Virus record (IMG/VR): IMGVR_UViG_3300036784_000118
Span: 1 to 25,045 of that record
Source of the DNA: a virus
Lineage: Duplodnaviria > Caudoviricetes
DNA: 25,045 nt
Reading direction: 5' to 3' (one strand)
In this document: positions 1 through 25,045 of the stretch, in pieces
Layout of the letters: every line of letters starts with the position of its first letter
Numbering within the stretch: the stretch's first letter is position 1
The notes under the pieces: model-generated
Told to the model about the DNA's origin: nothing
Databases searched by the model: none
What the model saw: only the letters and a program-made list of their open reading frames with translations
Made by a program: the position numbers and the translations under genes

Positions 1-322
1 GCAACACGGGTGAGAATGAAGCGCTCGATGTCTCCGACCACACGCCGCCTTCGTTAAGCATGAGGCGCACCGCGAGCTTGCCGATGTCGGCACTGATCAG
101 CGTGATGCACGCATACACCGCGTGAAACGCAAGAATCGTTTCAGGCCGAAGCTCGATATTGCGTTGCCACGCACCCGCGAACGGCTCGCGAACGATCAGA
201 GGCCACCACCCGCCGCTTCCGAACGGGCCAAGCGCACCATTCACCGGTGTGGTGGTTGCCACCGATGAAGACGATGAGACACGTGGTGCGGCCCGTGTGA
301 TGGAAAGGCCGAAGATGCGCAT
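1..322 (-). CDS. HK97-family portal protein, N-terminal part (runs off window)
   Basis: Not in the ORF track. ATG at 322 follows a GAAGGAG RBS and reads MRIFGLSITR...GGWWPLIVREPFAGAWQRNIELRPETILAFHAVYACITLISADIGKL, a typical portal N-terminus (AVYAC..I..DI.KL). Open to the window edge. Confidence 0.85.
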   Translation of the reverse strand, partial: MRIFGLSITRAAPRVSSSSSVATTTPVNGALGPFGSGGWWPLIVREPFAGAWQRNIELRPETILAFHAVYACITLISADIGKLAVRLMLNEGGVWSETSSASFSPVL

Positions 323-325
323 GGC

Positions 326-613
326 TCAGTCTCCTTCATGCGGATCATCGTCTTCGGCACGCACATCGCGCCGCTTGTAGCGCCCCTTTTCGTGGTCTTC
401 ACCTTCATCGTGTTTGCCCTTGCGGCCTTTCTTCGCGCTCAGGGTTTCACGCTTCGCTTCCGGTTTTCCGCCCTTCGGTTGAGGGGTATCCGCCGAACTC
501 ACACGCCCATTGAAAATGTTCACTTTCGCGTGGGTGTCGTCCATCTCGAACACTTCGCCGGGTTCGTGTTCCTTGCCGCCGTATGCCACCACCCGATTCG
601 CTTTCACCTTCAT
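326..613 (-). CDS. small basic hypothetical protein between capsid and portal (possible head accessory protein)
   Basis: Likely start is MKVKANRVVAYGGKEHEPGEVFEM at 613, downstream of the terminator hairpin. It ends in a 'YKRRDVRAE' motif, and its stop lies 3 nt before the portal start. Confidence 0.6.
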   Translation of the reverse strand: MKVKANRVVAYGGKEHEPGEVFEMDDTHAKVNIFNGRVSSADTPQPKGGKPEAKRETLSAKKGRKGKHDEGEDHEKGRYKRRDVRAEDDDPHEGD

Positions 614-626
614 CACGCACCCCCAC

Positions 627-661
627 AAAAGAAAAGGGCACACCGTGTGAGGGTGTGCCCT
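627..661 (-). terminator. Rho-independent terminator after the capsid gene
   Basis: Stem AGGGCACACC (635-644) / GGTGTGCCCT (652-661), followed on the minus strand by TTTTCTTTT. Confidence 0.75.
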
Positions 662-697
662 GTGCTTCACATCACGAGCGCTTCACGCGCGTGGCCT

Positions 698-2188
698 TCA
701 TGCAGTCTGCGTGCCCCGCGTGCCCATCACGGTTCCGCTTTGAGTGCCGGCATCTTCTTCGCTATCGTTCGCCGGCGGGGCGGGCAAAACGAAGTTACCG
801 CCATAGCGTGCGCCGCTGATGTAGGCCACGGCTTGTGCGCGACGGCGTTGCCAGTTGATGAAGCGCTCAGCACGAAGCGCGATCATGTTGTTTTGCCACA
901 GGCTCACGAGCGCCGCCGCACCCGCTGTCGGTGCGCTGTCGAGTTGCAATGAGGCTTCACGCGATGCATCGAGCGTCACCCCACCATCATCGGCCATCAG
1001 GATTTCCGAAGGCTTCACGAGAACAATCATCGTGCTCGATGGGTCGGTGTCGCCGGTGCTCGTGTGGTGCGGCACGTTGGACGACACCACCACGGGAAGG
1101 CCGAAGAAATACCCGCCGTTCATGTTGATGCCCGGAAATTCCGCCTGGCCTAACGCGTTGGAAAGCATGCCGATGGATAGCGCCATAACCGGGTCCATGA
1201 TCCAGTAAGCGCCCGCAATGCTCATGTTCGCCTGTACAAAGTAGGCGAAGAGCGTGCCGATGTCCTGCCGCAAAGCATCGGCGGTTACACCGCTTGCGGC
1301 AATCACCGTGGCCCCGTTGGTGATCGAAGCCGGATTCACACCCGGCACCGCTGCCACAGTCGGATCGATGAATTGAACATCGAGAAACTGTGCAATGGTT
1401 TCGATCAGGTCTTGCTGCACGATGTCTTCGGCTGACGGATTCGAGAAGCGCACGAGTTCATCAGTCATCACCACGATGCCCGCCGCCTTCGTGAAGCCGA
1501 GCGTGACGGTGCCGAAGCCCAAAGCGCTCACCGGCTTCGGCTTGCCTTCACCCACCCAGCTAGCTGAAGATCCGCTTGTCTGCGAGGGCATCTTGATATT
1601 GAACGGCACACGGCGGAAACCCGTGATCTTGCCCATGATGGTTTCCGGCCGCAATAGCTCGATGAACTCGCCGGTGATGTTCTGATACTCCACGAGCGGG
1701 GCGGCCCATGCGGGATCGGTCGTGGTGCCCGCCGCCACTGCGGCACGTAGCACCGTTTCGACTTCGGGTGTGGAGTCGTGCCACCCGCGTGCGCACTCCA
1801 CCGCCTGCATCAGGTTGCCACGCGAGCGGGCGAGTGCGATGGCATAGCGCGTGAAGGCCACGCCTTTTTTCATACGCGGTTGCACGGTGATCACGCGCGC
1901 TTCGCCCACTTCGACACCGCCCACGGCACGCACCGCGCTCGCGGTTTGCAGGTCGCGCACGATGATCGGGGTGGCGCTGCGAAGCACCTGCGCTTCGATG
2001 CTTTTCAGGCGCTTGATGTGCCCATCGATGGCTTGCGTGTCCTGTTCAAGCCCATCGAATTCTTCCTGCTGTGCGGCATCGAGGGTGGCCCCGGCTTCGC
2101 CCGCTGCATTCATGATTTCAGCCATGCGGGTTTGCGCTGTGGTGCGCCGTGCTTCGAATGCTGCGATCTGTTCGGCATACGTCTTCAT
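698..2188 (-). CDS. major capsid protein, HK97 fold, with N-terminal delta/scaffold domain
   Basis: 496 aa with a coiled-coil N-terminus, ASWVGEGKPKP, 'K.AGIVVMTDELVRFS' and 'SLWQNNMIALRAERFINW' motifs. GGAG RBS and ATGA overlap with the protease gene. Confidence 0.93.
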   Translation of the reverse strand: MKTYAEQIAAFEARRTTAQTRMAEIMNAAGEAGATLDAAQQEEFDGLEQDTQAIDGHIKRLKSIEAQVLRSATPIIVRDLQTASAVRAVGGVEVGEARVITVQPRMKKGVAFTRYAIALARSRGNLMQAVECARGWHDSTPEVETVLRAAVAAGTTTDPAWAAPLVEYQNITGEFIELLRPETIMGKITGFRRVPFNIKMPSQTSGSSASWVGEGKPKPVSALGFGTVTLGFTKAAGIVVMTDELVRFSNPSAEDIVQQDLIETIAQFLDVQFIDPTVAAVPGVNPASITNGATVIAASGVTADALRQDIGTLFAYFVQANMSIAGAYWIMDPVMALSIGMLSNALGQAEFPGINMNGGYFFGLPVVVSSNVPHHTSTGDTDPSSTMIVLVKPSEILMADDGGVTLDASREASLQLDSAPTAGAAALVSLWQNNMIALRAERFINWQRRRAQAVAYISGARYGGNFVLPAPPANDSEEDAGTQSGTVMGTRGTQTA

Positions 2189-2772
2189 GGTGTCTTGCTC
2201 CGGTGAATCGTGCGGATTACGAACGGTTCTGCGCTGACGCGCGCCGGTGGGTTGAGTCGCACCACGCGCACGGCATCGGTGTGGCCTGTCGCGGCCCTGA
2301 TGTCGTGATCGATGCTGCGGATCGTGTTAATCGTTGCTTCGGAATTGGCGGGAATGGTGACAAGGGAAAGCTCTAGCCATTCCCACGATAAAAAGCGCAT
2401 GCCGCCGCTTTCCATCATTGAATATTCGAGCGGCCTGAAGCCGATGCTCACCGCCTTGATGAGCCCGATCTTCACCGATTGCCATGCCTCATCGAGCCGA
2501 TCCTTCAGCGTGCCCGCCTGATCGACGCTGAGAATCTTTGCCTTGAACGGAATGCCATCGGCCTGCGGCTTCGCGAAGGAAACATTGCCCACCGGCTGAT
2601 CGCTGCGGTGCTGCCACAGAAGCGGCATCGGCAAGGCGAACTTCGCACCCATCGGCTCAACTACATCTTCATAACGATCAGGCGAAGGGGTGGATGCAAT
2701 GCCTTCGATCACCCGTGCTTCTTCGTCCGTGCTGCGGATATCAAGCATCGTATAAGCGCGTTCAAGTTTCAT
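2185..2772 (-). CDS. HK97-family prohead protease
   Basis: IEGIAST..PDRYEDVVEP, PLLWQH, VSIGF and ELSLVTIPAN motifs. The start may be 2772 (MKLERAY) or 2790. Confidence 0.92.
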   Translation of the reverse strand: MKLERAYTMLDIRSTDEEARVIEGIASTPSPDRYEDVVEPMGAKFALPMPLLWQHRSDQPVGNVSFAKPQADGIPFKAKILSVDQAGTLKDRLDEAWQSVKIGLIKAVSIGFRPLEYSMMESGGMRFLSWEWLELSLVTIPANSEATINTIRSIDHDIRAATGHTDAVRVVRLNPPARVSAEPFVIRTIHRSKTP

Positions 2773-2786
2773 CGCGTGGCTCCCGT

Positions 2787-4355
2787 TCATCCGATAAAGA
2801 ACATCTGATATTCAGGCGCACGCTCGCTTGCTTCGCCTGTACCCATTGCCACCGCCATCGCGGTTGCTACCATTCCATCAATGCGCCCGTTGCTCCGGTC
2901 TTTCGCAAACTTGCGATTGCCCGCCGCATCACTGATCACCGCTGCGTTCGCGGCGCACATCGTGAGCACCGGGTGATTACCGTGGCGCATCTTTCCATCG
3001 AGAAGAAGTGATTCGAACTCGCGCAAGGCTGGCGACATGCTCACCATGCCTTGCCCGAATTCCTGAAATTTCGCGATGTCGCCATCACTGATGCCCGCGC
3101 GTTCAAGCTCGGGCCGTAGAAACTTCATGTTGTAGCGGTCGAAGGCAATCTTGCTGATGTCGTACCGCTCGAAGAGGTCTAACAGTTCGTGCGCGATGAA
3201 TTCATACTTGATCGACTTGCCCGGTGTGAGAAGAAGCAAGCCCTGATTCGCCCACATGTCATAAGGCACCCGGTCTTCGCGGCTCTTCTCTTCGATGCCT
3301 TCTTCAGGTAACCAGAAGCGCGGTTCGATGAACCATTCATTGTTTTCTTCCGGGTCTTGCGCGATCAGTACAAGCGCGGTTAGATCGCTCACCGATGAAA
3401 GATCGAGCCCGCCATACACCACAAGGCCATCGAGATTCGTGCGCCGCGCCTTGCCGTTGATCATCCACGTGGCCGCACTCACGTAGAGGTTTCGCCGCTG
3501 CACGCGCTGATTCAATACAAGGTTGCGATAGTCCGCTTCACGCGAGGGCATGCGCTTCGCGTTCTGTGCGAGCTTGCGCACTTCGTCCTGATTCATGAAC
3601 TCATCGAAGGCCGGATTCGCGGCCCTGATCGCTTCATCGCTGAAGGGGTCCATCTCCACCGGTGCGGTGTACAGGAAAAGCTTCGTTTGCGGGTCCGCAC
3701 CCGTCTTCGCGTCATCAATGAGCACCGATAGAAGATCGGCATCGGTCGGTGCCTGCGTGCTGATGACCACGCTTAGCGGTGATTCGTTGGCCGCACCCGC
3801 CGTTTCAAGCGCTTCATAAAGCTCACTGCGCGGGCCTTTCACCTGCCCTAGCTCGTCGTGCACCGTGAAGACAGGTGAGAGGCCATAGGCCGTGCGCGCA
3901 TCCGCACTCAGTGCCCGATACACCGTGCCGAGTTCGTGACAGTAGAGAACCTTCACCGTTTCACGGATCGTCACGTAAGCATCAAGATCGGTGTTCATCC
4001 TGATCATCTTCACCGCGAGCGCGAAGAGTAATGAAGCCTGATCGCGCGATTGCGCCGCGCTGTATAGCTGCGAATTGATCCGCGCTTCAGGCCCGCACAG
4101 GTGAAGCAATAGAAGCATTGCCATGAGCGCGGTTTTCGAGTTCTTGCGCCCGAAGCTCACGATGGCGAGCCGCGTGGGGCTGTCATAAATGCCCGTGATC
4201 ACCGCACGCTGAAACGTCCGTAACCGTACCTTCTCCCCCGCGTGTTTGCCTTCCGGCACCCGGCAAAACGTCTCTATCCATCGAATGTTCCGCTCGCCAC
4301 GGGTCGGTGTTCGGGGCGTTGCCTTCACGCCGCCGCCGCTTCGCCGTCTTCCCAC
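2787..4355 (-). CDS. terL: terminase large subunit
   Basis: Walker A-like GRKNSKT, Walker B VHDELG, motif III VISTQ, and nuclease motifs GGLDLSSVSDLTA and RIDGMVA. Confidence 0.95.
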   Translation of the reverse strand: MGRRRSGGGVKATPRTPTRGERNIRWIETFCRVPEGKHAGEKVRLRTFQRAVITGIYDSPTRLAIVSFGRKNSKTALMAMLLLLHLCGPEARINSQLYSAAQSRDQASLLFALAVKMIRMNTDLDAYVTIRETVKVLYCHELGTVYRALSADARTAYGLSPVFTVHDELGQVKGPRSELYEALETAGAANESPLSVVISTQAPTDADLLSVLIDDAKTGADPQTKLFLYTAPVEMDPFSDEAIRAANPAFDEFMNQDEVRKLAQNAKRMPSREADYRNLVLNQRVQRRNLYVSAATWMINGKARRTNLDGLVVYGGLDLSSVSDLTALVLIAQDPEENNEWFIEPRFWLPEEGIEEKSREDRVPYDMWANQGLLLLTPGKSIKYEFIAHELLDLFERYDISKIAFDRYNMKFLRPELERAGISDGDIAKFQEFGQGMVSMSPALREFESLLLDGKMRHGNHPVLTMCAANAAVISDAAGNRKFAKDRSNGRIDGMVATAMAVAMGTGEASERAPEYQMFFIG

Positions 4356-4777
4356 GGTCGCGCCGCGTCTTTCTCTGCATTCACCTTCGTCGCTGCCACC
4401 CGATCATCCATCCGGCTCGATGGCGCGATGCGAAGCTTGATGCTGAGATTCGTGAGCGAAGCCGATGCGATGGACTGCACATAGAGCATCGGATTCGGCA
4501 CCTTGCGCCCGTTCGCATTCGTCACCGTGAGCCCTTCGAGCGCGATGGCATCAGTGGCTTCATCGAATTGCGCGCTATGCACACACCAAAGCCGAAGCAA
4601 GCGCCGGTCGCACGCCTTGAAGTAATCCGCTGGCAATGAATTCACAAGCTCGCGCCACGCTGCCGCCTGTGCCTTCGTGAGCGTGGCCGGTGGCTTCTGA
4701 CGTGCGCGCACCACGAGCTTCGGCGGTGTCTGCATCTCGCTCGCGCTCATCTTCCGGCCCTTGCGCGGTCCTGTCAT
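4325..4777 (-). CDS. terS: terminase small subunit (P27 family-like)
   Basis: PPATL...AWREL, 'GLTVTNANGRKVPNPML' and 'LRIAPSSR' motifs. Lies directly upstream of and overlaps terL. Confidence 0.88.
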   Translation of the reverse strand: MTGPRKGRKMSASEMQTPPKLVVRARQKPPATLTKAQAAAWRELVNSLPADYFKACDRRLLRLWCVHSAQFDEATDAIALEGLTVTNANGRKVPNPMLYVQSIASASLTNLSIKLRIAPSSRMDDRVAATKVNAEKDAARPWEDGEAAAA

Positions 4778-4779
4778 AT

Positions 4780-4890
4780 GGCCCCCTAAAAACCCCTGAA
4801 AAACACGGATTTACGAAAATCGAAGCTACTCACGGGGTGTTCTGGCGAACGAAAAAAAATTCCGAATCGCCCCCCCACGATTGGTCCCCG
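4780..4890 (-). other. probable cos/packaging initiation region
   Basis: Non-coding gap upstream of terS with a minus-strand GGGGGGGCG run and T-tracts. This is the usual cos position in HNH + P27-TerS phages. The exact cut site cannot be determined. Confidence 0.45.
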
Positions 4891-4919
4891 CGAGCGCATC
4901 GGTGGCATCGCGGCTGGCA

Positions 4920-5441
4920 TCAGGCATCGGGCATCACGATGGCTTCACCCTGATCGAAGTTGCCTTGCCAGTCATCAGGCCGGGGCTTGCCGGGTTTCCA
5001 TGTGCGGTTCGCGTACATATCCCATGCGCCTTTCGGGTCATCGGTGCCGGGTAGCGGATAGGGATCGGTGTACATGAGTAGGCGGGCCACTGCTGCCGCT
5101 AGAACGTCGTCTGTCGCGAGTTCGTTGTAGATCGCGACGGCATCGAAGGCCACATGCCTGCGCTTGCACACGTGTTGCAGTGGTCCGCTTGATGCCGGGT
5201 GGAGATAGACACCCCACACGCCACCGTGGCTTGATTCGGTGCCCTGCTCGAATTGCCAGTAACCACGCGCGGGACCACCGCCATACTGTTCGCGGGTAGT
5301 GAATCCGCTTTCCTGTAATCCGATGGTGAGAAGAAGCACACGTGCCGCGTCTGAGTCCATCTCGCCGGGAAGGATTCGCAAGGCCGGGATGATGGCCTTA
5401 CGCTGGATCGCGTGAAGATTCGGTGTGGTGGTGTTGCTCAC
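4920..5441 (-). CDS. putative endolysin (lysozyme/transglycosylase-like)
   Basis: True start is likely GTG at 5441 (AAGGAG RBS, GTGA overlap with the HNH stop), giving 173 aa. It has LLLTIGLQESG (catalytic Glu candidate), GPARGYWQFE and LAAAVARL motifs. Confidence 0.7.
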   Translation of the reverse strand: MSNTTTPNLHAIQRKAIIPALRILPGEMDSDAARVLLLTIGLQESGFTTREQYGGGPARGYWQFEQGTESSHGGVWGVYLHPASSGPLQHVCKRRHVAFDAVAIYNELATDDVLAAAVARLLMYTDPYPLPGTDDPKGAWDMYANRTWKPGKPRPDDWQGNFDQGEAIVMPDA

Positions 5442-5761
5442 TTGTCGTGCTCCTTGAACCACGGGTGATGCGGATCGATGGGCAAGCCGGATGCATCGCA
5501 CCCGCTGAGCCGGTTGCCCTGTTCGTGCTGGGTCTTGATCACGTGGCACGGGATGCAAAGCGATTGAAGATTGCTTTCGTGATCGGTGCCGCCCTGAGCG
5601 AGCGGGGTGATGTGATCGACTTCCTGTGCCGCCGTCACGAGCCCTTGCCTGAGACACTCAGCGCATAACGGGTGGTGATGAAGCTGGCGTGCGCGGATGC
5701 GAAGCCATTTGTGCCCACGCGTGCGTTCCTGCCGCTCGTGCGGTGGTCGCGGGGTGGGCAT
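5438..5761 (-). CDS. HNH endonuclease (terminase-associated, gp74-like)
   Basis: PLCAEC...EVDHITPLAQGGTDHESNLQSLCIPCH and a C-terminal GCDASGLPIDPHHPW. Confidence 0.92.
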   Translation of the reverse strand: MPTPRPPHERQERTRGHKWLRIRARQLHHHPLCAECLRQGLVTAAQEVDHITPLAQGGTDHESNLQSLCIPCHVIKTQHEQGNRLSGCDASGLPIDPHHPWFKEHDK

Positions 5762-5844
5762 GGCTGAGCTTTCGGGTAAGGCGGTTCTAGCCGCTCGTGG
5801 TGCCGGGTAGGTGCGGATATGGCAACAATGGCGCGCGAGCGGTT

Positions 5845-6114
5845 CTAGGGCGCTTTAGCGTGGCTCGAATCGGCGTTGCCGCCTTCGGGTGTGCTTCCCC
5901 ACGGCGGGTTACCGTGGCGCGGGGTGATCCAGTAATCGGCCTTGTTCTTCGCCATGCCTTGCGCCTGCATCTCATCCGCGCTCCGGCATCGGCGTGCGCT
6001 ATAGGGTCCGGTGCGGTGCATATCGAACGCATACACCGAATTGAAAAACTCACCGCATCCCGCACACTGATTGCGATCACCGGTGAGCACGCGCCGTTCA
6101 TGCTTTGCCATCAT
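5845..6114 (-). CDS. FDXHR-type putative zinc-binding phage protein
   Basis: CAGCGEFFNSVYAFDMHRTG...RRC motif and AAGGAG RBS. Confidence 0.7.
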   Translation of the reverse strand: MMAKHERRVLTGDRNQCAGCGEFFNSVYAFDMHRTGPYSARRCRSADEMQAQGMAKNKADYWITPRHGNPPWGSTPEGGNADSSHAKAP

Positions 6115-6123
6115 CGTTCTCCT

Positions 6124-6399
6124 TCATTCACGTGAAACGGGACCACCGGCAAGCGGTCGCAAGGTCGGGTCTACCGTGCGCACGACATCGAGCCGCACAT
6201 CACCGGCCATCACCACACCGCGCACGCCATCGGGCACCACGTCTTCAAGCTGTCGGCGGATCGCTTCGAGTTCGGTGCGCCGCGTGCCGCTCGCCACCGA
6301 CACCACGAGCACATCACCGGCACTGAGCTTCACCGCCTGCACGCGCTCGATCCACGGATAACCTGTGATGTGCCGATTGAGCCATTCACCGAGCTTCAT
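6124..6399 (-). CDS. hypothetical protein, first gene of the late operon
   Basis: Probable start MKLGEW at 6399, just downstream of the terminator. Fits the operon packing. Confidence 0.55.
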   Translation of the reverse strand: MKLGEWLNRHITGYPWIERVQAVKLSAGDVLVVSVASGTRRTELEAIRRQLEDVVPDGVRGVVMAGDVRLDVVRTVDPTLRPLAGGPVSRE

Positions 6400-6415
6400 G
6401 AGGGTTTGCCGTCCG

Positions 6416-6456
6416 AAAAAAAGCCCGCCATATCCGCTTGCGCTGCGGTGGCGGGC
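6416..6456 (-). terminator. tR'-like intrinsic terminator
   Basis: GCCCGCCA (6423-6430) / TGGCGGGC (6449-6456) stem followed by 7 T on the minus strand. It ends about 90 nt downstream of the predicted late transcription start. Confidence 0.75.
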
Positions 6457-6512
6457 AATCCGAAAATTTACGATGAGGGCCATCGCTAGACACCTTGCCT
6501 AGCTTGCGGAGA

Positions 6513-6541
6513 ACAGTACGCAATTTGTCCCACGTTTTCAA
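6513..6541 (-). promoter_or_regulatory. pR'-like sigma70 late promoter
   Basis: Minus strand TTGAAA-17 nt-TACTGT, located between the Q-like gene and the terminator as in lambdoid late control. Confidence 0.65.
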
Positions 6542-6543
6542 GC

Positions 6544-6559
6544 GGTTTCACGTGAAACA
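6544..6559. promoter_or_regulatory. parS-like palindrome
   Basis: GGTTTCACGTGAAACA is 15/16 identical to the canonical parS TGTTTCACGTGAAACA. A weaker copy (13/16) lies at 6124-6139. Confidence 0.65.
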
Positions 6560-6578
6560 TTCTGTGATCCGAAGTAAA

Positions 6579-6618
6579 TGATCGGCTTTGATCGCGTGTG
6601 ATCGGCTTTGATCGTCTA
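6579..6618 (+). repeat. 10-bp phased TGATCG array 1
   Basis: TGATCG at 6579, 6589, 6599 and 6609. Confidence 0.9.
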
Positions 6619-6628
6619 ATTCACTTTT

Positions 6629-7243
6629 TCATCGAATCCGAAACACCGGATCGCACATCCCTTGCGTGATGAAGAGCTTTTCGAGCGCGCTGATAGCTTC
6701 GGCTTCGAGCGCACGGCACTCGTGATCGACGTAATGCGCAATGCGCGCGAGGTGCGACTTGCTCACGCCGGTGCGCGCCGCGATATCCCGAAGGCTGTGG
6801 CCGTCACGCATGCGCGGTGGCGTGTATCGCCGCTCGATGATTTCACGCACGCTCGCCGGGTCACGACAAAAGCGCACGCACGAGCACACGTGTTCGGTGA
6901 GCCCATTGATGCCCACTTCGCGTTCATCGGCGGCTTGCGTGAAGGCCGTCATGATCGCGTATGCCTGGGGTGCGGGAAGGTTATCCACGGCACGGCGGAT
7001 CATCGCGCACTGAGCGTGCCGCTCGAAGGGTGTGAGGCCCGCAAGATTCACGTGCGCGGATGGTGTGCCGAGAAGCCGCGCATACCAGTCGCGCTGGCGG
7101 GCATTGGTGAGGTGTGCGCCCTGCATCATCTCGATCAGCGCATGCCGAAGCGAACACGGCAATTGCGCTACACGCGCGCTCATGCCGTAGCTCACACCGA
7201 GTGCCACGCGGGCATCGCTGAACATCATCCGCGCATCGTTCAT
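6629..7243 (-). CDS. putative late-gene regulator (Q antiterminator-like) with C-terminal HTH
   Basis: 204 aa with HTH 'SLRDIAARTGVSKSHLAR'. It is the last gene before the pR'-like promoter and terminator. Confidence 0.6.
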   Translation of the reverse strand: MNDARMMFSDARVALGVSYGMSARVAQLPCSLRHALIEMMQGAHLTNARQRDWYARLLGTPSAHVNLAGLTPFERHAQCAMIRRAVDNLPAPQAYAIMTAFTQAADEREVGINGLTEHVCSCVRFCRDPASVREIIERRYTPPRMRDGHSLRDIAARTGVSKSHLARIAHYVDHECRALEAEAISALEKLFITQGMCDPVFRIR

Positions 7244-7509
7244 GGTGATTCTCCTTCGAGCGTGACGACATCCGCATGCTCATCACTCGCCGCCTGTGTT
7301 GCGATCCACGCGAGCGCCGCGCGATGTGCTTCGACATATGAGCGCGTGGGATGGCATTCGTGATCGACACCGAAGCGGTATGCACGCCCGATCCATGCGC
7401 GAATGTTATTCGGCAAGGCGTGCCAGTGCGTGCGGCATCCCCAATGCTGAAAGGGCACCTGAGCCGTGCACTGAGGCCACGGGCAAGGATGGCGATGCGC
7501 GCGGCTCAT
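7240..7509 (-). CDS. hypothetical Cys/His zinc-finger-like protein
   Basis: HPCPWPQC...WGCRTHWHALP motif and ATGA overlap with the next gene. Confidence 0.6.
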   Translation of the reverse strand: MSRAHRHPCPWPQCTAQVPFQHWGCRTHWHALPNNIRAWIGRAYRFGVDHECHPTRSYVEAHRAALAWIATQAASDEHADVVTLEGESP

Positions 7510-7511
7510 GA

Positions 7512-7820
7512 TCACGTTTCCTGTACCGGGTGCGCCGGTTCCGTTGCGGTGGCGGGCTCCCATGCTGGCGCACCCGGTGTCAGAAGCCGCGCTTCGTTGG
7601 CCGGTGGTGGTGCGGGTTGCGCCGGTTGCGCGGGTTGCGCGGGCTCTGCCGGTGGTGCCGGTTGAGCGGGTGCTTCGGCGGGTGCCGGTGCCACAGGTGC
7701 CACAGGTGCCACGGGTGCCACCGGTGCCACAGGCACCACCGGTGCGGTGGGCGCTTGTGGATCGACGGGCGTGGTGGTCGTGGTCGTGGTCTGCGCGGGT
7801 TGCTCATTGCTTGTCATCAC
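7512..7820 (-). CDS. Pro/Ala-rich low-complexity protein
   Basis: GAAGGAG RBS; (PVA)n and (PAQ)n repeats encoded by 9-bp tandem repeats. Fills the operon gap. Confidence 0.55.
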   Translation of the reverse strand: MMTSNEQPAQTTTTTTTPVDPQAPTAPVVPVAPVAPVAPVAPVAPAPAEAPAQPAPPAEPAQPAQPAQPAPPPANEARLLTPGAPAWEPATATEPAHPVQET

Positions 7821-8058
7821 GTGTTACTCCTTCGGTGTGCTTCACCGGGTGGTGAAGATTGGGGTTTGCAGGTGCCGCGCTCACGAGCGCATTGCGTGCG
7901 ATGCGTGCACAGTTGCGCAAGCTCGCGATGCTGTTGCCGCCTTCACCGATGTCGGCAATGATCGCGAGCGCTTCGCGAAGCCGCACGTTATCGGTGGCAA
8001 GGTGGTGCCGCATGTGATCAGAATGCACAAGGCGCATCGTTTCTCGTTTCATCGTCAT
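7804..8058 (-). CDS. hypothetical protein
   Basis: Co-oriented ORF overlapping its neighbours, containing 'NVRLREAL..IA'. Start uncertain. Confidence 0.5.
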   Translation of the reverse strand: MTMKRETMRLVHSDHMRHHLATDNVRLREALAIIADIGEGGNSIASLRNCARIARNALVSAAPANPNLHHPVKHTEGVTRDDKQ

Positions 8059-8518
8059 CTTCGAACTCGAATTCATTCTGCTGCATGGTCATGGGTCGGA
8101 TGCGCACTTCAATGCGCGGGTTGATGCGGTCGATCCGGTGAAGCACGAGCTTGCCGCGCACCTGCCTATCGTTGCGGTAGCACCCGTTTTGCACGAGCGC
8201 CTTCTTCGTGGTGTTCGGCACCTTCGCATAGCGGTCTTGCAAGACATCGAGCACCACCGCTTCATCTAAATCGGGCCTTTCGGATGCATAGAACATCGTG
8301 AGCCGCACGAACACCGGACCCTGAAGACGCACGCGGCACTTCGGCGGAATCTGTCTGAGCGCGTTCGCTTCGAACTCGCGGGCCTTCTCGCTTTTGATCA
8401 CCATCGGCACCTTCACCTTCTTGCCGCCATCGGTGATCTTCGTGCGCGTGACTAGCTCGCGGCTGTTCGCCTTGCTGGCCGCTTCACCGAAAATCGTGAA
8501 TTCGAGCACATCAGGCAT
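8018..8518 (-). CDS. RusA-like Holliday junction resolvase
   Basis: Start MPDVLEFTIFGEAASKANSR, with RPDLDE, NDRQV and PRIEVRI motifs. Confidence 0.8.
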   Translation of the reverse strand: MPDVLEFTIFGEAASKANSRELVTRTKITDGGKKVKVPMVIKSEKAREFEANALRQIPPKCRVRLQGPVFVRLTMFYASERPDLDEAVVLDVLQDRYAKVPNTTKKALVQNGCYRNDRQVRGKLVLHRIDRINPRIEVRIRPMTMQQNEFEFEDDDETRNDAPCAF

Positions 8519-8726
8519 CACGCTCACCTTTCGTGCCGAAGTACGGGATTCGGGGCAAGTCGGCACCGATGATCGTGAAGCACACGATGTGAAGCTTGAG
8601 CACCGGCAAGCGATCAGGCAACACTTCCACATTCGCGCTCGTGATGCCCTGCACGGGCATGTCATCGATGCACACGAGTGGCCGCTCACCGGATAGATCG
8701 AGCGTGAGTACAGGCTTCGGATTCAT
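8511..8726 (-). CDS. hypothetical protein
   Basis: 71 aa from MNPKPVLTLDL, coupled by ATGA to the upstream gene. Confidence 0.5.
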   Translation of the reverse strand: MNPKPVLTLDLSGERPLVCIDDMPVQGITSANVEVLPDRLPVLKLHIVCFTIIGADLPRIPYFGTKGERDA

Positions 8727-9118
8727 CGCATCACCACGTGACGGGCTGAAGATTCGTTGCATGCCGGATCGAGCATCACCGCCACGTAATAGCCCACATT
8801 CGACGGCACCGCGCTCAGGTCTTCAAGGCCGATGAGATAGCCTTGCACCGGTGCACGTGCGCGCGTCACCCGATGCCGGTATGCCGGATGCACGAGATTG
8901 AACATCGCCGTGATCTCGTAAGACACCGTGAGCGCGCTCACCGGCTCCTTGCGTGCGATGAGTTGCACGATGGCACGATAGGCCGCGCCGTGAAGCTCGT
9001 GGCTGAAGTCGTGCGGCCTGAGATGCGGGCAATGGCGGATCATCGCGGGGCTTTTTAGAAGACTCGATAACACGCGCTGTTCGGCACGGGTGCGCCGGTC
9101 GTCTTCGAAGCGGATCAT
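8723..9118 (-). CDS. stand-alone DnaB helicase N-terminal domain protein
   Basis: AEQRVLSSLL...LRPHDFSHELHGAAYRAIVQL...PVSALTV matches the DnaB_N pattern. No ATPase domain is present. Confidence 0.75.
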   Translation of the reverse strand: MIRFEDDRRTRAEQRVLSSLLKSPAMIRHCPHLRPHDFSHELHGAAYRAIVQLIARKEPVSALTVSYEITAMFNLVHPAYRHRVTRARAPVQGYLIGLEDLSAVPSNVGYYVAVMLDPACNESSARHVVMR

Positions 9119-9348
9119 GGCTGCACCTGTGCAATGAGATTTTCGATGTGCGCGGGTAGCACCCGCACGAGCGGTGTGCCTGCCGCGCTGCGAAGAAGCG
9201 AGCCGATGCGCGACATCGCTTCACGTCGCGCGATCAATTCCGAGAACATGAATTCGAGCGCTTCGGCAATCTCGAAACGTTGCGCCATCGTGATCGTGTG
9301 ATCACCATCGCGAAGCATGTCCGCGTGCCGGTCTACAAAGTAGGTCAT
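9115..9348 (-). CDS. hypothetical protein
   Basis: 77 aa with AGGAG RBS and ATGA coupling. Confidence 0.55.
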   Translation of the reverse strand: MTYFVDRHADMLRDGDHTITMAQRFEIAEALEFMFSELIARREAMSRIGSLLRSAAGTPLVRVLPAHIENLIAQVQP

Positions 9349-9360
9349 GCAATGTCTCCT

Positions 9361-10008
9361 TCACTCATCGTCTTCACCGGGCTCGCGCACTTCACCGGTG
9401 TAGATGTGCGGTGATGGCACAAGTGCGGGCATCAGTTCTTCTTCGGTCGCGGGTAGGGCATACCGTTGGCCGTTCTTCCACCGTCCGTGCTCATCGAGTT
9501 GATCACGCGTGCAATGATGCGAAGCACACCACCGCGTGATCGCATCGTTGGCGAAGGCGAGCTTGTGAAGCGGAATCTTTTCATTCGTGTCGGACTCACG
9601 CACGATGCGATAGGCCCACTCGATGCCGGTGAAATTCACGGGCACTTCACTGCGCTGCGCAAGCGGCCTGAGAAGCGCGCGGATTTTCGCAAGGTTCGCT
9701 TCGCCTGCATCGGTCACGATGTGTTCGTGCGTGATGGCCGGGAAGGTGTGCGCGACGTGTGCCGGGTTGATGCGGCAAAGCTCGATGAAGCGCGGCAAAT
9801 CCGGTGCGTGCTTCTCGTGAAGCAAGGCACCATAGCCGCGCCGAAGTGCGTCTTCGTTCAAACCCGTGAGCCCTTCCGCCCATGTCGTTTTTAAATCCGG
9901 CATGGGCACGTCTTGCCACTTGCGCGTGAAGCCATCACCCCAAATCGATAGCATTTTCGCGAAGAGGCGAGTTATCCAATGCTCAGGAATTTTTGATCTT
10001 GCGTGCAT
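9361..10008 (-). CDS. replication protein P-like (putative helicase loader)
   Basis: WITRLFAKMLSIWG..F...W, TWAEGL and APDLPRFIELCR motifs. Follows the initiator gene, with a GGAG RBS before ATG 10008. Confidence 0.6.
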   Translation of the reverse strand: MHARSKIPEHWITRLFAKMLSIWGDGFTRKWQDVPMPDLKTTWAEGLTGLNEDALRRGYGALLHEKHAPDLPRFIELCRINPAHVAHTFPAITHEHIVTDAGEANLAKIRALLRPLAQRSEVPVNFTGIEWAYRIVRESDTNEKIPLHKLAFANDAITRWCASHHCTRDQLDEHGRWKNGQRYALPATEEELMPALVPSPHIYTGEVREPGEDDE

Positions 10009-11023
10009 CACGAATCTCCGTTGCCTGCACATCCACGGTGTGCCCATTCGCTTCATCGAGGTCGGCATATATCGCCGCCGCGATTGCCGATTGCGCCGCT
10101 CTATCGCGCTGATACGGCGTGAGCGTTGGCGGTGATCCGTTGCCGTTGCGCGATGTCTGCACGACTTGCGCGCCGTGTCCGTTTCGCTGCCAGGCTTCGA
10201 GAATCGTGCACACGTAGTTCGCGCTTATCGATTCATCGGGGTGCGTGGCGTGTGCTTCGTCGCACGCTTCAATGACGCGTTCCGGTGTCACGCCTGCATC
10301 GGCAAGTGCCACGATCCGCACATTCGATGGCGAAGCCTTCGCTATGCCGTGGTCCCGCATGATCCGGGTGATCACCGCCGAAGGATTCGGTGGGCAAGCG
10401 GGAGGAGGAGGCCCGCTGTCGGGTTCCGCGCGTGTGCGCGTAGCTGTGCCTCCTCCTCCTTCTTTCCCACTGGGTTTAGGTTTTAGGTTTACTTCCTTCT
10501 CCTTCTCCTTCTCCGTCAGTGAGTGCTCAGTGAGTGATGCATCACAATTGCCCGCATCGCTATGCGTGGCGGCGCTTTGAGGCTCACTGAGTGTTTCAGT
10601 TTTTTCGTCCGCCGAAGCCGCGATTTTTTTGGCTCTTTTTTTCGGTGCGCGCTTGCTCACTGAATGCTCAGTGAGTGCATCACCGTCACGAGCTTCGAAG
10701 CGCGGCACCAAGCCATCTTTCGATGGCCGGTTGATGCGCTGATGTTTCTTGAAACCGTTGATGTGTAAGAAGCGCTGCCCATTCACTGAATACTCAGTGA
10801 GTAGGCCATGAGTGATCAGTGAAACGATGAGCGGCTCCACGTCGATCACATCCGCCGGGAAAATCTGCATTTTCAGTTTTTGCGGTGATCGCGCGAGGTT
10901 GCCGAAGTCATCCGCGAAGTTCCATGTGCCGATGAAAAACAGGCGCACGGGCATCGCGACTTCAACAATTTTTTCATCAGTCCAGTAGTCGGGTTTGATC
11001 GAGCGGATACGCGGCATGATCAT
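9983..11023 (-). CDS. phage replication initiator / replisome organiser
   Basis: N-terminus MPRIRSIKPDYWTDEK...FADDFG, a low-complexity linker containing iteron-like repeats, and C-terminal 'NYVCTILEAW'. Confidence 0.8.
   Translation of the reverse strand: MIMPRIRSIKPDYWTDEKIVEVAMPVRLFFIGTWNFADDFGNLARSPQKLKMQIFPADVIDVEPLIVSLITHGLLTEYSVNGQRFLHINGFKKHQRINRPSKDGLVPRFEARDGDALTEHSVSKRAPKKRAKKIAASADEKTETLSEPQSAATHSDAGNCDASLTEHSLTEKEKEKEVNLKPKPSGKEGGGGTATRTRAEPDSGPPPPACPPNPSAVITRIMRDHGIAKASPSNVRIVALADAGVTPERVIEACDEAHATHPDESISANYVCTILEAWQRNGHGAQVVQTSRNGNGSPPTLTPYQRDRAAQSAIAAAIYADLDEANGHTVDVQATEIRDARKIKNS
10517..10822. repeat. probable replication-origin iterons inside the initiator gene
   Basis: Several direct and inverted copies of CTCAGTGAGT/CTCACTGA near 10517-10536, 10583, 10656-10677 and 10783-10802, with nearby T-tracts. 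Confidence 0.6.
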
Positions 11024-11463
11024 TCACCCGCCGTCACGGTGGCGTGTCTTGCTTCCACGTCACGCACGGCTTCACCGAAGCGCGCGATGATCTCGCGCCA
11101 CTCATCAGGCGTGAATTGCGTTTCGTTGCGCAAAACCTGAAGCGCTTCGCACAGGCTCAGCATGTTCGGCCATGTCGCCGCTCTTTCGAGAAACGCCCCA
11201 TGCATCACGATGCTCACATCCACGCCCGCGCCCACGCTTTCGGGATCGTGCATCATCTCGTGGCATATCTCGCATAAGGTCGCGAGCATCGCGGGATCGT
11301 ATTCCCACGGGTCATGCCCCGCGAGATAGCGCAAGTGATGCACGTGAAGCGTGAATTCATGTGCACGGCAAAGCACGCATCGAAACTGATCACGCTGCAT
11401 CACTTCGAGCCGCATTCTCTGCCACCGTGGATCGCGAAGTTTCGCAAGGTAGGCTTCACTCAT
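11020..11463 (-). CDS. HNH endonuclease domain protein
   Basis: Start MSEAYLAKLRDPRWQRMRLEVMQRDQFRCVLC...LHVHH...TLCEICH. Confidence 0.8.
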   Translation of the reverse strand: MSEAYLAKLRDPRWQRMRLEVMQRDQFRCVLCRAHEFTLHVHHLRYLAGHDPWEYDPAMLATLCEICHEMMHDPESVGAGVDVSIVMHGAFLERAATWPNMLSLCEALQVLRNETQFTPDEWREIIARFGEAVRDVEARHATVTAGE

Positions 11464-11577
11464 GGCGTCACCGTGGCATCGGTGCAAGCCGGTGCATGCG
11501 CGCCGGTCATGTCGTGGGATCGTGTCGCCATGTTGGCCTTCTTCGGATTTTCGGGGATTGGGACAAGCGCGCAATTC

Positions 11578-11615
11578 AGGCTTTGAAGCCTAAATCCCTG
11601 AATGCCGATTTTCAA
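11578..11615 (-). promoter_or_regulatory. sigma70 promoter for the replication operon, with an overlapping palindrome
   Basis: TTGAAA (11615-11610)-17 nt-TAGGCT (11592-11587). The inverted repeat AGGCTT-TG-AAGCCT (11578-11591) covers the -10/+1 region. Confidence 0.55.
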
Positions 11616-11687
11616 TGCCCGATTAAGGCGGGCTTTATGCTTGGATTACTGGCCGGTCATTATTTCGAACCTGATATGAGATTAATA

Positions 11688-11727
11688 TGATCGCCTTTGA
11701 TCGTCTCTGATCGTTAGTGATCGTCTA
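11688..11727 (+). repeat. 10-bp phased TGATCG array 2
   Basis: TGATCG at 11688, 11698, 11708 and 11718. Confidence 0.9.
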
Positions 11728-12112
11728 AATGCACATTCAGTAATTCTTTAATAAGGTGGTCTAGGTGTTTTCACCGATGAAGGAATTACCTGAGTAATTC
11801 ACTAAGGCTTCAGTATTTGCCTTTCCTGATACTGCCGAAAGCGGTGCATAAGCACACACACATAGTGCGTCACCTTTTTTATGCTGCGGTACGGTATGCA
11901 GGAATCCATTCGGAATTCAAACATGTAAGACCCACGCATGTTGCACTGTGCAACACGCCCGCCTTGTGCCTTGCGTGGCGGGTGCTTCGCCGTTCAATCG
12001 TCATGTTAATGATTTACCGCGAGTAAACACAAAAGTGAACACGAGTCGTATTGCGCCGCCGCACGACTTTTCGCGCTTATGTGGGTTCGCATCCTGCGGA
12101 TTGATTGCCGTC

Positions 12113-12140
12113 TTGCATTCGTCTGCCGCCCGCTTACACT
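12113..12140 (+). promoter_or_regulatory. candidate rightward early promoter
   Basis: TTGCAT-16 nt-TACACT upstream of the plus-strand operon. Confidence 0.35.
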
Positions 12141-12319
12141 TCGCAATTCATACAACACACCCAAGCGATCCGCGCGATTCCGAGCGTGGCGGATAGCCCG
12201 ATTTTTATCCATTGATTTAGCGATTTTTTTCGCGCGACTATTTGCGCCGTTCTGGCGTCTGCGGCTTGCCCGCACGGGTCGTTTCACCTTCAGGGCCATG
12301 AGGGTTTCACACGAGCGCG

Positions 12320-12700
12320 ATGATGAAAATTGCGAACATCGTAATTACGTTATGTGTTGGTGATGAAGACGATTATGCACGCGTGCATCAGGCCATCAAC
12401 ACACTTCAGGCGCTGGTGAGCGAGTCATCACACGACACGAAAAAAGTGCCGATCACGGCTCATGAAGACGCTTTCACAGTGAGCGCTTCACACACTCATG
12501 ATCGTGATGCCGTGCTCGCGGCATCCGTTCGCACCCTGCCGATCAAGACGCGTGCGCATCACGCGCTGATGCTGGCGGGCGTGACTACCATTGCGCACCT
12601 TGTGCGTTTAACCCCTAACCAGTTACGCGAGGTGCATGGCATAGGCCGCGCTGCGGCTCACGCCATTGAACGCGCATTGGATGAACTCCATGTGCGCTAA
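12320..12700 (+). CDS. RNA polymerase alpha-CTD-like domain protein
   Basis: The C-terminal SVRTLPIKTRAHHALMLAGVTTIAHLVRLTPNQLREVHGIGRAAAHAIERAL follows the alpha-CTD helix-hairpin-helix pattern. Confidence 0.7.
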   Translation: MMKIANIVITLCVGDEDDYARVHQAINTLQALVSESSHDTKKVPITAHEDAFTVSASHTHDRDAVLAASVRTLPIKTRAHHALMLAGVTTIAHLVRLTPNQLREVHGIGRAAAHAIERALDELHVR

Positions 12701-12736
12701 AACCCCCGGCTGGTTATTTTTCCGATGAGGTGAATC

Positions 12737-13615
12737 ATGGCTACACGAATGAAGAAAGCCGAAGGTGTCGAAGAGCTTGATGTTCTCGAAGTAGAACGCC
12801 GGGTGATCACCGTGGCGGTGTTAGGCCGCACGCCGCTGATTATGAATCGACTCGCGGAAAAGGCCCGCCAGCAATTGCTTTTTCCGCCACCGCCGAAGAC
12901 GCGAGCGGACAAGCAAGCGCACTTGAAGCACGAGCCGTTGCGTGAATTTCGCGATTCCACACACCGCATCCCTGATGAGGCGTGCGCCACTTTGTTAGGA
13001 ATGCCCACGGTGGCATTCAAGGCCGCGATGCGCACCGCCGCGCTTGAGATGCCCGGTGTGAGCAAGGCGCAAATCGGTCGCCTTGTCTTCATCGAAGGTT
13101 TGCTTGTGCCGGTGTACGGCATCCCGCAAATTCATTCCACCGTAGTGCGCATGTCGGACCCTGGCCGCACACCGGACATCCGCACGCGTTGCATCGTGCC
13201 GGAATGGGCGTGCTATGTGTCGGTGTCTTTCCTTGAGCCGCACTTACGCGCGAAGACGGTGGGCAAGTTGCTCGCCGCTGCCGGATTCATCGCGGGTGTA
13301 GGTGACTGGCGAAGCGAGAAAGGCAGTGGCAATTATGGGCAATTCGAGATTGTTGGCGAAGACAATGCCGAGTTTCAAGGGCTCATCGCGAACGGTGGCC
13401 GCGCTGCACAGGTGGCCGCGCTGAATGATCCGGTGCCCTTCGACATCGAAACACAGGAATTGCTTTCGTGGTTCGATGCCGAGCTTGATAGGCGCGGGTA
13501 TCGCAAGGGTGATGGCGATACGGTGAATGCGCCGCCCGCCGCCGCGAATGGTGCGACATCATCGCGCCCGCCGAAGAAAAACGCGGTGCTTCTGCCGCCC
13601 CACGATGCTCACTGA
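12737..13615 (+). CDS. stand-alone Cas7/RAMP-like protein (VIPR-like effector)
   Basis: First-strand motif VLGRTPLIMN, helix motif GMPTVAFKAAMR (compare RAMP iPgsslKGalR), and a Gly-rich loop GVGDWRSEKGSGNYGQFEIV. GAGGTG RBS. No other cas genes are in the window. Confidence 0.75.
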   Translation: MATRMKKAEGVEELDVLEVERRVITVAVLGRTPLIMNRLAEKARQQLLFPPPPKTRADKQAHLKHEPLREFRDSTHRIPDEACATLLGMPTVAFKAAMRTAALEMPGVSKAQIGRLVFIEGLLVPVYGIPQIHSTVVRMSDPGRTPDIRTRCIVPEWACYVSVSFLEPHLRAKTVGKLLAAAGFIAGVGDWRSEKGSGNYGQFEIVGEDNAEFQGLIANGGRAAQVAALNDPVPFDIETQELLSWFDAELDRRGYRKGDGDTVNAPPAAANGATSSRPPKKNAVLLPPHDAH

Positions 13616-13627
13616 AGGAGATAGGCA

Positions 13628-14107
13628 ATGACGACACGCGAGCAAAGTGGCGCGGTGCGTGAGCACCTTCTTTCCCTGTGCGATAAGGCACAAGGCAATC
13701 TCACCGCCGATGCGGTGGTGGCCGAAGCCACGAATGAGGCAAGCCCGCTTCATCACCTTTTCGAGTGGGACGATGCGAAGGCCGCACACGCTCACCGGCT
13801 CGATCAGGCGCGCATTCTGTTGCGCGGCATTCACGTGCGCATAGAAACGCACCGCGAAACGTATGAGGTGCCCGCGTTTTGCCGGAACCCTTCGACATCG
13901 CGCGGATATGCACTGGTGAGTACGCTGAGAAGTGACAAGGCCCGCGCTCGTGAAGCATTGCTTCGTGAGTTCGTGAATGCGCGTGGTGCGCTTGAACGTG
14001 CGCGCTCGATGGCGGTGGCATTGGGTCTCGAAGTCGAGATTGAGCGGCTTCTTTTAGGTGTGCTCGATTTAACGCGCGCCACCGAAGAGGCCGAAGCGCT
14101 TGAGTAA
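13628..14107 (+). CDS. conserved accessory protein between the RAMP gene and the array
   Basis: 159 aa with LTADAVVAEA...SPLHHLFEWDDAKAA..HRLDQARILL and AAGGAG RBS. Its stop codon directly abuts the array. Confidence 0.75.
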   Translation: MTTREQSGAVREHLLSLCDKAQGNLTADAVVAEATNEASPLHHLFEWDDAKAAHAHRLDQARILLRGIHVRIETHRETYEVPAFCRNPSTSRGYALVSTLRSDKARAREALLREFVNARGALERARSMAVALGLEVEIERLLLGVLDLTRATEEAEALE

Positions 14108-14715
14108 GGCAGGCATGGCACGGCAAGGCCGGGTGGTGCGTGGCCCGGTGCGGTAAAGGCATGACAGGCTAGGCGTGGCGGGGCGTGGATGGGTCATGCA
14201 CGGTCAGGCCCGGTGAGGCAGGCTAGGCTTGTCCCGGATGGGCGGATTCCGGTCAGGACTGTTGAGGCAGGCGAGGCGAGGCGTGGCAAGGCGAGCACTG
14301 GCCGGGTGAGACAAGGCGCGGCATGGCAGGCAAGGCAGTGCTAGGCATGCATGGGTGATTCTGGCGAGGCAAGGCAGGCGGGGCAAGGCGTGGGCTGGTA
14401 AGGCGCGGACGGGAAGGGCATGGCGCGGCGCGGTTCGGCAGGCAAGGCCCGGTGCGGATCGGTTAGGCGCGGTCTGGTTCGGCAAGGCGCGGCACGGCGC
14501 GATATGACAGGCATGGCATGGTTCGGATTGTTCTAGCGTGGCACCGGATCGGAATGGCAGGCGGGGCGAGGGTCGGCGTGGTGCTGAGTGTTGCGGTGGT
14601 GCCCGGTCTGCAAAGGCGTGGCGGGGCGTGGGTGGGCAAGGCAGGCGAGGCTGGGGATGGTGCGGTTAGGCGCGTCTGGGCGAGGTTTGGCAGGCATATT
14701 TGAGTAGGCAGGCAT
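14108..14715 (+). ncRNA. GGY-NN pentamer array; putative multi-guide RNA of 10 units
   Basis: About 108 pentamers, about 77 starting with GGC/GGT by manual count. They are split into 10 units of 9-16 pentamers by 4-nt G(G/A)CA punctuation. No credible ORF. Confidence 0.8.
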
Positions 14716-14731
14716 CAGGGAGAAAACTACT

Positions 14732-15643
14732 ATGGATCGCGAAGCATTTTTGACTGAACGAATGAAGGGTATCGGCGGTGCTGATGCTGCGTGTGCATTG
14801 GGTCTTGATCCATACCGCACGCAGCGTGAGCTTTGGTCTCTTAAAACGGGAGAGATTCAAGACGACTTTGAAGATAATCGTTTTACGCGAGCGGGCCGCG
14901 TGCTCGAAGCCGCGATTGCGGATTTATACGCTGAGCAATTCGGCGTGACGTTGCGCAAGCGCATGGTGCCGGTGGTGCATCCGAAGTATCCCTTCATGCG
15001 TGGCAATCTTGATCGAACCATCACCGGACGGCGTTCGGTTCTGGAAATTAAAAACGTTGATTCGCTCGTGCATCGCACATCCGGTGAGTGGGGCGAGCCG
15101 GACACCGATCAGGTGCCACTTCGATACATGGTGCAAATCCGGCATTACTTAATTATCACCGGCTTCGAAGTCGGTTTTTTAGGTGCGCTTGTCGGTGGCA
15201 ATAATTTGCTTCGCTATGTGATCGAACGGGATCACGAAGCCGAAGATTTTATTGTGCAAGCCGAAGCGGACTTCTGGCGCATGGTCGAAAAGCGCGAGCC
15301 GCCTGAGTTCGACTATGCGCACGCGAGCACCTTGGGTTTGCTGAAGCGCCTGCATCCGGGAAGCAATGGATTGAGCAAGCCGCTCAGTGATGAAGCGCTC
15401 GCATGGCATCAGAAGATCGAAGACGCGAGCGCGCAAATCAAGATGCTCGAAGCGCTGAAAGCCGAAGGCAAGTCGCACATCCTGAAAGAGCTTGCGGGTT
15501 ATGGCTTCGGCACGTTCGCGAGCGGTGGCGAGTATCGCTATCGGGAAATTGAGCGTGCGGCCTTCGAGGTGAAGGCGAGCAAGTATCAGGATTTGCGCTT
15601 CTGCAAAAATCAAACGAAGCCCAACACTGCGCGAGGTGCGTGA
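14732..15643 (+). CDS. YqaJ-like (lambda exonuclease family) viral recombination nuclease
   Basis: RMKGIGGADAACALGLDPYRT, G..LE, HPKYPFMRGNLDR, LEIKN and VPLRYMVQIRHY motifs. Confidence 0.92.
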   Translation: MDREAFLTERMKGIGGADAACALGLDPYRTQRELWSLKTGEIQDDFEDNRFTRAGRVLEAAIADLYAEQFGVTLRKRMVPVVHPKYPFMRGNLDRTITGRRSVLEIKNVDSLVHRTSGEWGEPDTDQVPLRYMVQIRHYLIITGFEVGFLGALVGGNNLLRYVIERDHEAEDFIVQAEADFWRMVEKREPPEFDYAHASTLGLLKRLHPGSNGLSKPLSDEALAWHQKIEDASAQIKMLEALKAEGKSHILKELAGYGFGTFASGGEYRYREIERAAFEVKASKYQDLRFCKNQTKPNTARGA

Positions 15644-16746
15644 TGAGTGACATTGTGAATCCCTTCGGCGCTGAGCCGAAAAATTCAGGCGGCGCGGTGG
15701 CCGCGAATGAAGCACAGCGTGCGGTGAGCGAGGTGCAAGCGGCCTTGATCATCGCGCATCACATGCCGCGCGATCAGAAGCGCTCAATGGATCGCATCAT
15801 CAACGAGTGCACGCGTGAAGGCCTTGCCGCCGAAGCTACCTATGAGTATGCGCGGGGTGGCAATTCGATCACCGGCCCATCGATCCGCCTGGCTGAAACG
15901 GCGGCGCGCAATTGGGGCAATTTCGAATCAGGCGTGAAAGAGATTGCGCGGCATGCGGGGTGGTCTGAATGTCAAGCTTATGCTTGGGATCTAGAAACGA
16001 ACACGCGCGAGGTGCGAAGCTTCGCGGTGCGCCACATCCGGGACACCAAGCAAGGCCCGAAGCCGGTGACGGAAGAGCGCGATATTTACGAGTTGACGGC
16101 AAATTATGGCGCACGCCGCAAGCGCGCTTGCATCATCTCGCTCATCCCCGGCGATGTGTGGGCCTGTGCGCTTACGCAAGTTGATGCCACGCTCAAGATC
16201 AAGCTCGATGTCACGCCTGAATTGCTCGCGCAAATGCTTGAGCGCTTCGCGGCCTTCGGTGTCACGAAGGCGATGATCGAAGCGCGCGAGCAAAGAAGGC
16301 TTGATTCGATTTCGCCCGCTGCCGCTCATCGCTTGCGCCGTATTTATAACTCGCTGAAGGATGGCATCAGTGAGCCGAGTGAATGGTTCGATCTGAGCAT
16401 TGCGCCCGCTGATGGCAAGCCCGCGCAAAGGTCATCCACCGAAGTGATGAAGGAGACGATGAAGGCACGCGGCTCATCCACACCCGCCGCGAAGAAGACC
16501 ACCGCGAAGCCGAAGGATAAGGCCGCGCCGCCACCGGCTGAAGAAGCGGATGCACCCACCTATGCGAGCGTGCGTGATGCGCTTGAGCACGCGAAGAGCG
16601 TGGCCGAATTGGGCACCGCTGGCGATCTCATCGAGAGCATCGCGGATGTCGATCAGCGTGAAGAGCTTGGTGCGATTCTCGATGCCCGCCTTCATGAATT
16701 CGAAGAGGCCGGTGATGATGGCCGCGATCCGGGCGAGCCATCATGA
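15640..16746 (+). CDS. conserved phage protein, putative single-strand annealing partner of YqaJ
   Basis: Coupled to yqaJ, with GPSIRLAE..ARNWGN, AYAWDLETN and ARR.RACI motifs. Function is inferred from position only. Confidence 0.55.
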   Translation: MMSDIVNPFGAEPKNSGGAVAANEAQRAVSEVQAALIIAHHMPRDQKRSMDRIINECTREGLAAEATYEYARGGNSITGPSIRLAETAARNWGNFESGVKEIARHAGWSECQAYAWDLETNTREVRSFAVRHIRDTKQGPKPVTEERDIYELTANYGARRKRACIISLIPGDVWACALTQVDATLKIKLDVTPELLAQMLERFAAFGVTKAMIEAREQRRLDSISPAAAHRLRRIYNSLKDGISEPSEWFDLSIAPADGKPAQRSSTEVMKETMKARGSSTPAAKKTTAKPKDKAAPPPAEEADAPTYASVRDALEHAKSVAELGTAGDLIESIADVDQREELGAILDARLHEFEEAGDDGRDPGEPS

Positions 16747-17219
16747 GTGCGCGCATACGGGCAAGGCCGCTGCACACGCGCAAGCGGTTTGATGCATATC
16801 TCAACGATTTCTGGCGGCGTGATCAATATCCCACCTTGCTGCTCGATATGCTCGATGACGACATCCGCGAATTCATGGAATGGGATCAATGCCCGCCGCG
16901 CGATCTAAGCCGTGCGGATGTGCTGCGCGAGGTGCGCCGGATCGCAAACATCAGCAATCTCTTCCGGCTTGAGAAGAGCTATGAGAAAGACAGTGTTTGC
17001 GATCAGATTGTGAGCGCCTTCGTGCTGGCGGGTGCCAATGCCGTTTACTGCCGCATCGCGGTGCTTCTCGATGTCTGCGCCGATGATGTGCGTGATGCTT
17101 GCGACGTGCTGCGAATGAAGGATTTTTCGCCGGATCAAACCTTCGTCACACGCGCCGGAAAGTTCACGCGTGCCATCAGGCGTGCGCACACTAACCACGG
17201 CAAAGGAAAAACATCATGA
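16743..17219 (+). CDS. hypothetical protein
   Basis: ATGA-coupled on both sides. Confidence 0.6.
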   Translation: MSARIRARPLHTRKRFDAYLNDFWRRDQYPTLLLDMLDDDIREFMEWDQCPPRDLSRADVLREVRRIANISNLFRLEKSYEKDSVCDQIVSAFVLAGANAVYCRIAVLLDVCADDVRDACDVLRMKDFSPDQTFVTRAGKFTRAIRRAHTNHGKGKTS

Positions 17220-17506
17220 GCCTCATCGATTCATTGCCCACGCTTCAGGCGCAATGGGAAGGATTTGATCGCGCCACCATTCCCGAAAGGGCATCGAGCG
17301 CCCAGCGAAAAGACATGCGCACCGCGTTCTTCGCCGGTGCACTTGTGATCCTGAAGCCGGTGCTCATGGTTGCCGAGCTTGCCGGTGAAGACGAAGCCAT
17401 AGCAGTGATGGAGCGCTATCACATGGAGGTGGAAAGCTTCACCGATGTGCTCGTGCTGCTCGCTTCCGTCCTGAACAATGCCACGAAGGAGAATGATGAT
17501 GATTGA
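17216..17506 (+). CDS. hypothetical protein
   Basis: 96 aa containing 'Q..DMRTAFFAGA'; coupled to its neighbours. Confidence 0.65.
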   Translation: MSLIDSLPTLQAQWEGFDRATIPERASSAQRKDMRTAFFAGALVILKPVLMVAELAGEDEAIAVMERYHMEVESFTDVLVLLASVLNNATKENDDD

Positions 17507-18002
17507 ATTCAAGCGCCACCCGGTGAAGATCGAGCACGTGAATCCGCGCATTGAATTGCACGGTGATCAGCGTCATACCGCACTCGATCTGAAGTTGAGC
17601 ACGGACTTGCCTAATACCGCGCTCGATGAGCTTTCGCCCACGCTGCGGCCCGCGCTTTTTGGCCCTTCGGATGATCTGCTAGGCAAGGATGACGTGAATC
17701 TAACCGTGCTGAAAAATCCTGAGCTTGGTGCGCTCGTGTGGGGCGCACCGGATGTGAAAGATGTAAGCGTTACCCTGCATCTAGGTGCGCGTGCGCGGGA
17801 CGACTTCACACTAGCCGGTGCGAAGCTCACGAAGATGAGGCTGAACCCGCAAAACGGTGGCACCTTCGGCTTCACCTTCACGCTTCAGATGGAAACCCAC
17901 AATAACGAAGCGAGCAAGCTGCACCCGCTCATGCAGACTGAAGTGAGCGCAACACTATGGCGCGATGAGTCGCATACGGTGGCCGAAGATGAAGATGAAT
18001 GA
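17496..18002 (+). CDS. hypothetical phage protein
   Basis: AAGGAG RBS before an ATG cluster at 17493-17499; NPRIELHGD...ALDLKL...LPN motif. Confidence 0.65.
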   Translation: MMIEFKRHPVKIEHVNPRIELHGDQRHTALDLKLSTDLPNTALDELSPTLRPALFGPSDDLLGKDDVNLTVLKNPELGALVWGAPDVKDVSVTLHLGARARDDFTLAGAKLTKMRLNPQNGGTFGFTFTLQMETHNNEASKLHPLMQTEVSATLWRDESHTVAEDEDE

Positions 18003-18174
18003 GCCCCCGAATGATCGACGCCCGATGCCGCCGATGCGCTCACCGTGGTCGCGGCTCACGCGCGGTGCTCAGGTGATCGGCGTGCTGATCTATGTTGCCG
18101 TGGTAACGGTGCTACTCGCCGTGATCATCGGTGCCGGTGCATTCATCGCATACCTGATCAGAGGTGCATTATGA
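17995..18174 (+). CDS. small single-pass membrane protein
   Basis: Hydrophobic run VIGVLIYVAVVTVLLAVIIGAGAFIAYLI. Confidence 0.55.
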   Translation: MNEPPNDRRPMPPMRSPWSRLTRGAQVIGVLIYVAVVTVLLAVIIGAGAFIAYLIRGAL

Positions 18175-18398
18175 GCAAGCGCGCAAAGAAGAAACATGAA
18201 ACACCCGCCGCCGATGATGCGGTGGTGGTGCGCTATGAACCCGATTGGGAAAAAGCCTGTGAGAATTGCGGTGAATCACCCACGGTCACCGGTGTGGCCG
18301 TGGATGGCCCCGATAGGGGCAAGGTGGTGCTCGATACCGGCATGTGTGGAATGTGCACATGGGGTGAAGCCGCCGCGCTCGATCCTGCCAACTGGTGA
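18171..18398 (+). CDS. small CxxC...CxxC zinc-ribbon-like protein
   Basis: GAGG RBS, ATG at 18171, and CENCG...CGMC. Confidence 0.6.
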   Translation: MSKRAKKKHETPAADDAVVVRYEPDWEKACENCGESPTVTGVAVDGPDRGKVVLDTGMCGMCTWGEAAALDPANW

Positions 18399-18401
18399 GC
18401 C

Positions 18402-18590
18402 ATGAGAGAAGTACCTTGCCCGCCGCACTTCATGCACTGCCGGTGCTGCGGGCAAGTCTTTTCTGATCGGAATGTGTTCAGTGAAGCCGGATGGATCGAA
18501 GCACGGATATCCGGCCTGTGTGAAGTGTGTTTCGATTTCGTGGTGGACTTGCCCCGCCGTGATCCTGATGAGCCCGATGCGCTGCCCTAG
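18402..18590 (+). CDS. small Cys-rich hypothetical protein
   Basis: CRCC...ISGLCEVCFD. Last gene before the convergent AlpA-like gene. Confidence 0.55.
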   Translation: MREVPCPPHFMHCRCCGQVFSDRNVFSEAGWIEARISGLCEVCFDFVVDLPRRDPDEPDALP

Positions 18591-18913
18591 CGCGTGCCGC
18601 GCGCCTTCTTCGTCTTGATCTTCTCTTCACTCGCGCGTTGCTTCTCGCGTTTAACTTCGCGCACTGCATCACGCGCCGCGCGAGCCCGATCATCGAACGC
18701 ATCAAGCTCGCGCTCATCCCACATGCGCAAGCGCCCGCCGAAGGTCACACCCTGCGGGAAGACTTCCCTTCTGATCCACCGGTTGAGCGTGGCAATGCCC
18801 ATGTTTCCGTAACGCTCCATCACTTCTTCGAGCGTGAGCCACCGCGCCGATGGTTTGCGCCCACCCTTGCGCGGGGTGGGTTCCTGTACCGGCTCGCCTT
18901 GATTCGCTTCCAT
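18587..18913 (-). CDS. AlpA/Xis-like winged-HTH protein (recombination directionality factor candidate)
   Basis: Start MEANQ at 18913 with AGGAG RBS; WLTLEEVMERYG.MGIATLNRWIRREVFPQGV..GGRLRMWDERELDAF. Adjacent to the integrase. Confidence 0.8.
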   Translation of the reverse strand: MEANQGEPVQEPTPRKGGRKPSARWLTLEEVMERYGNMGIATLNRWIRREVFPQGVTFGGRLRMWDERELDAFDDRARAARDAVREVKREKQRASEEKIKTKKARGTR

Positions 18914-18914
18914 G

Positions 18915-18964
18915 TGATCGCTCCTGATCGGCTGTGATTCGCTGTGATCGTCTGTGATCGTTAT
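18915..18964 (+). repeat. 10-bp phased TGATCG array 3
   Basis: TGATCG at 18915, 18925, 18945 and 18955, with TGATTC at 18935. Overlaps the RBS of the AlpA-like gene. Confidence 0.9.
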
Positions 18965-19033
18965 TGAAGCCTTCCGGGTGGCTGAAGTGAAGTTAAAAAC
19001 ACCAATCGACAGAGGCGCGCGCCGATTGCGCCT

Positions 19034-19147
19034 TGTCGTGTCGTGTCCTGTCGTGTTGCGGGTCATGCTGGCGGCTCACGCTGACAGGTTGGCCGGTTTA
19101 GATGGCATTTCATGTCGTGTCCTGTCGCGTCATGTCGCGTTGCGCCG
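19034..19147. repeat. two short TGTCG pentamer tracts
   Basis: 19034-19058 TGTCG TGTCG TGTCC TGTCG TGTTG; 19113-19147 TGTCG TGTCC TGTCG CGTCA TGTCG CGTTG CGCCG. Confidence 0.75.
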
Positions 19148-19307
19148 GGTTGCTGCCGGATTGCGAAAATCAATCGGATGCGCGCGCCGGTATCGTCGCT
19201 ATCGGCGGAAAAAACCCACGGAATGATCTAGCGGCCCGCCACGCCGCTCGCGCGCCTTCGCCGTCATTACCCTGGCCGCGAGGTGCCGCGAAGCCCGCCA
19301 TGAGGCC

Positions 19308-19336
19308 AAAAAAAAGCCCGCGAGCGATTCGCGGGC
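19308..19336 (-). terminator. intrinsic terminator after the integrase
   Basis: GCCCGCGA/TCGCGGGC stem plus 8 T on the minus strand. Confidence 0.75.
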
Positions 19337-19361
19337 CTTCGGTGATGTGCCGGTGTGGGGA

Positions 19362-20789
19362 TCACGCGGCCTTGCTGCCGCGCTTCTTCTTCTCATTGAT
19401 GTCCACCACATTCGCGGGTGTCTGCGATGTCGTCACGTATTCACCCCACGCCTGCATCACATCGCGCCGCCGCTTGAGATAGGTGCCAAGGTTGTACACC
19501 TTCGCCACCTGATTGCCTTCGCCGTTCGCGTGAGCAAGGCACGCTTCGGCAAGCTCGCTTGCGAACTCCGTGTGATCCGCCCGCCACGTGCTGAAGGTGT
19601 GGCGCATGCCGTGCGGGGAAAGCACACCGAGATAGCCCGTGCGTCGAAGAAGGCTGTTCATCGAATCCTTGCCGATGTGCTGCACCTTGTTCGCCTTCGA
19701 GATTGCCGGGAAAAGATAGCCGGTGCGCTTGTGGTAAGTCGGGATGCCGCGCAACACATCGAGCGCCGCCGTGCTGAGCGGAATCACGAACTCATTCTGT
19801 TTGCGCTTCAGGTCGCCTTTCATGCGTGCGCCGGGAATGGTCCACGTGGCCTTCTCAAGATCGAACTCTTCCCACTTCGCCGCAATGAGTGCGCTCGTGC
19901 GCGGCACCGTGAGCATCTTGAGAAGCACCGCACGCGCCGCGAGTGATTTACCGGTGCGCGCGCTCAGGTCCGCGAACACATCCGCGATGGCTTCCGGCTT
20001 CACATGCGGGTGTGCCTTCACCGCGTGCACCTTCGATACCTTCGGCAAGTCGTGTTCAAAATGAAACCATGAAGCCGGGTTCGATTCGTCATCCGTTCGC
20101 CGGTATCCCTTGCGCTGAGCGTAGGCAAACATCCGTTCGAGTCGCTGCCGTGTCACCTTCGCCTGTACGGTGATCGCACGCCATAGGGTCGTGCCGTTCT
20201 TCGGTTGCGTGAGCACCTTCAGCATGTCTTCGGCGGTGATGGTGTGCACGAGCCGATCACCGATGATCGGATACACATAGCGGGTCACCGCCGCGAGAAA
20301 ATCAGTTTGCGTCTTGGGGCTTATCCATTCCTGCGCTGATGCGCTGTTGTCTACAAAGTCGATCACGAGTTGCCGCACGGTGAGTTGCTTCGCCTTCGGC
20401 GGGTTGCGCGGGTTGGTGTCGTCCACCTGTGCGGTCGCCTTCGCGATCACCGGTGCCGCCTTGAGGTTCGCCCGCAAGTGCCGTTCGACTTCACGCGGAT
20501 GAAGCCCTTCCTTCAAGGCCCGATCAAGCTCCACGGTGCGGGTTCGCGCATCGGCCCATGTGCGGGTAACGCGCCCTTCGGCAAGGTTGCTTTCGCCATC
20601 GCGCTGCCACGAACCAAGGCCCACTTCGATGCGCGACTTCTGAAGCGCTTTCGCGTTGACCATGTAGAGAAAGCTCATGCTCACGCCTATGTGCTGAAGC
20701 CATAGGTGGCCTTCGATCTGATAGAGTGCTTTGGCCTTGGTGGAAACCTTCGGCAAACGGCGTGCGGCTGATTCGGTGATGGTGCTCAT
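19362..20789 (-). CDS. int: tyrosine integrase, P4/IntA-like
   Basis: Arm-binding N-terminus (..VGLGSW), and catalytic R (VPRT), K (RMKG), HGMR, LAH and Y (KVYN). Confidence 0.93.
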   Translation of the reverse strand: MSTITESAARRLPKVSTKAKALYQIEGHLWLQHIGVSMSFLYMVNAKALQKSRIEVGLGSWQRDGESNLAEGRVTRTWADARTRTVELDRALKEGLHPREVERHLRANLKAAPVIAKATAQVDDTNPRNPPKAKQLTVRQLVIDFVDNSASAQEWISPKTQTDFLAAVTRYVYPIIGDRLVHTITAEDMLKVLTQPKNGTTLWRAITVQAKVTRQRLERMFAYAQRKGYRRTDDESNPASWFHFEHDLPKVSKVHAVKAHPHVKPEAIADVFADLSARTGKSLAARAVLLKMLTVPRTSALIAAKWEEFDLEKATWTIPGARMKGDLKRKQNEFVIPLSTAALDVLRGIPTYHKRTGYLFPAISKANKVQHIGKDSMNSLLRRTGYLGVLSPHGMRHTFSTWRADHTEFASELAEACLAHANGEGNQVAKVYNLGTYLKRRRDVMQAWGEYVTTSQTPANVVDINEKKKRGSKAA

Positions 20790-20866
20790 CGTCTTTCCTT
20801 CACAGGGTCGGCGTGGGTAAAGGGTGCGCCGTACCTGTTATTTGTGGGTGTTCCAGTGAGCTTCTG

Positions 20867-20896
20867 TGATCGTCTGTGATCGTCTGTGATCGAGAT
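20867..20896 (+). repeat. 10-bp phased TGATCG array 4
   Basis: TGATCG at 20867, 20877 and 20887, plus a degenerate TGAGCT at 20857. Confidence 0.9.
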
Positions 20897-20995
20897 AAGA
20901 AACCCGCGAAGCCTTATGGGTCGGGCTCTGAGGCCCGCCACACAAGGGTGAGCGGCAATTATACGCGCTAATTCTCGATAAGCATACATCCCTTG

Positions 20996-21025
20996 TGATC
21001 GGCTTTGATCGGCTTTGATCGTCTC
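20996..21025 (+). repeat. 10-bp phased TGATCG array 5
   Basis: TGATCG at 20996, 21006 and 21016, just upstream of a minus-strand TATAAT (20963-20958). Confidence 0.9.
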
Positions 21026-21109
21026 TACCCCCGCCGTCTACCCGATTTTTTCGCAAAACCCACACCTTGCCCCTACGCCGCGATTCGCGGTGCGCCCCGT
21101 GTTAAGCGG

Positions 21110-21166
21110 TTGCAGCGTTTTAAACATCGGTCTAGTCTGCTGATTCCGAAAGGTTTACAAAACCTT
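21110..21166 (+). promoter_or_regulatory. candidate promoter and operator for the XRE gene
   Basis: TTGCAG-17 nt-TAGTCT (21110-21138), followed by the inverted repeat AAGGTTT-ACA-AAACCTT (21150-21166). Confidence 0.45.
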
Positions 21167-21206
21167 CGTTTGATTGATCGAGAGACAAACTAGAGGGCAC
21201 CGAGAT

Positions 21207-22238
21207 ATGCCGTATGGAATCGAGCTTGAAGACGTGCGCTATGAGGTTGACGCGCACGGCAATCGCACCCGCGCCATCCTGCCGCTCACGATGTTCACCG
21301 CGCTCACTGAATTCTGGATTGCTGCGCGCCGCGCTCAAACCGCGCAAATCGAAGCCACCACCAAGCCGGGAAAATTCAAGACATCGCTGAGCGCTGCCGC
21401 GCCATCAGGCCGCGAGGATGAAGCGGACCCACCCGCGCCGAGCGCGCCGCCATTCAAACATGATCAGCACTGGCAAAACCTTATCGAACGACTACCCGAA
21501 GCCGCCCATCCATCACCCGCATCATCGGCATCGATCTTCACACCACACGCATCACCGGCACCCGCGCAAGCAAAGCCACGGAATCATCAAACCTTCTACC
21601 CGCGTGAGTTCGTTGCGCCGATACCTGATGAGGTTGCCGCGCTGATCGGGCAAGGTGTGTATTTCCTGAAGGCGTGGCGCATGTATCGCGGCCTGACGTT
21701 CGCAGATATCACCGATCTCATCGGCAAATCCAAAGGCGCGATCCAGTATTTCGATTATGGATACCTGAAGCCCACCACGAAGACGCTTGAGCAATTCGCC
21801 CTTGTGTTCGATTGCACGCTTGATCAGCTAACGGTAAAACCCAAAACGAACACACAGGCATGGCTGAAGGTCATCGGCACACCGGCACCCGTGGCCGAAG
21901 AGTTCGCCCCTGAAGACACCGATTACCCTGATCGTGTGCTTCACGCGATGATCGACGGCAAGACACCGCTTCTTGCATGGCGCTTGTATCGCGGTTGGTC
22001 GCTCGCTGATCTGGCGGGCAAGTATGGTGATCGGGTCACCGAAGCCGCCATCAAGAAGCTCGAAGGCGAGCGCACCCTAAGCGCGAAGACACGTGCGAAG
22101 CTCGCGCCGATCCTGAAGTGCACGCCGGTGCAATTGCTCAAACCCGAAGGCTTGGTGATCGAGAAGCGCGAGCGCTATCACGAAGAGTCACCCACGAGCC
22201 GCCGCATCACTCAGGCCATGATGAGCACAGGCCGCTGA
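21207..22238 (+). CDS. tandem XRE-HTH regulator, antitoxin-like
   Basis: Two modules, 'PDEV...G..FLKAWRMYRGLTFADI' and 'PDRV...GKTPLLAWRLYRGWSLADLA'. GAGGG RBS before ATG 21207. Confidence 0.75.
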   Translation: MPYGIELEDVRYEVDAHGNRTRAILPLTMFTALTEFWIAARRAQTAQIEATTKPGKFKTSLSAAAPSGREDEADPPAPSAPPFKHDQHWQNLIERLPEAAHPSPASSASIFTPHASPAPAQAKPRNHQTFYPREFVAPIPDEVAALIGQGVYFLKAWRMYRGLTFADITDLIGKSKGAIQYFDYGYLKPTTKTLEQFALVFDCTLDQLTVKPKTNTQAWLKVIGTPAPVAEEFAPEDTDYPDRVLHAMIDGKTPLLAWRLYRGWSLADLAGKYGDRVTEAAIKKLEGERTLSAKTRAKLAPILKCTPVQLLKPEGLVIEKRERYHEESPTSRRITQAMMSTGR

Positions 22239-22582
22239 TGGTCACGATCAATCTGCGGTCGAATTTCGCCGCCATGCTGACACAAGCCGAAGAGACACGC
22301 GATGCCACCGTGAAGCTTTACCGCTTCATGTGCATCACCGATCTTGATGAAGGTGGCATGAGCGTGACGAATGATATTGAGAACGTGCTGGCGGTGCTCG
22401 TGGCCGAAGGCGCACTAACACCCGGCATGCGCGTGATTTACCGGGATAGCGAAGACTTATGGGATGAGGTGATTATTGATGAGCACTGCAAGTTCGTGAC
22501 GTTCCGTGCGCTGCGTGAAGGGGTGCGTGATGCCGCCATGATGAAGGTGATCGACATGATGCGAGGGCGGCTCGATGGATGA
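22238..22582 (+). CDS. hypothetical phage protein
   Basis: TGATG-coupled start; DLDEGGMSVTNDIE...RVIYRDSEDLWD motif. Confidence 0.65.
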   Translation: MVTINLRSNFAAMLTQAEETRDATVKLYRFMCITDLDEGGMSVTNDIENVLAVLVAEGALTPGMRVIYRDSEDLWDEVIIDEHCKFVTFRALREGVRDAAMMKVIDMMRGRLDG

Positions 22583-23300
22583 TCACGATGCAAGGGTGAA
22601 TGCGCGATGGCAAGAAATAGACGCGGGCAAGCTCACACGCAAGCTTCGGATCGTGAATGAGCAATCGGTCGCGATCAAACTGAAGCACCATGTGCGCGTG
22701 AATGCGATGCTCAACAATCCGCACATGAGCGTGGCCGCGAAGATCAGGATGTTATGGGCGGTTGTCGATGAGATTGGCGCACTTGTCGCGCCGCGTGCCG
22801 CGTGCCGTAAAGGGTGCTCGCATTGCTGCCACATATCCGTGCTAATGCCAATGCAGGAAGCCGAGTTGATCGGCAAGCGCATCGGTGTGAAGCCTGTGAA
22901 GATTACGGGCATCACAGGCCGCGATGATATCAAGTCGGGTTATGACAATCCGTGCCCGTTCCTGAAGAACGGTGCGTGCTCGATCTATGATTCACGTCCG
23001 CTTGCCTGTCGCCAGCATTTCAATATGGATAGCGATGCGCTGTTGTGTGAGCTTGCCGGTGCGCCATCGAAGGTGCCATATATAAACCTGATGGACTATC
23101 AAACGGCACTGGCCATGATCACGAGCACCACGCGCGATAGCATCGAGCGCGAGCCGCGCACGGGCCTGCATGTGCCAGTGTCGATCACTACCGCGCCGGG
23201 TGTTGGCGACATCCGCGAATTCTTTCCGCCGAAGCTACATCACAAAAAGGAGAAACACGATGAGACAGGATCAGATGAATGTGCTTTTCGAAGAGCTTGA
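22575..23300 (+). CDS. YkgJ/CxxCxxCC-family cysteine-cluster (Fe-S or Zn) protein
   Basis: CRKGCSHCCH, CPFLKNGACSIYDSRPLACR. Confidence 0.85.
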   Translation: MDDHDARVNARWQEIDAGKLTRKLRIVNEQSVAIKLKHHVRVNAMLNNPHMSVAAKIRMLWAVVDEIGALVAPRAACRKGCSHCCHISVLMPMQEAELIGKRIGVKPVKITGITGRDDIKSGYDNPCPFLKNGACSIYDSRPLACRQHFNMDSDALLCELAGAPSKVPYINLMDYQTALAMITSTTRDSIEREPRTGLHVPVSITTAPGVGDIREFFPPKLHHKKEKHDETGSDECAFRRA

Positions 23301-23598
23301 GCGCTTCACGCAAGCGGTGGTGGCGCGGCTTCTCGCGCTCGATGGCGATACGCTCGCGGCACCTGAGAAGGTGAAGCCGGTGAAGGTGACGAATGGCACC
23401 CGCGCCGGTGGCCGTCCACCGAAGGAATTGAACAAGGCCGAAGCTGCTGCCTATGTCGGCGTGAGCACTAACACGCTCGATGCATGGAGCAAACGCGGTG
23501 TGATTCCGGCACCCCACACGAAAGAAGGCCATCGTGGGCACTTCTTCTTCAAGGCCGATCTTATGGACATCGAACGCCCGAAAAGAGGTGCCGCGTGA
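23260..23598 (+). CDS. excisionase/MerR-like HTH DNA-binding protein
   Basis: AAGGAG RBS; LNKAEAAAYVGVSTNTLDAWSKRGVIPAP...FFFKADL. Confidence 0.75.
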   Translation: MRQDQMNVLFEELERFTQAVVARLLALDGDTLAAPEKVKPVKVTNGTRAGGRPPKELNKAEAAAYVGVSTNTLDAWSKRGVIPAPHTKEGHRGHFFFKADLMDIERPKRGAA

Positions 23599-24011
23599 AT
23601 GCCTATCTGATTGATCCGTCCGCGCGCACTATTACGCCCATCGATATCGAAGCTTCGGGTGATGGCGCGATGCTTCGAAGCCTGTATGAGCATATGCAAT
23701 GCACCGACATCGAAGCGGTTTATCCGCTGAATGCTGAAGGCGATGTTTTATATGTTGATGAGCATGGCAAGTATCACCCCACGGATTATTTCCTTTGCCG
23801 CCTGTGGCCGCATGAGGTGTTGACCGGTCGCGCGGTGTGGATCGGTGTCGATGGCAAGGGTGGCAATTGCGCACCGGCCATGCCGCTCGATTATGTAGAG
23901 GCGCACATTTCATGGATGAAGCTCATGAAGGGCAATGCCGATGAGCTTCCGAAGCCCGTGCTCGATGAGGTGATGGCGCAAATCGCGCGGGCGAGTGATG
24001 CCCACAAATGA
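23595..24011 (+). CDS. hypothetical protein (DUF3846-like)
   Basis: GTG start overlapping the previous stop; AYLIDP, IEAV, LYVDEHG and LTGRAV motifs. Confidence 0.6.
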   Translation: MNAYLIDPSARTITPIDIEASGDGAMLRSLYEHMQCTDIEAVYPLNAEGDVLYVDEHGKYHPTDYFLCRLWPHEVLTGRAVWIGVDGKGGNCAPAMPLDYVEAHISWMKLMKGNADELPKPVLDEVMAQIARASDAHK

Positions 24012-24174
24012 AGAACGCCTTCGTGCGGCGCTGATGCTGATTCTCGATAGCGCGGATTACATGAACGGTGCGTGCACCGTCACTGAGATGGTGGGTGCGG
24101 TGATACCGCCTGAAGTGCTGAAGATCGCACACGACGCCCTTATACACACTGAGATAAAACATGAAAGACATTAA
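23998..24174 (+). CDS. small hypothetical protein (58 aa, not in ORF track)
   Basis: MPTNEERLRAALMLILDSADYMNGACTVTEMVGAVIPPEVLKIAHDAL... fills the gap between neighbouring genes. Confidence 0.5.
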   Translation: MPTNEERLRAALMLILDSADYMNGACTVTEMVGAVIPPEVLKIAHDALIHTEIKHERH

Positions 24175-24352
24175 TGAAGGCCGCGATCCGCGCGTTTTGT
24201 TGCATGCAGTCGAAGAGTCCACGGCGGGGCTCACCATCATTCATGAACTCCGTGCCGAAGGTGGCACGCTAAATCGCTACCGCTTTTATAGCGGCCCCGC
24301 ACTTGATGCGATCTGTGATGATTTCCTTCGCGCTCATTGGGGCCACCCATGA
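24161..24352 (+). CDS. hypothetical protein
   Basis: 63 aa, co-oriented and coupled to the next gene. Confidence 0.5.
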   Translation: MKDINEGRDPRVLLHAVEESTAGLTIIHELRAEGGTLNRYRFYSGPALDAICDDFLRAHWGHP

Positions 24353-24549
24353 ACCAGTCACACGAAGATGATCGAAAGATGGCGTATGACGCGCACGAGC
24401 TTGGCATCAAGTTGCGTGAGCGTGCGGTGATTAACGGCGAACGCGTCACGATATCGCTTGAAGATTTCAAGCAAGTGATCGTGGCGTTGCCGCTGATGGC
24501 CGGGTGGATTCTCGCGAAGGCGCGCACCGCCGAAGAGGGTGAGCGCTGA
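24349..24549 (+). CDS. hypothetical protein
   Basis: ATGA-coupled start MNQSHED, followed by a terminator. Confidence 0.5.
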   Translation: MNQSHEDDRKMAYDAHELGIKLRERAVINGERVTISLEDFKQVIVALPLMAGWILAKARTAEEGER

Positions 24550-24572
24550 AGTAATCAACACTGATGCACGCG

Positions 24573-24609
24573 CCCGCACCTTCGATGCTTCTGGTGCGGG
24601 TCTTTTTTT
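24573..24609 (+). terminator. intrinsic terminator
   Basis: CCCGCACC/GGTGCGGG stem followed by TCTTTTTTT. Confidence 0.7.
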
Positions 24610-24676
24610 GGAGGGTCTTGCAATGAGCCGTATGCGCCCGTGGCTCGATGAGCCTGATAGGCAAACGGGTGAGGTG

Positions 24677-24760
24677 ATGAAATACCTGATGGTGGCCGGG
24701 ATCATCGGTGTAGCGATCAGCGTGGCATGTCTGCTGATCGTGTTAATCAAAACAATCTGA
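24677..24760 (+). CDS. 27-aa hydrophobic peptide
   Basis: GAGGTG RBS; MKYLMVAGIIGVAISVACLLIVLIKTI. Confidence 0.4.
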   Translation: MKYLMVAGIIGVAISVACLLIVLIKTI

Positions 24761-24774
24761 GAGGGGTTCAAACG

Positions 24775-25045
24775 ATGATGAAGAAGATAACGATGAGCGC
24801 GGCATTCACTGCCGTGGTGATGCTGTCGGCGTGTGCCGGTCCTGATCAGGCCGCGCGGCAAGCGGCTGATTACGGTGCTTTCCCCGCGAACTATGAAGAG
24901 GTCATTGCGCGCTATCACGAAGCGAACATGAAAGACCCTGAAAGCGTGCGCGTGAAGTACCTTGGTGGCCCGAAGAAGGCGGTTTATTCAGGGGCGCTTG
25001 TGCGCGAGCCGGTATACGGCTATGTGGTGTGCATGTCGGTGAATG
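24775..25045 (+). CDS. lipoprotein (partial, runs off window)
   Basis: Signal peptide MMKKITMSAAFTAVVMLSA-C with lipobox LSAC, then DYG..P.NYE, KDPES and YGYVVC. GAGGGG RBS. Confidence 0.7.
   Translation, partial: MMKKITMSAAFTAVVMLSACAGPDQAARQAADYGAFPANYEEVIARYHEANMKDPESVRVKYLGGPKKAVYSGALVREPVYGYVVCMSVN

Follow-up and report, generated by a model that had tools for sequence, protein, structure and literature searches.

The locus and its two protein genes

Besides head genes and a recombination module, the window (the whole 25,045-nt stretch of virus record IMGVR_UViG_3300036784_000118) contains replication genes and a gene for an integrase, which suggests a prophage stage for this phage. A G-rich tract with a 5-nt period sits between a gene for a 159-aa protein (end, 14107) and yqaJ (start, 14732), with a gene for a RAMP-fold protein further upstream (Table 1). 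Region 12300–15200 recurs intact, with zero letter differences, in contigs from two public soil DNA runs, either of which may be the window's source. The window, a 25-kb fragment, holds no CRISPR array and no cas genes: none of the ORFs scanned (12 and 11) belonged to a cas family.

Table 1. Coordinates of the features at the locus (NN, the two variable letters of a pentamer; fractions are matched positions)
Feature	Position	Strand	Remarks
vipr	12737..13615	+	292 aa, RAMP (Cas7/Csm3-like) fold
Partner gene (vap-like)	13628..14107	+	159 aa, phrog_15946, no named family
Staggered vrRNA array	14108..14715	+	10 units, 11 junctions and a short terminal stub
U1	14108..14162	+	10 NN, 1-nt insertion
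U2	14163..14216	+	10 NN; decodes to JAMM motif of Prok-JAB / CBASS Cap3, best 19/20
U3	14217..14265	+	9 NN
U4	14266..14324	+	11 NN; DEVKDLRDKA motif of phrog_33995, 20-21/22
U5	14325..14372	+	8-9 NN, 1-nt deletion, ambiguous parse
U6	14373..14436	+	12 NN
U7	14437..14505	+	13 NN
U8	14506..14555	+	9 NN, 1-nt insertion
U9	14556..14639	+	16 NN
U10	14640..14688	+	9 NN; 18/18 in phrog_3657 genes of two other phages
Own copy of U10 site	15967..15993	+	15/18; in phrog_3657 gene beside yqaJ

What do the two genes upstream of the tract encode? Pfam and PADLOC gave a name to neither. An alignment of 120 homologues of the vipr product served as the basis of both a family profile and a structural model. 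The model (pLDDT 85.5) finds its best fold matches among Csm3/Cas7 RAMPs (Foldseek E 2e-5), with VIA Z-scores of 8.6–8.7 that are only middling, and the profile, searched against PDB sequences, retrieves the Vipr protein of Escherichia phage SUSP1, all else lying at E >= 1.8. Model and profile thus describe a stand-alone RAMP protein with an RRM core, a thumb and a G-loop, as is typical of VIPR, albeit one whose similarity to the 202-aa SUSP1 protein is remote (profile E 4e-5). Residues R151, D190 and W191 align to R138, D177 and W178 of SUSP1 Vipr, which are reported to grip the GGY bases of the guide (bioRxiv 2026.04.26.720927); R151 and D190 are invariant across the 120 sequences. A single-sequence model of the partner gene product was poor (pLDDT 64.5), and its gene occupies the adjacent position of a VIPR accessory (vap) gene. 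Together with the array described below, these features identify the locus as one of VIPR, a gene-silencing system related to CRISPR that preprints of 2026 introduced.

Directly upstream of vipr, the product of an ORF at 12320–12700 includes a domain like the alpha-CTD of RNA polymerase (Pfam E 1e-7); no homologue of this ORF was found in 118 related loci.

A staggered array of ten abutting units

The initial annotation had split the tract into ten guide-sized units by eleven G(G/A)CA shifts of register. Every one of the eleven positions is correct, with GACA at 14163 and 14506 and GGCA elsewhere, and a twelfth G[GA]CAGGC copy, at 14707 in the terminal stub, had been missed. All twelve plus-strand copies of this motif in the window fall within 14108–14707, and the three on the minus strand each lie outside the array. 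Our re-parse likewise reproduced the dinucleotide strings of the units, which measure 48–84 nt, and the need for a 1-nt indel in each of U1, U5 and U8, with two possible parses for U5. GGC or GGT begins 77 of the 107 in-phase pentamers, the NN positions cover all 16 dinucleotides, and 100-nt windows on both strands revealed no run of four or more linked GGY steps elsewhere in the window. With 9–16 NN per unit (8 or 9 in U5), the units span the 9–16 GGY/NN repeats of a VIPR guide.

The units abut directly, with no tail, ribozyme or hairpin between them, and the RNA fold of the whole array (z = -0.01) gives no sign of the structured 3′ tail seen in the type II VIPR of SUSP1. Each 4-nt step amounts to a GGC-AG pentamer whose last G is shared with the next GGC, and the array both begins and ends on such a junction. 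Going by the legend of Fig. S18 in Yoon et al. (bioRxiv 10.64898/2026.04.26.720920), who described VIPR and staggered vrRNA arrays with 1-nt overlaps, this step is exactly the 1-nt, spacer-free vrRNA overlap of those arrays. Ten guides packed into 600 nt represent a natural multiplex design. A near-direct repeat of ~16 nt flanks the array (14100–14117 and 14699–14715), spanning its first and last junction, so that recombination between the copies would remove the array.

Conservation across related loci

The related loci that we collected, 118 in all, comprise 80 from viruses and 38 from genomes; 107 of the 118 have a GGY-NN tract, usually ~500 nt downstream, and 93 a homologue of the partner gene. 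Register shifts in the related arrays measured 4 nt in 841 of the 891 cases parsed, under a penalty slightly lower for 4-nt than for 6-nt shifts and hence mildly favouring the former; GGCA was the commonest (460 of the 841), and GGCAGGC was counted 308 times. Units typically comprised 8–12 pentamers (226 of 268 clean units from 61 loci). Whole-unit gain or loss among relatives, which had been proposed as a check on the guide reading, is evident between L063 and L031, whose Vipr proteins are 97% identical: several common units follow in the same order and others are missing.

Other arrays of the clade have features of their own, such as an extended 13-nt junction recurring between units (L009, 1206–1708) or duplicated runs of whole units (L001, 5834–6304). 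Phages of Gordonia and Mycobacterium smegmatis (Brocalys, Pippy and Ecliptus, among matches H1–H40) have adjacent homologues of vipr, at ~32% identity, and of the partner gene; being cultured, these actinophages could serve as a ready experimental system.

Decoding of the units and phage targets

In the published VIPR rule, NN pairs are read with one skipped base between them, usually the wobble position of a codon (bioRxiv 10.64898/2026.04.26.720920). Three of the ten units (U2, U4 and U10) have targets under such a code, all in codon frame and wobble-aligned. Skips of 0 and 2 gave shuffle-level matches only, in fetched loci that had themselves been chosen by skip-1 patterns; reversed controls accompanied the genome scans, as distinct from the viral and metagenome scans.

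The first 10 NN of U4 match viral contigs exactly 11 times, 10 of these in frame and in one motif, and all eight U4-site genes scanned belong to phrog_33995. Most target sites mismatch the last dinucleotide of the unit. Five of the matches come from phages that have yqaJ and rusA in common with the phage studied here, and the window has no phrog_33995 gene of its own. One U4 candidate (L142) was dropped as a different protein. Separately, in the L146 record, one of the phages with a site for U4 shows a weak similarity to Vipr (E 2e-4; G483:C1:13848-14318).

U10 has three exact viral matches. Two occupy the equivalent position in phrog_3657 genes that are 54% identical to the window's own phrog_3657; the third, L135, was dropped for being out of frame. 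At the phage's own gene, U10 fits 15 of 18 positions (83%), exceeding the 80% cut-off published for natural targets (bioRxiv 10.64898/2026.04.26.720920). This is the highest self-match in the window under skips 0–3, the other nine units reaching at most 14/18 or its equivalent. In ten phage records with a U4 or U10 site, compared over their whole length, no second guide found a match.

The remaining seven units found no accepted target in the sets searched. Neither the first 9 NN of U1 nor U3 matched anywhere in 151 genomes, and U5 and U8 had no target among the fetched loci. U7 and U9 each gave one match against one control in the genomes, and their 10-NN cores gave none in viral contigs; a resemblance of U9 to an SSB motif and of U7 to a motif of a small phage protein found no support. 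For U6, four matches at 21/24 (versus none in the control) fell on heterogeneous, unrelated sites and were not accepted.

Do the units act separately? Codon-frame matches arise unit by unit, agreement beyond the junctions drops mostly to chance level (one flanking position reaches 0.9 for U2), and relatives differ by whole units, all of which argues that they do. That the units are separate guides, as first proposed, is further borne out by the different gene families that the three decoded ones match. Could the tract instead lack guide function and be a degenerate microsatellite born of slippage, or a repeat that belongs to a coding sequence? Its G-rich 5-nt repeat, the indels in three units and the short ORFs that overlap the array would suit this explanation, which is nevertheless contradicted by the target matches, found in codon frame under a 1-nt skip only, and sits poorly with the clade-wide fixed position behind vipr and vap and with the conserved junction. 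We regard it as almost certainly wrong.

A candidate guide against CBASS cap3

U2 decodes to Y-V-G-V-W-H-T-H-P-D/E. We searched 301 genomes from the family of Paraburkholderia nemoris, picked because its prophage (L081) is syntenic, and with up to two mismatches (18–19/20) obtained 17 matches in 16 genomes as compared to one in the control. Among the fetched matches, which omit one G144 site and the G178 site, 14 of 15 lie in Prok-JAB genes; L121, a FYVE protein, was dropped as a target. A CD-NTase and an E1 (ThiF) gene precede the JAB gene in 8 of the 14 genome regions (Pfam), and the best site (19/20) is part of a capV-cyclase-cap2-cap3 operon. The exact pattern is absent from the viral and the metagenome contigs. 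With one base relaxed it is again absent from viral contigs and present in at least 121 metagenome stretches: all 120 relaxed loci analysed, among the matches listed, have an in-frame JAB and the mismatch, and 28 of the 31 with enough upstream DNA, again among the matches listed, encode a CD-NTase and Cap2 (home-built HMMs). A JAB gene following a CD-NTase gene and an E2–E1 cap2 gene is the arrangement of type II CBASS.

The same code recurs in L042, L044 and L055, which carry it at 19, 19 and 18 of 20 NN positions and form one lineage whose Vipr is 46% identical to that of the window. Between the L042 unit and U2, only 16 of 30 scaffold bases are alike as compared to 19 of 20 NN positions (Fisher p 0.0016), and the mismatch of U2 to the Cap3 motif is absent from the L042 unit. 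A stricter screen of the clade yielded no second distant pair with such a contrast between NN and scaffold. Across 506 clade units, repeated matches to CBASS loci were confined to U2 and the L042 unit, in loci selected with the same motif. The simplest reading of these alignments is that the likeness of the NN in the two lineages, a single pair, would stem from selection or convergence.

What would a phage gain from silencing cap3? A true counter-defence, with U2 aimed at cap3 to disable CBASS for the benefit of the phage, is in our estimate a serious candidate that falls somewhat short of an even chance. The clustering of U2 matches on cap3 of type II CBASS and the return of the code on another scaffold speak for it, as do reports of weakened immunity when a B. 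cereus system loses Cap3, and of an E. coli system that requires Cap3 to resist some phages (10.1101/2023.09.29.560134; PMC10097602). For systems of V. cholerae and P. aeruginosa, however, the same sources describe Cap3 as dispensable or as limiting cGAMP, and whether the phage would benefit is uncertain. In the capV-type operons found here, moreover, cap3 comes after effector, cyclase and cap2, and its block may not stop defence; at L156, in contrast, cap3 precedes a SAVED effector gene, making a polar effect of a roadblock conceivable. A guide delivered by an incoming phage would also arrive late relative to pre-made proteins, though the integrase gene hints at a prophage stage, and U2 retains its one mismatch to the common Cap3 motif.

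CBASS operons can reside on mobile elements. U2 might then really be directed at a JAB gene that a rival mobile element carries, or at some other defence or tail gene of the ubiquitin-like kind, with the CBASS matches reflecting a shared catalytic motif. An exact match is missing from all sets searched and 6 of the 14 genome regions have no CD-NTase among the neighbours scanned, as this explanation would allow; yet it would be hard to reconcile with the complete absence of the relaxed pattern from viral contigs and the predominance of CD-NTase–Cap2 operons among the informative metagenome loci listed. We consider it unlikely.

Neither the main text and legends of Yoon et al. (bioRxiv 10.64898/2026.04.26.720920) nor a second VIPR paper, as far as searched, names a CBASS or JAB target, and a literature search that covered the October preprint in part, and text rather than data files, turned up no report of VIPR being directed at CBASS. 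The T4 protein Vs.4, as described in PMC10097602, counters CBASS by sequestering its signal, in contrast to the RNA-guided gene silencing by which U2 would act.

Mode of action and division of the array

Very probably, the array supplies the guide RNAs of a VIPR system encoded by the phage, in which each unit from junction to junction is one guide, and in which the three units matching two phage gene families and, with one mismatch, CBASS cap3 are predicted to have their targets bound and silenced by the Vipr complex. In SUSP1, one Vipr is reported to sit on each RNA pentamer, hiding GGY and leaving the NN to pair with DNA, every third base of which is skipped, such that transcription is blocked (bioRxiv 720920, 720927, 2026.10.15.759431). 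By analogy, the array, presumably transcribed together with vipr and vap, would be coated unit by unit, each pentamer taking up one subunit. At the junction, where GGC-AG overlaps the next GGC, the slip by one base may stop filament growth and thereby mark the separation of units; a nuclease might cut the RNA there, and each resulting complex would bind DNA via the gapped code and impose a transcription block as in SUSP1.

Alternatively, the guide store might never be cut, remaining one long RNA in which the slips merely divide separate Vipr filaments of one unit each. The lack of processing elements between the units and a two-gene module without a nuclease gene would fit, and published sRNA-seq is limited to tailed, ribozyme-spaced or single vrRNAs (bioRxiv 10.64898/2026.04.26.720920). 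Against this, the legend of Fig. S18 in that preprint mentions individual processed vrRNAs, and the junction is conserved in sequence beyond its mere length, as the recurrence of GGCAGGC across the clade attests, and both opens and closes the array. We judge an uncut array to be rather improbable, at roughly one chance in a few, and prefer cleavage into single guides. A bolder extension of the preferred reading holds that phages wield tail-less staggered arrays as multiplexed RNA-guided weapons against rivals and host immunity alike, with the one-base slip itself as the processing signal and Cap3-motif guides on differing scaffolds in distant phages as a broad-range anti-CBASS device; to this we attach only tentative belief.

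Relation to known systems

Like the staggered VIPR loci of Yoon et al., the present one combines vipr, an accessory gene and a GGY/NN array in a phage, with 1-nt overlap of units, and as far as the legend tells there is no architectural difference. The number of repeats per guide and the codon-frame targets in other phages agree with their account of VIPR as well. In our literature search, staggered vrRNA arrays were described in that paper alone, which offers no mechanism or RNA data for them. VIPR and the staggered layout being already published, the finding as such is not new. The initial annotation had named neither VIPR nor the published status of the layout, even as its guide reading of the units stands. 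What this locus adds to a known kind of VIPR is a testable pair of leads: a candidate counter-defence guide and the question of how such arrays are divided. Ten units with three decoded targets provide direct read-outs on how a tail-less staggered array is parted into guides. The portions of the VIPR papers drawn on here present phage VIPR as something that mobile elements use against one another. A cap3 guide, if true, would add host immunity to what the system silences through RNA guides, and might clarify the role of Cap3 in infection.

With the type II VIPR of SUSP1 (PDB 36pp), the locus shares the RAMP fold, the thumb Arg and the G-loop Asp-Trp, as well as the 1-nt-skip code and wobble-aligned sites in conserved motifs. 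Where SUSP1 has four pseudoknot-tailed guides that address a satellite, however, this locus has ten staggered units that lack tails, with lambdoid-type phage genes and cap3 as targets. Class 1 CRISPR-Cas resembles it in the RAMP filament on a guide RNA and in a multi-guide array with n+1 boundary elements, but the window is free of cas genes and CRISPR repeats, and VIPR guides, being non-contiguous, cannot be copied from a target as CRISPR spacers are.

Other repeats in the window

Five intergenic TGATCG arrays of 10-nt period (6579–6614, 11688–11726, 18913–18960, 20863–20892 and 20996–21021), all on the plus strand and none on the minus strand, are possibly binding sites of a phage regulator or of a replication or packaging protein. 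On the minus strand, two short GAC-rich tracts with a period of roughly 5 nt (19034–19165) are located upstream of and inside an AlpA-like ORF, GAC/NN having been published as a non-canonical VIPR motif.

Follow-up and report, generated by a model that had tools for sequence, protein, structure and literature searches.

A phage VIPR array with a predicted guide against the catalytic-motif codons of the CBASS gene cap3

The second of ten units in a phage-borne guide array matches the first and second codon positions of the catalytic motif of cap3, a host defence gene of type II CBASS, and likely directs the phage's own Vipr protein to bind and repress that gene. The sequence comparisons set out below argue strongly for a known system, VIPR, an RNA-guided silencer of DNA that is related to CRISPR and was described in 2026 (10.64898/2026.04.26.720920), facing a target class that was not found in print. 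The footprint of this guide recurs beside Vipr genes in other phage lineages, and a second unit of the same array follows the same code.

The VIPR locus and its array

The window, i.e., the whole 25,045-nucleotide stretch of DNA analysed here, carries the gene set of a temperate phage: a major head protein, a terminase, a replication initiator, an excisionase-like gene, a tyrosine integrase, and a YqaJ recombinase. The vipr gene, a vap-like gene, and the array follow one another in this order (Table 1), and the array lies directly before the YqaJ recombinase gene, amid early lytic-type genes. The combination of a Vipr gene, a vap-like gene, and a ten-unit GGY/NN array on a temperate phage identifies the locus, judged from its sequence, as a VIPR system as defined in 10.64898/2026.04.26.720920. 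No cas gene was found among the ORFs scanned in the window, and an Rfam scan of positions 11500-15000 gave no match.

Table 1. Features of the locus and its surroundings (positions in the window)
Feature	Position	Strand	Description
Direct repeats	11688-11726		three 10-nt repeats, TGATCG core
ORF directly upstream of vipr	12320-12700		RNA polymerase alpha C-terminal-like domain, PF03118, E 1e-7
Promoter match	12473-12502		sigma-70-like, inside ORF 12320-12700
vipr	12737..13615	+	292 aa; RAMP-fold; thumb Arg151; G-loop GVGDWR (D190-W191-R192); phrog_4652
vap-like accessory gene	13628..14107	+	159 aa; between vipr and array; phrog_15946
vrRNA array	14112..14692	+	ten units, 9-16 pentamers each; boundaries G(G/A)CA/GGC; staggered (1-nt overlap)
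Unit 1	14112-14161		decode ITKRGVPA
Unit 2 guide (predicted vrRNA)	14167..14216	+	second of ten units; ten GGY/NN pentamers; decode Y-V-G-V-W-H-T-H-P-E/D
Unit 7	14441-14505		antisense decode IAVALERAYEAG
Unit 9	14560-14639		decode GDSVAVAGPLKVGVW
Unit 10 guide	14644..14688	+	decode E-C-I-A-Y-A-W-D-L; same 1-nt-skip rule
Unit 10 match in own phrog_3657 gene	15967-15992		15/18
Gene past the integrase	21174-22238		354-aa protein with two HTH regions
Gene past the integrase	22575-23300		CxxCxxCC (PF03692) protein

A profile built from Vipr and 119 homologs (120 sequences) has SUSP1 Vipr (36pp_D) as its sole PDB sequence match, with an E-value of 4e-5. The aligned stretch covers SUSP1 R138 to D177-W178-R179, the conserved arginine and DWR lining up, and the structure paper on SUSP1 Vipr reports that altering D177 or R138 abolishes silencing. 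The alignment-based model of Vipr (pLDDT 85.5) matches the Csm3/Cas7 RAMPs (E about 2e-5); it was taken instead of the single-sequence fold, whose pLDDT of 35.5 is too low to use. Related loci were found with a multiple alignment query, the single Vipr sequence having retrieved none. The vap-like protein has relatives in viral clusters only, and a PDB search with it gave no match; it occupies the vap position in the operon and is a putative vap gene. Neither product reaches the Pfam cut-off for any family. The nearest named Vipr carriers are Paraburkholderia, which at 57-62% identity are too distant for host assignment, and the two nearest of them are without the unit 2 target within three mismatches.

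Around the locus, the ORF directly upstream of vipr and the promoter match inside it are listed in Table 1. The three direct repeats, in a GC-poor divergent region that separates the replication operon from the early operon, are possible operator or iteron sites. The two genes past the integrase may be cargo or host genes.

Seven of the ten units have a length of 5n+4, units 1, 5, and 8 having a 1-nt indel, and the units abut with a 4-nt step. This architecture fits the staggered arrays described in the legend of fig. S18 of 10.64898/2026.04.26.720920. RNA folding of the units gave no significant structure, and the invariant structured 3' tail of type II VIPR guides was not found in them. Unit 2 parses into the pentamers ggcTA ggcGT ggcGG ggcGT ggaTG ggtCA tgcAC ggtCA ggcCC ggtGA, in which nine of the ten scaffolds start with GG and eight read GGY; when the whole 580-nt array was shuffled, nine GG-start scaffolds out of ten were reached anywhere in 2 of 300 shuffles. 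This parse reproduces the dinucleotide series TA GT GG GT TG CA AC CA CC GA that had been proposed from the letters of the DNA. A tandem-repeat artefact or a low-complexity ORF was ruled out because the NN positions hold target information in two units, and a CRISPR or TIGR array by the 5-nt period and the Vipr partner.

Unit 10 is the second of these. It matches 18 of 18 positions, in codon phase, in two of three viral matches (L286:901-926 and L288:901-926), both in 54% homologs of the window phage's own phrog_3657 gene. Given this full match in genes of related phages, the array, as read from its sequence, follows the same code at a second unit, which serves as an internal positive control. 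The phage's own phrog_3657 copy is matched at 83%, above the published 80% self-target threshold, and unit 10 is likely a case of anti-kin targeting with partial self-avoidance. The array would also serve the known inter-phage role of VIPR. Over the 25-kb window, the self-target check gave a best score of 14/20 for unit 2 and 15/18 for unit 10, and the target of unit 2 lies outside the window, as anticipated by the sequence-only reading.

Units 1 and 3-9, compared with the retrieved CBASS loci, the VIPR loci, and the window, gave no match clearly exceeding shuffles. Protein-like decodes are nonetheless seen in three of them: that of unit 1 is presumably Phd/YefM antitoxin-like, while the antisense decode of unit 7 and the decode of unit 9 are taken by us to be DUF6900-like and SSB-like, respectively. 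No target of units 1, 7, and 9 was found in the retrieved CBASS/VIPR loci or the window.

The target of unit 2

The exact 20-base pattern of unit 2, with a 1-nt skip, has no 20/20 match in the genome-contig, metagenome-contig, or viral collections; in genome contigs, about one chance match is expected at uniform composition, and this zero may under-report. Codon 4 was freed in the search pattern only after the exact pattern had failed. The codon-4-free scan of genome contigs yielded ~200 matches in all, of which 120 loci, from 40 of 64 parts, were listed. An in-frame YVGxWHTHP[ED] is found in 115 of the 120 listed, the other five being unrelated, and the Prok-JAB family (PF14464) was recognized in 115 of the 117 scanned among those listed, three of the five unrelated loci having ORFs too short to scan. 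Among the matches listed, 110 of the 115 JAB targets display E or D at codon 4, and the guide-target match is 19/20 in 114 of the 115.

Since 115 of 120 listed matches share one protein motif in codon phase, the JAB/MPN decode of unit 2, Y-V-G-V-W-H-T-H-P-E, which the sequence-only reading had resolved by eye, stands beyond chance, and so does the gap that it had placed at codon position 3 of JAB genes. Residue by residue, the motif holds and the V at codon 4 does not: natural JAB targets nearly always have E or D at this position, so the best match is 19/20. The enrichment over shuffled controls was also found, the shuffled-order pattern giving 0 matches in the same genome contigs (~17 expected by uniform chance; the scan may under-report), and the 3-nt-skip pattern likewise gave 0 (~9 expected, with the same reservation). 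With chance expectations of ~1, ~9, and ~17 and yet exactly 0 each, these zero scans may under-report, and the safer control is the internal rate of five unrelated against 115 JAB among the matches listed. Skips of 0 and 2 nt were compared against the window only. The guide-form pattern gave 0 in genome contigs.

Gene neighbourhoods were sampled at every second long locus (n=29, with one duplicate; 62 of the 94 listed flanking ORFs scanned). An E1-E2 (Cap2) gene lies directly upstream of the JAB gene in 25 of the 29, accompanied by a cyclase in 23; the remaining loci are one chance match and three JAB genes for which neither a cyclase nor a separate E1-E2 was detected. With Cap2 directly upstream in 25 of 29 sampled loci, the target class of unit 2 appears to be mainly type II CBASS cap3 in cellular genomes. 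In viral contigs, the codon-4-free pattern gave four matches of which one is a JAB (L273), and a viral JAB was therefore rejected as the main target. The sequence-only reading had left the choice between a host defence gene and a gene of a rival element; the former is favoured by the 25 CBASS loci of 29, and the latter is rare.

Furthermore, 401 genomes of one proteobacterial class were searched at up to two mismatches, with five matches against one for the reversed pattern. Four of the five are JAB genes. Three are PADLOC JAB genes, two of which follow E1-E2, and the fourth lies beside ThiS-rhodanese-ThiF. This last one (L278, in the unpublished genome G310) scores 18/20, with V at codon 4. 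The best score in this sample, 19/20, is a chance match in a ppx gene (L276). Among 150 representative JAB relatives, YLGEWHTHPE is the most frequent motif (49), and V is absent from codon 4, the most variable position of the motif core; 140 of them could pair at 16/20 or more, as a best case inferred from protein. No YVGVWHTHP protein was found among 29 homologs of L066 or these 150 representatives. Codons 0, 11, and 12, flanking the footprint, are variable among the targets; the footprint of the guide thus coincides with the conserved block.

Recurrence of the Cap3 guide in other VIPR loci

When codons 1, 2, 4, and 10 were left unspecified, the guide pattern gave three viral matches, two of which are guides spelling Y-V..E/D..E/D at the unspecified bases; with codons 1, 2, and 4 free, it gave six loci of three known lineages, all Y..E/D. 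The scaffold-free guide pattern retrieved nine viral and 20 metagenome loci, and its shuffled version 0 in viral contigs. Of these 29 loci, 22 harbor a Vipr homolog within the retrieved sequence and 26 a repeat scaffold, and three are chance-like. After merging copies, 15 guide lineages remain besides the window, 14 of them with a Vipr gene. Cap3 guides occur in both sense and antisense, and the antisense lineage (L251, L252, L259, and L268) carries its version on a GGY scaffold of its own, which points to at least two origins of the guide.

Guide-bearing Viprs long enough for a tree (n=17) are 23-69% identical, near copies apart. On a quick tree with long branches, whose distant Viprs all came from the guide search, the guide label changes eight times, at least four changes being forced by well-supported branches, and it is more clustered than in shuffles. 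In an unbiased set of 118 related loci, the retrieved flanks contain the guide in three (one lineage), a score of 17/20 being reached by none of 20 shuffles. The Cap3 guide was not found in the Paraburkholderia prophages, the nearest relatives. The sister guides have E or D at codon 4, and the V of unit 2, unique among the guides found, is either a point change or the mark of a host allele outside the sample.

Several other arrangements were observed in these loci. In L242/L258 (= L121), a Cap3-motif guide at position 2998 on the minus strand has an NGC scaffold and no Vipr homolog within 3 kb, and is possibly a solo vrRNA. In L256, L257, and L261, the Cap3 guide is located upstream of vipr, outside the downstream array. 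Distant Vipr homologs (E 1e-8 to 1e-17 against the profile) in L254, L260, L270, L262, and L263 are found with AGC/CGC-rich, non-GGY scaffolds and the same Cap3 guide. Common guides in related VIPR arrays (L174 and L265; L171, L186, L188, L192, and L201) decode as NFPMQANGAEM-like and, in antisense, as xKxRxEHRVPL, which we take to be a family A DNA polymerase motif and a tyrosine integrase motif, respectively.

Proposed action on cap3 and its meaning

In SUSP1, the rule that 1 nt is skipped, the wobble alignment, and repression are published results, and guides placed inside coding sequences silence. Expression of the array, guide processing, Vipr binding, and repression are inferred here from that system. 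By this analogy, the array would be transcribed and cut into single guides, each pentamer binding one Vipr; the resulting filament would pair with the template strand, skipping each wobble base, and on cap3 it would block transcription. The unit 2 footprint covers the zinc-binding HTH of Cap3, whose change to ATA gives a catalytic-dead mutant (10.1101/2022.03.31.486616, available part). As the ten targeted codons form this zinc-binding core, the host would find no escape by synonymous change, and a single guide would cover many Cap3 alleles. Less Cap3, and less effector where the latter is downstream, would weaken CBASS against the phage. Of 75 distinct loci, 67 extend far enough past cap3 for its downstream neighbour to be read, the other 8 being too short; a CBASS effector stands directly behind cap3 in 25 of these 67 and in one of 27 Pseudomonadota loci, so polar silencing would be a minority route rather than a general one.

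The benefit that the phage would draw from cap3 repression is the weak step of this reading. The accessible text of PMC11153139 reports that loss of Cap3 lowers immunity in a B. cereus CBASS; it also refers to an E. coli CBASS in which Cap3 is essential against T4 and T6, as well as V. cholerae and P. aeruginosa systems in which it is dispensable. According to the portion of PMC10097602 at hand, Cap3 is required against some phages only. In the available part of 10.1101/2022.03.31.486616, Cap3 antagonizes Cap2, and its overexpression counteracts defence and cuts cGAMP more than 200-fold. This last result would suit a temperate phage that represses cap3 to lift a brake on CBASS, priming its lysogen against superinfecting rivals, as would the tyrosine integrase, the inter-phage roles published for VIPR, and the lack of an effector directly behind cap3 in 26 of 27 Pseudomonadota loci. 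We regard such priming as unlikely: the array sits amid early lytic-type genes directly before the YqaJ recombinase, Cap3 loss lowered immunity in two published systems (PMC11153139, same portion), and lytic growth of the phage itself would be put at risk by a primed abortive system.

It is quite unlikely that the relevant target is another JAB gene, be it one carried by a competing mobile element, part of a fused E1-JAB system, or involved in sulfur transfer. Some sources do label such proteins "integrative and conjugative element protein (TIGR02256)", one viral contig (L273) has such a JAB, three of the 29 sampled loci have a JAB without detected cyclase or separate E1-E2, and L278, beside ThiS-rhodanese-ThiF, has the V at codon 4 with a score of 18/20. 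Set against these are the 25 CBASS loci among the 29 sampled best matches, the single JAB match in viral contigs versus about 190 in cellular genomes, and the sister guides, all of which have the Y..E/D of Cap3, including those retrieved by patterns with these codons unspecified. It is very unlikely that unit 2 is a decaying descendant of a cap3 guide, left weak or inactive by a GA-to-GT change. A single mismatch in 20 leaves the guide well above the 80% threshold for natural targets (10.64898/2026.04.26.720920), SUSP1 guides are active at an average match of 89%, the unit 2 scaffold is intact, and no position of the motif core varies more than codon 4, so that a host allele may be tracked; decay would account for the unique V, and three other units do have 1-nt indels. 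A chance likeness, picked by eye among many units, strands, and ambiguous codons, has a negligible probability. It is true that codon 4 was freed only once the exact search had failed and that chance matches at 19/20 exist, as in the ppx gene, but 115 of 120 listed matches belong to one family, shuffled patterns gave 0, and the ten-codon guide recurs in 14 other lineages next to Vipr genes, the unspecified bases matching too, a recurrence that refutes the chance reading. The preferred reading remains that of a guide against cap3.

The locus shares with the type II VIPRs known from Escherichia phage SUSP1 and from a prophage of Pseudomonas fulva (10.64898/2026.04.26.720920 and, in its accessible part, 10.64898/2026.04.26.720927) the RAMP-fold Vipr with its thumb Arg and a G-loop DWR contacting GGY, the two-gene operon (here with a vap-like second gene), GGY/NN guides of 9-16 repeats, the 1-nt wobble skip, a phage-borne location, and one guide aimed at a related phage. 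In contrast, its Vipr is only distantly related to that of SUSP1 (E 4e-5 over 47 profile positions), its array is devoid of the 40-nt pseudoknot tail, and its guides abut in staggered fashion. Type II VIPRs are reported to target satellites, prophages, other VIPRs, and REP decoys, whereas the window guide would target a host defence gene. The closest parallel is SUSP1 vrRNA4 against the F5 satellite recombinase (10.64898/2026.10.15.759431, available part), where catalytic-site codons are likewise covered with the wobble skipped and escape would break the enzyme; there, however, the target is a competing satellite, whereas unit 2 points to a bacterial immunity enzyme, with the same footprint recurring in distant phages.

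Other phage-encoded guides that repress the transcription of host immune genes, the viral crlRNAs or Cracr arrays (10.1101/2024.10.29.618823) and viral sgRNAs (10.64898/2026.06.01.729453), hijack host Cas proteins and act on CRISPR-linked genes, as far as the accessible parts of both sources go; the window phage would use its own effector and a gapped code against CBASS. T4 Vs.4 and other protein anti-CBASS factors (PMC10097602, in its available portion) are likewise phage counter-defences against CBASS, but they sequester or degrade the signal, whereas a VIPR guide would be reprogrammable and affect a CBASS gene at the level of transcription. No literature on VIPR against CBASS, or on anti-CBASS transcriptional repression, was found, although the target table data S3 and the bioRxiv supplements could list such targets. 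The terms CBASS and JAB are absent from the main texts of the VIPR preprints and from one PMC13142463 supplement, and Cap3 is absent from the main texts where searched.

VIPR has so far been associated with virus-versus-virus conflict, or with host defence after capture, and the Cap3 guide would extend it to counter-defence with the phage's own effector. The evidence leans towards VIPR being also a phage-encoded, reprogrammable anti-defence weapon, distant phages having repeatedly acquired a near-universal guide against ten catalytic codons of Cap3. If true, this would be an RNA-guided "CRISPRi in reverse" that is inescapable by synonymous mutation, and phage arrays could be read for the host genes that matter in defence. 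What Cap3 does is disputed: in four systems it has been described as necessary, beneficial, dispensable, or antagonistic, respectively. That about 16 phage lineages aim at the codons of its active site would constitute evolutionary evidence that the Cap3 level decides infections. Their repeated selection of cap3 would also imply that natural defence depends on Cap3 activity far more broadly than deletions made in the laboratory indicate.

Follow-up and report, generated by a model that had tools for sequence, protein, structure and literature searches.

A VIPR-type guide likely aimed at predicted annealing-protein genes of other phages nearly matches its owner's copy

Is a guide RNA that nearly matches a gene of the phage encoding it directed against that phage, or against relatives that carry other versions of the same gene? 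The question is raised by the tenth unit of a guide array in the DNA analysed here (the window; 25,045 nucleotides), which is the whole of a 25-kb virus record and encodes an integrase as well as head and replication functions. VIPR systems are recently described gene silencers that resemble CRISPR. In the published examples, as far as the available portions of the reports describe them, the guide pairs with DNA through its NN dinucleotides, passing over a single target base between one dinucleotide and the next, and binding, on either strand, represses transcription (10.64898/2026.04.26.720920); natural SUSP1 targets are stated to average 89%.

The vipr, vap, array, yqaJ and target elements lie on one strand, head to tail and abutting [Table 1]. 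The AlphaFold model of the vipr-like product retrieves Csm3/Cas7 RAMP chains as its best Foldseek matches (E 3.4e-5), and 711 homologues of the gene were found. The G-loop takes the form G-x-G-D-W-R, with G187, G189, D190 and R192 invariant in 62 sequences, and has the same D-W-R order as D177-W178-R179 of SUSP1 Vipr in the available text, a comparison of unaligned motifs. Of 82 vipr loci, 81 have a homologue of the vap-like gene next to vipr, and the protein encoded here shares 45% identity with the copy in a Paraburkholderia nemoris prophage. Clean units of the array hold 9 to 16 GGY/NN repeats, some with degenerate scaffolds, and units 1, 5 and 8 show register slips close to their ends. The P. 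nemoris prophage (locus L055, positions 7610-9100) has the identical order vipr-vap-array-yqaJ-target gene; its array is shorter and its guides differ, the array-end motif before yqaJ being in common.

Table 1. Features of the window discussed in the text
Feature	Position	Strand	Remarks
vipr-like gene	12737..13615	+	RAMP fold (model); G-loop GVGDWRSEKGSGNYGQF; Vipr of 292 aa
vap-like accessory gene	13628..14107	+	159 aa; adjoins vipr
GGY-NN guide array	14108..14706	+	10 units; G[GA]CAGGC anchors between units, register shifted
Unit 4	14266..14324	+	spells a DEVKDLRDKA-type motif from a phage gene that has no copy in the contig
Unit 10	14644..14688	+	nine 5-mers; guide GA TG AT GC TA GC TG GA TT
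Array end and yqaJ ribosome-binding site	14689..14731	+	motif TCAGGGAGAAAAC, also in P. nemoris prophage L055
yqaJ, YqaJ/RecE-like exonuclease gene	14732..15643	+	PF09588, E 2e-28; phrog_434
Candidate single-strand annealing protein gene (target gene)	15643..16746	+	367 aa; phrog_3657; ORF 15640-16746 of the earlier note
Codon-atypical patch, about codons 103-118 of the target gene	15949..15996	+	overlaps the near-target
Resident near-target, codons 109-117, ECQAYAWDL	15967..15993	+	15/18 read bases, in frame

Recognised from DNA alone and from a predicted structure, the RAMP fold and G-loop, the adjacent vap, the GGY/NN units and the skip-code targets identify the locus as a VIPR system, another member of this group, in which unit 10 appears to work like a VIPR guide. 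The best named homologues (52-62%) come from Paraburkholderia and Caballeronia, which makes a Burkholderiaceae host plausible. As in SUSP1 and in the type II system of a P. fulva prophage (10.64898/2026.04.26.720920, 10.64898/2026.04.26.720927), so far as the available text describes them, a phage-borne vipr is accompanied by a small accessory gene and a GGY/NN array, with a 1-nt skip and a wobble-aligned coding target in other phages. The present locus differs from these accounts in its register-shifting anchors, which link one unit to the next, and in that individual units show no tail of their own, an arrangement which by description resembles the staggered arrays of fig. S18 of the VIPR paper. 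It differs further in the length of its Vipr, and in a self match of 83% where 10.64898/2026.04.26.720920, in its available portions, calls targets from 80% and reports no self match at that level.

Other features of the record include a small ORF upstream of vipr (12320-12700), whose product has a domain like the alpha-CTD of RNA polymerase (PF03118, E 1e-7), and, beyond the integrase, a double-HTH protein (21174-22238) and a CxxCxxCC protein (PF03692; 22575-23300). Tandem repeats of 10 nt that share a TGATCG core form five clusters (6578-6619, 11687-11728, 18914-18975, 20856-20897 and 20975-21036), which are mostly intergenic, and two of them flank the integrase region; they are possibly binding sites.

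Unit 10, its near-match in the resident gene and homologous sites in other phages

Unit 10 is composed of the 5-mers GGC-GA GGC-TG GGG-AT GGT-GC GGT-TA GGC-GC GTC-TG GGC-GA GGT-TT, with GGY scaffolds in seven of the nine. The repeat at 14654-14658, which carries the double mismatch described below, has GGG in place of GGY; purines are excluded from the third scaffold pocket according to the available part of the VIPR structure paper. Read with the wobble base skipped, the unit matches the target gene, 1.3 kb downstream of the guide, in frame at seven of nine dinucleotides or 15 of 18 bases (83%), as the earlier note had claimed. This is its top match in the window when both strands and skips of 0 to 3 are considered, the second-best at skip 1 reaching 13 bases. 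The two mismatches of which that note spoke hold as dinucleotides (AT against CA, TT against CT) and amount to three bases.

Permuted versions of unit 10 obtained seven dinucleotides and 15 bases in 0.17% of 3000 trials, and draws from the dinucleotide pool of the array equalled the self-match in 0.7%. When any of nine units was allowed, 500 trials gave as good a match in 1.6% of cases by dinucleotide fraction and in 5.6% by base fraction, in line with the few percent estimated earlier; any sub-window of nine dinucleotides in the array did so in 13.7% of 300 trials. The self-match of unit 10, taken alone, is a chance event of 2-14% array-wide, which is no more than suggestive and by itself unconvincing, and we count it as above chance because the homologue data add to it.

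The exact 18-base gapped pattern occurs in three stretches of IMG/VR, one of which contains in-frame stop codons; the other two fall on the corresponding codons of homologues with 54% identity, where they spell ECIAYAWDL. A perfect gapped match in homologues had been predicted from the window, as had Ile or Met at the third codon, and both predictions were borne out, with Ile in the perfect-match homologues and Met in the clade of the closest relative (P0003, 71%), which reads ECMAYAWDL. Over 208 homologous DNA sites (175 distinct; 212 loci), two score 18, eight 17, fourteen 16 and one 15, the 17/18 alleles including those of Caballeronia and Paraburkholderia prophages with yqaJ adjoining. Since a site chosen by its resident match makes some similarity to homologues automatic, loci picked by the pattern were removed; in the resulting set of 192 distinct homologues seven score 17/18 and 20 score at least 16, counts that random three-mismatch variants reach in 0.2-0.6% of 1500 trials, the values for these two counts being 0.2% and 0.33%. 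The mismatches of unit 10 coincide with the two codons that vary most within the motif, where the guide letters spell residues of the family, and its natural letters at these codons rank first among 54 alternatives. Used as a guide, the resident allele scores 17 in six of the 192 genes against seven for unit 10, and at least 16 in 13 against 20.

Among 204 guides from related loci, only unit 10 attains 0.9 against 195 homologues, two pattern-selected loci included. Four of seven matches with at most two mismatches fell at the homologous site in five selected genomes (control, 0); in 213 genomes of the genus Paraburkholderia, at most one mismatch being allowed, there was one match, at the homologous site, against two for the reversed control. 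Because the perfect-match homologues are distant (54% protein identity, with one locus at 39% GC against 59% here), the phages that carry them are probably not the real competitor. Altogether, these comparisons indicate that the target of unit 10 is very probably the set of homologues of the likely annealing-protein gene.

The likely annealing protein and the proposed silencing of rivals

The target gene has no Pfam match, phrog_3657 is without annotated function, and a search of the ESM Atlas returned unnamed clusters alone. Compared with the PDB, the model of its product places RAD52 on top (prob 0.95 but E 0.03); compared with BFVD, it retrieves recombination protein, Erf, Rad52/59/22 and Bet (E 3e-6 to 7e-4). 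In VIA-align, residues 32-187 were superposed with RAD52 (Z 6.0, rmsd 5.9, 136 aligned) and residues 185-264 with the C-terminal domain of Red-beta (Z 6.1, rmsd 3.2, 62 aligned), both scores falling below the Z 8 from which the tool is trusted, and the C-terminus matched many helical bundles besides Red-beta. Some GenBank homologues are annotated as RecT-like, RecE-linked or ssDNA binding. Because the gene lies behind that of an exonuclease, has RecT-like names in GenBank and gives Rad52-type structural matches, its product is likely an annealing protein of the Rad52/Red-beta superfamily and a partner of YqaJ. The resemblance to known pairs of Rad52/Red-beta/Erf/Sak proteins with YqaJ/RecE lies in the position behind yqaJ and, in the model, in a putative Rad52-like fold at the N-terminus and a putative Red-beta-like domain at the C-terminus; the absent Pfam match and weak structural scores set the protein apart from them. 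No internal promoter was called by promoter prediction at the near-target site.

Unit 10 likely silences rivals, and we hold as probable the whole explanation by which, as a VIPR guide, it would silence the annealing-protein gene of related competing phages. The vipr-vap-array locus, with its predicted RAMP fold and its GGY-NN units, would supply the machinery. Unit 10 spells codon positions 1 and 2 of EC[IM]AYAWD[LF], passing over the wobble base, and alleles that match it perfectly or at 17/18 exist at the homologous site. Following the VIPR papers, in their available text, Vipr would coat the RNA, the NN bases would pair with a single strand of the DNA, in this case the template, and transcription would be repressed. 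A block inside the annealing-protein gene should cut the rival's recombination together with its downstream early genes. The resident allele, selected or merely inherited, would be tolerated through its mismatches, which is the weakest step of the mechanism; the three mismatches may weaken binding of the guide to the owner's copy and spare the owner.

A parallel is offered by the vrRNA4 guide of SUSP1, which, in the available text of Lopez et al. (10.64898/2026.10.15.759431), lies on a codon-phased motif of the F5 satellite recombinase. Both guides address a conserved stretch of a recombination gene in codon phase, and in both phages guides are known with self scores below their non-self scores. 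The vrRNA4 target, however, is a satellite excision recombinase of which the phage has no copy, whereas the owner of unit 10 has a copy of the likely annealing protein that the unit addresses. Likewise, the self-sparing described for SUSP1, in which vrRNA-targeting guides score lower on self than on non-self, pertains to guides against vrRNA loci, in contrast to the present guide against a likely annealing-protein gene. The literature search yielded nothing on a VIPR guide RNA and a phage annealing protein together, and a term search of three VIPR preprints, in the portions available, found no test of mismatch tolerance. The VIPR system and its code have been published, as have self-scores that are lower, and the advance made here is incremental unless an escape by patch exchange holds; particular to the unit 10 case are a self match that exceeds the published threshold, a series of natural alleles and a possible patch. 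The series of alleles at 18, 17, 16 and 15 of 18 at one site could be used to study mismatch tolerance and self/non-self discrimination by VIPR, and homologous-recombination genes common to guide owner and rival would be an added class of VIPR targets.

The resident allele and alternative readings

The tolerance of the resident allele could be the outcome of an active escape, a refinement of the preferred explanation rather than its opposite, in which the ancestor's gene was a 17-18/18 target and a short patch was replaced, gaining Gln and a CT leucine codon, possibly by recombination through the phage's own exonuclease/annealing pair. Codon 3 of the motif is Met in the five nearest proteins and Gln in one of 89 'EC' proteins, the resident; read from these proteins, Met is ancestral in the clade and the Met-to-Gln change private to the resident. 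The ECQ allele was present at none of 29 'EC' DNA sites, though ECQAYAWD had been a scan pattern. Gln is tolerated at this codon in the wider family, in which it occurs at 53 of 175 sites as the second commonest residue.

The near-target overlaps the part of the gene where codon usage is most unusual: of its 359 codon windows, the one starting at codon 106 ranks as the most atypical, and it is third among 4928 in 18 genes, the footprint of the near-target itself ranking 49th. Eight of the nine footprint codons end in A or T, and none of 134 GC-rich homologues has at least eight such codons there, but the observation was made post hoc and 17 of 4928 windows, in four genes, are equally A/T-rich. 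A family-wide A/T bias at the site was considered and rejected, the mean being 0.22 at the site against 0.22 in the gene. Skipped bases give no escape, and their change therefore suggests hitch-hiking on an imported patch, for which, however, no donor was found among 182 sites (best, 30 of 39 bases). Moreover, the resident differs from the rest in 27 of 198 columns, a rate at which one change per nine codons is expected, and the footprint was rejected as a substitution hotspot of the clade, as many events occurring in 74 of 228 (or 102 of 228) windows. Two soil-metagenome DNA runs, which may be the source, showed no alternative letters indicative of strain variation. The escape of the resident copy asserted in the earlier note is not established, the match still standing at 83%, above the 80% cut-off, and the footprint being no hotspot; selected escape is possible but, in our judgement, doubtful. 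That the phage is armed against a kin recombinase and immune through a short foreign patch at the target, probably swapped by the same recombinase, is unlikely; if true, VIPR guide and patched allele would together make up a kin-discrimination module. In two close relative clusters (P0002, P0241, P0004, P0242) the motif reads EAMSYAWDL; two of the read positions that are conserved elsewhere are changed there, which is not significant as a hotspot.

Alternatively, the 15/18 match may still bind, in which case unit 10 would act as a delayed, partial roadblock on the owner's recombination operon. We regard such autoregulation as improbable given that the guide suits the alleles of other phages better than that of its owner, even though 83% exceeds the cut-off of the VIPR paper and REP decoys are described at 0.72-1 identity. 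The co-oriented, abutting arrangement of the genes from vipr to the target and the coincidence of the double mismatch with the GGG scaffold would fit a roadblock; the published guides, as far as the available text goes, have no self matches at or above 80%, and neither the L055 prophage nor locus L214, both of which carry vipr and the target gene, has a self match of at least 0.8 with its parsed guides. Finally, that unit 10 aims elsewhere and matches a conserved motif incidentally is very improbable and largely refuted: the array-wide estimate given above, the chance rate of self matches at 0.83 or more among related guides (below) and the automatic resemblance of homologues to any near-match of a conserved motif are compatible with it, but the placement of the mismatches on the two most variable codons, with letters that spell family residues, and the location of two of the three exact matches in the whole viral collection at the homologous site are not readily so.

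Other guides of the array and of related loci

Exact scans of the viral collection covered units 2, 4, 7 and 10, and skips other than 1 were compared within the window alone. The first 10 of the 11 dinucleotides of unit 4 have 11 exact matches in IMG/VR, 10 of them in one protein family, with a codon-phased, sense-strand reading of the DEVKDLRDKA motif; four of the matches lie in yqaJ-bearing loci, and the 11th dinucleotide is fully matched in none of the 11. No homologue of this family was found within the window. In 401 Burkholderiaceae genomes, five of six unit 4 matches with at most two mismatches fell in the same family, against none for the reversed-pattern control. Unit 4 provides support for the skip-one code that is independent of unit 10. 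Its target is an unannotated phage gene, which in locus L294 lies directly upstream of replication genes, with yqaJ on the opposite strand. Unit 2 and the first 10 of the 13 dinucleotides of unit 7 gave no exact IMG/VR match, and units 1-9 performed no better than permuted guides against 292 loci.

The related guides comprise 204 distinct guides from 53 loci, the loci being pieces of at most 20 kb; about one quarter of the 82 loci yielded no guide to the parser, which also failed to pick up units 3 and 5 of the present array. Seven of these guides have self matches at 0.80 or above against 3.05 expected, and one, unit 10, at 0.83 or above against 0.85 expected. Self near-matching as a general rule among VIPR guides was rejected on this chance rate at the higher threshold. 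When 197 foreign guides were compared with the window, three reached at least 0.83 against 1.3 expected, and none 0.87. A guide of locus L215, at position 3446, matches its own locus at 16 of 20 bases in codon phase (LTMAYADIYN), none of 40 permutations equalling it, and is a possible similar case of self near-match.
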